A DNA stretch of 64,000 nt from Candidatus Sumerlaeaceae bacterium (GCA_049968255.1 JBMFRB010000001.1:128001-192000); one strand, 5' to 3'. Shown: positions 1 through 64,000, counted from the stretch's first letter. Numbers and translations are program-made. The notes: a model not told the origin generated them from the sequence alone.

Positions 1-884
1 ATCGGCATGCCGAAGCCTTCCATGTGAGGGGCCGCCACGTAAACCGTGGCATTGCGAAGAACAATCCCTAGCTCGCGACGCGAAAGATAGGGCAAGCAAT
101 AGACCGAACTTCGCGCCCCTGCCGCCTCGCCGCGGTGGTTAGGCGCCGCTCCAATGCAGACAAGTGGAATGTCGATGGTAAACTCGTCGCGAAGCAAACG
201 ATGCGCGGCAAGAAGAGCTGGGAAATTCTTCCGCCGCGAGCTCCCCCCTACCGTCAGCAGGTAAGAACTGTCTAGGCCGAGCTGCCGCAGAAATTGCTTA
301 TCCGAGGGAAATTTCCGCAGAAAGAACCGCGAAGCTACGCCCCAGGGAATCACATGGAGCCGCTGCGAGAGCTCAGGAATAAGTGAACCGAAATGACGAC
401 GGACTTGCTCGGCGGTTCGCCTCGACGGCACAATGATGCGCGAAACGTGGGGCATGCGCCGTGGAAGGCTCCTCTGAAAATAAGCATCGCCCCACGGCAA
501 GTGCTCCGCTTGCTCCGGGGCGTCGAGAAAGAACAAATCGTGAATGGTGGCCACGAGCGGCATGCGGTGCGTCGGCGGGATGAACATTGCAGGGGCATGA
601 AAAAGCTCGGCGTGCGGCGCCAACATCTCCGCACAAGGAAAATCAAAGCGTTGCCACACCTGAAGCAGGAGCGGCCCGGGCAAGCGCCTGCGCAGAATGC
701 GGACGCGACGACGACTCAGCAGGGGTAAACGTGGCAGCCGTTGACGAAAGGAATGAAAAACATAAAGGAAGTCGAAATCCGACGACAGGAACGGCAAACG
801 CGCAGCCAGTTCGAACGTTGCCGTCCCGATGCCCGTACGCACGGGTGTAGCGGTGCTCATGTCGAATGCGATTGTTGGGGCCAA
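1..884 (-). CDS. Glycosyltransferase family 4 (GT-B), runs off the window start; missing from the ORF track
   Basis: Manual translation: TTG start at 884 after GGAG; N-terminus LAPTIAFDMSTATPVRTGIGTATFELAARL; same frame gives the GT4 signature EGFGMP at 20-3. Confidence 0.85.
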   Translation of the reverse strand, partial: MAPTIAFDMSTATPVRTGIGTATFELAARLPFLSSDFDFLYVFHSFRQRLPRLPLLSRRRVRILRRRLPGPLLLQVWQRFDFPCAEMLAPHAELFHAPAMFIPPTHRMPLVATIHDLFFLDAPEQAEHLPWGDAYFQRSLPRRMPHVSRIIVPSRRTAEQVRRHFGSLIPELSQRLHVIPWGVASRFFLRKFPSDKQFLRQLGLDSSYLLTVGGSSRRKNFPALLAAHRLLRDEFTIDIPLVCIGAAPNHRGEAAGARSSVYCLPYLSRRELGIVLRNATVYVAAPHMEGFGMP

Positions 885-1051
885 TGTGTTCTGCTCCAGC
901 TCGTAGCGGGATGTAGTGCCGTCATGGCCATGGGGGCAATGCTTTTCTCACCTCGGTGTGGCGAGCTAGATCCGTTCGAGATGTGACGCGACTTGCCACG
1001 GGGTAGCCCGATGAAGAGTGCCACGAACGTAGGTGAAGACAGGCTCCGCCT

Positions 1052-1864
1052 TCAGTAGAGGAACCACTCCCCGACGGCGGAAGATAAAGCTGGGGTGACA
1101 TCTTGCCACGCTGTGCCAACGCGGAGTTCGTCGAGCTCAAGCGAGAGCAAACTATTACCTGCTCCCTGGCGCACGCCAACACGTCCTAGCGCCGTCAGGT
1201 CCTGAAGGGCAGCTTTGGTCACGTCCGGTGTGGGCGATGCGGATTGGCCCAGAGGCGGATTGACCCAGAGATAGGTCATATCGTCGTTTACATCGCCATT
1301 GAACGCGTAGGCGACGACGACGAAGACGGGGACTTCCACATCGAACTGTGAACTTCCCCACTGCGGCGTGTCGGTGTTTGCATTTGCGAGACCGAGCTGA
1401 AATTTCGATGCGCTGCTCCCCTGGCGGACGTAAAGACGTGCGCGAAAATCTTGAGCTCCTGCGCCGGCGCTTGAAAAGTGAAAGATATAGTCCCCGGTGG
1501 TATTGCCAGGATTGCTGACTTTGAGCACAAACGATGCGTAAACGCTAGCGCTGCTTTGATTCGTCACGTCATGGCCGGCATCCTGATAATTGCTTCCGTT
1601 GCCAAATGTGATTTTTCCACCGGACGAAGGCGGCAGTCCGAAATAGCTTAGCGAACTTGTGGCGACCTGGATCGGGGAACTCGTGCCTGTGCCAGTTTGA
1701 GTCCAGTCTCCTTGGCCAACAAGGTTGCCGCTGCCGTAGGCAAATGGCTCGTGCCAAGGCAGGGATTGTTGGGCGAAAGCACTGGCCGTGGCAAGAATGG
1801 CTACAGAAAAAAGCGAGCCCAGCCATATAGTGCCAAAATTGCAGTTTTGCTTCTTATCACGCAC
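1052..1864 (-). CDS. Secreted beta-sandwich-like protein, paralog 1, C-terminal tag SSAVGEWFLY
   Basis: GGAGG SD then GTG at 1864; signal peptide ending ASAFA-QQ; clear similarity to 2926-3753 and 5090-5890 (GNLVG, NGSxYxD, VYASF, W[IV]NP, RQG, LDELR..T.W..VT). Confidence 0.8.
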   Translation of the reverse strand: MRDKKQNCNFGTIWLGSLFSVAILATASAFAQQSLPWHEPFAYGSGNLVGQGDWTQTGTGTSSPIQVATSSLSYFGLPPSSGGKITFGNGSNYQDAGHDVTNQSSASVYASFVLKVSNPGNTTGDYIFHFSSAGAGAQDFRARLYVRQGSSASKFQLGLANANTDTPQWGSSQFDVEVPVFVVVAYAFNGDVNDDMTYLWVNPPLGQSASPTPDVTKAALQDLTALGRVGVRQGAGNSLLSLELDELRVGTAWQDVTPALSSAVGEWFLY

Positions 1865-2145
1865 TGCGTCACCTCCGAGAAACACCGTTCCCGTGCATCA
1901 GAAGATGAAGACGCACTCGCGGCGCCTAACTTTGCCGACCTCGTCGCTCACCTTATCGTCAGCGAGGGCTGGGCTTAGCAACCTTTGCTAGATAATCGCA
2001 GGGCACAAAGCAAGGAAAATAGACAGGAAACTTCGTCACATGACATGAGGCAACCACGTAACCAACAAAACGAGATGCGCCCCGCGCCACACGCTATTCG
2101 CCTTTGCGCTGCGAACCCGCGACATGCCCCAACGCCTGCGCCACG

Positions 2146-2769
2146 CTAAAACCCAAGAAAAAGCTTGGCGCGATTCCAAAATGTATTGGGGACGGGGAAG
2201 TACTTCCCAGACTCTCGACAAATCGTGTCGGTCAATAAAGGCTTGAGCCGTTGAAGATCGCGCGCGTTTTTCTCCAGCATTTCTGATTTTTTATTCACGC
2301 GATTGGCAATCTCAGCATATAGGGCACCTATGCCGACCACTGGTATCGAGCGGCCATGCAGAAGGGCACGCGTTTCTCCGAGCACGTGCGGCTCCCACCG
2401 AACGATGATGCGAGGGGTCACCGTTGCAAGCACTCCATTCCACAGCCGCCGGAAAAACGTAACCTCCACCGATGCACCGCGAAACAGGAATTCAAGTTTG
2501 TGGGAGGTTTCTTTGATGAGGGCGTGGCCAAACTGTTCGCGCACCCAAGGACGATCTTTCTCGTCCGCGAGAAGATCGATATCCTTGTGGGACCGGCTGG
2601 TGCCCGTCAATGCATCAATGGCCCAGCCCCCATGAACCCACACTCTTACGCCTCCTTGCTCCATTCGGTCAAGAAGGGCAAAGAGTACTTCTACGAGAAC
2701 GCCTTGCGCCTCGGTCGCTGTAGCCTGCGGCAATCTCTCTGCTTGCTCTGATGGAGTGGAATAATCCAT
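2146..2769 (-). CDS. Nucleotidyltransferase, aminoglycoside-2''-adenylyltransferase (AadB/LinA-like) family
   Basis: WVHGGWAIDALTG...RSHKDIDL matches the GGWAxD...R.H.DID motif of this family. Confidence 0.75.
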   Translation of the reverse strand: MDYSTPSEQAERLPQATATEAQGVLVEVLFALLDRMEQGGVRVWVHGGWAIDALTGTSRSHKDIDLLADEKDRPWVREQFGHALIKETSHKLEFLFRGASVEVTFFRRLWNGVLATVTPRIIVRWEPHVLGETRALLHGRSIPVVGIGALYAEIANRVNKKSEMLEKNARDLQRLKPLLTDTICRESGKYFPVPNTFWNRAKLFLGF

Positions 2770-2925
2770 AAAATGATAATTTGTTCTGCTCTCCTGAAGC
2801 TTGCTATGCCGAATCTTCTGCCGACATCGTATTCACAAGCTACCTACAGTAGACCAAGGAAAAATGCTCCTAAGTTCTGTAAGCGAAAACAAACAGGTGA
2901 TCTCAAAGGCTGCCCAAAAGTGGAA

Positions 2926-3753
2926 TTATTCCACGGTCCAAGCAGCTAGCACAATCGGCAACGTGACCTCTGACCATGACGTCGACAGGCGCAACTCGTC
3001 AAGCTGAAGGCTCAGTCCTGTGCTCGATTGTCCCTGACGCAGGCCGATGCGGCCGACGTACGACAGCTCGGAATTTGTTGTCGCCTGGAGAGTCGCTGGC
3101 GGGGGAGTCTCTTGCTTAAGGGCCGGGTTGATCCACAATGCCGCGACATCGTCGTTCGTCGCGGGATTAAACGTGTAACCGACCACAAGAAGAAGTGGCG
3201 TGCCCACATTATACTCCACAGAATCGTAGACTGTTGAGTCTGTGGCGGCGTTGCGTACGCCAAAGATGACTTTACTAGCGCTCGAGCCACGCTTTGCGTA
3301 GACTATAGCATGAAAATCTGTTGCGCTGGTTCCTGCGCTGGAGAAGTGCAGAAAAGCATCGCCCGTTGTTGTTCCCGGATTGACGACGTTGACAACGAAC
3401 GACGCGTAAACACTCCCAGAGACCTGCGGTGTCAGATCGAGGCCGACATCTTCATAATTTGAACCATTGCCGAGACTCACTTTTCCGCCCGTCGCGCCTG
3501 GCAGTCCTGCATAGGACAGTGATCCGGTGCTCACTTGCACGGGCGAGACACTTTGTGAGCCCGTTCGCGTCCAAATCGCTGTTCCATTGCTCTGCCCCAC
3601 TAGGTTTCCCGTTGCGTAAGCAAAGCCTTCGTAAAAGGGCAACGACGCTTGCGAAAACACATTGGCGTAGGAAAGAGAAAGTAAGATCATAAAGCTCGCT
3701 ATTACACAACGGCTGGGTCGTGCTGAGGACGAAGAGATAAGTTTTGCACTCAT
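2926..3753 (-). CDS. Secreted beta-sandwich-like protein, paralog 2, alternative C-terminal tail VTLPIVLAAWTVE
   Basis: ATG at 3753 (MSAKLISS); signal peptide ending NVFS-QA; same conserved domain as paralogs 1 and 3. Confidence 0.8.
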   Translation of the reverse strand: MSAKLISSSSARPSRCVIASFMILLSLSYANVFSQASLPFYEGFAYATGNLVGQSNGTAIWTRTGSQSVSPVQVSTGSLSYAGLPGATGGKVSLGNGSNYEDVGLDLTPQVSGSVYASFVVNVVNPGTTTGDAFLHFSSAGTSATDFHAIVYAKRGSSASKVIFGVRNAATDSTVYDSVEYNVGTPLLLVVGYTFNPATNDDVAALWINPALKQETPPPATLQATTNSELSYVGRIGLRQGQSSTGLSLQLDELRLSTSWSEVTLPIVLAAWTVE

Positions 3754-4084
3754 ATGCCACCTTCCGCTATAAGCTCTGCGAGCGCGAAGGTGACGCGAAC
3801 CATCGAGACAAGGCACAGACATTGTCGCTGGGCGTGTGCCAAGCTCTGGCGAGCTCTTCACATCCGCGCAGATTTGTGAAGCAGGAAACAAAATCGAGAG
3901 TTTTACATGCAAACAAAATATACAGGGGACAAATCCCCCCTCTACAAAGGTTACGCGGTGGGCCACTGAGCGCAAATTCCTAGAAGCTCAGACGAGCACC
4001 GTCATTACGACAAAGGGTATGTGAAATGCGATCGCGGACGCGAGTTGTCTGCCGTGGCCCACGGCACCTCAGGCGGGTGTGATT

Positions 4085-4714
4085 CTAGTTGCGTACCCGT
4101 TCACGAGCGCGCTGCATAATTTCGGCGTCGAGCAGTTTCACGGACTCTGAAAGTTGACGGTACTTTTCTCGCAGCTCGTCTGGTGAACTCGCCGCAAGCA
4201 GCTCTTCGGCCATTTTCGATAGACTTTCGAGTTTTTCTTGAAGTTCGGCCTGCTCGCGGTCGCTGGCGAGCAGGCGCGCCCCCATGTACTTGTCTTCCAG
4301 GGCCAAGATCGCGGCCTGAACGGACTCCACCTGCTGGGTCGTCACGCGGTCGGTGATGGTTACCGGGATTTTGTCGAGCGCATCAAGCACATCCTGAATG
4401 GGAGAGGGCGCGGCCGTCGTTGTCGCCACAACACCCGCTGAAGTCTCTTGCGTTTCCCCATGCTTGGTTTGTGCAGCTCCACTCAGGCGAGCAGTGGCTC
4501 GAGTGTCCGCCTGAGGGCTCTGCATCTTTTCCACGTGTGCTGGCTTGGCTTTCGATTTCTCGAAGTGTTCTTGCGAGGATGCGGACTGGCCCACACCGCT
4601 TTGTTTACCTTCCCCACAACCGCCTAGAAACAGAGCGGTGATAAATATTCCGCACAACAACTCGCCTGGCGCCGAAAGGCGGTACATCCACACCATAAGG
4701 ATCAAAACCTCCAC
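4085..4714 (-). CDS. Putative lipoprotein with low-complexity linker and helical C-terminus
   Basis: Hydrophobic stretch ending in lipobox LGG-C; start codon uncertain (MYRLS possible). Confidence 0.6.
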   Translation of the reverse strand: MEVLILMVWMYRLSAPGELLCGIFITALFLGGCGEGKQSGVGQSASSQEHFEKSKAKPAHVEKMQSPQADTRATARLSGAAQTKHGETQETSAGVVATTTAAPSPIQDVLDALDKIPVTITDRVTTQQVESVQAAILALEDKYMGARLLASDREQAELQEKLESLSKMAEELLAASSPDELREKYRQLSESVKLLDAEIMQRARERVRN

Positions 4715-4938
4715 GGGGAAAGTGTCCGCGTGCTACTTTCACTTTGGACTCTGGCGGGGGTGGGTGGACGCTGCAAGAGAATTGTGCGCCGGATGCCCTG
4801 GCCGGCGGAGCGCAAAGGACTTTGTCACTGCAATCAAAACCGGACTTGTCACGTCTCCGGAAGGTGCAGTCTTTCGCAGAGGTCCCTAAGCTTGGCATTG
4901 GTCAAAGGCTGCCAATACAGACTGTAGAGCTGGAACAC

Positions 4939-4972
4939 AAAAAAGTGCGTGCGGGGAAATGCCCGCACGCAC
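4939..4972 (-). terminator. Rho-independent terminator of 5090-5890
   Basis: GTGCGTGCGGG / CCCGCACGCAC stem followed by T6 on the minus strand. Confidence 0.8.
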
Positions 4973-5089
4973 AGTAATGTCTTCTTGTCTCTTCCCTCAA
5001 CGACCGGCGTGGCCGTTGCGCCGGTCGAACTTCCTACGCGACGAGTGAGCCCACCGAAACGTCCGACGGCCCTGCTCGTCGGCGGACTC

Positions 5090-5890
5090 TTAGTACAAGG
5101 TCCAGTCGTCCACGCCGGCATTCGTAGGCGTGACATCAGTCCAGGACGTGGAAACCCGCAATTCATCCAACTCAATCACCTGAGAGGTAGAGGAGCCCCC
5201 TTGGCGCAGATTGACGCGTCCCACTGCTGCGAGATCCTGCGATGCTGTTGCAGTCAGATCCGCAGAGGGGGGCGAAGTCTGCCCCAGCACGGGATTGATC
5301 CACATCGAGCTGCTGTCATCGCCAGGAGCGAAGTTGTAAGCCACAACGACGAACACGGGCGTGCCCACAGGGAGATCGTTGCTCTGCTGGATCGTGTCGG
5401 AACTTCCGTGGCGTAGTCCGAGCTTGAAGTTCCCCGATGTAGTACCAAGCTGAACATAAACGCGAGTCCGGTAATCTGATGAGCCTGTTCCCGCTGAGGA
5501 GAAATTGAAGATATAGTCGCCGGTTGTAACCGTTCCCGGATTCACTACATTGAGAATAAACGAGGCGTAAACGGTTTGGGTGGTCGAGGCGACATCAATT
5601 CCTGGGTCTTCATAGCCGCTACCATTGAGCAGTTGGACTTTGTTCCCCTGGGAAGCAGGGAGCCCGCTATAGGCGAGGGAGCCGCTGAGGACCTGCACGG
5701 TCGACGATGTATTTGTCCCCGTCCGTTGCCACGTGCCGCCAGCAATTGTGTTGCCCACGAGATTGCCTGTAGGATAGTTGAAATGTTCCACGAGGGGAAG
5801 CGACGCTTGCGCCGAGGCGAGAGAAGCGCCCGCGACAAAGGTCGCGACAGCAACTACACTTTTCCACACGGAGGCGAGATGTGCTTTCAT
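5090..5890 (-). CDS. Secreted beta-sandwich-like protein, paralog 3, C-terminal tag NAGVDDWTLY
   Basis: AAGGAG SD; signal peptide ending SLASA-QA; shared domain with paralogs 1 and 2. Confidence 0.85.
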   Translation of the reverse strand: MKAHLASVWKSVVAVATFVAGASLASAQASLPLVEHFNYPTGNLVGNTIAGGTWQRTGTNTSSTVQVLSGSLAYSGLPASQGNKVQLLNGSGYEDPGIDVASTTQTVYASFILNVVNPGTVTTGDYIFNFSSAGTGSSDYRTRVYVQLGTTSGNFKLGLRHGSSDTIQQSNDLPVGTPVFVVVAYNFAPGDDSSSMWINPVLGQTSPPSADLTATASQDLAAVGRVNLRQGGSSTSQVIELDELRVSTSWTDVTPTNAGVDDWTLY

Positions 5891-7019
5891 CAGAGTTTCT
5901 CCTTATCGTGATTTGCGAAAGCAGGGACGGTTATCTTACCATTTTCCGCGGTTCTGCACCGGAGTACGGCCACTCTCCGGAGCACTTGCGCACGAAAAAG
6001 AACGCCGTCCTCTGCTTTCAAAACCCTGCAGTAATTCTTACGCCATTTGCATATATTCAAGTCAAAATGCCAGATTCGCTCTCTTGGATGGCTTTCACCA
6101 TCGTGTCACAACAAAATACGGGGCGGTGCGCAATGCCCTTCCATATAGGTTTTTCAGCAGTGTATCAGCCCAAAACCTCCGCGCCGAGCGTGCTGTGAAG
6201 TCGGTGAGCGTCGCAGCGATCAATGCGCGCGAGGCCCGCCTTGGTGCAAAAGCGAGTTCTCCGCGCACGCAAAACACGTACTGGCCGCGGCTGTGGTGAT
6301 TATCATGTTATCAAGATTATTAGATATGTGTGGATGAGAAGACGAGTAAGGATTACCTAGCACGGGTTGGGGATGCGGCGCAGATTCCCACCAGACATGT
6401 CATGCAAGCACAAAGAGACACCATAAGCGAACAACAAGCTATGCGCACGGATGCCCATCGCCTGGGGGAATAACTTGGAAAAGCTAATGAAAATTCTCGG
6501 GGGGTAGTGGATGCACTATGGCATGAGGGCAAGATCTCCAAGATCTCTGTGACTTTTTATGATGAGGAGCAAGGTAGCTGAAAAAGTGACACAGGGGTGA
6601 CATCCAGGAGCTCGAATACCAATGAGCCTAGGCCGTAGCGAGATTGACGGAAAAACGGAGGGGACGGCGCTTATTCGCTTCGCCGGTCAATTTTTTTCGA
6701 TTTTTGTCCGGTTAGCATAGACAGGCGTGAGGGCAGCAAGGGAAAAAACAGACCGGCGACAGGGCAGACCATACGAATCATGCATTGCCAAACTGCGATT
6801 TAGCTGGAGTCGGAGCGAGCTGCTGTGCTGCGCTTCATTTTTTTTGTCATTAGTGCAAAATTGGGTTGACTGACGCCGTAAGTTTGACATAAGGATACCT
6901 GTTGCGTTGAAGGAAGAAGCAACAAATTTTCGCAGCGTTTGCCCACGGGCGTTGCGCGTCTGCTTCTTCTTAGCCACGCGATGATTACACAACAAAACCA
7001 TGAGAAAGGAGTACGCCTC

Positions 7020-8684
7020 ATGAAAAAGCAATTCCTGGCGATGGCGGGTGCGCTCGCAGCCACCGCTTCCTTGTCATTCGCCATACCTTTCGACAACTCA
7101 GCTGGCGGCCCAGTCGTGGCCACGGTCGGCCCAAATGCTGGTGACGACTACACGTCGCTTTCGGCGGCTGCAGCGGCATTCAGCGCGGTGTCGGGCGGCA
7201 TCAACCGCGAATGGACGCTCCAAATCACGGGCGACCTGACCGAGACGACAGCCAGCTACTTCGGCAACACGTTCGGGCCAGGTGCGAAGCTGATCATCAA
7301 GCCCGCACCAAGCACACAACCGACGATCACGTTCAGAATTCCAAGCACCCCTTCGGGCATTTATGGTGACGTGGTGTTTGGTGTCAGCGACGGGAACGTT
7401 CCTACCGCCGCAAACGACAGGCCGTCCGATGGCAACTACGTGATTGACGGCTCGAACACGCCGGGGGGCACCACGCGCGACCTAACCTTCCAGATTCCCT
7501 CCACGCAAAATGATCCGATGCTGCGTGTGATTCGCATCTGGGGCGACACCAAGAACATGGTGATCAAGAATATGAAGATCATCACGCGTGATAGCAGTGG
7601 TAACTCCCATTGCATCGGGCTGGCTAGCGGGCAAACGAGTGATGCCACGCCAGTTCCTCGACGCGTCCAAGGATTGCTCATTGAGAACTGCTATCTCGAG
7701 GCTATTCCTGCGGGCACGAGTGGCTTCGGTGTCGACTCGAGCCTCACAGGAAACAGCACACTGCCGGCTGGACAGTGCCAGGAGAACATCATTGTACGCA
7801 ATTGCGACATCGTAGGCAAGCAGCGCGGCATTTTCCTGCACATGGCGTCGGGGACCCTGGAAAACAACAGGATCTCGGTGGAGCAGGGAACTGGGGCAGG
7901 AGTCTCTTATGCTGGCATCTTCCCGTTCCAGAACAACACGACGCCTGGTGGGAGTGTGATCATTCGCAACAACGTGGTAAAGGTCACATGCCCTTCGACA
8001 TCGGCTGGGCAGGGGGCTTACGGGATTCTTTACGACAGCGGCATGAATGGAACTGCGGTGGATATTTACAACAATATCCTCAAGGATTTCAGTTTCACCT
8101 CTGCGTCAGCAGTTGACCTGATCTACCGCGGCATCAGCGTTGGCACAGCCGGCTCGACCGCAACAGTAGAGCATAACTCGTTAGATCTGGCGGCCAACAA
8201 CACCGCAGTGAGCGCTGCCACGGCGGGTCGAGTGGCAGGAATTGCGATCCCGGTGACGATGACGACAGCAACGGCTGCCGTGCGGAACAACATCGTGCGC
8301 ATGGGCAATACGGGTGCGACGGCAACCTGCATCTACCTGGCGGCAACAACGAACGTGATCAGCGAGGGTAACGACCTTGTTCCTAATGGTTCGCCAAATA
8401 CAGGGCGAGTTGGGGCCACAGCCTATGCCAGCTTGGGGGATTGGCAAGGTGCTGGATTCGATCTGCCGGCATCGGGTGCTCAGAGTGTGGATCCGTCGTC
8501 GGTGGTTCCGGCGTGGGATGCCAATCTGCACTTCTCGCTGAAGCCGGTCGGGCTTGGCACAGTGGCCAGCTCGACGGTTCTTACGGACGTTGACGGGGAT
8601 GCTCGTCCGGCTACAGGTGCGTATCCTGGTGCGGATGAGCCACCTGGTCCGGCAGCAGGCGTGGCTGACTGGGCGCTCTTCTAA
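7020..8684 (+). CDS. Secreted right-handed beta-helix protein with choice-of-anchor-Q-like C-terminus and tag AAGVADWALF
   Basis: AAGGAG SD, MKKQFL signal peptide ending SFA; repeated I.NN/IEN/VRN beta-helix rungs; TDVDGDARP...GADE motif. Confidence 0.8.
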   Translation: MKKQFLAMAGALAATASLSFAIPFDNSAGGPVVATVGPNAGDDYTSLSAAAAAFSAVSGGINREWTLQITGDLTETTASYFGNTFGPGAKLIIKPAPSTQPTITFRIPSTPSGIYGDVVFGVSDGNVPTAANDRPSDGNYVIDGSNTPGGTTRDLTFQIPSTQNDPMLRVIRIWGDTKNMVIKNMKIITRDSSGNSHCIGLASGQTSDATPVPRRVQGLLIENCYLEAIPAGTSGFGVDSSLTGNSTLPAGQCQENIIVRNCDIVGKQRGIFLHMASGTLENNRISVEQGTGAGVSYAGIFPFQNNTTPGGSVIIRNNVVKVTCPSTSAGQGAYGILYDSGMNGTAVDIYNNILKDFSFTSASAVDLIYRGISVGTAGSTATVEHNSLDLAANNTAVSAATAGRVAGIAIPVTMTTATAAVRNNIVRMGNTGATATCIYLAATTNVISEGNDLVPNGSPNTGRVGATAYASLGDWQGAGFDLPASGAQSVDPSSVVPAWDANLHFSLKPVGLGTVASSTVLTDVDGDARPATGAYPGADEPPGPAAGVADWALF

Positions 8685-8752
8685 GAGCGGCTGGCGCTGG
8701 GCGCCAAGCGCACCGAACGCCTTTTCGGCCGTGGGCGAAAAGGAGTGTCTGG

Positions 8753-8789
8753 AGAGGGCGGTTCGCAAGTGCCGCCCTCTTTCTTTCTT
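8753..8789 (+). terminator. Rho-independent terminator
   Basis: AGAGGGCGG / CCGCCCTCT stem followed by a T-rich tract. Confidence 0.75.
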
Positions 8790-9076
8790 GGGTGCTATTT
8801 CTCCTTGGTGATGTCGGAAAATCCTTGAGGCAAGTGCGAGGAGAAGAAGATGCTGGTAAACAGGAGAACCACGAAACAGACTTAACGGCTTTTCTTACGT
8901 TCCTCGTTTGCTCTCTCCGCTTATTCCCTCCTCCCTTTCGCGCCCTTTGATCTGCGGAAGGCTATCTATTGTTCATGAGGCTAAAAGAGAGAGAGTTTTA
9001 TATGGCGAGGGTGTTCGGAGGGATTTCGTTTTTTTCTGCTGGGTGTGAGGAAAATTTGGTGGTGGCTGTAGAGTTT

Positions 9077-9096
9077 TATAGAACAAATGTTCTATA
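9077..9096. promoter_or_regulatory. LexA (SOS/Cheo-type) operator GAAC-N4-GTTC
   Basis: TATAGAAC-AAAT-GTTCTATA palindrome (8-bp arms) about 60 bp upstream of dinB-dnaE2. Confidence 0.8.
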
Positions 9097-9158
9097 TATT
9101 TCCGGGCAACTGTCTCCAATGAGACAGCGAGAGGATTTGAGCTGCGGAGGACAAGGAG

Positions 9159-10451
9159 ATGAGCAGGGTGAATTGGATCGTTCATCTGGATGGGGATGCT
9201 TTCGCAGTGGCTGTGGAACGGCGGCGTGGGCGGGCACCGGCGGAGGGCGTTGCTGTGTTGGTGGGCAACGAAGCCGACGGGCGCGGCACGGTAAATTGCG
9301 CCTCCTATGAGGCAAGAGCGAGGGGGGTGAGCAATGGGGCTCCGCTGCGCTGGGCGATGTGGCGTTTGGGGAACAAGGCCGTGGTGGTGCCGCGCGATCT
9401 GCTCGCGTACGAGCAGGCTGCGCGGGAGGTGTTCGAGTGGCTACGCGGTACGGCACCTGTCGTGGAGATGATTGGCCTCGATGACTTCTTTCTTGATCTC
9501 ACGGGCTGCGATCGCTGGTGCGGCGGCGATGTGGCGCGATGGGTGACGAATCTTCTTTTGCGCATGCAGAGGAAACTAGGCCTGCCATTTTCGGGGGGCG
9601 TCGGCACAAACAAGATTGTGGCGAAGCTGGCAAGTCGTGTGGCCAAGCCGGCAGGAGTGACGACGGTTCCGCCGGGAGCGGAAGCGGAATTTTTGCGTCC
9701 GATGGCGGTAGGGACTGTGCCCCAACTCGAGCCGCAGGTCGTGCGCCAGCTTGAAGAACTCGGATGCAGGCGCGTGGAGGAGGCGTTGGCGTTGGGACGC
9801 GAACGGCTGTGCCTGCTTTTTGGCGACTCGCGTGGAGAACGGCTGTGGAGTATTCTTGAGGGCAAGTGGCACGAGCCTGTGCGCTCAACACATTTGGCTC
9901 CCCGCGTGGAGGCGGAATATCTTTTCGAGCCGGATACATGCATGCCGTCGCTGCTGGCAGCGGCTTTACGGTGGATGGTGGAAAAGGTAGCGTGGGAATT
10001 GCGCCAAGGTGGCCAGCGTTGTGCGGCACTGGTTTTCACAGGAATTTATTGCGACGGAGGAACGGTGCGTCGGTGCATGCGGCTAGCTTATCCCACGGAC
10101 CGCTCCCATGAGCTTGCGGACGTGGCGCGGCCGTGGGTGGAATTGATGCTCAAGCGGCGTGTGCGCGTGCGGCGCCTTCATCTCGAGGCCCGAGCGGAGG
10201 GTGGCGTCGTGATGGACGATTTCTTCGAGGAGCAGCGACTGAGGCGCACAAAACACCTTTACGAAGCAGCGGATCGCGTGCGGGAGCGCTATGGACTGGC
10301 CAGCCTTGTGAGTGCGGCTGCGTTGCCGGTGGTGTGGGAACTGAAAAAACAGGGCACCGCTTCAGGGCGCAGGAAAAAAGAAACCCCACGACAACGATGG
10401 GCGGTCAAAGGGGCAGAGGGAAAGGCGTCGGGCAAAAGGGAGACCCCATGA
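9159..10451 (+). CDS. dinB: Y-family DNA polymerase (DinB/Pol IV-like)
   Basis: VHLDGDAF, CASYEARARGV, GLDDFFLD, GVGTNKIVAKLAS..KPAG motifs; AAGGAG SD. Confidence 0.85.
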   Translation: MSRVNWIVHLDGDAFAVAVERRRGRAPAEGVAVLVGNEADGRGTVNCASYEARARGVSNGAPLRWAMWRLGNKAVVVPRDLLAYEQAAREVFEWLRGTAPVVEMIGLDDFFLDLTGCDRWCGGDVARWVTNLLLRMQRKLGLPFSGGVGTNKIVAKLASRVAKPAGVTTVPPGAEAEFLRPMAVGTVPQLEPQVVRQLEELGCRRVEEALALGRERLCLLFGDSRGERLWSILEGKWHEPVRSTHLAPRVEAEYLFEPDTCMPSLLAAALRWMVEKVAWELRQGGQRCAALVFTGIYCDGGTVRRCMRLAYPTDRSHELADVARPWVELMLKRRVRVRRLHLEARAEGGVVMDDFFEEQRLRRTKHLYEAADRVRERYGLASLVSAAALPVVWELKKQGTASGRRKKETPRQRWAVKGAEGKASGKRETP

Positions 10452-13400
10452 ACAGGAGCCAGGGAGAACGATTTGCGTTCGTCCATCTCCACGTCCACAG
10501 CTACTACAGCTTTTTTGCTTCTACCCTTTCGCCAGCGGACATTGTAGCGTGGGCGGCTGGCAAGAAACCGGTGTCGCCCCCTTGCACATCCTCCGAGGAG
10601 CCGATCGGAGATGTTCTTCCTCCGCCACGAAACAGGATTTTTGCTGCGGCTGAAGCTGAACAAGAGGAGGGCAAAGGTCGGACGGCAGTGGGAGGAGGGG
10701 CTATCGCGCTGACGGATACCAATGCAATGACTGGGGCCGTCGAGTTTTACCAGGCGGCACTGGCGGCTGGGATAAAACCTCTTCTTGGTGTGGAGCTCAC
10801 TCAGCCTTTGGCGCAGGAACGGGAACTTTTCCGTCGGCGTGTTGGCAGCGCGCTGCGGGTGCCTACCCAAGAATATGTGGCCGAAGAAGCAAGCGACGAG
10901 AACGACGGGAGTGGCTCGCAATCGCCGGCGCTGTGTCATGGCGACCTTGGCCGGCGCATTGTGGCTCTGGCACGCAATCTCGAGGGCTACCATGAGTTGT
11001 GCGAGCTGACCACTCAGCGGATGCTGGATCCTGACTTCGATTTGCTCCGCCACGCCGAGACCTTTAGCGGCAACGTGGTGGTGCTGAGCGATTGGCCAGA
11101 AGCTTTGGCGGCAATGCGTGAGCGGGAGGCTGGCACGACGTTTGGCCTCTTGGTTCCGGCACGGAGCCGACGCATACGCAACAGAAGTGTTTACGAGCAG
11201 TGCCGGCGGTTTGGTCTGCCTTGCGCGATGGGTGGCGACGTGCGCATGGCAAGGCCAGAGGATGCCCGGCTGCTGGCGCTGTTGCAAGCGATGCGTGAGC
11301 TGACGACGTTGGCACAAATCGAAGAACGCGGCGCCGTGCCCAGAGAAGAGGGTTTTTTGCAAACTGGCGAGCGGATTGCCGAGTTTTTTAGGCTGGGGCG
11401 TGGACACGCGCTGGAAAGGGATTTGCGCGAGGCGATGGCGAACACTGTGCGCATCGCAGAGATGTGCGATTGCCGGTTGCCGCTTCGCGAGTGGAAATTT
11501 CCGAAATTTGCTGAAGGCGCCACGAGCGGGATCGAGCGGCTGCGGGCGCTGGCAAACACCGGACTGCACCGACGCTATGGAACTCCTCCCCCACCGGAGG
11601 CGGTGCAGCGGCTGGCCCACGAACTGGAAATCATCGAGCGCCTTGGCTTCAGCGATTACTTTTTGCTCGTGCATCGCATTGTGGAGGAGGCGCGGCGTCG
11701 CGGATTTTTCACACTGGGGCGCGGGAGCGCGGCGAACTCGATCGTCACTTATGCGTTGGGGATTTCGCATGTGTGCCCGCTGCGCCACCGGCTGCACTTT
11801 GAACGTTTTCTGAATCCTGAGCGGAGTTCGCCCCCGGACATTGATCTGGATTTCTCGTGGCGCGAGCGCGACGAGATTCTGGAATGGTGCTTTGATTTTT
11901 TTGGGGCAGAGAAAGTGGCGCTGATTTCCACGATCCAGACGCTGCGCTTGCGGCAGGCGGTGCGCGAGGTAGGCAAAGCTTTGGGTCTGGCGTCGGAGGA
12001 ACTCAAGGGATTCAACCGGCTGAAAAGCGTAGGCTACGTGCTGGAGGAAAGGGAGAGTGAAGGAAAAGCCAGTGTACGTCGGCGAGAACTCGCAAGAGAG
12101 GAACCATGGCGGAGTATCTTGGCGTTGGCCCAACGCCTGACTGGATGGCCACGGCATCTTTCCATTCATTGCGGCGGTGTCGTCATTGCACCAGAGCCGG
12201 TGAGCCGATGGGTGCCCCTCACCCACAGTGCGAAAGGGTTTGTGATCACGCAAATGGACATGGTGGCAGTGGAGGAGCTGGGGCTGGTGAAAATGGACTT
12301 GTTGAGTAATCGCTCGCTGGGGGTGCTGAAGGACGCCCTGATGGCCGTGCAAGTGCGCGAGGAAGAATTTTCAAGAAGGCGCGCACGCGAGGGAAACGTG
12401 GAAAATGCCGTGGCGCAACCGGGCGGGGACGAGTGGGGAGGAAAAATTGGATGCGGCCAAGCGAGGAATTGCGAAAGCGGCGACGAGAGCTGCAAAGCGG
12501 TGGAGCAAACGAACGAGAAGCGGGCGGCCGTGCTAGCGCATGAAGCAGCTCGGATGAAACTGGCTGGCACACGCCGCGGCACAAGTGTGGCGCTAGCAGG
12601 ATTGCTTGAGCAATTCGAGGAAGAATTGCCCGCCACGCAACGAACTCCTGCTATCGACGGGAAAAGAGTGCGAGAGATTGTGTTCGATCTCGAGGCTATC
12701 AGCGGTGATCCCGCGACGCGCGCGCTCATCCACGAAGGAAGAACCATGGGGTGCTTTTATATCGAGTCGCCTGGGATGCGTGCGCTTTTCGAACGGCTGC
12801 GTTGCAAGGAGTTCGCAGAAGTGGTGGCGGCAAGCTCAATCATTCGGCCTGGGGTGGCGGAGAGCGGGATGATGGAAGAATATATTGCGCGACATCGGGG
12901 CGAGGCTCGAGGTTCGTCGGTACATTTTCCACGCGTGCAGGCCCTGCTGAGGCAGCTTCTGCCCGAAACGTATGGTGTGATGGTCTATCAGGAGGATGTG
13001 CTGCTCGTGGCCCATGAAGTGGCGGGAATGACGTACGGTGAGGCGGATTTGCTGCGGCGGGCAATGAGCGGAAAAACGCGCTCAGGCGAGGCAATGGAGG
13101 CTGCACGGGAGCGCTTCGTGCACGGAGCCAGGAAACGCCACGGGCTCACACGCGAGGAAGCGAACGAAATCTGGCGTCAGGTGGCGAGTTTCGCAGGATA
13201 TTCTTTTTGCAAAGGGCATTCGGCAGCTTTTGCAGTGCTGAGTTATCAAGTGGCTTACCTGAAAGCGCATCATCCGGCGGAGTTTTTTGCAGCCGTGCTG
13301 GACAATGGCGGAGGTTTTTATGGGCCGCAGGCGTATTTAGAGGAGGCGCGACGGTGGGGCTTGAGGACGCTAGGCCCTTGCGTGAACGAGGGCGATGTCC

Positions 13401-14221
13401 ACTTCCGCGGGTGCACGGAGCGCGTGAGGAACTTGAGGGCAGAAGGATGGGTGCGCGTGGGGTTGAGCGCTGTGAGCGAAGTGAGCCGGGAGACGTGTCG
13501 GCGCATCGTGGCAGAGTGCAAGCGGGGCGGTCGATTCACGTCGCTCCAGGATTTTCTCACACGCGTGAGGCTTGAGCCTCAGGAGGCGCGTCAACTGATT
13601 CGGGCAGGCGCGCTCGACAGCCTGCAGGCGATCGCCCCTCCATTTCTCTCGGCGCGCCAACGCTGCCAACTGCGCCAGGACTTTCTCATCGAACTGGAAA
13701 TTCTTTTACGCGATTATGCTCCACGGCGGACAGAGGAAAAATGTCTTGCACTTGGAATGGAGCAAGACTTCGAGCGACACAACATAGCAAAGATGCGCCC
13801 GCGAGCAGGCATGCCCCTGAGCGAGTTCGAGGCTCACGGACGCTTGTGCCAGTGGGAAATGGAAACATTGGGCTTTATGGTGAGCGGACATCCCCTGGAT
13901 TTCGTGACTACTCCGCGTGGCACGATCGCTGCACGCGAGATTCGGCGCTATGCGGGACAACGCGTGCAGATGGTGGGGTGGGCCATCGCAGCTAAAGAAC
14001 TCGCGGCATCGAATTCGGGCCGGCCAATGAAGATGCTCACCCTCGAGGATCGTACAGATACGTTCGAAGCTGTGCTGTTTCCCCCGGTATATGCGAGGCT
14101 GGCCCCACGAACGCTGAGCTGCGGCCCCTATCTCGTGCGGGGACGTGTGGACATGCGCCTAGGCTCTCCCACCCTCGAGGTCGAGAATCTCGAAATCCTA
14201 CCGATGCTGCTGAGGCAATGA
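10448..14221 (+). CDS. dnaE2: Error-prone DNA polymerase III alpha subunit (DnaE2 type)
   Basis: True start MNRSQ overlaps the dinB stop (ATGA); PHP HLHVHS, RGSAANS, PDIDLD, SIHCGG, KMDLL, FYIESPGM, YSFCKGH, OB fold TLEDRT. Confidence 0.9.
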   Translation: MNRSQGERFAFVHLHVHSYYSFFASTLSPADIVAWAAGKKPVSPPCTSSEEPIGDVLPPPRNRIFAAAEAEQEEGKGRTAVGGGAIALTDTNAMTGAVEFYQAALAAGIKPLLGVELTQPLAQERELFRRRVGSALRVPTQEYVAEEASDENDGSGSQSPALCHGDLGRRIVALARNLEGYHELCELTTQRMLDPDFDLLRHAETFSGNVVVLSDWPEALAAMREREAGTTFGLLVPARSRRIRNRSVYEQCRRFGLPCAMGGDVRMARPEDARLLALLQAMRELTTLAQIEERGAVPREEGFLQTGERIAEFFRLGRGHALERDLREAMANTVRIAEMCDCRLPLREWKFPKFAEGATSGIERLRALANTGLHRRYGTPPPPEAVQRLAHELEIIERLGFSDYFLLVHRIVEEARRRGFFTLGRGSAANSIVTYALGISHVCPLRHRLHFERFLNPERSSPPDIDLDFSWRERDEILEWCFDFFGAEKVALISTIQTLRLRQAVREVGKALGLASEELKGFNRLKSVGYVLEERESEGKASVRRRELAREEPWRSILALAQRLTGWPRHLSIHCGGVVIAPEPVSRWVPLTHSAKGFVITQMDMVAVEELGLVKMDLLSNRSLGVLKDALMAVQVREEEFSRRRAREGNVENAVAQPGGDEWGGKIGCGQARNCESGDESCKAVEQTNEKRAAVLAHEAARMKLAGTRRGTSVALAGLLEQFEEELPATQRTPAIDGKRVREIVFDLEAISGDPATRALIHEGRTMGCFYIESPGMRALFERLRCKEFAEVVAASSIIRPGVAESGMMEEYIARHRGEARGSSVHFPRVQALLRQLLPETYGVMVYQEDVLLVAHEVAGMTYGEADLLRRAMSGKTRSGEAMEAARERFVHGARKRHGLTREEANEIWRQVASFAGYSFCKGHSAAFAVLSYQVAYLKAHHPAEFFAAVLDNGGGFYGPQAYLEEARRWGLRTLGPCVNEGDVHFRGCTERVRNLRAEGWVRVGLSAVSEVSRETCRRIVAECKRGGRFTSLQDFLTRVRLEPQEARQLIRAGALDSLQAIAPPFLSARQRCQLRQDFLIELEILLRDYAPRRTEEKCLALGMEQDFERHNIAKMRPRAGMPLSEFEAHGRLCQWEMETLGFMVSGHPLDFVTTPRGTIAAREIRRYAGQRVQMVGWAIAAKELAASNSGRPMKMLTLEDRTDTFEAVLFPPVYARLAPRTLSCGPYLVRGRVDMRLGSPTLEVENLEILPMLLRQ

Positions 14222-14267
14222 GAATGGGCCAAGCGGAGCCGAAACTTTCGCGCCACGACAGCACGCA

Positions 14268-14293
14268 GGACAAGAACTTTGGACAAGAACTTT
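14268..14293. repeat. 13-bp direct tandem duplication GGACAAGAACTTT x2
   Basis: Seen directly between dnaE2 and comM. Confidence 0.85.
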
Positions 14294-14575
14294 GCAAGAT
14301 GCAAAAAATGCGCGTGTGCAGAGCAACTCAACTAAGTACCAGCTCGGAAAGGGTTCACGAACACTCGCTGCAAAGGTTTTGGCTCATCACGTGACTAAAT
14401 TGCCTTCAACAGCACCTTCTGCTCGCGACACAATCATCACCGCCGTTACTGGCCTCTGCAGCGGATCAACACCCGAAAGCGAGCGCGCAAGTCCATAGCG
14501 TTTTTGCTTGTCAAAAGGCTGAACGAGCGCGGATTGATTCTGTCACAAACGCAGGAGAAGGACTTCCCGACTCGC

Positions 14576-16111
14576 ATGCTCGCCAAAGCTTTCAGCCAAG
14601 CGGTGTACGGCATCGACGCATTCCTCGTGGAAGTGGAGGTAGACGTCACACCAGGCGAGTATGCCTTCAACATCGTAGGACTGCCGGACGCCGCGGTCAA
14701 GGAGAGCAAAGATCGGGTGCGGGCAGCGCTGCAGAATTCCAATTTTTTCTGTCCGGTGCGACGCATCACGGTGAATCTTGCGCCGGCCGACATGCGCAAG
14801 GAGGGGCCATCGCTTGATTTGCCTATTGCGCTGGCACTGCTGGGCGCACTCGAGCGAGTGAACACAGAGCGACTGAGCGAAGTCTGCGTGGTGGGCGAGC
14901 TGTCGCTCGATGGCGCGGTGAAGGGAGTCGCAGGAATTCTACCAATCACGCTGGGCGCTCGGGCGTCGGGCTATCGCGCGATCCTCGTGCCCGAGGATAA
15001 CGCGGCCGAAGCGGCCGTGGTCGACGGGATTAATGTGTACCCAGTGGGCTCGCTGAGTGCGGCTGTGAATTTTCTCAATGGCCACAACATGTTGGCGCCA
15101 TTTCGGGTGAATTTGAATGAGGTGTTTCGACGTAGCGCGCGCTACAGCGCGGACTTTGCCGACGTGAAAGGTCAGGAAGGAGCGAAGCGTGCGCTCGAGA
15201 TCGCGGCCGCTGGTGGACACAACGTGCTGATGATTGGCCCGCCAGGCAGCGGTAAGACAATGCTGGCCAAGCGCTTGCCCTCGATCCTGCCCGACATGAC
15301 ACTGGACGAAAGCATCGAGACGACGAAAATCCATTCGATTGCCGGTCTCGTAAATGTACGCGAGTCGCTTGTCGCGACTCGGCCGTTTCGCTCGCCACAT
15401 CACACAATCAGTAACATTGCGATGATTGGTGGCGGGGCGGTGCCGCGCCCGGGTGAGGTGTCGCTAGCACATAATGGAGTGCTGTTTCTTGACGAAATGC
15501 CTGAATTTCAGCGAACGGTGCTGGAAGTGCTGCGTCAGCCGCTGGAGGACGGTGTGGTGAATATCTCGCGCGCGTCCATGAGCCTGAGTTTCCCCGCGCG
15601 CTTCATCCTTTGCGGAAGCATGAATCCGTGTCCGTGCGGATACTCGACCGATCCTATCCGCGTATGCAAATGTTCACCGCAGCAAATCCAGAAATATCGA
15701 GCCAAACTGAGCGGGCCGTTGCTCGACCGTATTGATCTGCACATTGAAGTACCGGCCGTGAGCGTGGCAGAGCTGGCCCGGCGCGATCGCGCGGGCGAAC
15801 CGAGTGAAGCAATACGCATGCGAGTGAACGAAGCGCGCAAGCGCCAGCAAGAACGCTACAGAGATCTGCCACACATCCATTGCAACGCGCACTTGGGGGC
15901 GCGCGAACTGAAGAAATTTTGCGTGCTTAGCGATAAGGCCCAGGACATGTTGGTGACGGCGCTCAAGACCCTCGGCCTAAGCGCACGAGCGTACGACCGG
16001 ATTATCAAAGTGGCGCGGACAATCGCAGATCTGGGAGGAGCCGACACCATCGACACCCTTCACGTGGCAGAGGCCATCGGCTATCGATCGCTCGACCGTT
16101 CCGTTGTGTAG
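14576..16111 (+). CDS. comM: YifB/ComM Mg-chelatase-like AAA+ ATPase
   Basis: IVGLPDAAVKES, GPPGSGKTML, HHTIS, GEVSLAHNGVLFLDE, NPCPCG, SGPLLDRIDL. Confidence 0.9.
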   Translation: MLAKAFSQAVYGIDAFLVEVEVDVTPGEYAFNIVGLPDAAVKESKDRVRAALQNSNFFCPVRRITVNLAPADMRKEGPSLDLPIALALLGALERVNTERLSEVCVVGELSLDGAVKGVAGILPITLGARASGYRAILVPEDNAAEAAVVDGINVYPVGSLSAAVNFLNGHNMLAPFRVNLNEVFRRSARYSADFADVKGQEGAKRALEIAAAGGHNVLMIGPPGSGKTMLAKRLPSILPDMTLDESIETTKIHSIAGLVNVRESLVATRPFRSPHHTISNIAMIGGGAVPRPGEVSLAHNGVLFLDEMPEFQRTVLEVLRQPLEDGVVNISRASMSLSFPARFILCGSMNPCPCGYSTDPIRVCKCSPQQIQKYRAKLSGPLLDRIDLHIEVPAVSVAELARRDRAGEPSEAIRMRVNEARKRQQERYRDLPHIHCNAHLGARELKKFCVLSDKAQDMLVTALKTLGLSARAYDRIIKVARTIADLGGADTIDTLHVAEAIGYRSLDRSVV

Positions 16112-16292
16112 ACTCAACTGCCCTGGCCGCGGGACTTTTCGATTCTTGCGAAGCCGAGCCCCGTTTCGCAGAATCTTGCCGAATGCACCCACCATGACCG
16201 GTATAAGAGGCTGCCCCCCGTTCATCATCTCAGCATTGTCTCGACCACAACCACATCCCACGGACTTAGTTGAACGTGGAATATGCGCAAAA

Positions 16293-16694
16293 TCACAACC
16301 AGCGACGCGTCAGCCCGATTCCAACATGCACCGCGATAAGCCCGGCGAACAAGCTGCCAAAGATATTCATTAGCCCCAAGAGCCAGCTGCCTTCGTTAAA
16401 AAGGCTATGCGTTTCGTACTCGAAGGTGGAAAATGTGGTGTAGGAACCGATGAAACCTATGCAGATGAGAAAGATCATGGGGCGGCTGTGAGGCACAAGT
16501 CCTGCTTGAAGGATAGGGAGCAAAAAGCCGAGGACGAAGCTGCCCGTGATATTTACCCAGAAGGTGCCGTAGGGGAAAATTGGGCCAAAGAGCTGGTTCA
16601 TCCATGATGCGAAAACGAATCGGGCATTAGCACCGAGAAAGCCACCCAATCCAACAAGGAAGTAAGGCATGAGAGCTTTCATCATTTTCTCCAT
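16293..16694 (-). CDS. crcB: Fluoride channel Fluc/CrcB
   Basis: GGFLGANARF, FPYGTFWVN, GFIGSYTTFSTF. Confidence 0.93.
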   Translation of the reverse strand: MEKMMKALMPYFLVGLGGFLGANARFVFASWMNQLFGPIFPYGTFWVNITGSFVLGFLLPILQAGLVPHSRPMIFLICIGFIGSYTTFSTFEYETHSLFNEGSWLLGLMNIFGSLFAGLIAVHVGIGLTRRWL

Positions 16695-16719
16695 GAGTGT
16701 TTTTCAGAAGTGATCAGGG

Positions 16720-17070
16720 CTATTTGGGGTCGGATTCCGCCACGTATTTGACGACTTGAACAGCCTCAAGGGTGACAAGGCCGTTGGTGATCATTTCATC
16801 GATAATTGGCAGGAAGGACTCGATCTTGTCCTTGCTGTCAATAATCTCGACAACGATGGGTAGGTCAGGCGAGAGCTCGACGAATTTCGCCGCGCGCAGT
16901 CGACTATTCTTGCCAAACCCCATGATGCCTTTGAAAACGGTGGCTCCAGCAAGCCGCATCTCACGCGCCTTGTAGACAATGGCCTCGTGCAAAGCGTGGT
17001 TGCCGTAGCTATCGGAATCGCCAATGTAGATGCGCAGCAGTATTCCTTCTTCTGGCAGCTTGTGGGTCAT
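16720..17070 (-). CDS. DUF190 (PII-like) protein
   Basis: LLRIYIGD, AGATVFKGIMGFG, DLPIVVEIID, GLVTLE. Confidence 0.88.
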   Translation of the reverse strand: MTHKLPEEGILLRIYIGDSDSYGNHALHEAIVYKAREMRLAGATVFKGIMGFGKNSRLRAAKFVELSPDLPIVVEIIDSKDKIESFLPIIDEMITNGLVTLEAVQVVKYVAESDPK

Positions 17071-17417
17071 ATTTTGTTTCCTTTCTGGTCGCGGCGATAG
17101 ATGAGCACGTGTGCCCTCTCCGTCGTCACGATGACGTTGCGAAGCATGGGTTCGATTTCGGCGAGGAATGCCTCAATATTTTCGCGTGTATCCACGATTT
17201 CCACGGTGACCTCGTGATCGTTGACAAGGGCCCAGCGACGTTCTTTGAGAATAATGCCGCTCATGCCGAATCCCTCAAGGGCACGCAACACGGTGGCGCC
17301 GGCAAGGCCACGCTGCCGTGCCTTGTCTACTATCACTTCGAAGAGTGGCCGGAAATGCCACTTCTGAAACGAATCTATGAAGATCCGCAACAGGACCTGT
17401 TCACCCTCGAGTTTCAT
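17067..17417 (-). CDS. DUF190 (PII-like) protein, second paralog
   Basis: Start MKLEGEQ; LLRIFID, AGATVLRALEGFG, VEIVD; stop overlaps the next ATG. Confidence 0.85.
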   Translation of the reverse strand: MKLEGEQVLLRIFIDSFQKWHFRPLFEVIVDKARQRGLAGATVLRALEGFGMSGIILKERRWALVNDHEVTVEIVDTRENIEAFLAEIEPMLRNVIVTTERAHVLIYRRDQKGNKI

Positions 17418-17440
17418 TGTTCGCCCATTCTTTAAAGTTT

Positions 17441-18270
17441 CTATGGCAAATGTAAAAGGAACGTGATTCGGTTCTGCAAGAGCTGTGCACGCGCCTCGCA
17501 CCCTTGCTGTTCGATGCGAGGTGCGGACTCGATGGTCTCGCGCCCGTAACCGGATAGAGATGAACGTTTTTCCTCTTGAAGAATTTGCGCGGGCAGGCGG
17601 CGGTTGTAATCAATAATCTGCGATAGCTCGAAACGAGGCAGAACCACTTTGGCTAGCATCGCGATGCGGCGCAGCACAATTGCGGCAACCCTCCGCAAAA
17701 ACGTTTCTTCCATTCTCTTCTTAAGAAGTGGGTCCGGGGAAAGCACGAAGAGGGCGGCGTCGCAGTGCGATAAGACATTCACAGGGGAGGCGGTGTGGTG
17801 CAGAAGAACAGAACTGGGGCCGGGGTAGCAATGAGACAGCCCACGGGAGGAAGGATATCGAACTGAAGAAACATTTCAACATGCCCCGAGGCCGAGACAA
17901 TCCTCGTTTTTTCGACCTTAGCCATATGGTGGGCAATCTCTAAAATGCCGTGTTGTTCCGTGTGGCCATTGAGGCATTGCAGAAAAAGTCGCTCTGGCGT
18001 CCCTTGGCAAAGAAAGGTGGTAACCACGGTGAGGGGCACCCGAGGCCTCGGAAGGATGGCACGCCCATCAGGAGCATTTACGAGGCTACTTTTGCCGCGC
18101 TTGAATTGGCCGAGAATCGCTAGATAACATGCTCGTGTGCACCGGCGCTGTAGGAGAGTTTGTCACCTCTTTCGATCAGCATCGGAGAGGAGCAAGTCGC
18201 AGAACTTCGCGAAGACCGCCAGTTCGTCCTCTGGCAAACATTCTGGTCGGCCGGAGATAGCTTTCTGCAT
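17441..18270 (-). pseudogene. Decayed dynamin-family (bacterial dynamin-like) GTPase
   Basis: ATG 18270; in-frame TGA at 18163-18165; LAILGQFKRGKSSLVNA P-loop (GQFKRGKS at 18111-18088); VPLTVVTTF; eroded G3 LIATP; frameshift near 17820; CDAALFVLSPDP in the next frame. Confidence 0.75.
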
Positions 18271-18272
18271 CT

Positions 18273-18929
18273 TTAGGGCTGCGCTACGTCGGAAATATCT
18301 GTTCCAGTGAAGAAATCAAGGCATTCAGCCCAGACGGGATCTTTGGCACTGCTAGACTGCTCGTGCTCCAAAGTTGCATTCTGTGCCTCGGCAAAAGCTC
18401 TCACTCGCTGGTGCAGACTCTCCAACCGGGCTCGGACTATGCTCGCGAGGACGCGGCGGACTTCTTTGTTTTTTCGTCCCATCGCGAGCTGGGCCAGCTG
18501 CCGATAATGCGGGAAGCAAATTGTCGGCGCTTGCTGCAAATACTCCTGAATCTCAGGCTCATCGAAATTGTCGAGGAACGTGCCCATGCTCGTGGCTAGG
18601 CTCTGCGCGACATAACGACACGCAGGACAGTCCTCCTTGGGCATCGCGAACAAATCACGCTCGTCGGCTTTGATGAGCTCGTCGAGAAGCGTTTCGTGGA
18701 GCAGAGCCACGCCGAGAGGATCTCCTAAACGCCGCACGAGGCGTGTATGCTCACGGCAGAATCCGCGCGCGGATGCCACCTGACGACGCACTGATGGATC
18801 GTTGACGAATTCATAGAATGTCGTTTCGAGGTAGCGTTGGCCCGCTCCTGTTGCTATGCGGCAAAACGGACAACCGGTGCGGCGCAGCGTGTCTAAAAGA
18901 TTGTAAAAAGGCGTGTGGCGAAATCCCAT
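18273..18929 (-). CDS. DUF6062-like Cys-rich protein (duplicated CPxC...CxxH)
   Basis: Start MGFRH after AAGG; GCPFC, FCREH, CPAC, ICFPH; EFVNDPSVR. Confidence 0.7.
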   Translation of the reverse strand: MGFRHTPFYNLLDTLRRTGCPFCRIATGAGQRYLETTFYEFVNDPSVRRQVASARGFCREHTRLVRRLGDPLGVALLHETLLDELIKADERDLFAMPKEDCPACRYVAQSLATSMGTFLDNFDEPEIQEYLQQAPTICFPHYRQLAQLAMGRKNKEVRRVLASIVRARLESLHQRVRAFAEAQNATLEHEQSSSAKDPVWAECLDFFTGTDISDVAQP

Positions 18930-18931
18930 CG

Positions 18932-20146
18932 TTATGCCTTTCCAATCGCTTGACGAAATGAATCTGCTCGAGCGGAGAGCGCCACAATGATGATGCCGGC
19001 GAGCATCACGGCCATAGCTGTTGCGAAGGCAACTGAGGGGCCGACAGTAGCCCAAAGCGCCCCAACAGCAAGGCTGCTGACGAGATCGCCCGTGCCCGTG
19101 GTGATGGCCAACGCGCCGTAGGCACTACCGCGGCGCGCGTCGCCGACGAGGTCTGCCACAATCGTATCCTCAACTGTCTCGTAGAGCCCGACCGCTATAC
19201 CGCCTAAGGCAAAGAGAGTCACGAGGGCAGGCAAACCGGTGAAGTGAACGACCATGATTCCTGCTGCGGCGGCAGCACACAAATAACCGATGACGAGGAG
19301 AATTCGCCGATTGATGTGATCGGACAGCCATCCACCTCCGTAAGACATGGCCGCATAGGTGACGTTATGGAGCGTGTAGAGCACGACGCTTAGCTCAGCG
19401 GCTTTCTGCGCGCCTAGCGACGGTTTGAGCACTGATACGGCGTAGAGGATATAGAATGTGTCCGCGAAGTCTCCTAATCCGAAGATGCCGACGCCAACGA
19501 GAAAGCGATAAAAACGAGCAGGAAGTCCTCCGAGACTCGTCAGCAATGGGCGCCGTACGGGCTCCTTCTCTGGTCGTTCGCGCACCAAAACCGTGATGCA
19601 CAAGGCAGCCAATAAGCCGGGAATCATGCTGAGAGCGATAATGTGGCGATGGGCTAATCCGAGATCTAAAAGGCCGAGGACGATGAGGGGGGCCACAATC
19701 GCTCCCGTGGTGTCCATGGCGCGTTCGAGGCCGAAGGCGCGCCCGTAAAATTCCGGGGCGACTGCGTCGGCGAGCAGCGCTTTGCGCGCTGGCGTACGCA
19801 AACCGCGGCTCACCCAGGCGAGAGTACGGCCGACGATCACCCAAAGGGGAGAGAGAGCAGCCGCGATAACGAGCGGGGAAAACCCCATGACCGCATAGCC
19901 GGTGGCACACAGTGGTTTGCGACGGCGAAGACGATCCGCCAACCATCCACCATAAAACTTCGCCACCATCGAGGCGCCGTCGGCGATCCCCTCGACGGCG
20001 CCTAGCACTGCTGCCGCAGCGCCAAAAGTGGCGAGGTAAGCGGGGAGAACACTTGTAACCGTTTCGTGGCTAAGATCGCTGAAAAAAGAGGCCAGACCAA
20101 TGCCGAGAACGGTCGAATTAAGCCAACGCTGGGTTTTGCCACTCAT
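18932..20146 (-). CDS. MFS transporter
   Basis: About 12 hydrophobic segments; SDLSHE, GWLADRLRRRK, GLRTPARKALLAD, GRAFGLERAMDTTGA. Confidence 0.9.
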   Translation of the reverse strand: MSGKTQRWLNSTVLGIGLASFFSDLSHETVTSVLPAYLATFGAAAAVLGAVEGIADGASMVAKFYGGWLADRLRRRKPLCATGYAVMGFSPLVIAAALSPLWVIVGRTLAWVSRGLRTPARKALLADAVAPEFYGRAFGLERAMDTTGAIVAPLIVLGLLDLGLAHRHIIALSMIPGLLAALCITVLVRERPEKEPVRRPLLTSLGGLPARFYRFLVGVGIFGLGDFADTFYILYAVSVLKPSLGAQKAAELSVVLYTLHNVTYAAMSYGGGWLSDHINRRILLVIGYLCAAAAAGIMVVHFTGLPALVTLFALGGIAVGLYETVEDTIVADLVGDARRGSAYGALAITTGTGDLVSSLAVGALWATVGPSVAFATAMAVMLAGIIIVALSARADSFRQAIGKA

Positions 20147-20364
20147 AGCCCAAAACATCCTTTTTTGTTGTGTGATGTGGCTAGATGGAACAAACAGCAG
20201 TTCTTCTGCAATTCCTGATTCCAGGCATGCGCACAACAGACGTGGTTTGCTAAAACATTCTTGGTAGAAAACAGCCAAACAGTCCTGTGAACTCCGTTGG
20301 ATCTGCTAAGAGTGGTTGTTGGAGGAAACACCTTCTCCTACTCACACAGCTTTGTTCTACGAGG

Positions 20365-20477
20365 AGAAGTCATCAGTTCCCACGCGCGGGGCTATTCTAT
20401 AAAGCCATTCGTCTTTTTCTGCTGCGCAATACATCAGTCCCGACGCGCGGGGCGATTCTACGGCAGACTTCATTGGC
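20365..20477 (-). ncRNA. Fluoride (crcB) riboswitch-like element with internal duplication
   Basis: Minus strand GCCAATGAAGTCTGCC...AATCGC...CTGATG...AATAGC...CTGATGACTTCT; GAAGTC/GACTTC pseudoknot complementarity; upstream of an operon ending in crcB. Confidence 0.65.
20371..20460. repeat. 29-bp imperfect direct repeat (20371-20399 and 20432-20460, 26/29 identical)
   Basis: catcagttcccacgcgcggggctattcta vs catcagtcccgacgcgcggggcgattcta. Confidence 0.9.
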
Positions 20478-20641
20478 GTTGAGCGCCTAAATCTAGCAGC
20501 TGGTTGGGAACTACTCAAAACTATGGAAAGCGATGCGGCGTGTCGTTGAGGCTTGAACAGCGGCGTAGCGAGCGCCAGGAATAACCCAGCAGGCGAAGAG
20601 AAACCACTGCTTGCTAACTAAAAATCAAGGAGGGGCAGCAG

Positions 20642-21844
20642 ATGCAGGACGACGTTCAGAAAGCGTTTGAACAGCAGGTCCAGGCGAGCGGCGGCGCCCC
20701 CTCGGGAACGCCAGGTGGTGGGCTCACTGGCATGCAACTGCTGGAAAAACTGGTGCAGGTGTTAGAACTCAAGGGGGGATCCGATGTCCATCTGGTGGAG
20801 GGTGAAGCTCCGCGGGTGCGCATTCACGGCGATCTGATTCCCATCGTTTCCAAGGAACATCCGGTGGTAACACGCGAGGACATCATGGATATCCTCAATC
20901 GGTCGCTGGCGCCAGATCAACGCCGACAATTCGAGGAAACATCGGACGTCGATTTTTCGCTTGCCTTTCGCAACGCCACGGGACGCGTAAATGTGGGCTA
21001 CGCGAACGGGCGGCGCCTACATCTCGTCATGCGTTATTTGCCGAGCAAGATCATTCCTCTCGACGAGTTGGGAATTGATCCAGTCATGCTGCGAAAACTT
21101 GCAGACACAGAGCGCGGCATTGTCCTGGTAGCCGGCCAAACCAGCTCGGGAAAAACAACCACGATTGCGGCGATGCTCGATTACATCAACCGCACTCGCT
21201 ATGGTTCAATCTCCACGATTGAGAATCCTGTGGAATACATGATCCCGAGCCAAAAGTGCTTGGTGACACGCCGCGAAATCGGACGCGATACGCCAGATTT
21301 TTTCCACGCGTTGCGCGCCAGCGTGCGAAAGAATCCTGATGTCTTGCTCATCGGCGAAATTCGCGATGCGGAAACCGCGGAAATTGCTCTAAGTGCAGCT
21401 GAAACCGGTATCCATACTTTTGGGACAATCCATGCCGTCGGTGCCGTGCCTGCGATCACGCGTCTGCAGCACGTAGTAGGAGCCACCGGAAGAGAGGAAG
21501 AAGAATTCTATAACCGCTTGGCGCAAACCTTGCGTGGCATCATCAGCCAGCAATTGGTCAAAGCTGCGGATAGCACGGGACTTGTGCCCATTTATGAGAT
21601 TCTCAACATCACCTACACAGAGAAAATGTACCTTATCCAGCGCGACTTGGCGCGATTGGAGCAGAGCCTGGAAGCCGATCACAATATCTCGATGGGTCAT
21701 TGCATTTATAAACTCTGGCACCAAAAGCCGCGTCGCATTGACGAGGAAACTATCCGCAGACTATATCCAGATCAGTTCAGCCTCATGATGAACCGTTTGT
21801 CGGATGCGCGGGGATGGAAACCTCTGGTAAGCACAGTCGGCTGA
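20642..21844 (+). CDS. pilT: PilT/PilU-family pilus retraction ATPase
   Basis: GSDVHL, Walker A GQTSSGKTT, TIENPVEY, VLLIGEIRD, His box TGIHTFGTIH. Confidence 0.8.
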   Translation: MQDDVQKAFEQQVQASGGAPSGTPGGGLTGMQLLEKLVQVLELKGGSDVHLVEGEAPRVRIHGDLIPIVSKEHPVVTREDIMDILNRSLAPDQRRQFEETSDVDFSLAFRNATGRVNVGYANGRRLHLVMRYLPSKIIPLDELGIDPVMLRKLADTERGIVLVAGQTSSGKTTTIAAMLDYINRTRYGSISTIENPVEYMIPSQKCLVTRREIGRDTPDFFHALRASVRKNPDVLLIGEIRDAETAEIALSAAETGIHTFGTIHAVGAVPAITRLQHVVGATGREEEEFYNRLAQTLRGIISQQLVKAADSTGLVPIYEILNITYTEKMYLIQRDLARLEQSLEADHNISMGHCIYKLWHQKPRRIDEETIRRLYPDQFSLMMNRLSDARGWKPLVSTVG

Positions 21845-21958
21845 GTCATCGAGCTCGCCAAAAACCCGAGGTCGGCAACTTGAGGAGCAGCTTGTCGTGA
21901 GCCCAATAAGGCTTCGCATGTTCTACGAGTGATCAGAGCAAGGCCTCAAACCTAGGGC

Positions 21959-23590
21959 TTAGGCTCTCCTTGTGTTTGGGCGCGGGGTTTTAATTCCGTG
22001 AAAGCACAACTCGAGATGAAAGCGCGCAGGAGGGCGCGTGACAAGTGAAACGACCACCGCAGTGATGGCAGAAAGGGGCAGGGCGATGATTTGCGCATCC
22101 ATACCGCTCCAGGGAAGGCCCAGTAATGTCTCCTTGCCGAACAGGAGTGTGCATAGCCCTAGCCCTGCTGCACTCTTTTCCTGCACAAAGGTGAGCCATG
22201 CAAGCGACACAAGCGAGCCGACCAGCATGCTGGCAATGGCACCGGCTCGCGTCATCCGATGCCAGAACAACGCACCCACATAGGCCGGGAGAAAGGTCGC
22301 TCCGCACAAACCAAAAAATACCGCTGTCGCCTGCGCAATGATGCTGCCTGGCAGTATGAATGCCAACACCACCGTGATAAGCAGCGCCACCACAATGCCC
22401 AACCGCGTGACCAAAACCGTTCGCTGATGCCCAGCGGGCGAAAGTTTAAGTGTTTGCTCCCACAGATCACGTCCGATGGCTGTGCCAATCGTGTGAAACT
22501 GTGACGACATCGTGGACATCGCCGCCGATAAGAGTGTCAGCAAGAAGATGATCAAAAACCAGTCTGGCATGAACATCGTAATGAACAACGGTATGATAGC
22601 GTCAATGTTTCCATTGGGAGCCGCCGCGATGGCTACCTTGCCGATCTTGTTCATGAAGTACACGTTGGACAACGCACCTACGATGTACGCTACGCCAGCG
22701 GTCATGAAAATGAAAAATGCTCCCACACCTACGCCGCGGTTGAGCTCGCGGTTGGAATTCACGGTCATGAAACGCACGGCAAGTTGTGGCTGGGCAAGCA
22801 CGCCAATACCTACGCCCATGACGATGGTTGTGATAACGAGATACCAGAGCTTGGATCCGAACACAGGCATCGCTGTCCAACTGACAATGCCGCCAGCCTT
22901 GAGCTTCTCAGGGATGTGAGGAGCCAAATCTGTAAGCGCTTGATGCGCGGGAACAATTCCTCCGAGCCCTGCATAGACAGAAACAAGAAGAATGCCCATT
23001 CCCACGAGCATGATGGCCCCCTGAAAAGCGTCCGTGTACATCACACCTTTCAGCCCACCAGCAATGACATATGCAGCCACGACTAGCGAGAAGATGGTGA
23101 CCGCAACTTCATAAGAAATGTGGAAAGACTGCTCGATGAAGCGCGCGCCACCGATCAGGACAGCAGCCGCATAGAGAGGCATGAAAAGAAAGATGAGCAA
23201 TGCCGAGTACGCATGAATAAAGCGCGACTGGTAGCGCCGGCCGAGCAGCTCGGGAAAAGTATGGACACCAAGGTTATGGCTGAGAGGCCGGACTCTTTTG
23301 CCGAAAATGAGAAACGCCACGGCAATCCCTAGGAAGATATTGAGAAAAGGAAGCCAGAGGAGACTGAGGCCGAATGCAGCCGCAGCGCCGCCGAATCCGA
23401 CAATGGCTGACGTGGAGATGAAGGTCGAGCCGTAGCTAAGAGCCATGATGAGAGGATGGGTCTTACGGCCCGCCACGAGAAAATCGGTGGCGGTATGAGT
23501 TTCGAGATAAGCTTTTATACCGAGATAGACTGTTGCCGAAAGATAGACAAGAGCCGCCAGCGTTAGGAGAACGATGTTCGAGTGATCCAT
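21959..23590 (-). CDS. Sodium:solute symporter (SSS family)
   Basis: Start MDHSN; DFLVAGR, STFISTSAIVG, GGLKGVMYTD, QPQLAVRF, SAAMST. Confidence 0.9.
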   Translation of the reverse strand: MDHSNIVLLTLAALVYLSATVYLGIKAYLETHTATDFLVAGRKTHPLIMALSYGSTFISTSAIVGFGGAAAAFGLSLLWLPFLNIFLGIAVAFLIFGKRVRPLSHNLGVHTFPELLGRRYQSRFIHAYSALLIFLFMPLYAAAVLIGGARFIEQSFHISYEVAVTIFSLVVAAYVIAGGLKGVMYTDAFQGAIMLVGMGILLVSVYAGLGGIVPAHQALTDLAPHIPEKLKAGGIVSWTAMPVFGSKLWYLVITTIVMGVGIGVLAQPQLAVRFMTVNSNRELNRGVGVGAFFIFMTAGVAYIVGALSNVYFMNKIGKVAIAAAPNGNIDAIIPLFITMFMPDWFLIIFLLTLLSAAMSTMSSQFHTIGTAIGRDLWEQTLKLSPAGHQRTVLVTRLGIVVALLITVVLAFILPGSIIAQATAVFFGLCGATFLPAYVGALFWHRMTRAGAIASMLVGSLVSLAWLTFVQEKSAAGLGLCTLLFGKETLLGLPWSGMDAQIIALPLSAITAVVVSLVTRPPARFHLELCFHGIKTPRPNTRRA

Positions 23591-23606
23591 TGGTTTGCTT
23601 TCTCCC

Positions 23607-23786
23607 TCACCCCAAACTCTCTTCGATTTTTTCTTCTTCCTCAGCCCAGGCAAACTCCTCTTGGGGCGGAGGAAAAAGCTCCCCATCGCGATCCCAGTTG
23701 AGCCAACCGTAAATGAGACAGCCGATCGTCACAAGAATCGTCAAAACGTACGCGAGGAAAACCCAAAGATCCGCAAAACCAAGCAT
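23607..23786 (-). CDS. Symporter small accessory membrane protein
   Basis: MLGFADLWVFLAYVL...YGWLNW with acidic tail, directly upstream of the SSS gene. Confidence 0.75.
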   Translation of the reverse strand: MLGFADLWVFLAYVLTILVTIGCLIYGWLNWDRDGELFPPPQEEFAWAEEEEKIEESLG

Positions 23787-24090
23787 AGCACGTCTCCCGT
23801 ACCTCCACAAGGGAGGAAAATCGAAGCTAAGTTCGTAATGTGTGAACTTGCGGGAGTCAAATCAAATACTCATAGAGGAATGAACTCACACAAGGCGAGA
23901 GCACTCGCGATGAGATGACGGCTTGGCTAATGACGGCTGTGCGGAGCGGTAGCAATAGTGCCACAGCTCATCCCCACATGAGAATGAGGAAATACAGTTG
24001 GAAGAAATAATAGAAGAGCGGAGATGCAGCCGGCTTTTGCTGAGCTGCTCCTCCGCTATAATTGCGCAGTGGGTTTGCCTTCGGTCTATA

Positions 24091-24567
24091 TTACCAACGA
24101 TAGTGAGCAAAGGCTTTGTTGGCTTCCGCCATGCGGTGCGTATCTTCCTTTTTCTTAATCGCAACGCCAGTGTTATTGAATGCGTCGAACAGTTCGTTGG
24201 CCAGTCGCTCCCGCATGGTTTTTTCGCTGCGATTTCGCGCCGCTTCAATGATCCATCGGATTGCAAGCGACACGCGACGCTCGGGTCGCACTTCAACCGG
24301 CACCTGATAGTTCGCACCACCGACTCGGCGCGATTTCACTTCAAGCACGGGTTTGACGTTCTCAACAGCTTGTGTGAAAAACTCCAACTCGTCCTGATTT
24401 TCACCCACGCGCTTCGCGCCTGCCTCGATGGCGCCATAGACAATTTTCTGGGCCACAGACTTCTTGCCGCGCTGCATAACGCAATTGATAAATTTGGACA
24501 CCAGCTCGCTGTTGTACTTGACGTCTGGCGGAATCACTCTTTTGACGGCTACGCGCTTGCGCGCCAT
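24091..24567 (-). CDS. rpsG: 30S ribosomal protein S7 (no rpsL or fusA adjacent)
   Basis: [45 protein letters not shown]. Confidence 0.97.
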
Positions 24568-24719
24568 GGGCAACCAATCCTCCAGTGAAATTCTGCAGAA
24601 AAAACCGCTTTCGTGTTTATAGGGTTAGCGGCAGTTTATTCAAGCTGCGTTGCTAGCGAATTGTTGGCCTGTCGCCGAGGGGAAGGCTTAGCGATCCGTG
24701 GCAGCGCACACCGAGCTGC

Positions 24720-25952
24720 TTGCATGAGCAAGAAAACGTGATGGAAGATCTAACAACAAGCAACAAAGCGGCGAGGGTGAGATGGTTCCGCCTTGCGGCA
24801 ATTGGGCTTTCTCTGGTCTTTTCGCTTCTGGTTCTTGAGATCACTGTTCGTGTCACCCTGGCAGCACGTCCCAACGACATTGAAGCACTCCGACGCTTCG
24901 AGCACGCCAAACGTACGGCCGGCGAACTGAAAATGATTCACTTTGTTCGGCTTAGCAAAAACCCGCGAATGATTTACGAAATGGTGCCCAATGTGAACGG
25001 CACATTCCACGAGGCACCGTTACGCACCAATTCGGCCGGCTTTGCCGACCGGGAGCGCCCGCTTAAAAAACCGAGGGACACTTTCCGGATCGCGGTCGTG
25101 GGCGATTCGATCGCCTTCGGCTGGGGCGTGGCACAGGAAGATCGTTACTCGGACCTTCTCGAACGTTTTCTCAACGAATCGACCACCACCGCCACACACT
25201 ATGAAGTTCTTAACTTTGGTATTCCCGGCTACAATACTGTTATGGAAGCAGCTCTGCTGCGCGACCGAGTGTTGGCCTATGATCCGGATTTGCTTGTGCT
25301 GGGCTATTGTGCCGACAACGACACAAGTTTGCCGAATTTCATCGTGAAACCGCGGCCGCTTCTCACGTTGACCCATTCCTATTTGTGGGATGTGATAAAG
25401 TCACGGTCGGTGAAGCCCGCGAAGATGGCGCTGGAAGGGGGGGTCGAGTACAGCGACCCGGCAAACATTCCACCAGAATACGAGTTTTTGGTTGGCTGGG
25501 CACATGCGGCGAACGCGCTGCGGGACATCGCCGAAGTCGCACGCCAGCGAAACATGCCGGTCGTGTTTCTGCGCGACTATTACTATCTTGAACCCTATCG
25601 GCAGGAAACCAGCGCGACGGTGGCGGACATTGGAGCTCCTGCCGACGCATTGGCACGCCAACTCGGGTTCGTTGTGGTGCGGCCGATCGAAGCCATGGTG
25701 AGGTTCCTAGACGCGCACAGCCTGCATTCGTTTGCCCTGAGCGTGGCTCCGGATAAGGGCGATGCCCATCCGAATCCCGTGCGACATGCTTTGTTGGCAC
25801 GTGAGCTTTATCAAGCTCTCGTGGAGAACCGCCTGCTGCCCGATGCGCAACAGCGCGATAAAAATAAGGAGGTGGACAAAGCACGCTGGGAGGCGATCGT
25901 CGAAGCTGCGTTGAAAAAAACTCGTATTGAGGCGGAAAACAGGCGGCGATGA
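24720..25952 (+). CDS. Membrane-anchored SGNH/GDSL hydrolase
   Basis: N-terminal TM; GDSIAFG, NFGIPGYNT, DND, DAHPN blocks. Confidence 0.85.
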   Translation: MHEQENVMEDLTTSNKAARVRWFRLAAIGLSLVFSLLVLEITVRVTLAARPNDIEALRRFEHAKRTAGELKMIHFVRLSKNPRMIYEMVPNVNGTFHEAPLRTNSAGFADRERPLKKPRDTFRIAVVGDSIAFGWGVAQEDRYSDLLERFLNESTTTATHYEVLNFGIPGYNTVMEAALLRDRVLAYDPDLLVLGYCADNDTSLPNFIVKPRPLLTLTHSYLWDVIKSRSVKPAKMALEGGVEYSDPANIPPEYEFLVGWAHAANALRDIAEVARQRNMPVVFLRDYYYLEPYRQETSATVADIGAPADALARQLGFVVVRPIEAMVRFLDAHSLHSFALSVAPDKGDAHPNPVRHALLARELYQALVENRLLPDAQQRDKNKEVDKARWEAIVEAALKKTRIEAENRRR

Positions 25953-26220
25953 GATGCGGCAAGGCCACCGCCTAGCATCGAAAGCCACTCAGTCCGGCGC
26001 ATTTCGGTTACAAGGCTGGCAGAGCCTGGAGAAATCGGGCTCTACATCGCGAAAACGACGGCTGGGTGGGCGAATTCCTTGCACGGTAAAGTCTTAGAGC
26101 AAGCGGAAGAAATTACTTGGCAGGCATGTTTTTTAGACATGTGATAGGGACAACCGTAAGGCAAGACTCTAGAGCTCGGTCCTGCACAGGGCCGCAGCGT
26201 AAAAGGAGTGCAACTGAGAG

Positions 26221-28047
26221 ATGGCAGCAAAGAATGCCCGGGTGATCGTAGTAGGCGGCGGCTTGGCCGGACTCATGACCACAATCAAACTGGCGGAAGC
26301 CGGAATGCCGGTGGATTTATTCTCTATTGTGCCGGTGAAGCGTTCGCATTCCGTGTGCGCCCAAGGTGGAATAAACGGAGCGAAGAATCTGAAGGGCGAG
26401 GGTGATTCGCCGGAGATTCATTTCGACGATACTGTGTACGGCGGGGATTTTTTGGCAAATCAGCCTCCTGTCCGCGGCATGTGCTACGCAGCGCCCGCTA
26501 TCATTGACCTGTTCGACCGTATGGGAGTGATGTTCAACCGCACTCCTGAGGGGTTGTTGGACTTCCGACGCTTTGGCGGCACGCTCTACCACCGCACAGC
26601 ATTTGCTGGCGCCACAACGGGACAACAGTTACTCTACGCTCTCGACGAGCAGGTTCGCCGCTGGGAAGATGCTGGCCTTGTGAAAAAATACGAGATGTGG
26701 GAGTTCCTGCGCGTTGTCGTTGACGACAGTGGGCGATGCCGCGGAATCGTGGCGGTGGACATCCGCAACTTGGAAGTTCGGCCATTTCGCGCCGATGCGG
26801 TAGTGCTGGCCACAGGCGGCCCTGGGCTGATTTTCGGTCGCTCGACCAATTCGATGATCAACACCGGCGCGGCGAATTCTCGCGCATATCAGCAAGGGGC
26901 GATCTATGCAAACGGCGAGTTTATTCAGGTTCACCCCACAGCGATCCCGGGCGAGGACAAGCTGCGCCTCATGAGTGAGTCGGCCCGTGGCGAAGGAGGC
27001 CGCGTCTGGGTTTGGGGCGACTCGAACAAAGTCTACCGCAATCCGTTCATTCGCGACGCGCATGGCAATCCTAAAGAATTCCGATGTGGCGAGACTGGCA
27101 AACCTTGGTATTTCCTGGAGGACATGTATCCGAAATACGGCAACCTCGTGCCGCGCGATGTGGCCACGCGCGAAATTTTCATGGTCTGCGTGCACCTCAA
27201 GATGGGGATTGACGGCCAGAACAAAGTTTATCTGGACCTCACGCACATTGACCGCGAAGAACTAGAGCGCAAGCTGGGGGGAATTCTTGAAATCTATCGT
27301 AAATTCGTGGGGGTCGACCCCGCAGAGAAACCGATGGAGATTTTCCCCGCTGTGCACTACTCGATGGGTGGGTTGTGGTGCGACTACAACCAAATGACGA
27401 ATATCCCCGGCCTTTACGTGTGCGGGGAGGCAGACTTTCAGTATCATGGCGCAAACCGCTTAGGCGCAAATTCGTTGCTGTCATGCATCTACGCCGGAAT
27501 GGTCGCAGGCCCGCACATCGTCAGCTATGTGAAGTCGCTGAGCAAAGGAGCGCAAGACGTCCCATCGAGCGTATTCGAGGCTGAGCAGCGCAAAGAGGAG
27601 CAAGACATTGCTGCAATCCTAAAGATGAGCGGAAGTGAGAACGCGTTTGCGCTGTGGCGGGAAATGGGGCAATGGATGAACGAAAATGTCACGATCGTGC
27701 GCTACAACGAGAAACTTGAGGAGACCGACAAGAAGCTTTGCGAATTGCTTGATCGTTGGAAACATGTTGATGTGAACGACACCAACCGCACGTTGAACAC
27801 AAGCGTGCTTTTCACAAAGCAATTGCGCGACATGCTGCACTTGGCTCGCTGCATCACGCTTGGAGCCTTGGCACGCAACGAGAGCCGCGGGGCACACTAC
27901 AAGCCTGAATTCCCAGATCGCGACGACAAAAACTGGCTCAAGACGACTAAGGCGACATTCACTCCTGATGGGCCTAAGTTTGATTACGAGCCCGTGGATG
28001 TTAGCCTGATCCCGCCGCGCCCGCGTGTGTACGCCAACGCTAGTTGA
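26221..28047 (+). CDS. sdhA: Succinate dehydrogenase/fumarate reductase flavoprotein (Bacillus-type)
   Basis: VVGGGLAG, RSHSVCAQGG (covalent FAD His), QVHPT, SESARGEGG, HYSMGG, HGANRLGANSL. Confidence 0.95.
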   Translation: MAAKNARVIVVGGGLAGLMTTIKLAEAGMPVDLFSIVPVKRSHSVCAQGGINGAKNLKGEGDSPEIHFDDTVYGGDFLANQPPVRGMCYAAPAIIDLFDRMGVMFNRTPEGLLDFRRFGGTLYHRTAFAGATTGQQLLYALDEQVRRWEDAGLVKKYEMWEFLRVVVDDSGRCRGIVAVDIRNLEVRPFRADAVVLATGGPGLIFGRSTNSMINTGAANSRAYQQGAIYANGEFIQVHPTAIPGEDKLRLMSESARGEGGRVWVWGDSNKVYRNPFIRDAHGNPKEFRCGETGKPWYFLEDMYPKYGNLVPRDVATREIFMVCVHLKMGIDGQNKVYLDLTHIDREELERKLGGILEIYRKFVGVDPAEKPMEIFPAVHYSMGGLWCDYNQMTNIPGLYVCGEADFQYHGANRLGANSLLSCIYAGMVAGPHIVSYVKSLSKGAQDVPSSVFEAEQRKEEQDIAAILKMSGSENAFALWREMGQWMNENVTIVRYNEKLEETDKKLCELLDRWKHVDVNDTNRTLNTSVLFTKQLRDMLHLARCITLGALARNESRGAHYKPEFPDRDDKNWLKTTKATFTPDGPKFDYEPVDVSLIPPRPRVYANAS

Positions 28048-28193
28048 ATCCGTCTTGGGGTGAGACTCGCTTCGGAAACAACGCCGCGATTGAGCTGGTG
28101 TAAAACATTCCCCTCCCTGGTCTGGCAAAGACCATGGAGGGGATTTCTCTGAGGGCAGAAGGAAGTGAATACGCTGCTTCAGGCACTGAGGCA

Positions 28194-29204
28194 CTATTTG
28201 AGCCGCGCCACCACAGCATCTGTAAACTGTGTCGTTGTAGCGTTTCCGCCTAGGTCTGGTGTGAGACAGCTTTTGTCGCTCAACGCGTCGTAAACGGCCT
28301 TTTCAACACGGGAGGCAGCTTCATGCTCGCCTAGCCAACGCAGCATCAGCACGCCACTGAGGATGAGAGCTGTAGGATTTGCAATGTTGCGTCCCGCAAT
28401 GTCAGGGGCACTGCCATGGACCGCCTCAAATACGGCGACATCTGCACCTATGTTTGCGGCGGGCACGACCCCCAGTCCGCCGACAAGTCCGGCGCACAGG
28501 TCGCTTACAATGTCACCGTAGAGATTCTCGAGCAGCAGCAAATCGAATTGTGAGGGATCACGGACAAGCTGCATGCACAGGTTGTCCACGATGATTTCCG
28601 TATATTGAATGTCGGGAAAGTCTTTAGCGGCACGTCTGCAGCACTCGAGGAAAAGCCCATCGCTGAGTTTCATGATATTGGCTTTGTGAACAGCGGTGAC
28701 TTTTTTGCAGCTGTTTTTTCTGGCATATTCGAAAGCAAAGCGTGCAATGCGTAGCGAGGCTGCCTCGGTAATGACCTTTAGGCTTTCGACGACACCTGGC
28801 ACAACGATGTGCTCGAGACCAGAGTAAAGGTCTTCTGTATTCTCGCGAATGACCACGAGGTCCACATTCTCATACCGTGTCTTTATCGCGGGAATAGATT
28901 TTGCCGGCCGCACATTTGCGTAAAGATTGAGTTTCTGGCGAATCGCGACATTTGCGCTGGCAAAGCCGCCACCAACAGGCGTGGTGATCGGCCCTTTGAG
29001 CGCCACACCGTTTCGGCGAATTGAGTGGAACACGTGCTCCGGAACTGGCGTCCCGTATTTGACCATGACTTCTCCACCCGCTTCGACCTCCTCCCACTCG
29101 AATGGCAGCCCCGTGGCTTCTAGTACGCGTACTGCAGCCGTTGTGACTTCCGGGCCAATGCCATCACCTGGAACTAGCGTAACACGATAGGATTTAGAGC
29201 TCAC
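28194..29204 (-). CDS. icd: NAD-dependent isocitrate dehydrogenase (IDH3-like) / IPMDH family
   Basis: AAGGAG then GTG at 29204; PGDGIGPEV, KGPITTP, RENTEDLY, VHKANIMK, NLYGDIVSD, FEAVHGSAPDIAG. Confidence 0.8.
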   Translation of the reverse strand: MSSKSYRVTLVPGDGIGPEVTTAAVRVLEATGLPFEWEEVEAGGEVMVKYGTPVPEHVFHSIRRNGVALKGPITTPVGGGFASANVAIRQKLNLYANVRPAKSIPAIKTRYENVDLVVIRENTEDLYSGLEHIVVPGVVESLKVITEAASLRIARFAFEYARKNSCKKVTAVHKANIMKLSDGLFLECCRRAAKDFPDIQYTEIIVDNLCMQLVRDPSQFDLLLLENLYGDIVSDLCAGLVGGLGVVPAANIGADVAVFEAVHGSAPDIAGRNIANPTALILSGVLMLRWLGEHEAASRVEKAVYDALSDKSCLTPDLGGNATTTQFTDAVVARLK

Positions 29205-29289
29205 CGTGATGTTCTCCTTGTGAACGGTTTTGAAATTGACTGCCAAGTCATTGCGGCGCCAGAACTGTGCCGCGAAAGCAGTAGTATCC

Positions 29290-30978
29290 ATGGCTGGCCG
29301 GAAAAAGCGCAAGGGGGAAGTACTAGCAAACGCCTCAGCACAGCAGTTCTGCTCGAAATGGCCGAGGCGCACGATTCTGGCGTTCTTTCTCTTTTTGCTG
29401 ATCGTTGTGTATCTGTATCGCTGGGCAACGCACCCCCCGGCGGTCAAGCAGGCCGAAGGACAAGTCAAACGCGACAGACTTCGCTACGCCATGGGTGAAA
29501 CTCTCGCCTTCAGCGAACCCGCGCTCGCACAGACGACAGAAAACGCACTCTGGCTAGCGCAAGTGTGCGAGGGGCTCGTACGGTTTCATGCTGACTCAGT
29601 GGAGGTTGAACCAGCACTCGCGGAAAGCTACAGTGTGTCGCCCGACGGCAAGGAATGGACATTTCGCTTGCGACAAAACGTGCAATTTCATGATGGCACA
29701 CTGCTCGATGCAAGCGCCGTGCGCTTTGGCTTCATGCGCCTTGTTGACCCGAACCACCCTTATCATCTGCCCGCAGCGCTGCCGGTGGCCCGAGCAATCT
29801 TCGGCGATGAACGCAACCCGCACAGTTGTTACCTGCGTGATATTCGCACGCCGGACGACCACACAGTCGTCTTGGTGTTTTCACAACCCGACGCAGGACT
29901 TCTCCGACGCCTGGCCCGCGTGGAGGCAGCGCTCAATAGCCCAAGGGCTGTGCAGACAGCTGCGGCAGAAGGTCAAACGACAGTCGTCGGGACCGGTCCG
30001 ATGCGAGTGAAATTTATACGCCAGGGGTTCTCCGTGACACTTGAGCGAAACGAAGCCTATTGGGGAAAACTCGCTTCGATCCGCGAGCTTGAATTCCGCA
30101 GCGTGCCGGAGACCAATGATCGCGAACGGGCGCTGCGCGAGGGCCAATGCGATATCGCACAGAGATTTCCGCCCGCACGGTCTTGGGAGCTGCGACAAAC
30201 CAAAAACCTAAAGGTATACGACGGGCCAGCGATGCATCAATGCGTGCTGTGGTTGAATCTCAACTCGGCACCCCTGAACGAAGTAGCTGTTCGCAGTGCG
30301 ATCGCTGTGGCGCTCGACCGCAAGGCTGCCACAGACTCCATGCTTAGGCGTTTTGCTACACCTGCCTATTCCTTTTTCCCCGTGTCAGTGGGCGACGGCC
30401 CGACGACGGAGGTCTTGCCTCGTGGCGCAGAACGGGCGCGGGCAAAACTTCTTCTCGAGCAGGTGGGATTCAACGAAGGCTTCACCCTGAAATTGTTGAC
30501 CCCCAGCGAGGAAAAGATTTGGAACCCCGTTGGGAAAGCGTTGGGCGTTTGGCTTGCAGATCAGCTCCGAGATCTCAAGATCAATCTCGTGTGTGAGACA
30601 CTCCCAACCGATGAAGTTCGTCGGCGAATCATGGCGGGCGATTTTCAGGCGGCTCTGTGGGGACTCGCAACGCCGGCGGGCGATGCTGTTGATTTTGTGC
30701 GCCAACTCATGCCTCTTGCAGAAGTAAGTGGAGCGGCCCGTCTTCTTTCTCAGCCACCTGCAGCAGAGTTGCTCGGTGATGCGACACGCGCTGCGACAGC
30801 GCTGGATCGCCAGTCAGCTATGACGCGATTGAATGCGTGGCTTGCGAAAAACCTTCCCTGGGTTCCACTGTTTCAAGCCCATCAAGCGATCGTCTGCCGA
30901 CGTGAGATTGGCGGGTTCATCCTCAATCCTCTGGGCCAACATCGCCTCTGGGAGCTCTGGTGGGACATAAGGAGGTAA
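29290..30978 (+). CDS. ABC transporter substrate-binding protein, family 5 (peptide/nickel), TM-anchored
   Basis: EGLV, VEPALAES...DGKEWTFRLR..V.FHDG, VGTGP, LERN..YWG; start uncertain. Confidence 0.85.
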   Translation: MAGRKKRKGEVLANASAQQFCSKWPRRTILAFFLFLLIVVYLYRWATHPPAVKQAEGQVKRDRLRYAMGETLAFSEPALAQTTENALWLAQVCEGLVRFHADSVEVEPALAESYSVSPDGKEWTFRLRQNVQFHDGTLLDASAVRFGFMRLVDPNHPYHLPAALPVARAIFGDERNPHSCYLRDIRTPDDHTVVLVFSQPDAGLLRRLARVEAALNSPRAVQTAAAEGQTTVVGTGPMRVKFIRQGFSVTLERNEAYWGKLASIRELEFRSVPETNDRERALREGQCDIAQRFPPARSWELRQTKNLKVYDGPAMHQCVLWLNLNSAPLNEVAVRSAIAVALDRKAATDSMLRRFATPAYSFFPVSVGDGPTTEVLPRGAERARAKLLLEQVGFNEGFTLKLLTPSEEKIWNPVGKALGVWLADQLRDLKINLVCETLPTDEVRRRIMAGDFQAALWGLATPAGDAVDFVRQLMPLAEVSGAARLLSQPPAAELLGDATRAATALDRQSAMTRLNAWLAKNLPWVPLFQAHQAIVCRREIGGFILNPLGQHRLWELWWDIRR

Positions 30979-30981
30979 GGC

Positions 30982-33900
30982 ATGGAGTCGTCGGCGAGGC
31001 ACAGGAAAGAGGGAAACGCCTCCTCCTCGGATCACAAGCGAGGGGAACTGTCGCCAGAACAAAAGAAGGCGATTGATCGGCGTGGTCATGCCGTGGTCCT
31101 GGCCGGCGCGGGGTCGGGAAAAACAAGCGTCATCGTCCAATGGTATTGTCGTGCGCTTCTTGACTACTTCCCGACGGCAAGCGTCGAAGACGTGATTGCG
31201 GTGACCTTCACGGAAAAGGCTGCGTCCGAGCTCAAGGCGCGCATCCGCAAACAATTGAAAAACCTTCGTTCAGAATTTGCGAAGGGCACCGACTCCCAAA
31301 GCAGAGATCGCATCGAGCGAATCAATCACGTAAACAGCTTCCTGATGCTGGCACCAATCGGCACAATTCACGCTCTTTGCGCGCGTTTGCTCCGGCGGTT
31401 CTGGCGCGAAGCAGGAGTCGACCCTTACTTTGTCATCGTGGAGGAAGTCCAGCAGTTTGACCTTATCCAGCAAGCCGTAGAGCGAGCAATCGACCTGTGG
31501 GAAAGTGCAGGCACCGAGCAGCCGGGGAAACTGGCCGTGCTTTTTGCCGCATTTGGCTCGCCTAAGCGACTTCGGGCTGAAATGGCAGAGATGCTGAGGC
31601 GGCGCGCGGAATTTCTAAAGCCATGCGAGAACTTCTGCCAGAAGTCTAGCGAGCAGTTGCACAAGGAGTGGCTAGCCACAGCACGGGAAAATGCGTTTCT
31701 CATCACAGCCCCCGCGAAGGAGAAGTTGGAGAAGGCAGCGCAGCAGATTCGCAGCAAGCTTTGCCCTGAGAAGATCCCCTTTGTCGTGGATCAACTCTTG
31801 CCGCGAATCGAGGAGTTCGAATCGCGACCTGACGACGACGGGGAGAAATGGCGGTTCGCCTCTGAGTGGCTCTCGTTGATGTTTCCTGCCGATGGGACTC
31901 TGACCGAAGAGCTGCTGGCTGCCCTAGGCGGGCAAAAGCGTCTTTCTGGCTTGAACGAGCTCAGAGAAATTCATGAGCTGCTAAGAGCCTTGTTTGACCC
32001 AACCCACCCACCGACGCGCCAAGGCATCGAACTTGCTAAAGTGATGAGCGAGTTTTTTCGAACTGTGTTGGAATGTTATCGCCACCTGTGCGACGGCGCG
32101 AAGAATCCTTCAGGCCACGACCTACTCGACTTCGCGGAACTTGAGCTGCGCACAGTTCGCCTTCTCCAAAACCCAGAAGTGCGCAGAGAGCTTCAGAAGG
32201 AAATTAGAGCACTCATCGTTGATGAGTATCAGGATACAAGCGACATCCAGTGGGAGATCTTTCGCCTCCTTCTCTCGCCTCCCGAAAGTGAAAGAGAGAA
32301 GAACCAGGCCTTGCCATGGCTTTATGTCGTCGGCGACCCTTACCAGGCAATCTACGGGTGGCGCCAAGCTGGTCATGAGGTCTTCGACAAAACCATACGC
32401 TGGGCAGGCCAGCAATCGGCGGGCGAAGTAGTGCACATGCTTTCCACGAACTTTCGCACACAAACGTTACCTCTTAATATTATTAACAAATTATGCAGTC
32501 ATCTTTTTGACTCTCAACGTGAGAACAGACCGAACTCTGAGCCTCAAATCAGTTTCCAACAACTCTTTGCCTGGCGCGCGAATACCTGGGGGCAAATGGT
32601 CTGGCTGCATTATACCCCAGTGGATGAGAAAAACGGGGGTCCAAAGAAGCTAAGGCCTCAAGTCGCAGCCTCTGACACAAGCTCTGAACGTGAGAGCCCG
32701 CAAAGCGCTCAACAGGAATCGCCAGAGATCGTTCAGGTCAAAAGTGTCGTGACCCTGCTCAAGCAAATCGTTGGCAGAGGCGAACCGTTCGTGCTGAAGA
32801 ATGAAAACGGGCAGGAGAAGGCTTTGCAGTGGGGACATGTGGCATTTTTGTGCCGCAAACGTAAGCACTTTCCGACTGTGGAACTGGTGCTTCGTGCTTC
32901 GGGTATTCCATTCAAGACGCATGCGGGCTCGGGATTCTATGAACGACCGGAAATCATTGAGATTCTCAACGCCCTCCGAGTGCTCGCCGATGAAGAGGAT
33001 AGCTTCTCATTGCTTGGCTTCCTGAGGGGACAACTTATTCGCTGTCCGGATTCGACCCTGTTTAAACTCTCCTGTCATAACGGCAACAACCTGTGGCAGA
33101 AGTGCAAGAGTGCTCTCGGAGACAAGCGCGGCACACAAGAGCTTCCCGAAGCGGTTCGTCTCGCCACCTGGGAGCGCGAGCGCATCAGATTTGCGTGCGA
33201 TGTCTTGGAGCAATGCCAGCGGCGCGTGGGTGTTACCCCAATTGACCAACTCATCACGGATATTCTTGAACGGACAAGCGCCTGGGCTGCGAGCGGACTT
33301 TATGACCATCCCGAACAAGTCAGGGAAAACCTCAAGAAGCTCATCGCGATAGCGCACCAACGCAAAACAACAAGTCTGGAAGGCTTTCTCGAATACATGG
33401 ATCAGCAGGAAGCGTCGGAAGAGGTCGAAGGATTGGCTCCGGTTCTGGAAGAAAGCGAGCAGACAGCAAAAATCCTCACGGTTCACGCGGCGAAGGGGTT
33501 GGAGTACCCAATCGTTGTGCTCCCCTTTTTAGAGGGAGGGCTTTTGCGCCGTTCGAGCAACAAACCTTTGACCGATGGGGTGGCATGGTTTTCTTCATCC
33601 AGAGTTTCTGATTCCGGCATTTTCCGCTACCTGCAGGAAAAAGAGCTTCGTCGTCAGGAGGAGGAAGAAAAACGCGTCTTCTATGTCGCTCTCACCCGGG
33701 CGCAGGACCTCGTGGTGCTCTCCTCTAGCAAGCCCAAACGACAGCCTTCGGGCCCTACGGTACTTTCGTGGCTTAACAACTATTGTGAACGCACAGAAGT
33801 CAGCTCGTGGGATGAGCTCGTCCAGGAAATGAGCAAGGCGTCGCAGAATGTGGCACTGAAACTGGAGTTCTCGGAGCCGCCGCCACAACAGCCCAATACG

Positions 33901-34878
33901 TGTACTTATGACATGCGCGCCGGAACTTCACTGGAAGAACTTTATTCGACCTACTTCGAGAGAGTGCAGCACTTGGCCGTGCAAACATTTCCTCGCGCAG
34001 AGCCACAGGACTGTGCCCTGTTAGATCGGCCACCGTTTGCTCCTCCCCTCATGCGGAAAGAGCGCAGCATTTCTGTAGGGGTAAGCGAGTTTCTCACGTT
34101 TTTGCACTGTCCGCGAGATTATTATGAACAGTATATTCTCGAACTCCCGCCGCTGCTCTCGGAAAGTAAACTGCGACGTGTGCCGCAACAGGGGGGCATG
34201 CTCAGTGCATCAGAGAAAGGCCGCCTGCTTCATACTCTCATAGAGGACCTTTTGTTGAGCCGGCCGCGACAATGGAATACTGATGTGGAACAGAAACTAC
34301 GGTGGAAGGCCAAGCAAACCGCCAATGAGAGCCTCGATCCCGCGGTGTTGGACGAACTCGTGGCCCATGTGAAGGGCGCCTATGACGCCGGCAAATTCGA
34401 GCGTTTGCTGAGGGCGCATCGGTGTTGGATCGAGCAATATTTTCTCGTGGTGGTTGACGAAAAGCTTGCCCTTAGTGGAAGAACGGATTGCGAGTACGAA
34501 ACCGAAGAGGGATTGGTCGAAATAGCAGACTTCAAAACAGGGACGGGCGAATGGGAGGAAACTTATGGAAAAGACTATTATGAGCTACAGATGAAGATTT
34601 ATCTTTGGATGTTAGCAACGCGCTTTCCACATCAGCCATGCTACCGAGCAACGTTGCTTCACACAGCACCCAGTGTGCCTAGTGAGGACATTTGCCTTAC
34701 AGCGCAAGAGCTCACAGGTTTCGGCGAGTTTCTAAAAGCGCAAGCAGCGGAGTTTCGCAGTTTTCTCAACCGCTATGCCGTTGGTGATCTTTGCCTCGGC
34801 GCCCAGCTCAACGATGCGCTCGATGCTGAGTGTCGCCGTCGCAAAAAACCTTGCCCGAAACACCTTGTCGCCGACTAG
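30982..34878 (+). CDS. addA: AddA/UvrD-like SF1 helicase fused to a PD-(D/E)XK nuclease
   Basis: AGAGSGKT, VTFTEKAA, VDEYQD, VGDPYQAIYGWR, TVHAAKGLE, YVALTRA; C-terminal GRTD...ADFKTG...Q..Y. Confidence 0.8.
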   Translation: MESSARHRKEGNASSSDHKRGELSPEQKKAIDRRGHAVVLAGAGSGKTSVIVQWYCRALLDYFPTASVEDVIAVTFTEKAASELKARIRKQLKNLRSEFAKGTDSQSRDRIERINHVNSFLMLAPIGTIHALCARLLRRFWREAGVDPYFVIVEEVQQFDLIQQAVERAIDLWESAGTEQPGKLAVLFAAFGSPKRLRAEMAEMLRRRAEFLKPCENFCQKSSEQLHKEWLATARENAFLITAPAKEKLEKAAQQIRSKLCPEKIPFVVDQLLPRIEEFESRPDDDGEKWRFASEWLSLMFPADGTLTEELLAALGGQKRLSGLNELREIHELLRALFDPTHPPTRQGIELAKVMSEFFRTVLECYRHLCDGAKNPSGHDLLDFAELELRTVRLLQNPEVRRELQKEIRALIVDEYQDTSDIQWEIFRLLLSPPESEREKNQALPWLYVVGDPYQAIYGWRQAGHEVFDKTIRWAGQQSAGEVVHMLSTNFRTQTLPLNIINKLCSHLFDSQRENRPNSEPQISFQQLFAWRANTWGQMVWLHYTPVDEKNGGPKKLRPQVAASDTSSERESPQSAQQESPEIVQVKSVVTLLKQIVGRGEPFVLKNENGQEKALQWGHVAFLCRKRKHFPTVELVLRASGIPFKTHAGSGFYERPEIIEILNALRVLADEEDSFSLLGFLRGQLIRCPDSTLFKLSCHNGNNLWQKCKSALGDKRGTQELPEAVRLATWERERIRFACDVLEQCQRRVGVTPIDQLITDILERTSAWAASGLYDHPEQVRENLKKLIAIAHQRKTTSLEGFLEYMDQQEASEEVEGLAPVLEESEQTAKILTVHAAKGLEYPIVVLPFLEGGLLRRSSNKPLTDGVAWFSSSRVSDSGIFRYLQEKELRRQEEEEKRVFYVALTRAQDLVVLSSSKPKRQPSGPTVLSWLNNYCERTEVSSWDELVQEMSKASQNVALKLEFSEPPPQQPNTCTYDMRAGTSLEELYSTYFERVQHLAVQTFPRAEPQDCALLDRPPFAPPLMRKERSISVGVSEFLTFLHCPRDYYEQYILELPPLLSESKLRRVPQQGGMLSASEKGRLLHTLIEDLLLSRPRQWNTDVEQKLRWKAKQTANESLDPAVLDELVAHVKGAYDAGKFERLLRAHRCWIEQYFLVVVDEKLALSGRTDCEYETEEGLVEIADFKTGTGEWEETYGKDYYELQMKIYLWMLATRFPHQPCYRATLLHTAPSVPSEDICLTAQELTGFGEFLKAQAAEFRSFLNRYAVGDLCLGAQLNDALDAECRRRKKPCPKHLVAD

Positions 34879-34890
34879 TGGGAAGAAACA

Positions 34891-35568
34891 ATGACGGATC
34901 GAACACCGCGCATTATGGCTTTTGCCTCAGCCATTCTTCTCTGGGTGCTAGGTTATGTGGCCGTCACGACGTTTTACGGAAAGTATTTTGACGTCATGGC
35001 GAGCCGTGGCGTTCATTCGCCCCAGGTTTACGAAGAGCGACTGAAGCGTGCTCTGCATTTTGATCCGACGAATGGCTACGTTGCGCTGAAACTTGCGCGG
35101 GTAGCCATGCGGCAAGGTGCAGATGGACTCGCCCTCAACTACCAGCGAGAGGGAATGAAATCGTTTTCCTCGGTGCGGAGCTATGGCCAGCTCGGTTCGA
35201 TCTTGATGCGCAAAACATTCGACCGCGAAGCTGCCGAAACGTTCGAGCGGGCAGTGCGTATGAATCCTAATTACATCGAAGCATGGGAGCAGCTCGGCAT
35301 TCTGGCTCTGCGAGCAGGCGAATCGCAAAATTTGCAGCAGGTGACAGAGGAGATAAGACGGCGCGACCTTAGGAACCTAAACGTTTACTATTTGCGGGCA
35401 AAAGATGCTGAGCGGCGCGGCGATACAAACGGAGCCTTATTGAATTATCAGATTATTTCGGCAGAGCTGGCCCGTCGCAACAAGATGCCGGAGCGGCCAA
35501 TGTTCTCCCGCGATGAAATCCAATCACGTATCAAGCAACTTCTGGAGGAGCGCGACGGACGGCAGTGA
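34891..35568 (+). CDS. Membrane-anchored TPR protein
   Basis: N-terminal TM; ALHFDP, AVRMNPNY..AW..LG TPR patterns. Confidence 0.7.
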   Translation: MTDRTPRIMAFASAILLWVLGYVAVTTFYGKYFDVMASRGVHSPQVYEERLKRALHFDPTNGYVALKLARVAMRQGADGLALNYQREGMKSFSSVRSYGQLGSILMRKTFDREAAETFERAVRMNPNYIEAWEQLGILALRAGESQNLQQVTEEIRRRDLRNLNVYYLRAKDAERRGDTNGALLNYQIISAELARRNKMPERPMFSRDEIQSRIKQLLEERDGRQ

Positions 35569-37067
35569 ACGCGCGACGCCTTTTCTTCTTACTTGTCTTG
35601 GCAATCTTTGGGTTGATCGGTCTTGGTGGGATCTACCGTCTCCACTACTTTCTTTTGACTAACAAAGCGATCTACCTAGCCAACCGTCAAGAGTTCCACG
35701 AAGCGCAAGCGCTGCTAGAATATGTCGTCAATAATCATCCTCAGAGTGTACGTGCGCGACGGGCACTCGCCCAGGTTGAACTCGATTTGGGGAATTACGC
35801 TAACGCAGAATTTCTTCTCATCGGGTTGGAAACATCTCCAGACATCAAGCTGGAAAAAGCCATTTGCTACTACGAGAGTGGGCGAGAGGCGGAAGCTGTC
35901 GAGGAACTTGCCGCAATTCCCATTTCGGGAAAAAGTAGGTGTGAACCTTTGTTGGCAGCAGTCGTGACCAACGGACTCCGCGTGATTCAGGGCAATCCAC
36001 CTTCCTCGGAGTTTCTCTCGATCAAGTGCGACGAGCTAGCGCGTGCACAGGCAAGGTTTTTGCTTAGCCTTCAAAGCCGTGGGGCCCTCATGCGAGGGAA
36101 CCTTGTGCGGGCCCGTGAATTTGCAGCGCGTGCAGTGGCACTCGGCGATCGCAATCCCATCGCGCGGCGCGTTGCCGTCATCTCTTGCGCAGCGACACTC
36201 GACTTCGCAAAAGCGAAATACTTTGCCGACATCAGTGTTCGCCAGCAATTCGATTGGAACGCCTTGTTGGCAGACATTGCAAAAATTGAGACAGATCTCA
36301 CAAGCCGTACGATCGCACCTGAATTCACGAGCCTTCAGGAATATCGACGGCTAGCGTTAGCAGGCGCGAAAGCATGGGCCTTGGCCGAGATTGGCAACAG
36401 TAACGACGATACAAGTGCGGCGGCGGCCAGCGTGGATCTTGCTAAACTGATTGCTGAGAGCATGCCCTACGAAGTGCGCTATCGTTTACTCTATGCTGAT
36501 GCGCTGGCTGGAGCAGGAAGACAAGCGGATGCCTATCAATTGCTTCGGCGCTGGAGCGAGCAACACGATTCCTATGTTATTGATCTTCGCATGGCGGTTT
36601 TGGCCGGATCAGCACCGGATGATGTTTTTCAAAAATATGAAAACGCCGCGAGAGTGGTGGCACGTTTGAGTGCTGACGACTTTCTTACGACAAATGTGGT
36701 CCGAAAAAAGAATGTACTTGCCTTTTACGAGGCAGGCAAATGTGGGGCCTCGTTTTCCGTGCCTGCCCCCGGCAAGTACCTTCTTGTGTTGACCGCACGC
36801 GGCGACCGTGCATTTGGGCTGTCGCCGCTGGTTGCTGTGCGCCTGAACGGCAAGAAAGCGCAGGACGCTTACATTGCGAAGGAGCAATGGGATGTTTATA
36901 CCATTGCGGCGGAACTCGAAGCTGGGCATCATTCGCTTGAACTCGAATATCTGAACAATTCAGAAAGATTGCCCAGTAACGAGGAAGACCGAAACTTCTA
37001 CCTTCATAATGTGATGATCACTCGATTTGAGGATAACGAGAGTGGAACCAACTCAGTTGAACAGTGA
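35565..37067 (+). CDS. Membrane-anchored TPR protein with C-terminal carbohydrate-binding-like beta domain
   Basis: TM, then TPR helices, then PAPGKY..VLTARG...VRLNG...GHHSLELEYLNN...DRNFYL (CBM60-like). Confidence 0.65.
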   Translation: MNARRLFFLLVLAIFGLIGLGGIYRLHYFLLTNKAIYLANRQEFHEAQALLEYVVNNHPQSVRARRALAQVELDLGNYANAEFLLIGLETSPDIKLEKAICYYESGREAEAVEELAAIPISGKSRCEPLLAAVVTNGLRVIQGNPPSSEFLSIKCDELARAQARFLLSLQSRGALMRGNLVRAREFAARAVALGDRNPIARRVAVISCAATLDFAKAKYFADISVRQQFDWNALLADIAKIETDLTSRTIAPEFTSLQEYRRLALAGAKAWALAEIGNSNDDTSAAAASVDLAKLIAESMPYEVRYRLLYADALAGAGRQADAYQLLRRWSEQHDSYVIDLRMAVLAGSAPDDVFQKYENAARVVARLSADDFLTTNVVRKKNVLAFYEAGKCGASFSVPAPGKYLLVLTARGDRAFGLSPLVAVRLNGKKAQDAYIAKEQWDVYTIAAELEAGHHSLELEYLNNSERLPSNEEDRNFYLHNVMITRFEDNESGTNSVEQ

Positions 37068-39078
37068 GCAGCCCGTGCAACCAACGGTGAGCCGACAGAA
37101 TCTCACACCTGACGATATCATCCGTGAAATCGTCAGGTATTGGTGGGCCAAGCGGAAATGGATTGGCAAGATTGTCGTGATCGCGGCGGTTGTCTACGCT
37201 GTGATCTTGCTCCTAGTTCCAAACCGCTATTGTGCCGAAGCTAAGGTGATTATCCTGCCGCCTAAGTTTTCCGCGGAGATTCGCACAGAACCACTTTCGG
37301 TGATCACAGCAAAAGAACTTCTGAAAAGTGGCGAGATGGTGGAATCGCTTATCCGCACCATTCGCGAGGCGAAGCCGTTGGCCGAGAAATTTGTCAAGCA
37401 GTACGACAATGCCCGGCGAGCGGCCGAGGTTTTGCATGCCCTGGGGCGCGAAGGGATTGCAAAAAAGTTGGGCGAAAAATCTGCGGCCCTGGCCCCTTTC
37501 TTCGATCGATGGGGTGCTGAGGAGTTGCAGGCGCTTGCAGAACTCCCCAATTCCGAAATCGAGGACTGGACAATCGAGGTTCTCGGCAAATCATTGGATT
37601 GCGAGGAGATCATCGAAAAAAAGACTGCTGCTGACATTAAGATGTCGCCGCTGCTGAATCTTTACGCGGTCGCAAACAGCGGTCTTAAGGCCCAGCTTTT
37701 GGTGAACACGTGGGCGATCCTGTTCGAGAAAAAATACGATGAGCTTGCTAACGAAAAAACGCGTTATCAATATGATTACATTCTTGCTCAGCAGCAAGAC
37801 GCCGAAAAGGAGCTCGCTAAACAGCAGCAACGCATTGTAGACTTCAAGGCGAAGAACAACCTTGAGTTGCTCCTGCGGGAGATTGACGAATACTCGGCGG
37901 ACTACAAGGAATTCTTGAACCAGCTCGTCCAGAAACGGCATCAAGTCGCGATACTTCGGCAAAAGATCGAAGAGCAGAAAGCGACACTTGCAACGCTGAC
38001 GAAAGATGGCTTCTGGATTGGCGAGCTAGAGGCTGAGCAAATCATGAAGCCTGAAGTGGCAGAAGCCGAGTCGAAATCGGCCGATGTTTTTACGACACAT
38101 TCCGAGACTCCCTATGACGAAGCGCGGTTGCGCACCCTGGAACTGAGAAGCCGGCTCCTGCATTATCTTGCCCGACTAGGGCGTTTCCAGCAGGAGCAGC
38201 CGGTAGAGCTCATAAACAAGGAATTGGATCAGCTGCAGTCGGATTATTTCTCTGCGATTGGCAAATTACGCTCGGCTGATGCACGTGTGGCGATTCTGCG
38301 AGGCGCATTGGCAGCTCTAGATGCGGCACTTTCGTCAACCGAGCGCATCATTGTACTCTTCAAAGATGTTCCGGATGTAAACATTTCGGAGGCATTGCGC
38401 ACCAATCAGCCCCAGCAACTTAAAGCCTTGGCGGGAGTTCAATTCCGACGCGAGGAACTCAATCCTGCATGGACAATTCTTTTTGAGCAGCGGGCAAAAC
38501 TCGAAGCCGAATACCATCAGGCACAGGCGGAGTTGGCCGAATTGCAGCCACGCGTGAAGCAATACGAAGAGCAGGCGCGGGCGTTGCAAATACGCGCTTA
38601 CCGCGCGCGGTTGGCTGAAAGGATGCTGCTTGATTCATTGGAAGCACGAAAAAAGTCTCTCCAGGCCTTGCTTCAGCAATATCTCGACACTCGAAACCAG
38701 GTCCACGACGATTCCATCAGGCTGGGCCTTCTGCTGGGCGACATTCGGGAATTGGAGGAACAAACCAGCCGCACAAAGGCAATGGTGGAACAGCTTCAGC
38801 GGAGATATAACGAGGCCTCAGCACAACTCCAGCTTATGGAGATCCAATTGCGAGCCGTTCAGCGGAACGCGGACTTGCTGACCCAGAAACTGCAGGACGC
38901 TCGAATGGCTATTGCACAACCGGTGAGCGACGTCTCAATCGCGGCTTTCGCTCCAACGCCCACGAAGCACTATTTCCCGCCTCGCACGATCACTCTTATA
39001 GGCTTGACCTTCGTGACGTTACTTACACTCCTGACGTTGCTCGGCCGTTCCCGTTATGTGGAGCTTCAGCGCCGATGA
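37042..39078 (+). CDS. Wzz/Wzc(GumC)-like polysaccharide co-polymerase with long coiled coil, no kinase domain
   Basis: N-terminal TM + PNRY.AEA.V, LLKS motif, extended coiled coil, Pro-rich APTPTKHYFPP + C-terminal TM; no Walker A. Confidence 0.7.
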   Translation: MEPTQLNSEQPVQPTVSRQNLTPDDIIREIVRYWWAKRKWIGKIVVIAAVVYAVILLLVPNRYCAEAKVIILPPKFSAEIRTEPLSVITAKELLKSGEMVESLIRTIREAKPLAEKFVKQYDNARRAAEVLHALGREGIAKKLGEKSAALAPFFDRWGAEELQALAELPNSEIEDWTIEVLGKSLDCEEIIEKKTAADIKMSPLLNLYAVANSGLKAQLLVNTWAILFEKKYDELANEKTRYQYDYILAQQQDAEKELAKQQQRIVDFKAKNNLELLLREIDEYSADYKEFLNQLVQKRHQVAILRQKIEEQKATLATLTKDGFWIGELEAEQIMKPEVAEAESKSADVFTTHSETPYDEARLRTLELRSRLLHYLARLGRFQQEQPVELINKELDQLQSDYFSAIGKLRSADARVAILRGALAALDAALSSTERIIVLFKDVPDVNISEALRTNQPQQLKALAGVQFRREELNPAWTILFEQRAKLEAEYHQAQAELAELQPRVKQYEEQARALQIRAYRARLAERMLLDSLEARKKSLQALLQQYLDTRNQVHDDSIRLGLLLGDIRELEEQTSRTKAMVEQLQRRYNEASAQLQLMEIQLRAVQRNADLLTQKLQDARMAIAQPVSDVSIAAFAPTPTKHYFPPRTITLIGLTFVTLLTLLTLLGRSRYVELQRR

Positions 39079-39104
39079 GCGTTGTCAGGGGGAGTGGATG
39101 AGAA

Positions 39105-40286
39105 ATGATCGAGGCCCGCTTCATTGCTCGAGCGGTGACGTTCCTTGTGCTGCTTCTTCTGCTGTTCGGAGCGGGCATGAGCCTTGAGAAAGTCACCATC
39201 GCTTTTGGGCGGTCGCAACCGGAGAACTACGCTGCGCTAGCGCGCGAAGCCATGCGCAAAGGCAATAACGAAGCAGCGCAGGCCATAGTCGAGAAACGCC
39301 TTTCAAAGTACTTTTATGATTTTGACGCGCTGTATCTCTTGGCCGAAATTCAAGCGGCGAAAGGCAACGTCGACGCAGCGGCGGACACGATTCGTCAGGT
39401 GTTCCAGCGCCTCCCCGGAGCTCGGGCAAACCAAGTGCAATCCTTTGGGTTCGATGAACCAAAGAGTTACTATCTTCTGGGGCTTTACCTGTGGCAGGCC
39501 AAACACTACGACGAGGCTGCCGAAATGCTGCGCGCCGCGATTGATGCAGGCTATCCCGTTGCACGCGAGCAACTGGCGGACTACGTCCCAGAGACGAAAA
39601 TCGCCCCCGCTCAGGCAAAGGCCGTCGCTCAGATGGCGCTCAAGCTACGCGAGCCCAAGGCATTCCTCGCTGCTGTGAAAATGCTGCTCAGCGACAAAAA
39701 AACTCACGTTGCCGGAGAACTGCTTTATGCCGAGTGGATGGAGCTCGTCGATAGAAACGTTGTGGGTGCGGACCTGCGTCTGCGCGCAGCGCTAAGTAGC
39801 AGCTATCCCGATCCAGCCCTTGCGCTGGCACTGGCCAATCTCCGCTCGCGAGTCTATCGCTCGGCAGACGCTGGAACAACATTTCGTCAGCTAGCGCACC
39901 AGACTACCGGCACAAAAGTGCTGGGACCAGGGCTGTTCAAACTCACTGCCGGCGAGACTGTGGACAGGCGCGGAATTGTCCTGGGCCGAAATGGCAAAGC
40001 GATAGCAGAAATTTCCACAGGTGCTTACAAAGTGACTCGGCTTATCCTGAACGCGGAGGGATCGTGGGCACTTGGAATGTATCCTGTGCTCATTGTACGC
40101 TTGGATGGCAAGGATGCAACATGGTTGTATCTTGATGGGCTTCAGCCACATCTCTTTGACCTCCCCCTGTGGCCTGCGGGCGCACCTAAGGATGTCACAA
40201 TTGAGTTTGACTTCATCAACGACGCTTTTGAGCCATTGAGCAAAGCGGACCGTAACGTCACCATTCGTGATATTCTTCTCTTCTAG
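39105..40286 (+). CDS. Membrane-anchored TPR protein with CBM60-like C-terminus
   Basis: TM, TPR repeats, C-terminal AEG...YP.LIVRLDG...F.ND...DRNVTI, similar to 35565-37067. Confidence 0.65.
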   Translation: MIEARFIARAVTFLVLLLLLFGAGMSLEKVTIAFGRSQPENYAALAREAMRKGNNEAAQAIVEKRLSKYFYDFDALYLLAEIQAAKGNVDAAADTIRQVFQRLPGARANQVQSFGFDEPKSYYLLGLYLWQAKHYDEAAEMLRAAIDAGYPVAREQLADYVPETKIAPAQAKAVAQMALKLREPKAFLAAVKMLLSDKKTHVAGELLYAEWMELVDRNVVGADLRLRAALSSSYPDPALALALANLRSRVYRSADAGTTFRQLAHQTTGTKVLGPGLFKLTAGETVDRRGIVLGRNGKAIAEISTGAYKVTRLILNAEGSWALGMYPVLIVRLDGKDATWLYLDGLQPHLFDLPLWPAGAPKDVTIEFDFINDAFEPLSKADRNVTIRDILLF

Positions 40287-40312
40287 CCTCAAACCCAAGA
40301 AATGATAAAAAC

Positions 40313-42619
40313 ATGACTATTGAACTTATTAACATATTGCTTGGCAAAGGTTGTGTCGTAGCTCTCGCGCTTATTCTGTGCAGCGTTGCGACACCGTTGG
40401 AGCTATGGGCCAGCCTGGGCACCCCAGTCCAGGTGCAGTTGCCGGATGTGGCACGGAAAATCGAGGACGTTGGACCAGGAGTACGCCACATTCACGAGTT
40501 CCTCACGAGCGGCCCCGTCAATATTCACGTCCTAGAAATTGATTTAGAAACTAGTGGTCTCTACCTAACCCCTCAGTTTGGAAAAGGACGATTATTTACT
40601 GGCGCGAAAGTGCAAGAGATGGCGCTCGCGTCTGAGCGCGACGACAGGCACGTCATTGGGGCGGTTAATGCGGATTTTTGGAAGAATTCTCCGAAGCTTT
40701 TCACGCCTGTCAATTTGACCGTCCTCGACGGGATGGTGGCCCGCTTGCCCAATGCCCCAGCCCCACGGGCAATTTTTGCGAAGACCTTGTCGGGGCGCTA
40801 TGTCATGGTGGCCGCTCCAGCAAGCCTTACCCTCACCGCAAATGGCAGGCGACTTGGGCAAGTCAAGTTGAACGAGCCCTTCACATCGAGCAGTGCAGTG
40901 ATTTACAATCGTCATTACGGCGGTGAAATCTCCCTTACGCGCTTTGCTAGGGCGTACGAGCTGGAGCTTGTTTCGCCGCGGTTCATTCCGAACGAGCCGG
41001 CTGTGGCCAGGGTTGTGCGAAAGCTCGAGGAGTCGACAGTCACAGTGTCGGGAAGAACCCTTGTGCTCGGGCTCCATCGGGATGCTGCGCGGCAACTTCC
41101 GCGCCTTTCGACCGAGGCATTGGTGAGGCTGGATTTGCGTATTCCGCACGTGAAGGAGCCTCTTGAATTTGCGGTTGGGGGAGGCCCCTTGTTAGTGCGC
41201 GACGGGCGTCCTTTCATCGATTGGCGTGAGGAAAAAATCCTTAAGAGTTTTGTGGAGAACCAGCACCCACGAACTGCAGTCGGCGTCTCGAGAGATGGCA
41301 AAAAGTTGTACCTCGTCACGGTGGACGGGCGTCAGCCGGCTGTGAGCATCGGGATGAGTCTTTATGAACTTGCTCAGTATCTTCGTGCCCTAGGATGCTG
41401 GACAGCGATGAACTTCGACGGAGGAGGCTCGACGACGATGGTGGTGCGCGGGGAGGTGGTGAACAAACCAAGCGACCGTTTGGGCCCCCGGTCGGTGGGG
41501 AACGGGCTGCTGGTGATGCATGAGGGCCCAGCTGGGCCCCTGACTCGCCTGGAGCTATTGCCTCGCCTCGCTCCGCTTCGGGTTCCCGCAGGCACACAAT
41601 TGACGCTAGAATGCCGCGGGTGCGATGCCCAAGGCAATACCGTTGAACTTTCTCCAAGCCGAATCCGGTGGATCACCGAGTATGGAGTAGGGTCACTTGA
41701 CCCTCATGGAACAACCTGCACACTAACCGCAGCCACAAATGCTTGCACAGGCACGCTCACTGTTGTTTACGAGTTGCCGTCTGGAAAACAGCTTAGTGCT
41801 GCCGCAACGGTAAGCGTCCAGCGCGTGACCTCGTTGGTATTCGAACCTTCGCCTATCTTACTCTCTGCCGGCGAGCAGCTCGTGCCTAAAATCGAGGCCA
41901 AAACAGCGGAAGGGCCACTCGATTTGACGTTCTCGATGCTCCGTTATTTCACGACCGACCCAAACGTAACGGTAACAAAACATGGTATAAAAGGGCTCCG
42001 GCGCGGAGAAGGTTGTTTGGAAATCGAGTTTGGCACTTATCGGACGGAAGTCCCTTATTATGTGGATCATGTCACGACGCGTATGGTTTGCAGCTTCGAT
42101 CGAGCTACCACAGCGCGCCTCCAAGGAACACGATTCGATCTCCGCAAATCACAAGTGTGTTTAGACCAAATGCGTCAGCGCGAGGGACGCGGCTGCCTGG
42201 CGTGGCAATACGCAATGACGAAAGGCGGAACGAGCAAAATCATCTTGCCTGTGAGTTGGGAGATTGAAGGCCGGCCATCGAAACTCTCGCTCTGGATATG
42301 GGGCGACGGCAAAGAAGCATGGCTACGAGGCGAGGTTGTTGACGCAGCTGGCAAACATTTCCTTCTTGATTTTACCGAGGGAAGTGTCGGCATCACGTGG
42401 AAGAATCAGTGGAAGCAGGTTATTGTTCCGCTGCACACGCTCGCGCCGCGCCCATCAAATCCGGGCGCAAAACCCCAATTCCCGATCAAAGTTACCCAAC
42501 TCTACTTGGCCCAGGACCAGGAAGCGCTCAAGGCCAGTGGGTTGATTCTCCTTGATGCGTTCGAAGCATTGTCCCCGCCAGAAAATTCACCCTTGAAATG
42601 CGGTGGAAGCGGCCGTTGA
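40313..42619 (+). CDS. Phosphodiester glycosidase (NAGPA) family secreted protein with Ig-like and C-terminal carbohydrate-binding-like domains
   Basis: AVNADF, AVGGGPLLV, HPRTAVG, TVDGRQ..S.G, AMNFDGGGSTTM, NKPSD. Confidence 0.85.
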   Translation: MTIELINILLGKGCVVALALILCSVATPLELWASLGTPVQVQLPDVARKIEDVGPGVRHIHEFLTSGPVNIHVLEIDLETSGLYLTPQFGKGRLFTGAKVQEMALASERDDRHVIGAVNADFWKNSPKLFTPVNLTVLDGMVARLPNAPAPRAIFAKTLSGRYVMVAAPASLTLTANGRRLGQVKLNEPFTSSSAVIYNRHYGGEISLTRFARAYELELVSPRFIPNEPAVARVVRKLEESTVTVSGRTLVLGLHRDAARQLPRLSTEALVRLDLRIPHVKEPLEFAVGGGPLLVRDGRPFIDWREEKILKSFVENQHPRTAVGVSRDGKKLYLVTVDGRQPAVSIGMSLYELAQYLRALGCWTAMNFDGGGSTTMVVRGEVVNKPSDRLGPRSVGNGLLVMHEGPAGPLTRLELLPRLAPLRVPAGTQLTLECRGCDAQGNTVELSPSRIRWITEYGVGSLDPHGTTCTLTAATNACTGTLTVVYELPSGKQLSAAATVSVQRVTSLVFEPSPILLSAGEQLVPKIEAKTAEGPLDLTFSMLRYFTTDPNVTVTKHGIKGLRRGEGCLEIEFGTYRTEVPYYVDHVTTRMVCSFDRATTARLQGTRFDLRKSQVCLDQMRQREGRGCLAWQYAMTKGGTSKIILPVSWEIEGRPSKLSLWIWGDGKEAWLRGEVVDAAGKHFLLDFTEGSVGITWKNQWKQVIVPLHTLAPRPSNPGAKPQFPIKVTQLYLAQDQEALKASGLILLDAFEALSPPENSPLKCGGSGR

Positions 42620-42676
42620 TAAATTTACTAACGCATAAATTTTGAAAGCTTTTCGTGTGGAAACAACGGGTGACCT

Positions 42677-43468
42677 GTGAGACTGATCCGCCCCGAACGA
42701 ATTGAAGAACTTATGCAGTTTCTGACGCGCTACAATCTGCCCATGCAGAATCTCGACTTGCTGGATCAGTCGCTCACACACGCAAGCTACGCCTTCGAGC
42801 ACCAATTGCCTTACAACAATGAACGCCTTGAGTTTCTGGGAGATGCAGTGCTTGGGCTCATCGTCAGCGAATATCTCTACAAGGAATTCCCACATTCCTC
42901 GGAGGGGGTGCTCTCAAAACAGAAAGCGGCGATCGTGAGCCGGCCGGTTCTGGGCAAGCGAGCATTGGAAATGGGGATTGGGAAGCTCCTCCTTCTTGGG
43001 CGTGGTGAGGAACAAAGTGGCGGACGTGAACGGCCTATCCTTCTCGGGTCTGCGCTGGAAGCAGTCGTCGGGGCGCTGTATCTTGAACTCGGGATCTCAA
43101 AAATCACGCCTTGGCTCATCAAAGAAGTTTTTGAACCAGGCAGGCAGCTTTCCCATACTGACGAATTTAGCGATTTCAAATCGCTGCTTCAGGAATACGT
43201 TCAGAAGACGTTTCAAACCGTGCCTGAGTATGAGCTAGTGAGCGAAAGTGGCCCGGACCACAACAAACAGTTTGAGGTTGTGGTCAAAATCGCAGGAAAG
43301 GTCTACGGCCAAGGCGTGGGACATCGAAAAAAAGTGGCAGAGAACCAAGCCGCTATGCGTGCTTATTGGTCCCTCATTCACCCCCTACACCTCATTCCTC
43401 CAGAGGATGTTCCCCAAACTCATCATGCAGAAACACAAGTCGAACGGCACGCCCCCCAATCTGAATAA
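42677..43468 (+). CDS. rnc: Ribonuclease III
   Basis: NERLEFLGDAVLG signature; dsRBD DFKSLLQEY...GPDH...AENQAA. Confidence 0.95.
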   Translation: MRLIRPERIEELMQFLTRYNLPMQNLDLLDQSLTHASYAFEHQLPYNNERLEFLGDAVLGLIVSEYLYKEFPHSSEGVLSKQKAAIVSRPVLGKRALEMGIGKLLLLGRGEEQSGGRERPILLGSALEAVVGALYLELGISKITPWLIKEVFEPGRQLSHTDEFSDFKSLLQEYVQKTFQTVPEYELVSESGPDHNKQFEVVVKIAGKVYGQGVGHRKKVAENQAAMRAYWSLIHPLHLIPPEDVPQTHHAETQVERHAPQSE

Positions 43469-43487
43469 CGTTGGCTTCTTTTTACTT

Positions 43488-46400
43488 TTAGTTGGACTTA
43501 GCCTTCACAGTTTCGAGTAGTTTTTTTACGTCAGGGTCGGTCGGATAGGTCCGGGCAAGATTGTTCGCAATAACCGAAACATAGTCCCACTGACCTGCTG
43601 CTTTTAAATAATCGGCCGCCCGCAGGCCCTCATCGAGTTTTAGCAAGACGCTGCTATCAGCTCGAACCAGATTCGCCAATTGCGCACTTCCCAGTGCCAC
43701 GGGGCCGAGAAGAAGCGTTCGCAAGCGCTGGCGATAGTACCAAAATTCAGCGCTCCCCTGCTCGACCCAACGAAGAGACCGGGGCGAATTTGCACGTAAG
43801 CCTAATTCATAGCGGAGTACGTCCAGCTCTGGGTCTCGCACTTCGGAGGACAGGAGCAAGCGATCTGCCAAGCCTAATGCGTCTGTAGTTTCTCCGCCAG
43901 CAGCGAGTAACTCAAGACGGAACCGCTGGTAGACCGGATTCTTTTCCAGAAGTGGCGCAAGCTCATCCGCGAGCGCTCTTGCAAGGCGGTAGCGCGACTC
44001 GAACCACCGCCGCGCTTCCGGCGTCGTGGTGGCCACATCAAGTGCGGGAGGCGGCCAAAGGGCTTCCTTCAGGTACAGGCGGGCTTTGGCAAACTGCACA
44101 CTCCAGTGCTCACCGACGACGTCGGATATTTTGTTCAGCGAACGCCAGGCCTGAGAGAAGCGCCCGCGTCGAGCTGCGTCGTCCACCGGTAGCAAAAAGC
44201 GACGCGTCCCGAAATCAGGATCGACTTCGAAAATTCGACGCCGGAGTGCTCGCGCACGCTCATAGTTGGGCGGCTGTTGCTCCTCGTAGACGTCGGCAAG
44301 TTCTTGGAGGGAGGCCACATCAGCGTTGTTGAGGCCTACTGCCTGCTCGAAGGCCCGTCGCGCTGATTCAAGATACTCAGATCTCTCAGGGTAAAGCTTG
44401 GCAAGGAGGTGGTAGGCCTGACCTATAAGATAGTAGGTGTAATGATAGCGAAGTTCACCACGCTCCATAGCCAAGTTGGCGTACTCGACGGCCGAGGTAA
44501 GAGCGCGGGTGGCATTGAGGCGGATTGCTTCGGCCGCTTTTTTGTGCGAAGGATCATCGCGAAGCTCGAGCCAAAGCGCCGAGTCAAAACTTCCTGATAG
44601 GAGCTGGGCCGCGGCAAGCCCCTCCATAGCTGCACCGTTAAACACATTGATCTTAACTGCTCTTCGATAAAGTTCTTTTGCATTATCAAGAGCCTGATAC
44701 TTTGCCCCTCCGGGTAGCGTTGCAAGCGACTGCGCCGTGCTCACCCAATTGCTGGCGTCGCGCAGAAGGGTGTCCGAAATGAACTCACGGAGAAGAAGCT
44801 CAAAGGCCAGCGGCGAGGCCAGCCATGCTGACACGACTGCGACCAAACTCAAAACCAAGCTCGGACGAAAGTTGCTCGCTGGTTCGATATGAAATGTTCG
44901 ACTTTCTTGCTCGGCAGACCCAGCATCCGTCTCATTTGTGAGCGCAGCTAGTGCAGAGCGACGTGGGGCGCAACTCGCTCCTCGCCCAAGCTGCGACGTC
45001 GGCTGTAGGACACGAGTTGCCCCGGCATACGAAAGAGCAAGGCTCGTGACAGCGGTAAAAGCGAGGGGATGCACGTGGAACGGAAAATCAAAAAAGGCGT
45101 GCACGGCTATGGCCGCGGTGGGTGCGATGAGCCCGGTGAGAAGGATTTTTTCCTTTTCCCACGGCAACGCGCGATAAGCGCGGCGCACGCGCCGTAGCAC
45201 AAGGACCAAAGACGTAAGGAGCAAAGCCGTGCCGATAAAACCAGTCTCAACTACAAGCTGTAGATAATCATTGTGGGCGACATCGGTGCGCCGAACTGTC
45301 GTGCCGAGGATCGAGTCAGGATGCCGCAGAAAGTATTCGCCGTGGGCCGGCGGATAGACATACTGAAAGGCCCCCAAGCCGTGACCGATCAGGGGCGACT
45401 TGACAACGAGCGGAACCGACACAACAAAGATGCGGAGTCTGGTTTCCTTGGCTAGCTGAGCTGGACTAAAGTCGCGCCGCAGGCGTTCGGAAAGCCTCAC
45501 TGCATGGCGGGCGAGAGGATTTACCGAAGGGGCAATACTTTGGACGGCGGCGAAAAGAAAAAGGATCGCTATCGCAGCGAGCAGAAACGTGCTTAGGCGG
45601 ACGCGAGCTCCTACTCCGCGCAGAAGCACTGCCGACTGCGCTATGACCATAACCGTGCCAATCGCCCAAATCGCACGGCTCTGCGCCGCAACTAAAACAA
45701 ACAGAACTAACATGACCGACAGGGCAATGAAAAGACGCGTAAGGCGCCGGCGAGCGATGAACCAAAGCGAAACCGAAAAACTGAGCGGGAAAAGCAAGTA
45801 GGCCGACAGCCCGGTATTGTGACCGATGAGCGAGCCGACACGGTTGCGAGGATCATCGAAGCGCGGAAGAAACCACCACGCTGCTTCGATGTGCTGAAGA
45901 AAAGAAATGAAACTTATGAGGCACCCTGCGAGGGCAACGGCGACCATGAACTTTTGGATCTCGGACCAGCTGGGTGAAAGAACAGAAATGACCCACGCGC
46001 TCCCGAGAACGAGAGCGCAGAGAAGGAGAGTCCAAAGCGAGTGATGGGGAGTCGGTGACCAGAGAAAGACAGAGATTGCAGCAAAGAGAAGAAATCCGCC
46101 AGCCCAGAAGAATGGGTGAGCAAGTAAGGAACGGAGCTTTGTTTGCGGATTCTTGCCTGAGACCGAAAATTGGTTTTGTTCAGCGGATTGTACACTTATT
46201 GTTCGCAGAAGGTAAAGCAAAAAGAAACACATTGAAGCGACTAAAAAAACGCTGCTAACACATTCTTTGATGACGAGTGGGGCATGGTTGAATGCAATAA
46301 TCGAACGGAGCTGTCCAAGATACAGGTTACCCCAGGCGTCGCGATGTTCGTCAGCACTGGCATCAAGCTGCGCCAAAAGGATGTTCGGGATCCGCAACGG

Positions 46401-46514
46401 GTAGACGAGCGCCGTGCTGAGCAGTGCAGCGAGAAGGCATACAAGGACAAAACGCCTGAGAAAGGAGTTCTCTTGTTTGACGTGTGCGATAAAGCGTGAG
46501 TTTAGTGTTGCCAT
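43488..46514 (-). CDS. O-antigen ligase / O-oligosaccharyltransferase-like membrane protein with C-terminal TPRs
   Basis: GSLIGHN, QSRAIW, RLRIF...PLIGHGLGAF, AHNDYLQLVVETGFIG, HAFFDFPFH; helical repeat C-terminus. Confidence 0.85.
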   Translation of the reverse strand: MATLNSRFIAHVKQENSFLRRFVLVCLLAALLSTALVYPLRIPNILLAQLDASADEHRDAWGNLYLGQLRSIIAFNHAPLVIKECVSSVFLVASMCFFLLYLLRTISVQSAEQNQFSVSGKNPQTKLRSLLAHPFFWAGGFLLFAAISVFLWSPTPHHSLWTLLLCALVLGSAWVISVLSPSWSEIQKFMVAVALAGCLISFISFLQHIEAAWWFLPRFDDPRNRVGSLIGHNTGLSAYLLFPLSFSVSLWFIARRRLTRLFIALSVMLVLFVLVAAQSRAIWAIGTVMVIAQSAVLLRGVGARVRLSTFLLAAIAILFLFAAVQSIAPSVNPLARHAVRLSERLRRDFSPAQLAKETRLRIFVVSVPLVVKSPLIGHGLGAFQYVYPPAHGEYFLRHPDSILGTTVRRTDVAHNDYLQLVVETGFIGTALLLTSLVLVLRRVRRAYRALPWEKEKILLTGLIAPTAAIAVHAFFDFPFHVHPLAFTAVTSLALSYAGATRVLQPTSQLGRGASCAPRRSALAALTNETDAGSAEQESRTFHIEPASNFRPSLVLSLVAVVSAWLASPLAFELLLREFISDTLLRDASNWVSTAQSLATLPGGAKYQALDNAKELYRRAVKINVFNGAAMEGLAAAQLLSGSFDSALWLELRDDPSHKKAAEAIRLNATRALTSAVEYANLAMERGELRYHYTYYLIGQAYHLLAKLYPERSEYLESARRAFEQAVGLNNADVASLQELADVYEEQQPPNYERARALRRRIFEVDPDFGTRRFLLPVDDAARRGRFSQAWRSLNKISDVVGEHWSVQFAKARLYLKEALWPPPALDVATTTPEARRWFESRYRLARALADELAPLLEKNPVYQRFRLELLAAGGETTDALGLADRLLLSSEVRDPELDVLRYELGLRANSPRSLRWVEQGSAEFWYYRQRLRTLLLGPVALGSAQLANLVRADSSVLLKLDEGLRAADYLKAAGQWDYVSVIANNLARTYPTDPDVKKLLETVKAKSN

Positions 46515-46672
46515 GTATTGACGCCTTGTTTCCTTCTTTGCGAAATTCCTGCACTCTACTAGGCTGATTTCAAAAGCATGCAAAATGCCATAAGTATTCT
46601 CGATTGCATTGGCGCAGCTCTCAGTCTGCTCTGGAACATAGACAGTGGCGTAGGAGGAGAATCAAGTAGCTG

Positions 46673-48949
46673 ATGGCCGATGAGGATCCGATCCTTGCGT
46701 CGCTAAATCCGCAGCAGCTTGCAGCAGTCACTGCGCCCGAAGTGCCGTTGCTTATTGTCGCTGGTGCCGGCAGCGGGAAGACGCGTGTTATCACCCGTCG
46801 TATCGCCTACCTCATCCGCGAGTACGGCTACTTTCCCTGGCAAATCTTTGCGGCGACGTTCACGAACAAAGCGGCTAGCGAAATGAAACGCCGTGTTTGC
46901 CAACTCTTGCCGCACGTGCCCGAACAGGACTTACATATCGCGACGTTTCATTCGCTCTGCGCCAAAATCTTACGGCGCGAAATTTCTGCCCTCGGCTATC
47001 CCACAAGCTTTACCATCGCGGACGAGCGCGACCAGCTTTCGGCAGTCAAACACGTCATGCGTGAGCTGGGCATTAGCGACAAGGAGATCAAACCAGCGTT
47101 CGCTCAGGACGTTATCAATCGGTGCAAAATTCGAATGGTTGAACCTCAGGATATTGGGCAGGTGGTGCAGTCTCGCTACGAAGAACAGCTTGCGGCCATT
47201 TACGACGCTTACGTGAAGTACCTCCAGAAGAGCTCTGCACTGGATTTTGAGGACCTTATCCTCATGACCGTGAAGTTGTTTACGGAGCATCCCGACGTTC
47301 TCGAGCGTTATCAGAGACGGTATGCTCACGTGATGGTGGACGAATTCCAGGACATCAATGACAGTCAGTTCGCCCTCGTGCGCCTACTCACGGCGAGCCA
47401 TCATCGGCTCACAGTGGTGGGCGACGAGGATCAAACTATCTATTCGTGGCGCGGCGCTGATATCCGCCATATCCTTGATTTCGACAAGTACTACCCCGAG
47501 CGGCTCGTGGTTCGCCTCGAACAAAACTATCGTTCTAGTGCGAATATCCTTGAAGCAGCGAGTTGCGTGATCGCACACAACACGCAACGCTTCCACAAGA
47601 AGCTTTTCACGGAAGCTCCGCCAGGATATCCGGTCTTGGTTGTGGAAGCGGAAAACGAACGCGAGGAGGCCCAAGCCGTAGCCGAGCTCATTAGGGAAAT
47701 CACGTTGCGCCTACGCATTCCGCCGTCGGAGATCGCTGTGTTCTATCGCATAGCAGCTCTCAGTCGGACCTACGAAGAAAAATTGCGCGAACTTCGCATC
47801 CCCTATCGCGTGTTGGGAGGTGTGCGATTCTATGACCGCGCCGAAGTGAAAGATCTTCTTGCCTATCTGCAGGTGGCGCTGAATCCGCACAACACGCTTT
47901 CGCTTTTACGCATTGTGAACACGCCGAAGCGAGGCTTGGGCGACAAGACCATCGAGAAGCTTTTGCGTGCAGCGCGTGAGCGCAACATTTCTCTGTTTGC
48001 TGCTATGGAGCAAGCAGCTCAAGGCAACATCACCTCGGCCAGTGCCACTGCCGCCTTGCGGGACCTCGTCGCCCAAATTCACACCTGGCACAAACTTGCG
48101 GGCGAGATACTGCCTTCGCAGCTTTTTCAACGCATACGCAGCGACATTCATTACGACGCTTCGTTGGGCGATCCGGAGCAAATGGAAGTGCGAAGTCGCT
48201 TGGAGAATCTCGATGAGCTGTATCGAGGCATTGTCGCTTATGAGGGGGAGACATATGAACCAACTTTGCAAGGCTACTTGGAGAATGTAAGCTTATACAG
48301 CCCCAGCGACGAGCTTCGGGATGGCGAAGAGACGGCAACGCTGATGACCCTTCACACAGCGAAAGGGCTAGAATTTCGCTGCGTTTTCATCGTGGGATGC
48401 AATGAAGGCTTGCTGCCGCACGGGCGTGCGGCGGAAGAAGGAAGAGTGGAAGAGGAGCGACGGCTGTTTTACGTGGGCATGACGCGTGCGCGTGAGCTGC
48501 TTGTGCTCACTCACTGCAGCCACCGCGTTTACTATGGTGAACCACGTTACGATGTGCCGTCGCCGTTCCTGGGGGAACTTCCCGCGAAAGGAGTCCACCG
48601 ACTCGATGCGTCGCGCACCGATTTGGCCCGCCTCATCCACAGCCTGGGGCAGAGTGCGAGAGTTGTTAGCGATTTGCAACCAGCGCACGAGACTGCAGAA
48701 GAACAAAGATTCCAGCTGCCCCTTTCGAGTAAGCCAGCATCGCAAGGCCCTATTCCTTCTGCGTTGACGGAAGGGACATTTGCGCGCGATCATTTGATAG
48801 GCAAGCGGGTCCGGCATCCCCTCATTGGCGAAGGGGTCGTTGTGGAAATGGGGGGGACAGGGCGAAATCGCTGGTACATTGTCGAAACCAGTGATGGCTC
48901 TCGCACGAAGTTCCTTGCGCGATTCGCAAAACTCGAGGTATGCGAATGA
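46673..48949 (+). CDS. pcrA: ATP-dependent DNA helicase PcrA/UvrD
   Basis: LNPQQ, AGAGSGKTRV, TFTNKAA, VDEFQD, GDEDQTIYSWRGA, LEQNYRS, TLHTAKGLEF, EERRLFYVGMTRA; Tudor-like VRHP..GEG tail. Confidence 0.93.
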   Translation: MADEDPILASLNPQQLAAVTAPEVPLLIVAGAGSGKTRVITRRIAYLIREYGYFPWQIFAATFTNKAASEMKRRVCQLLPHVPEQDLHIATFHSLCAKILRREISALGYPTSFTIADERDQLSAVKHVMRELGISDKEIKPAFAQDVINRCKIRMVEPQDIGQVVQSRYEEQLAAIYDAYVKYLQKSSALDFEDLILMTVKLFTEHPDVLERYQRRYAHVMVDEFQDINDSQFALVRLLTASHHRLTVVGDEDQTIYSWRGADIRHILDFDKYYPERLVVRLEQNYRSSANILEAASCVIAHNTQRFHKKLFTEAPPGYPVLVVEAENEREEAQAVAELIREITLRLRIPPSEIAVFYRIAALSRTYEEKLRELRIPYRVLGGVRFYDRAEVKDLLAYLQVALNPHNTLSLLRIVNTPKRGLGDKTIEKLLRAARERNISLFAAMEQAAQGNITSASATAALRDLVAQIHTWHKLAGEILPSQLFQRIRSDIHYDASLGDPEQMEVRSRLENLDELYRGIVAYEGETYEPTLQGYLENVSLYSPSDELRDGEETATLMTLHTAKGLEFRCVFIVGCNEGLLPHGRAAEEGRVEEERRLFYVGMTRARELLVLTHCSHRVYYGEPRYDVPSPFLGELPAKGVHRLDASRTDLARLIHSLGQSARVVSDLQPAHETAEEQRFQLPLSSKPASQGPIPSALTEGTFARDHLIGKRVRHPLIGEGVVVEMGGTGRNRWYIVETSDGSRTKFLARFAKLEVCE

Positions 48950-49374
48950 CAAAGCGGCCTCCCCTAATTTTGATTGCCGATGACGTGCGAGAAATTCGCG
49001 ACCTCATGCGGTGGACGTTGCAGCGAAGCTATGATGTGATCGTGGCACGGAATGGAGAAGAGGCATGGGAATTGTTTAATGCCTATGAGCCCGATCTCGT
49101 GATTAGCGATGTCGTTATGCCGCGCATCAACGGCCTCGATTTAGTCAAAAAGATAAAATTGCAGTCCTCTCGGCCAGAAACGCCGGTAGTGCTTGTGACC
49201 GCGGTGACCCAAGACAGAGAACTGCCCGACGCGTTCTGGCAGGGCTTTGCCGGAAGCGATGGGTACATCACTAAGCCTTTCACACCACACCAGGTTCTGG
49301 CCATCGTCCAAAAACTTCTGAAGAATCACTCAGGCGAAGAAACTGCAGTCAGGGAAGACAAGACGGACGCATGA
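48946..49374 (+). CDS. Single-domain response regulator (CheY-like)
   Basis: LIADD, VISDVVMP..NG, VLVTA, YITKPF; ATGA overlap with pcrA. Confidence 0.9.
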   Translation: MTKRPPLILIADDVREIRDLMRWTLQRSYDVIVARNGEEAWELFNAYEPDLVISDVVMPRINGLDLVKKIKLQSSRPETPVVLVTAVTQDRELPDAFWQGFAGSDGYITKPFTPHQVLAIVQKLLKNHSGEETAVREDKTDA

Positions 49375-50015
49375 TCCTATTAGGCAAAAGGGGGTGGTTT
49401 CTTGTGGGAGTGTGCCTAGCCTTTGCGTTCGTGCTGGCAAGCTGCAAAGTTGGCCCACCCAAAGGCGTGACAGCTTTTGTTATTGAGGACTCCACAGAGT
49501 TTGCCTCAGCGATGCTCCTTTATCCCAAATCCGAAGAGTACCGTCTACCGTTGAAGCTCAAATATGTGGACACGAACACCTTTCAAACAACCGCGAGTCT
49601 AGCGCCCGGACTTTACACCCTTGTGGTGCGAACAGAGATGGGACGCTACACGAAAATTCCTGTCGAAATTGAGAGCGGCAAACAACTCTATCACGTGAGT
49701 CTTGGCCCTTCGATCGCGGACGAGAGCAACGCAAGCGAAACCACAGGACAGCACAAGCTGCGCGGCAAACTCTACGTTAGCCAAGGGCAGATGCCCAGCG
49801 AGGTCGTGGCGATTTTTGCCGATCGTGACATCGTGGTGCGGCGGGCGAACGTTCAGAGTGATGGTCGTTTCGAGCTGGAGGCACCGCGCAACGGCGTATT
49901 CTGGATCGAGCTTTTTGCTTTTACATCGGACGGCAAGCAATGGAAATGGGAGAAACGCATAGACCTGAGCAAGAATCAGGAGGTGCCGTTAGTAGCCTTG
50001 CGCGCGCTCGAATAA
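49371..50015 (+). CDS. Putative lipoprotein with Ig/carboxypeptidase-regulatory-like domains
   Basis: Lipobox LAS-C; LAPGLYTL, DGRFEL beta-sandwich patterns. Confidence 0.65.
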   Translation: MILLGKRGWFLVGVCLAFAFVLASCKVGPPKGVTAFVIEDSTEFASAMLLYPKSEEYRLPLKLKYVDTNTFQTTASLAPGLYTLVVRTEMGRYTKIPVEIESGKQLYHVSLGPSIADESNASETTGQHKLRGKLYVSQGQMPSEVVAIFADRDIVVRRANVQSDGRFELEAPRNGVFWIELFAFTSDGKQWKWEKRIDLSKNQEVPLVALRALE

Positions 50016-50699
50016 AGGCGGTGCCGCCTCGACGTCACAAATCCGTCCGTCGGTGATGCGAACCACACGGCAAGGCAGCGCGTTAGCAAGTTCATACTGA
50101 TGCGTAACGACAAGTTGAGCCTGCCCCTGGCGAGCTAACTCGCCCATGAGTTTCCAAATTTCACGGGCTCGATCCACATCCAGCGATGAGGTCGGCTCAT
50201 CGTAAAGCAAATAAGCAGGCTCCATAGCAAGGGCCCGCGCAATAGCCACGCGCTGCTGCTCGCCACCAGAAAGTTTGCCCGGCCGCATATGGGCTTTTGT
50301 GGCAAGCCCAAGCTGCTCTAGGAGTGCCATGGCGCGTCTTTCTGCTTGTTCACGGGGTATCTTGCGCACATGGAGGGGAGCTAGCGTGAGATTCTGCATA
50401 ACAGTCAGATGCGGGAAGAGGTGGAATTGCTGAAAAAGTAGGCCGCAACGAAGGCGTATTTCATGAAAACGCTGCTCCCGCTCGATTGGCGGCAAATCGG
50501 CGGACACAACAATGCCGTCCACCTCGATTTCGCCAGCATCGAACCGTTCGAAACCGACGATACATCGCAGGAGGGTGGATTTGCCGCTTCCAGAAGGACC
50601 GAGCAGCACCACGGTCTCGCCCCGTACCACCTCAAGAGAGACTCCGTGAAGCACGCCATGAGCGCCGAACAACTTAGTGATGTTGCGCACCGAAATCAT
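49989..50699 (-). CDS. Polar amino-acid ABC transporter ATP-binding protein
   Basis: GPSGSGKSTLLRC, LSGGEQQRVAIARALAM, YDEPTS. Confidence 0.92.
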   Translation of the reverse strand: MISVRNITKLFGAHGVLHGVSLEVVRGETVVLLGPSGSGKSTLLRCIVGFERFDAGEIEVDGIVVSADLPPIEREQRFHEIRLRCGLLFQQFHLFPHLTVMQNLTLAPLHVRKIPREQAERRAMALLEQLGLATKAHMRPGKLSGGEQQRVAIARALAMEPAYLLYDEPTSSLDVDRAREIWKLMGELARQGQAQLVVTHQYELANALPCRVVRITDGRICDVEAAPPLFERAQGY

Positions 50700-51483
50700 G
50701 GTGAGGATGAACCTTCTTTTCTAAACGTCGCGCAAGAAGTGAAAGCGGATACGCCAAAGCGAAATAAATAAGGGCTGTCAAAATGGCAAACTCTACATAG
50801 CGGCCTGTAGCCATCGAGGCCGAACGGAACGTCATTGTGAGCTCGGCTATGGCCAGAATTGAAACGATGGACGTATCCTTGAAAAGCGCCACAAAATCGT
50901 TGGTCACAGGCGGAATAATGAGGCGGAGGGCCTGAGGAAGCACGATGTAACGCACTGCCTGACGTTGGGAGAGTCCCAGTGCCAGCGCAGCTTCGATTTG
51001 TTGACGTGGGACGGCCATGAACCCACTGCGATAGATCTCGGCTTCGTAAGCTGCGTAATTGAGCCCAACGCCCAGCACAGCCGCAGTAAACGGATCGAGT
51101 TCTACGCCGACAACAGGTAGCTGGGGTAGGCCATAATAGATGAAGAAAAGCTGGATGAGCAGTGGAGTTCCCCGCATGAATTCCACGTAGCCCACCACGC
51201 AGGCCGAAATCCAACGTGGACCGTAAATGCGGAGCAGGGCAAGGAGGAGCCCAAGACCCGTGGCAAGTGCCATCGAAAGCACACTGATGGCCACAGTGAG
51301 CCCCGTGCCCTTCACAAAAAGTGGTAGAAAACGCATCAAAAGTTTGCTGGTGGGCACACCGAGGGCTTGGGCAGCCTCAGCAGAGAAAACGGGACACGGC
51401 AAAGCCAGCTCAGCAAGACCAAGAGCACATATCGCAATAATGTGAGGGCGGGATTGGCACGGACGCGCGTCTCGACTTCTCAC
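50674..51483 (-). CDS. Polar amino-acid ABC transporter permease
   Basis: RGTPLLIQLF, AAYEAE..R.G, EAALALG, LPQALR, KDTS. Confidence 0.92.
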   Translation of the reverse strand: MRSRDARPCQSRPHIIAICALGLAELALPCPVFSAEAAQALGVPTSKLLMRFLPLFVKGTGLTVAISVLSMALATGLGLLLALLRIYGPRWISACVVGYVEFMRGTPLLIQLFFIYYGLPQLPVVGVELDPFTAAVLGVGLNYAAYEAEIYRSGFMAVPRQQIEAALALGLSQRQAVRYIVLPQALRLIIPPVTNDFVALFKDTSIVSILAIAELTMTFRSASMATGRYVEFAILTALIYFALAYPLSLLARRLEKKVHPHHDFGAQHH

Positions 51484-52304
51484 TCGTCGCGGCTCACCCT
51501 CTTGCCCAGAGATGTTTGCGCATCGTTCCAAAGCTCCCATTTTTCCAGGATGCGGCGAAGTGTGCCGTCGCGGATCATCTCGTCAAGCACCCGCTGAAGT
51601 GCGTCACGCAATTTGGGGGACTTCTTATTCACGGCGATTCCATAATAACCTTCGCCAAAAGGTGGTCCGGCGAAGTGGAGCTTGGGATTTGGCTTCGCGT
51701 AATAAAGAGCGATGGGTAGATCGAGCAGCACGCCATCAATACGCCCAATGGCCAAATCGTCATAGGGCCGCACATTGTCATCGTAGCTGACAACCACGAT
51801 ACCCGGCGTGGCCTGCAAAATTCGCTCTGCAGCGGTATTATTGAGTGTTCCTACTTTTTTGCCAACAAGGTCGTGGAGCGACGAAGTTTTTGTGTCATCC
51901 GCACGCACAACTAACTGCTGAAGATACACATAGTAGGGGCCCACAAAATCCACGACCTGCTTGCGCTCGGGGGTCATTTCAATTCCCGACATGGCAAAAT
52001 CAAAATCACCGCGTTGAAGAGCCGGGATCAGGACAGCCCAGTCCGTTTGCACAAACTCAATCTTCAGGCCCATGCGACGACCGAGTTCTTCCGCGATGTC
52101 CACCTCGAAACCGATTCGTTGCGAGGGATTATTCGGATCTCGAAATTCATACGGTGCGCCGCCGGCCTCATCGCTTCCCCAGCGCAGTACGCCGGAAGCC
52201 TGAATCTCGTCAAGATCCAACACCTTTGCTTTGTGGCCGCAGGAGGCCAAGCAAACCGAAAGCACGATGAGTATGCTCCCAAGAGCCCAGCGCACTTGTT
52301 TCAT
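51480..52304 (-). CDS. Polar amino-acid ABC transporter substrate-binding lipoprotein
   Basis: LAS-C lipobox; APYE, GFEVDIA, LQRGDFD, TPER. Confidence 0.9.
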   Translation of the reverse strand: MKQVRWALGSILIVLSVCLASCGHKAKVLDLDEIQASGVLRWGSDEAGGAPYEFRDPNNPSQRIGFEVDIAEELGRRMGLKIEFVQTDWAVLIPALQRGDFDFAMSGIEMTPERKQVVDFVGPYYVYLQQLVVRADDTKTSSLHDLVGKKVGTLNNTAAERILQATPGIVVVSYDDNVRPYDDLAIGRIDGVLLDLPIALYYAKPNPKLHFAGPPFGEGYYGIAVNKKSPKLRDALQRVLDEMIRDGTLRRILEKWELWNDAQTSLGKRVSRDE

Positions 52305-52380
52305 AGTTATCATCAAAGGCGCTTCCCGAAGGGCCATTGTCAAAAACTATCTGTTTTTCTGTGCTCCAGGAGCAGCCTGC

Positions 52381-55300
52381 TTAAGAGGTCCGTGCCAGTG
52401 CCTGCCGATCTTCTTTGTGCGAATAAAGGACCCAGTAGACTACGGGAACTACCACGAGCGTAAAGGCCGTTGAAACAAAAAGCCCAAAGATCAACGACCA
52501 GGCTAGTCCGCTGAAGATGGGGTCAAGGGTGATGGGCCACGCGCCTAACATTGCAGCACCCGCCGTGAGGAAAATTGGGCGAATGCGGACCGCCACGCTG
52601 TCCACAATGGCACGCCACAAGGGATCGCCCGCATGCGTGCGCAGGTGGATAAAGTCGATAAGGATAATCGAATTGCGCACGACAATTCCCGAGAGAGCAA
52701 TCATACCGATCATCGCTGTAGCCGTGAAGAACACAGGGTTTTGGAATCCCCCGACGGGCCGCGCCGTTATGAGATTCAGTAGCCAGAAGCCAGGCATGAT
52801 TCCGATCACTGTTAAGGGAATTGATAACATGATAACAATGGGCAGGAGATAAGACCCTGTGTCGTAGACGAGGAGAATGTAAATACCGAAGAGTGCTGCA
52901 GCGAAAGCCAAGCCAAGGTCACGGAACACATCCACGGTGATTTTCCATTCTCCTTCCCCAGTCCAAACAACGTGTGTGCCTTCGCGCGTGGGCTTGTGAC
53001 GGATATCGGATTGTGTTTCGAGGATTACCTCGCCTGGCGCTCGTCCCGCTGTTTCGGCAAAAACATACACCACGCGGTTGAGGTTTTTGTGGTAGATTGA
53101 CTGATCCTCGGTAACCGGCTTGAACTTTCCGATTTCGCCGAGCTGGACGAGGTTACCTTTCATTCCGCGCACGTAAACTGATGCGAGACGTTCCACGGAA
53201 CTTCGGTCAGCGCGCGACAGGCGCAGTGTAATATAGAGCGGGTTGACCTCGTAAGGTGAGTGAAGAATGTCGGGACGTGCGCCGTTGATGAATGTTGCCA
53301 AGGTGCTGGCAATCTCTGCCACACCAACTCCGCTAAGGGCAGCTTTTTCACGATCTACCTCGAAGACGTATTTGGGCTGCACGGCCTCGATTGTGGAGTC
53401 TGGTTCGACGACGGCTTCTTTGCTTGCTAGCCGCTGCCGGACGTCTTCAGCTGCCTCTTGGATCGCCGAATAAGGGAGATTGGGCTCGCCGTAGACCTCG
53501 GCCGTAATTGTTGCAGTGACTGGCGGCCCTGGGGGAACTTCGACGAGCTTAGCGATGGCACCATTGGCTCGCGCGATTTCTTCGATGCGTCGGCGCAAGC
53601 GCAACAGGATGGCGTGGCTTTGCATCTCACGTTTTTTCTTGGGAGCAAAGTTGACACGGATGTCCGCATAGTGCGGCGCTGTGCGGAAGTAGTATTGACG
53701 GATGAGCCCGTTGAAGTCCACGGGCGAGGGTTCGCCTACATACGTGGTGACGTTGACAACCTCGGGGACGGTGGAAAGATAGCGAGCGATCGCATCAGCC
53801 GCAGCAGCCGTGCGCTCGAGCGGCGTTCCCTCCGGCATGTCAATCACCACCTGAAACTCGTTCTTATTGTCAAAGGGAAGCATCTTGAGCGGTACGCGTT
53901 TTGTAAGCACAAGAAGCCCGCTGAAGACCATAAGTAGGAGAATCACGAAAAGCAAGAACCAGCGCAGCAGGGGGTGGCGAAGGAAGGGAACTAGCCCCGC
54001 GTGAGCTATCCGCCGCATGACGGCAATCAAGCGGTCTGCCTCTTCACCCGCGTGAGCCCCTCCGTGCCCACCATGAACTTCGCCTTCACTGTCGACGTGG
54101 CCTTTTAAAATGTGGTAACTCATCCAGGGGGTCACTGTAAGGGCTACCACCAGTGACATAAGCATGGCCAGCGGGACATTGACGGCCATAGGGCGCATAT
54201 AGGGACCCATCATTCCGGTGATGAAGAACATCGGCAGGAAAGACACGATCACCGCAAAGGTGGCAAGGATCACGGGGGGACGCACCTCGTTGACAGCCTC
54301 TAGGACTGCATCGAGCGGTGGCTTCAAACGCATCTTGAGGTGCCGGTAGATATTTTCCACATCCACAATTGGATCGTCCACAATGAGCCCGAGAGCAAGG
54401 ATGAGGGCGAAAAGGGTGACGCGGTTGATTGTATAGCCGAAAAGATAGTTGATAAGAAGCGTGAGGGAATAGACGATCGGTATGGCCACGGCAACAATGA
54501 AGGCTTCGCGCCAGCCGAGTGTGAGAGCCAAAAGGGCCACGACGGTGACTATTGCAAGGAGAAGTCCGTCCACTAGCTCATTCACCTTGTCGTTGGCAGT
54601 TTCGCCGTAGTCGCGGGTGATGACCACGTTGACGTTTTGCGGAATGACTGTGCCGCGCATTTCCTCGACAGCTCGCTCGACAGCACGTGCGACCCACACG
54701 GCATTTGTTCCTTTTTTCTTCGCCACAGCGAGCGTGACCGCAGGGAAATCACCCGCACACACAACCGACTGACTAGTGGGTGCGTCGAAAATAGCGCGGC
54801 GTTCCCCGCTGATTCGGCTGAAGTGGGCCGCAGGGCCGAAACGTATACGGCAATATGAGCGTGGTTCGTCGGGACCGTCGGAAATCATTGCGACGTCGGA
54901 GAGATAAACAGGACGGTTGTCCACAACTCCAACGACAAGATGCTGAAGCTCTCGGATGTCGCGGAGGAACTCCCCTGCTGTGACCAAGTATTGCTGGTTA
55001 TCGTGCGCGAACGATCCTGCCTGCAAACTGGCGTTCATCGCCCTCAACGCACGCTGGATGTCGGAAACGGCCAGATTGTAGGCCGCCATTTTGCCGGGAT
55101 CGAGCTGAACAAGGGCCGTACGTGGCTGTCCACCCACGATGTAGGTGCGACCTGTATTAGGCACAGCCTGGACGCGCGATTCCACCTCTTCGGCGATGCG
55201 GCGCAGCGCGTATTCGTCGAGTTGGCAACTTGCAAAGGTGAGATTGATAATTGGGACATCGTCCACTTCGACGGGTTTCACAACCCAGCCGGCAACGATC

Positions 55301-55689
55301 GGCGGCACGAGGTCTTGATTGGAATAGACCTTGTTGTAGAGCTTTATGAGACTGCGTTCTCGGTCCTCTCCAACGTAGAAGCGCGCCGTCACGACGGCCA
55401 GGCCAGGCTTGGAAACCGAATAGACGTATTCGACGCCGTCCACCTGATAGAGAAGTTTTTCCAGTCGGGTGGCCACCTGCTTTTCAACTTCTTCAACGGA
55501 AGCACCTGGCACCTGCACGATCACATCAGCCACAGGCACGACGATTTGCGGCTCCTCTTCGCGCGGTGTAACGAGCAGAGCAATTACCCCCACGGCCAGA
55601 GAGAGGATAATCAGAAGGATCGAAAGGTTGCCGCGGAGGAAAACGGAAACGATTCGCTGTGTGAGGGGAACCGAACTCTGCTTCTCCAT
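52381..55689 (-). CDS. RND efflux permease (AcrB/CusA superfamily)
   Basis: PREEEPQI, GLIVDDPIVDVEN, GIVVRNSIIL, RIRPIFLTA. Confidence 0.92.
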   Translation of the reverse strand: MEKQSSVPLTQRIVSVFLRGNLSILLIILSLAVGVIALLVTPREEEPQIVVPVADVIVQVPGASVEEVEKQVATRLEKLLYQVDGVEYVYSVSKPGLAVVTARFYVGEDRERSLIKLYNKVYSNQDLVPPIVAGWVVKPVEVDDVPIINLTFASCQLDEYALRRIAEEVESRVQAVPNTGRTYIVGGQPRTALVQLDPGKMAAYNLAVSDIQRALRAMNASLQAGSFAHDNQQYLVTAGEFLRDIRELQHLVVGVVDNRPVYLSDVAMISDGPDEPRSYCRIRFGPAAHFSRISGERRAIFDAPTSQSVVCAGDFPAVTLAVAKKKGTNAVWVARAVERAVEEMRGTVIPQNVNVVITRDYGETANDKVNELVDGLLLAIVTVVALLALTLGWREAFIVAVAIPIVYSLTLLINYLFGYTINRVTLFALILALGLIVDDPIVDVENIYRHLKMRLKPPLDAVLEAVNEVRPPVILATFAVIVSFLPMFFITGMMGPYMRPMAVNVPLAMLMSLVVALTVTPWMSYHILKGHVDSEGEVHGGHGGAHAGEEADRLIAVMRRIAHAGLVPFLRHPLLRWFLLFVILLLMVFSGLLVLTKRVPLKMLPFDNKNEFQVVIDMPEGTPLERTAAAADAIARYLSTVPEVVNVTTYVGEPSPVDFNGLIRQYYFRTAPHYADIRVNFAPKKKREMQSHAILLRLRRRIEEIARANGAIAKLVEVPPGPPVTATITAEVYGEPNLPYSAIQEAAEDVRQRLASKEAVVEPDSTIEAVQPKYVFEVDREKAALSGVGVAEIASTLATFINGARPDILHSPYEVNPLYITLRLSRADRSSVERLASVYVRGMKGNLVQLGEIGKFKPVTEDQSIYHKNLNRVVYVFAETAGRAPGEVILETQSDIRHKPTREGTHVVWTGEGEWKITVDVFRDLGLAFAAALFGIYILLVYDTGSYLLPIVIMLSIPLTVIGIMPGFWLLNLITARPVGGFQNPVFFTATAMIGMIALSGIVVRNSIILIDFIHLRTHAGDPLWRAIVDSVAVRIRPIFLTAGAAMLGAWPITLDPIFSGLAWSLIFGLFVSTAFTLVVVPVVYWVLYSHKEDRQALARTS

Positions 55690-56759
55690 TAGTGGCGCAC
55701 TCCAGCTGACGTTTTCTCAGGTACTAAAACGGGCTCGTTTTCGGCAATGCCGCTGAGGATTTCGACTTTCGCGCCGAAGCGTCGCCCAGTTTGCACGAAA
55801 CGTCGCTCCGGACCATGCGATGTGGGAGTGAGCACATATTCAAGTTGCCCCACACGCTCGACAGCGTCGGCCGGCACGACGAGGACATCCTCTTCTCCTG
55901 TGGGAATGAGAACGCGGCCAAACATGCCAGTGTAGAGATCGGTGGCATTTGGAACAAGCACTTTCACTAGGACGGACCGACTTGCAATGTCGGCCTGGGG
56001 GACAATTTCGTCCACAATTCCTGTTGTACCCCGCTCTTCCGTCCCAAGTCTCACCGTGAGAACGTCGCCAACCTTGATAAAGCGCACGAGAGCTTCACGC
56101 ACGGGGGCTTCGAGTCGCACCAAAGAGGGATCGTAGAGCTGAAGAATGGGTCGCCCTGGCATGGCAAGATCCCCGGCATTTTGCAATTTGTCTGTTACAA
56201 TTCCTGACACCGGCGAATGGATTTCAGCGTAAGAAAGGGCAACCTTCGCCTGTTCGAGAGCGCGACGGGCCTGGCCGACCGTGGCCGAAGTGACCTCCAC
56301 GCGCAGGCGGGAATTGTCCGCTTCCTGGGGCGAGATCACGCCGCGTTGGAGAAGTTCCATGTTGCGCTGATGGTCGGTGAGCGCCTGGCGATAGTTGGCT
56401 TCAGCGGCCTTGAGTGCTTGTTCGGCCTGGCCAACATTGGCTTCGAGATCGCGTCTGTCGAGGCGCACAAGAAGATCGCCTTGCTTGACGCGATCACCGG
56501 CATTCACGCGAATCTCTTCGATCACTGCCTGAATGCGTGGTGTCACATCCACCTTGTGGCGAGACTGGATAGTGCCGACGGCTTCTTCCATCATGGGGAC
56601 TTTGATTTTCACTGCTCGGTCGACATTGCCTGGGAGCTCGGGTGTTCTCGGAAGCGGCGGTGTCTCGGCCGCAATCTTTGATTCAAAACCGCCGGTTTGC
56701 CATGTAATGAGAAGGGCAATGACGGCAATGGAAGCAAGGGCTGCAAGTATGCGTTTCAT
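55689..56759 (-). CDS. RND periplasmic adaptor (membrane fusion protein)
   Basis: VNAGDRVKQGDLL lipoyl half, coiled coil, IHSPVSGIV, VEILSG. Confidence 0.9.
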   Translation of the reverse strand: MKRILAALASIAVIALLITWQTGGFESKIAAETPPLPRTPELPGNVDRAVKIKVPMMEEAVGTIQSRHKVDVTPRIQAVIEEIRVNAGDRVKQGDLLVRLDRRDLEANVGQAEQALKAAEANYRQALTDHQRNMELLQRGVISPQEADNSRLRVEVTSATVGQARRALEQAKVALSYAEIHSPVSGIVTDKLQNAGDLAMPGRPILQLYDPSLVRLEAPVREALVRFIKVGDVLTVRLGTEERGTTGIVDEIVPQADIASRSVLVKVLVPNATDLYTGMFGRVLIPTGEEDVLVVPADAVERVGQLEYVLTPTSHGPERRFVQTGRRFGAKVEILSGIAENEPVLVPEKTSAGVRH

Positions 56760-56858
56760 AGAAGCACTCTCTTGTGCAGTCGTGTGCATGAAGTAGACGA
56801 CTACTTTTTGTACCACTAACAGCCTTTTTCTTCTTCGCATTCATCGCGCTGGAGGGCA

Positions 56859-56890
56859 CAAAAAATCGGGCGGAAAAATTTTTCCGCCCG
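56859..56890 (-). terminator. Rho-independent terminator of 56949-57491
   Basis: CGGGCGGAAAA / TTTTCCGCCCG hairpin followed by a T tract on the minus strand. Confidence 0.75.
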
Positions 56891-56948
56891 TTGCGACTGC
56901 TTTTACGGAATTGTTGTGTCCGTGTGTACTACGGTAGCTTCGCGGGAA

Positions 56949-57491
56949 TTAGTCCCACGGATTGGGACCGAGGTCATCGCCCTGCAGGTCAATCATGAGG
57001 AAGCCGACGATGAAGTCAGCAGCCTCAGCGACCGACACTGCAGCCTGGGCGCCAACCACGCCAACATGAACGTCCGCACCGATTTCGGTGGGATCACGCT
57101 GCAGGCATCCGTTGACGAACCCGAGGAAGGCTACGCCAGCTTCGTCAATGTTCTCCTCGTAAATCGGGAGAATACGACCCTTCATACCAAAGCGGGTCGA
57201 CTCGTAATTGCCGAGGCCAACCTCAGCAAGCTCGGTCAGGCGTACGTTGATGCCATAGCCCACACCCACGCCGACGCTCAGGCGGAAGATATCGACAAAG
57301 TCGAGAACACGGTTCGGCACATAATAGAGAATCATGTGCAGAACGTCGCCCTTCTGCGAAGCAGGCTTCTGGACCGCAGGGGCGCAGGGCTTTGCCGGCA
57401 TCTCACCACCGGCCATCGAAGGCAGCGGGCACAGAGACAGAGCAGCCGCAGCAGCTACCGACGCGAACAGTTTCGCTGTCGTCGAAAACAT
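56949..57491 (-). CDS. Secreted hypothetical protein (Gly-rich beta strands)
   Basis: Signal-peptide-like N-terminus; NRVLDFVDIF...EAADFIVGF..DL..DD; own terminator. Confidence 0.65.
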   Translation of the reverse strand: MFSTTAKLFASVAAAAALSLCPLPSMAGGEMPAKPCAPAVQKPASQKGDVLHMILYYVPNRVLDFVDIFRLSVGVGVGYGINVRLTELAEVGLGNYESTRFGMKGRILPIYEENIDEAGVAFLGFVNGCLQRDPTEIGADVHVGVVGAQAAVSVAEAADFIVGFLMIDLQGDDLGPNPWD

Positions 57492-57692
57492 ACCACAATC
57501 TCCTTTCCTCTTTTAGATTCGTTTTGCGAATCTACTCGACCATAAATTACAACAGGGGGGTCCACTTCAACAAAAAAAACATGGAAAATGTGATTTTTTT
57601 TGAGGGCCGTAACTGTAGGTTGTTTGCGGTAGCCTTTGTGGCACATTTCGCTTGCCACAAGCTGATCTCTTGCGTCTGCAGACCAAAGCAAT

Positions 57693-59186
57693 TTGGCAAT
57701 GATCTTCTCGAAACCAGAGCCAGAGTGGCGCCAGCGATTCTCCGCTATGCAAGCGCAGCGCTTGCTTGTGGTGGGTGATCTGATTCTGGATCATTATGTG
57801 TACGGCCGTACGGAACGTACATCGCCAGAAGCGCCCGTGCCGATTGTGGTTTTTGAGCGCGAGCATGCTGTGGCTGGCGGCGGAGCCAATGTGGCACGCA
57901 ATATTGCAGAATTTGGGGCGCAAGCCGTCTGTGCCGGAATAATTGGTTCGGATGCGGCGGGCAAACAATTGCGCCAATTGTTGGAGCATGCGCACATTGA
58001 TTGTTCTGGAGTCATCGAGATTGTGGAGCGTCCGACCACAGTCAAGACACGTATCGTCAGCCAGAATCAGCAAATGCTGCGGTTGGACAAGGAATGCGTT
58101 GCCCCGCTTGAGGCGGTGCACGAGCAGACACTGCTCGAGCGGATTGCAGGCACGCTCTCGCAATGTGCGGCTATTATCCTCTCGGACTACGCGAAAGGCG
58201 TCCTGACTCCGCGGGTCCTGCGCGAAACAATCGCTCTAGCCCGCCAGCACGGAGTTCCCGTTTTCGTTGATCCTAAAGGACGCAATTACTCGCGCTACCG
58301 CGGTGCGTTTGCGATCACCCCGAACGCACGGGAGGCGACTGAAGCTTCCGGGCATGACACCTCCACGGAGCAGGGAATTGCCGCAGCAGCAGAAAAACTG
58401 TGGGAGATGACGCAAAGCAATTGGATCGTCATCACGCGGGGAGCACTGGGCGTGGCACTTTGCGCTCGCGACCAGACGCCGTTGATGATCCCAACGCTGG
58501 CCCGAGAAGTTTTTGACGTTACCGGTGCCGGCGACACCTTTATCGCTTTCCTTGCGCTCGCGGTCGGAGCCGGCTTTGACATGGCAGAAGCATGCGCCCT
58601 GGCAAATGCTGCCGCCGGTGTGGTTGTGGCCAAGGTGGGCGCAGCAACAGTGCGCCCAGAGGAACTTCTGGCGCTTCTCACGCCGAGTTCGGTGAATCGA
58701 AAACTGGTGGCCCAAAGAGATATTGCGGAGCTGGGCGAACGGTTGCGGCACGCAGGGAAACGTGTGGTGTTTACGAACGGGTGTTTTGATTTCTTGCATG
58801 CAGGGCATGTGGCGTTGCTGCACGAGGCAAAACGGCTTGGTGACGTTTTAGTGGTGGCGATCAATACCGATGAAGCTATCACGCGCTTGAAGGGTGCCCC
58901 TCGTCCTATTCTCAAACAGGGAGACCGTGAGCGGCTCCTTTCGGCTATCGAGGCTGTCGATTATATCGTCGTTTTTGAGGAGGACACGCCGCATGAGCTT
59001 CTGCGGGCGCTGAGGCCTGACGTGCTCGTGAAAGGCCGCAATTACGAGCGGCAGCAGGTAGAGGGGCACGAAATCGTCGAGGGCTATGGGGGGCAAGTTG
59101 TGCTGCTCGACACGCTCGAGGCGATCTCGACCCGTGAACTCATCGAGCGCCACCGGGAAGCAGGCCAAAATCCGCCATTTCGCTGA
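57693..59186 (+). CDS. hldE: Bifunctional heptose-7-phosphate kinase / heptose-1-phosphate adenylyltransferase
   Basis: VGDLILDHY..SPEAPVP, GGGANVA, SDYAKG, DVTGAGDT, FTNGCFDFLHAGH. Confidence 0.93.
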   Translation: MAMIFSKPEPEWRQRFSAMQAQRLLVVGDLILDHYVYGRTERTSPEAPVPIVVFEREHAVAGGGANVARNIAEFGAQAVCAGIIGSDAAGKQLRQLLEHAHIDCSGVIEIVERPTTVKTRIVSQNQQMLRLDKECVAPLEAVHEQTLLERIAGTLSQCAAIILSDYAKGVLTPRVLRETIALARQHGVPVFVDPKGRNYSRYRGAFAITPNAREATEASGHDTSTEQGIAAAAEKLWEMTQSNWIVITRGALGVALCARDQTPLMIPTLAREVFDVTGAGDTFIAFLALAVGAGFDMAEACALANAAAGVVVAKVGAATVRPEELLALLTPSSVNRKLVAQRDIAELGERLRHAGKRVVFTNGCFDFLHAGHVALLHEAKRLGDVLVVAINTDEAITRLKGAPRPILKQGDRERLLSAIEAVDYIVVFEEDTPHELLRALRPDVLVKGRNYERQQVEGHEIVEGYGGQVVLLDTLEAISTRELIERHREAGQNPPFR

Positions 59187-59424
59187 GTAGGCCCGATTGC
59201 CCCTCGTGTGCGAGGGACGCGCGCGGCGAGGCCTCGGGAGTGGAAAGGTGGAGCCGTTTTCTCCCGCTGCCAGAGAGCTAAGCCAGCGCATAGGTGCCTT
59301 CGGGCGTCAGCCGATGACCTGCGCTCTGAGCTTCAAAATTCTCGGCCACCAATAAAGCGGCCCGCTGAACCGCCTTTTGACAGCTCAGCGGGCTATCCCC
59401 TCTCTTACGACTGGTGCAGCTGCT

Positions 59425-60765
59425 TCAGTTTGCACCAGCAAACACAGCTTCGACGTCTGCTTTCGCGCTCGCGCCGATGGGCTTAAGATCGAACTTTTCC
59501 TGCAAGATGCGGAGAATGTTCGGCGTGATGAAAGCCGGAAGGGCTGGCCCCAAACGAATGCCTTTGACGCCGAGGTAGAGCAGCGTAAGCAGCACGGCGA
59601 CAGCTTTCTGCTCGAACCAAGAGATGTTGAGGGTGAGTGGCAGATCATTCACGCCGCAACCAAAGACTTTAGCGAGCGCCAGTGCGACCTGGATAGCGCC
59701 GTAAGAATCGTTGCACTGGCCCATGTCGAGCAGTCGGGGAACTTCGAGATCGCCGAGCCGAATTGTGCCATAATCGTAGTCGCGAATCCGATACTTCCCG
59801 CAACCGAGCGTAAGAATGATTGTGTCGGGCGGCGTGAGCTGAGCAAACTCGCTAAAGTAATTGCGGCCAGGCTCTGCGCCATCACAACCGCCAATCACGA
59901 AGAAGCGCTTGATTTTGCCCTCTTTGACCGCCTCGACGATCTTGTCGGCCAAGCTGAGCAACACCGTGTAATGAAAGCCAACCGTGGATTTTTTCAAGGG
60001 TGTCGGGCGGAGTGGGCCAATTTGCTTGGCACGCTCAATGACGGCAGAAAAGTCATTTGTCTTGAGGCGGGTGGCTCCTGGCACCGCCGTGACACGCGTG
60101 GTGAAAAAGCGATCAAGATACGTATTATCGGGCCGCGGAATGAGGACGCAGTTTGTCGTGCCCAGAATGGGCCCACCGAAGCGCTCGAATTCGTCACGTT
60201 GCTTTTGCCAAGCACCCCCATAATGGCCAGCAAGGTTCGGGTATTTTTTCAGCCCGGGATACATGTGGGCGGGAAGCATTTCGCCATGAGTGTAAACCTT
60301 GATATCGGTGCCTTTTACCTGTTCGAGGAGATCCCGCAAATCCACCATATCGTGGCCGGTCACAAGGATGCCAGGCCCCTCCTGGATTCCTTCGAGCACC
60401 TCCATGGGTTGCGGTTGTCCAAAGGTTTCTACGTGACCGTCGTTGAGAAGCTGCATGGTTTTCAGGTTCATGCGCCCGCACTCCATGCAGAGTTCGAAAA
60501 GGCTTTCTATGTCGAAGTTCACATTGGTGACGGTGGCAAAAAGAGCTTCCTCGATGAAGGATTCAATTTCTTCGTCCGTTTTGCCTAGCCGCCGGGCATG
60601 GTGCTTGTACGCGGCCATTCCCTTGAGGCCGTAGAGCAGGAGTTTCTGGAGCGATTCCATATCGGGATCTTTCCCACACACCCCCACGTCTGTACAGGCT
60701 TTACCACGGAACGTTTGTTCGCACTGGTCGCAGTACATTTTCCAGCCGTTGCCGTTCTCGCTCAT
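59425..60765 (-). CDS. hcp: Hybrid cluster protein (hydroxylamine/NO reductase), short form
   Basis: CDQCEQ..C..VGVCGK, VTGHD, YTHGEMLPAH, TTNC, GGCDG, GQCNDSY, WFEQKA. Confidence 0.93.
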   Translation of the reverse strand: MSENGNGWKMYCDQCEQTFRGKACTDVGVCGKDPDMESLQKLLLYGLKGMAAYKHHARRLGKTDEEIESFIEEALFATVTNVNFDIESLFELCMECGRMNLKTMQLLNDGHVETFGQPQPMEVLEGIQEGPGILVTGHDMVDLRDLLEQVKGTDIKVYTHGEMLPAHMYPGLKKYPNLAGHYGGAWQKQRDEFERFGGPILGTTNCVLIPRPDNTYLDRFFTTRVTAVPGATRLKTNDFSAVIERAKQIGPLRPTPLKKSTVGFHYTVLLSLADKIVEAVKEGKIKRFFVIGGCDGAEPGRNYFSEFAQLTPPDTIILTLGCGKYRIRDYDYGTIRLGDLEVPRLLDMGQCNDSYGAIQVALALAKVFGCGVNDLPLTLNISWFEQKAVAVLLTLLYLGVKGIRLGPALPAFITPNILRILQEKFDLKPIGASAKADVEAVFAGAN

Positions 60766-60855
60766 GACTCAGTCTCCTCATGTTTAAGATTTGGAGCGCT
60801 CGCTGACGCGCTCACGTTCTATGACAATCTGGACTCAAGCGGTACTCAGTCTGGC

Positions 60856-60871
60856 CTTGACTTTGATCAAG
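60856..60871. promoter_or_regulatory. Crp/Fnr-family (HcpR/Dnr) operator
   Basis: CTTGAC-TTTG-ATCAAG, matching TTGAT-N4-ATCAA with one mismatch, between divergent hcp and the Crp/Fnr gene. Confidence 0.75.
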
Positions 60872-60895
60872 AATCACTGAGCTTGTTCTAAAACC

Positions 60896-61666
60896 GTGAA
60901 ATGTGGAGAGGAAAACAGATTGAGTTCGACCTCACAAGGCAGAAAACCAAGACATGAAAAGCCAGCAAAGCCGACATCAACGGATAAGGTGGGGAGAGTG
61001 GCTGAGCTTTTTCTTTTTCGCACGTGGGAGCCAGAAGATCTTGCCATCCTCGCGAGGAAAGGGCGCTTTGTCCGCTACAGGCGTGGTGACATGGTCTTCG
61101 AGGGCGGGACAGATTGTGAACATCTTCTTGTGCTGTGCGATGGCCAAATTCAGATGTTCCGCGAGTTGGAGGATGGTCGGAAGGTGGCCCTCCATACCGT
61201 GTGGGCGCCTGCACTCGTGGCGTGTGCTGCGCTATTTTTAGATCAGTGCTATCCGGCCAGCGGCCTCGTTGTTTCCCCCAGAGCTGAAATCTTCGAGTAT
61301 CCGGGCGACGAATTCCTGCAGCTCTTGGAACGCCGCCCGGACCTCGGCCGCAGAATGATTTCGGCCCTTGCCAAACGCATCAGTGAATTGGCAGACCGAA
61401 TCGAGGCCAGTCAATATCTGACGGCAAACGCCCGCCTGGCCCGTTGGCTAAGCGAACAGAAAACCGCACTGCAACCTGACGGCAAGCAGGCAGTTGTTTT
61501 GCAAATGACGAAGCGTAATCTTGCAGCAACACTTGGGATTAAACCGGAAACGCTCTCGCGCGCAATTCGCGACCTTGTGGACGCAAACATTATCGCCATC
61601 CGGAAGAAAGAATTTCTCATCCTCGATCCGGACCGACTGATTGAGATCAGCTCGGCTACTCGCTAG
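60896..61666 (+). CDS. hcpR: Crp/Fnr-family regulator (HcpR/Dnr-like)
   Basis: cNMP-binding-like domain (YPAS) and HTH LAATLGIKPETLSR; divergent from hcp; start uncertain. Confidence 0.8.
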   Translation: MKCGEENRLSSTSQGRKPRHEKPAKPTSTDKVGRVAELFLFRTWEPEDLAILARKGRFVRYRRGDMVFEGGTDCEHLLVLCDGQIQMFRELEDGRKVALHTVWAPALVACAALFLDQCYPASGLVVSPRAEIFEYPGDEFLQLLERRPDLGRRMISALAKRISELADRIEASQYLTANARLARWLSEQKTALQPDGKQAVVLQMTKRNLAATLGIKPETLSRAIRDLVDANIIAIRKKEFLILDPDRLIEISSATR

Positions 61667-61699
61667 GCGCGCCCACCCTTCTTTTCAGCACCTAAGAGT

Positions 61700-64000
61700 T
61701 TAGGCCATGGGAAAAGGTGGCTCTTCTTTGCCAGGTGCACCGCAACATTTTTTGTATTTTTTACCACTGCCGCAGGGGCAGGGATCGTTGCGCCCGACCT
61801 TGGGGCCTACCCGAACCGGACGCTGAACAGCAAGCGGGCGCACAGAGGGCTCTACCGCACCACCATCGCCTTCAACCTCCTCAGGTGAGGGAGCAACTGG
61901 AACAACTTCCTCGACGGCGGCTTTGCGTGCTTCCATGGAGCGAATCTGCACGTCGGGTTCTTCCGCCTGTTGCAGCACCGGCTGGGTGAGGAAGAAGTGT
62001 TCAAGGATCCCCTTGTGGATGTTATAAAGCAGATCTTCGAAGAGAATAGCGGCTTCTTTTTGGTATTCGACAAGGGGATCGAGCTGGGCATAACCACGCC
62101 AACCCACGTTCTCGCGAAGGTCGTCAATGGCCAGGAGGTGATCCATCCAGTTCGAGTCAATGTGGCGCAGGACCACCCAACGCGATAGCCGCAGCATCAG
62201 TTCGTCGCCGAGCTGGGCGCGCTTGGCTTCGTAAGCTTCGACGAGCTTCGGCTCAATTGCCTGGAGAAACATTTCGGCGTCGAGTCCTTTTGTTTCCTGA
62301 AGAAGGCTGCGGAAATCTGTGTAGGGGATACAGTGCTGTAAATAAGCTAATAGGCCTTCGAGATCCCAATCTTCGGATGGTTTGGCTGGGTCGCCGTATT
62401 CGCCGATTGCATTACGGATGGCGTTTATGTGAAGGCTGAGCATCACATCGCGCAGGTCCTCGCTGAACAGCACTTCGCGGCGCAGGCCATAAATGGCCTC
62501 GCGTTGCTTGTTCATGACGTTATCGTACTCGAGGGTGCGTTTGCGGATTTCGAAGTTACGCGCTTCGACCTTTTTCTGCGCGTTCTCGATGGCGCGTGTA
62601 ACCCACGGATGGGTGATCGGCTCGCCCTCCTCGATGCCGAGACGATCCATGATGCGGGCAAGACGCTCGCTTCCGAAGAGGCGCATCAGATCGTCTTCGA
62701 GTGAGACGTAGAAGATCGAGCGCCCCGGATCGCCCTGGCGGCCTGCACGACCACGCAATTGCCGGTCAATGCGGCGCGCCTCGTGACGTTCCGTGCCGAT
62801 GACCTGAAGCCCGCCCGTCGGGCGCCCTTTCTCGTCATAACGCACGACGTCGGGGTGGAGCTTGATGTCCGTACCGCGACCGGCCATGTTTGTGGCGATA
62901 GTTACGGCGCCGGGCTGGCCGGCGAAACGGATGATTTCCGCTTCGCGCTGGTGATTCTTCGCGTTGAGCACGTTGTGAGGAATGCGTTTGCGCTGGAGCA
63001 TACGGCTGAGCAGTTCGCTCACTTCCACCGAAACGGTTCCCACCAGCACAGGTAACCTTTGCTCATGCAGGCGCACGATTTCATCAATGATCGCGTTATA
63101 TTTTTCGCGTTTTGTCTTATAGATGAGATCGTCTTCGTCCACCCTGATGCAGGGTTTGTTCGTAGGGATCACCACAACGTCCATGTTGTAGGTATGCAAG
63201 AACTCGTTGGCTTCCGTTTCGGCCGTGCCGGTCATGCCAGCAAGCTTCTTGTACATGCGGAAATAATTTTGCAGGGTGATCGTGGCAAGGGTCTGAGTTT
63301 CAGGCTCGATTTCGACGCCCTCTTTGGCTTCGACCGCCTGATGCAGCCCGTCGCTCCAGCGACGCCCGTGCATGAGACGGCCTGTGAACTCGTCCACGAT
63401 GATCACCTTATTATCCTGGACGACATAATCCACGTCCCGCTCGTAAAGTGAGTAGGCTCGCAGGAGTTGGGCAATGTTGTGGAGCTTCTCCGTTTGAACG
63501 GCGTGTTCGGCACGAAGAAGTTCTTTGATGTGCTCACGCTCGAGGCGTGGCACTTCGCTGCCGGGGATCACTTGTTTGACCGCCGAGTGTGGGATTCGTT
63601 GGAGACCGTCGTGGCGCGGAATTTCCCAATGTGTTTCTTTGCGGTACGAAGCCCGCTCTTCGGGGCGTCCGTTGACGAGAACCTTTTGCCCATCCACGAG
63701 TTCGAGTACTTCGAAATCACCGCTATCAACCGCAGCAATTTCCTCGACGATGTCGGGCAGCTCCCAGAGCTTGGGATTTGTGGGCGAGAGTGTGGTGCGC
63801 CCCTGTTCGGTGAGATCGACTTGGTGGCCTTTTTCGTCAATGACGTAGTAAAGCTGCTCTTCGATCTCGCTCATACGCTTGTCGCGCAGATAATCGAGCT
63901 CGACTTTTTCGATGAGGCTTTGCACGCCTGGTTCGCCGCGAAGCTTCATGAGGCGTTTGTGCTTAGGAAGTCCTTTCTGCGCGGTGAGCAGCTTGATGCC
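61700..64000 (-). CDS. secA: Protein translocase subunit SecA (5' part outside the window)
   Basis: [69 protein letters not shown]. Confidence 0.97.

Follow-up and report, generated by a model that had tools for sequence, protein, structure and literature searches.

A putative C-terminal sorting tag on Sec-exported proteins of Sumerlaeota and Hinthialibacterota

Background

C-terminal sorting signals have earlier led to new envelope machinery, namely sortases, exosortases, rhombosortase, T9SS and myxosortases. Several further C-terminal labels are known. The beta-signal of OMPs, which is read by BAM, is the last strand of the barrel and has alternating hydrophobic positions and an aromatic end. 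Some type I secretion (T1SS) substrates carry an uncleaved motif of acidic and then hydrophobic residues at the extreme C-terminus. In eukaryotes, the short labels PTS1 (SKL) and KDEL are read by receptors without cleavage. The WxL domain (PF13731) of Gram-positive surface proteins is a large folded domain with two WxL motifs that attaches non-covalently to the wall. The T9SS C-terminal domain (CTD; PF18962/TIGR04183) is described as a folded Ig-like domain (PMC4804311, PMC11285876). For small C-terminal sorting signals, a published account names seven attributes, among them multiple copies per genome, pairs of unrelated carriers, mostly N-terminal signal peptides, a strongly hydrophobic transmembrane segment after the motif and a terminal basic cluster (10.1101/2023.06.07.544157).

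The tail that we report here reads [A/S/T]-x-V-x-[D/E]-W-x-L-[Y/F] by consensus; the stop codon follows at once or after one extra residue. It shows five of the seven attributes, i.e. extreme C-terminal position, many copies, near-invariant residues, signal peptides and unrelated carriers. A hydrophobic transmembrane segment after the motif is absent, the protein ending 0 to 1 residues later, and the tails contain no terminal basic cluster, only a single R in the dialect of one family (f4).

The LPXTG/sortase, PEP-CTERM/exosortase, GlyGly-CTERM/rhombosortase and MYXO-CTERM/myxosortase signals are alike in their place at the extreme C-terminus, their many copies and at least three near-invariant residues. 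Their carriers are likewise signal-peptide proteins that are not otherwise related, and in homologs PEP-CTERM begins at the tail's very residue. Unlike these tripartite signals, the tail has 8 to 10 residues in all, with neither a transmembrane segment nor an Arg cluster. The T9SS CTD is similarly attached to the C-terminus of hydrolases and adhesin-like proteins that have signal peptides. It is folded, however, whereas the tail consists of 8 to 10 residues that are disordered in the models, and PF18962/TIGR04183 did not match any of the tagged proteins. With the OMP beta-signal the tail shares an aromatic terminal residue and hydrophobic residues upstream, and it too would be read in a diderm periplasm; the tagged cargo, in contrast, is soluble (jelly roll, beta-helix), the tail is not predicted as a strand and its conserved positions do not alternate. 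The T1SS motif is comparable in being short and extreme C-terminal, with an acidic residue and then hydrophobic ones, but its substrates have no N-terminal signal peptide and bypass the periplasm, whereas the tagged proteins have Sec signal peptides. PTS1 and KDEL are alike in their working only, as a few terminal residues on folded unrelated proteins, and differ in kingdom, compartment and sequence. The WxL domain has its W-x-L motif near the C-terminus as well; the tail is far smaller, and the 18 whole tagged proteins gave no Pfam match to that domain.

Results

The window, i.e. the whole stretch of 64,000 nucleotides that was analysed, comes from a 3.1 Mb genome of Sumerlaeota, family Sumerlaeaceae (hereafter the source genome). 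An earlier note on this DNA had pointed to three secreted proteins with nearly the same ending, and we found the three ORFs and their tails in place, with a Sec-type N-terminus on each protein as claimed. The tail SSAVGEWFLY with its stop codon (1052..1084, minus strand) ends a secreted ConA-like (LamG-like) beta-sandwich protein of 277 aa (1052..1885, minus strand), which was delimited by ORF and signal peptide and has no family match in Pfam or NCBIfam. NAGVDDWTLY with its stop codon (5090..5122, minus strand) ends a second secreted ConA-like beta-sandwich protein, of 266 aa (5090..5890, minus strand). The two proteins are 50% identical (alignment A1), and Foldseek matched the second one to lectin/glucanase jelly rolls with TM values of 0.3 to 0.5. 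AAGVADWALF with its stop codon (8652..8684, plus strand) ends a secreted right-handed beta-helix protein of 554 aa, counted from the Met of its signal peptide (7020..8684, plus strand; ORF 6939/7020-8684). The only domain match for this protein was a sub-threshold para_beta_helix repeat. The suggested likeness of 6939-8684 to choice-of-anchor Q was not supported, as no model so named in NCBIfam matched at E<=1 or at E<=0.01. These three tails are hereafter referred to as Y-type. A beta-sandwich paralog at 2926..3753 (minus strand; start taken as the Met before the signal peptide) has a second, E-type tail, LPIVLAAWTVE-stop, which is different from the Y-type and likewise conserved.

We then considered the immediate context of the tail. 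A Pro/Ala/Ser linker had been proposed to join it to the domain before it; the beta-helix protein is indeed Pro/Ala-rich there, but residues -28 to -10 of 33 tagged proteins have no clear general bias. The AF2 model of 5090..5890 has a mean pLDDT of 91.1, with an average of 45 over the last 6 residues, and that of 7020..8684 has a mean of 93.2, with residues 546-554 below 50. On both modelled folds, ConA-like and beta-helix, the tail is predicted to be unstructured; with pLDDT < 50 in both models, it does not appear as an integral strand of either domain.

The recurrence of the tail in the source genome is far above chance. Across 2,167 ORFs (928,189 residues; the ORF calling is crude), the core W-x-[LIVMF]-[YF] occurs 314 times, which corresponds to 0.73 expected occurrences per fixed position. 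It was exactly C-terminal in 12 ORFs and one residue earlier in 8, where an extra E, D or Q follows, while no ORF of the source genome had it two or three residues before the end; about 20 ORFs are tagged. At the DNA level, the pattern GTNNNNGANTGGNNNYTNTWYTRR gave 12 matches in this genome versus 0 for the reversed control. Within open frames (1.49 million residues), V.[DE]W.[LIVMF][YF] was found at the C-terminus 12 times and at internal positions 4 times; in 2 of these 4 cases only one further residue follows. Codons vary from tail to tail at synonymous sites, which indicates that the shared element is the peptide and not a DNA repeat. Position counts were made on 33 tails chosen by a terminal W-x-[LIVMF]-[YF], a choice that presets W at -4 and Y/F at -1; both residues are also seen, independently of this selection, in the homolog families. 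Among these 33 tails, V occupies -7 in 32, D/E occupies -5 in 31 and L occupies -2 in 29. The conserved positions are thus -1, -2, -4, -5 and -7.

The carriers are diverse. According to Pfam and NCBIfam, they include a GH18 chitinase, GH57+CBM53/25, S8+P-domain, a PgaB-like deacetylase+Golvesin_C, fn3 and choice-of-anchor X; the last is represented by the tagged protein L008:1-1371, which scores 100.2 bits with NF041940 (cut-off 25). Several further tagged proteins have no Pfam or NCBIfam family, and the beta-helix and ConA-like lectin folds are also tagged. The view that the tail is portable across unrelated domains, which had rested on one beta-sandwich and one beta-helix type, was thereby extended to GH18, GH57, S8 and fn3 carriers. 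A signal-peptide test, which is crude and is passed by 35% of ORFs, was passed by 15 of 18 tagged ORFs versus 756 of 2149 others in the source genome. The motif is thus not evenly spread over cytoplasmic proteins. Among the 3 tagged ORFs that fail, 1 is cut by a contig end and 2 have a signal peptide by eye. Visual inspection of N-termini of tagged proteins agreed with this enrichment. The source genome also has a full T2SS operon; T2SS could export folded carriers without a linear signal, and export itself may therefore not need the tag.

Homologs provided a comparison at the same position. Among 51 beta-sandwich homologs, 31 have the Y-type tail, 11 the E-type, of the form LPV[AT]LS.[WF]..E, and 2 a YYW.FE variant; the remaining ones end in a T9SS CTD (PF18962) in 3 cases, in PEP-CTERM in 3 (2 by PF07589, 1 by eye) and in another ending in 1. 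The PEP motif comes directly after the same ...DELRVG.SWADVTP. In homologs P0049 to P0051 the sequence reads ...DELRVGSSWADVTPVPEP..., followed by a transmembrane segment and an Arg cluster, which bears out the earlier remark that DELR..T.W..VTP is found before PEP-CTERM. Members of the beta-helix family have a conserved DxDGxxRPxxGAxPGADEP, after which come tail dialects or, in the most distant members, a T9SS-type CTD (assigned by Pfam for P0101 and by eye for P0102 to P0104). As far as sequence comparison can tell, the tail occupies the place of the T9SS CTD in distant homologs of two families and that of PEP-CTERM in one. It stands where relatives carry known surface sorting signals, which suggests that it is probably an undescribed address label.

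In order to describe the range of the tail, we counted matches to a DNA pattern that encodes V-x-[DE]-W-x-L-[YF]-stop against those to its reversed control. In 75 genomes of Sumerlaeota there were 296 pattern matches versus 18 for the control. The phylum of 'Ca. Hinthialibacteria OLB16', represented by 35 genomes, had 452 versus 13, with up to 28 tagged per genome. The corresponding values for 61 genomes of Planctomycetota were 11 and 17. Judging from these counts, the tail is conserved across two phyla and not in Planctomycetota. The motif is therefore not restricted to the three genes in which it was noticed, with about 20 in the source genome and hundreds across the two phyla. When 185,579 species genomes were searched for AGV.DW.LY-stop, there were 22 matches, 10 of which end long ORFs; these are 9 of the 10 Sumerlaeota matches and the single Hinthialibacteria match, whereas the tenth Sumerlaeota match and 11 in other taxa have open frames of only 2 to 46 aa. 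To our knowledge, neither Sumerlaeota nor Hinthialibacterota has a cultured member.

The tail also has dialects that differ by lineage: +E, +R (in family f4) and the LPVxLSxWxxE type. The extra terminal residue is E/D/Q in the source genome and R in family f4, and the E-type and +R dialects do not have the acidic residue at -5. Tolerance of an extra residue and of dialects argues against a strict reader of the free carboxylate, and the role of the tail could be less specific. In Hinthialibacterota genomes, tagged genes are clustered.

No described signal matched the tail when we made the comparison with sorting-signal models that had been proposed: 12 isolated tails had no NCBIfam or Pfam match at E<=10, and the whole tagged proteins matched no described sorting-signal model. 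PF18962 is present in 3 of the 75 Sumerlaeota genomes and absent from the source genome. Exosortase (PF09721) is present in 9 of the 75, including 7 of 7 in the tag-poor family f8, with no match in the source genome. Sortase (PF04203) likewise had no match there, while positive controls matched. PF14349 (SprA, the T9SS translocon) had no match in the source genome, nor in any control genome. The claim that a tail with no transmembrane helix or basic cluster is not an exosortase or sortase substrate agrees with a source genome in which neither enzyme was found; a membrane-embedded cleaving enzyme cannot be the reader. There was no recurrent neighbour gene at 14 tagged loci of the source genome. 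Four candidate readers were rejected, each having failed co-occurrence or adjacency tests.

Discussion

We propose, with a probability slightly above one half (roughly 0.55), that the tail serves as a portable and unstructured linear sorting tag for proteins that a diderm bacterium exports by Sec. Our results establish its motif, position, enrichment, cargo, predicted disorder, range and replacement in homologs, whereas any reading of the tail, with its place and purpose, is inferred. The protein would cross the inner membrane by means of its N-terminal signal peptide and fold in the periplasm, where the flexible tail would then be bound by an envelope component. This component may carry the cargo through the outer membrane or, as seems likelier, hold it on the cell surface after export, so that the cell would retain its polymer-degrading enzymes and binding proteins. 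The function proposed for the tail is the one that PEP-CTERM or the T9SS CTD has in homologous proteins elsewhere. None of the findings that the earlier note had named as speaking against a surface-sorting tag was obtained, and that part of its proposal is supported; an outer-membrane machine may be involved, although our search found no reader.

The tail has neither a membrane-spanning step nor a folded domain, and its reader must therefore be of another kind than sortase-like enzymes and T9SS. A more specific version of the proposal can be put forward only tentatively. The tail may label an undescribed sorting pathway in Sumerlaeota and Hinthialibacterota, in which a periplasmic or outer-membrane receptor reads the 8-residue peptide on folded Sec substrates and exports them or fixes them at the surface; the reader and the lineage dialects (+E, +R, E-type) would evolve together, and the pathway would replace T9SS and exosortase in these phyla. 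As the tail has no membrane anchor or folded domain of the kind that the known machines need, finding the reader should reveal a different way of placing proteins in diderms. The motif would also provide a simple sequence rule for a set of surface or secreted enzymes (chitinases, amylase-like enzymes, proteases, lectins) in two globally distributed phyla and, if portable, a very short tag for protein display.

The tail may instead be a self-sufficient peripheral anchor that needs no protein reader, its W/L/Y patch binding the outer-membrane interface, LPS, peptidoglycan or S-layer after export, e.g. by T2SS. Small non-covalent wall-binding modules work in this way in other bacteria, and W, L and Y/F are residues that partition into membrane interfaces. 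The tolerance of an extra terminal residue and of dialects, the lack of any reader gene among our results and the presence of T2SS for export also agree with such an anchor. We nevertheless regard it as rather unlikely. A greasy patch of four residues needs neither V at -7 (32/33) nor D/E at -5 (31/33), which are both near-invariant; eight residues alone provide little binding energy; and the shift of tail types with lineage fits better to a co-evolving protein partner.

Tail-specific proteases and HtrA-type PDZ domains read hydrophobic C-termini, and the tail has such a C-terminus, is exposed and disordered in the models, and has an acidic residue before W that could mark a cut. A periplasmic or extracellular protease site, either a C-terminal degron or a pro-peptide whose removal matures or activates the cargo, would not be a location signal. 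This appears improbable to us, as it is hard to see why about 20 unrelated, useful enzymes in each genome would keep a degron in two phyla, homologs bear sorting signals and not degrons at the same place, and the acidic residue at -5 is missing from the E-type and +R dialects.

To a similarly small degree we would expect a donated strand or docking peptide that links tagged proteins to each other or to a scaffold, in a multi-enzyme surface assembly like that of dockerin and cohesin but with a much smaller module. The cargo of polysaccharide- and protein-degrading enzymes and lectin-like binders would suit such an assembly, as would the adjoining Y-type and E-type lectin-like paralogs of the window and the clustering of tagged genes in Hinthialibacterota. 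However, the surroundings of tagged genes revealed no recognisable scaffold with repeats of a receptor module, and the two modelled cargo folds show no sign of a vacant groove.

Finally, a degenerate or truncated known signal (PEP-CTERM, IPTL-CTERM, OMP beta-signal) handled by known machinery is very improbable and largely refuted: although the tail sits exactly at the place of PEP-CTERM in homologs and has an aromatic end as in OMP beta-signals, it has no NCBIfam/Pfam match, transmembrane segment or basic cluster, and no exosortase or sortase in the source genome; two real IPTL-type examples have no Trp, the hydrophobic positions -1, -2, -4 and -7 lack the alternation of a beta-signal, and the likely OMP C-termini of the source genome look different by eye.

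Tagged proteins of the window

The earlier note described three open reading frames (ORFs) in the window whose products have Sec-type signal peptides and end in nearly the same ~8 residues, and we found ORFs, tails and signal peptides as described. Two of them are lectin-like beta-sandwich proteins on the reverse strand, at 1052-1885 (tail SSAVGEWFLY) and 5090-5890 (NAGVDDWTLY); they are paralogs with 50% identity (alignment A1). The third is a beta-helix protein on the forward strand with the tail AAGVADWALF, its ORF ending at 8684 and its likely start Met lying at 7020. We denote this ending, V-x-[DE]-W-x-L-[YF]-stop, as the Y-type tail. A further beta-sandwich paralog at 2926-3753 (reverse strand) carries a second form, the E-type tail, as LPIVLAAWTVE. 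No Pfam or NCBIfam family was found for any of the four proteins, and the sole profile match among them was a sub-threshold parallel-beta-helix repeat in the beta-helix protein. The likeness to choice-of-anchor Q previously proposed found no support in the NCBIfam search.

The E-type tail, LPV[AT]LS.[WF]..[ED]-stop, also occurs elsewhere in the genome of the window (G000), at C8:83538-84599 and C1:118386-120971 (loci L010 and L002). Its carriers are the lectin-like paralog at 2926-3753, an Exo_endo_phos protein and a FAD oxidoreductase with Golvesin_C, and it takes the place of the Y-type tail at orthologous positions in two families.

Recurrence at the C-terminus and cargo

ORFs of G000 (3.12 Mb, 31 contigs, with the window at C1:128001-192000) were called mechanically; a contig end cuts one tagged gene, and the greedy ORF caller missed another. 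Searched as DNA, V-x-[DE]-W-x-L-[YF]-stop has 12 matches in G000 compared to 0 for the reversed pattern used as control. Since synonymous sites vary among the tail codons, what is conserved is the peptide rather than a repeated DNA element. Across open frames of 150 aa or more (1.49 million residues), V.[DE]W.[LIVMF][YF] was found 12 times at the C-terminus and 4 times internally, with two of the internal matches one residue before the end. Among 2,167 called ORFs (928,189 residues) there are 314 occurrences of the core W.[LIVMF][YF], four residues long, so that 0.73 are expected per fixed position. The core forms the exact end of 12 ORFs and is followed by a single residue in 8 more (E in five, Q in two and D in one); in no ORF do two or three residues follow it. 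Near variants of the tail in this genome are VGNWKVY, VTEWAAY and VESWDKF.

The tagged proteins of G000 are mutually unrelated. They include a GH18 chitinase of 1046 aa, a GH57 enzyme of 983 aa that also carries CBM53/CBM25, an S8 subtilase combined with a P-domain, and a PgaB-like deacetylase joined to a Golvesin_C domain. An fn3 protein and a protein containing three choice-of-anchor X repeats (NF041940, 100 bits, cut-off 25) are also tagged, as are a relative of the NF038122 metalloproteases that falls below the cut-off and several proteins without family. Signal peptides are evident on nearly all of them. The signal-peptide test was passed by 15 of the 18 tagged ORFs and 756 of the 2149 others (one-sided Fisher P = 4e-5), an enrichment that is supportive only, signal peptides being judged by a crude, lenient rule and by eye. 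Of the three tagged ORFs that failed, one is truncated where its contig ends, and the other two show a signal peptide when inspected by eye.

Tail in place of known sorting signals

The strongest argument for a putative sorting role comes from the homologs compared, in which the tail takes the position of known sorting signals. Homologs of the protein at 5090-5890 (n=51) end in the Y-type tail in 31 cases, in the E-type tail LPV[AT]LS.[WF]..E in 11, in a YYW.FE variant in 2 and in another ending in 1, while 3 have a T9SS C-terminal domain (PF18962) and 3 have PEP-CTERM (two by PF07589, one by eye). The PEP-CTERM homologs read ...DELRVGSSWADVTPVPEP, followed by a TM segment and an Arg cluster; the Sumerlaea counterpart reads ...DELRVSTSWTDVTPSNAGVxDWxLY-stop. 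Comparison of the two indicates that both signals start at the same residue, past the same last strand. A remark in the earlier note, that an ending DELR..T.W..VTP is common just before PEP-CTERM tails, is thereby confirmed.

In the homologs of the beta-helix protein (n=53), a conserved DxDGxxRPxxGAxPGADEP is followed by varied endings: ...AGVADWALF, ...GVRDWSLQ, ...VADWSLLND and ...VADWTVLEN, further ...GWSLYH, ...SWNLYR and ...GWGLYE, and the E-type endings LPVELTGFSIE and VPVTVSGFAID. The most distant homologs have a T9SS-type domain at the end (P0101 by Pfam; P0102 to P0104 by eye). For both protein families, the source names of close homologs point to Candidatus Sumerlaea/Sumerlaeaceae as the placement of G000.

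Predicted structure of the tail

AlphaFold2 models were obtained from family alignments. The beta-sandwich model has a mean pLDDT of 91.1, and its last six residues, at 45 on average, form no strand of the sandwich. The beta-helix model has a mean pLDDT of 93.2, with residues 546-554 below 50. Low tail pLDDT on both confident models indicates a flexible appendage, carried by two folds that are unrelated. Of the Pro/Ala/Ser linker proposed before the tail, the beta-helix protein gives an example, its linker being Pro/Ala-rich, but across 33 tagged proteins there was no clear composition bias in the linker. Foldseek matched the beta-sandwich model to concanavalin-A-like lectin/glucanase jelly rolls with modest TM-scores of 0.3 to 0.5, including alginate and glucuronan lyases, Emp46/47 carbohydrate-recognition domains and TtX122.

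Taxonomic range and lineage variants

The tail pattern has 296 matches compared to 18 for the reversed control in the 75 species genomes of Sumerlaeota; these and the following phylum totals are sums of per-genome counts over genomes that are mostly incomplete MAGs, and each DNA pattern detects one dialect, i.e. lineage variant, at a time. All 13 genomes of the window's own family have between 7 and 19 matches. The phylum of 'Ca. Hinthialibacteria OLB16' (Hinthialibacterota) has 452 matches compared to 13 in the control, spread over 34 of 35 genomes with at most 28 per genome, and a Planctomycetota sample (n=61) has 11 compared to 17. The OLB16 genome itself has 6 matches compared to 0, and three unrelated genomes are at background. 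The stricter A-G-V-x-D-W-x-L-Y-stop was found 22 times among 185,579 species genomes. Ten matches are in Sumerlaeota/Sumerlaeaceae records, nine of them ending ORFs that are open across the whole 209-aa flank, and one is at the end of a long ORF in 'Candidatus Hinthialibacteria bacterium OLB16'. The remaining 11 are chance matches, the open frames around them being 2 to 42 aa long.

The tails of the OLB16 phylum, from twelve 20-kb stretches of two genomes, read [G/E]-T-x-V-x-[D/E]-W-S-L-[Y/F], and those of Sumerlaea have A/S at position -9 and mostly G/A at -8. Sumerlaeota families f2 to f8 and f16 are tag-free by the Y-type pattern, an absence that is partly an artefact of that pattern. S8 proteases in two seemingly tag-free genomes end in ...AWELYR and ...SWNLYR, and W-x-L-Y-R-stop has 11 matches compared to 1 in the control in an f4 genome, 3 compared to 2 in f2, and background level in f7, f8 and f16. 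Family f4 uses a ...W-E-L-Y-R-stop form, and f2 perhaps does likewise. The dialect endings indicate that the tail changes by lineage. What is kept is an aromatic residue at the fourth or fifth place from the end, with a hydrophobic one two places later. The beta-sandwich family was not found in five genomes from seemingly tag-free families. A tag-poor genome of the same class, G069, has a single open frame of 7597 aa with at least three S8 protease domains (C1 ~4286467-4301796; loci L040, L045 and L057); its other S8 ORFs are of 2800 to 3100 aa.

Possible function and candidate readers

The function of the tail we infer throughout. It would be a putative linear tag for the sorting or surface retention of Sec substrates, recognised by some envelope component (the reader) once they have folded, an interpretation to which we give a probability of about 0.55. 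Judged by its genes, G000 is diderm: it has TonB/ExbB, three secretins and a lipid A acyltransferase-like gene. A complete T2SS operon and one for a type IV pilus are also present, as is a TPR-secretin of 1576 aa. Because the genome has a T2SS, a system that requires no linear signal, we lean towards surface retention or display rather than export as such, the evidence being compatible with both. That an additional C-terminal residue is tolerated speaks against recognition of the free carboxylate by a PDZ-like reader.

We found no reader among the candidates and neighbourhoods examined, and nothing recurred in the neighbourhoods of 14 tagged loci of G000 (105 ORFs). That the tail is an interfacial anchor, acting with no reader at all, seems to us rather unlikely. 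The giant TPR-secretin (L039:6566-11296, which is G000 C2:23566-28296) was considered because TPR domains can read C-terminal peptides. It combines N-terminal TPR repeats with a secretin domain and adjoins a PilM-like gene and an exopolysaccharide-type locus. We rejected it as its conserved part, the C-terminal two thirds, is present in 70 of the 75 Sumerlaeota genomes with all tag-poor families included; secretins in general are in all 75. A Dpy19-like GT-C glycosyltransferase (L013:2724-4991, G000 C25) was considered because of possible Trp C-glycosylation at W-x-x-aromatic. This 755-aa membrane protein, encoded beside a tagged gene, has weak Dpy19 C-mannosyltransferase likeness (PF10034, E=3e-9; a eukaryotic family), and was rejected as it was not found in five of five genomes, including the tag-rich G005 and G090. 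A 239-aa exported protein past the T2SS secretin (L038:11741-12460) was also rejected: the tag-poor G069, G011 and G017 have it, and no copy was found in the tag-rich G090.

Prepilin-like neighbours were also rejected, adjacency to tagged genes not being significant given copy number. Within 3 genes of a tagged gene there were 2 in G000 compared to 0.8 expected (P=0.19), and the Hinthialibacterota stretches showed 3 to 4 such adjacencies, where about one is expected by chance. This paralog family (~210 aa, N-terminal GFTLIELLIVVAII...) has 21 copies in G000 and at least 113 and at least 150 in the OLB16-phylum genomes G090 and G081, respectively. In a single case, a gene for a 538-aa SurA-like PPIC-type rotamase (PPIase; L003:7404-9020, G000 C2) lies between two tagged paralogs with tails GVSDWNLY and AVKDWNLFE. 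SurA-type chaperones prefer aromatic-rich peptides.

Two other roles can be conceived for such a flexible appendage on secreted enzymes. It may be a protease recognition site or degron, which we consider improbable, or a docking peptide for multi-enzyme assemblies, to which we attach an equally small chance.

Comparison to known systems

That the tail is a degenerate form of a known signal is very improbable: Pfam and NCBIfam models matched the tails neither in whole tagged proteins nor, at E up to 10, in twelve 39-residue ends searched by themselves, where HMMER filters may hide matches. T9SS-type C-terminal domains are absent from G000 and present in 3 of the 75 Sumerlaeota genomes. No exosortase or sortase was found in G000, and exosortase is in all 7 genomes of family f8. 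The search for the T9SS translocon SprA gave no match in G000, nor in control genomes. A likeness to IPTL-CTERM was considered and found no support, as two real IPTL-type examples have no Trp. Of the seven attributes of small C-terminal sorting signals listed in 10.1101/2023.06.07.544157, the tail has five; it differs from those signals in having no TM segment and no basic cluster, the two attributes that imply a membrane-embedded sorting enzyme. Under several spellings of the motif no relevant literature was found in a search that covers few subscription journals, where a description may exist. The term 'C-terminal' is absent from the main texts of the Sumerlaeota (PMC8092238) and Hinthialibacterota (PMC9324843) descriptions.

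Other genes of the window

Between the tagged paralogs, 2146-2769 (reverse strand) encodes a 207-aa protein with an aminoglycoside 2''-adenylyltransferase match (PF10706, E=1e-12). A 209-aa ORF at 4085-4714, between the E-type and Y-type paralogs and on the same (reverse) strand, has a lipoprotein-like signal (…LGGC…), a coiled-coil-looking C-terminal half and no Pfam family. On the forward strand, a Y-family polymerase-like gene with IMS and IMS_C domains (9159-10451) is overlapped by a 1362-aa ORF (10133-14221) that has the look of a DnaE-type polymerase by eye. The layout of the pair is like that of an imuB-dnaE2 mutagenesis cassette, the second member being assigned by eye.
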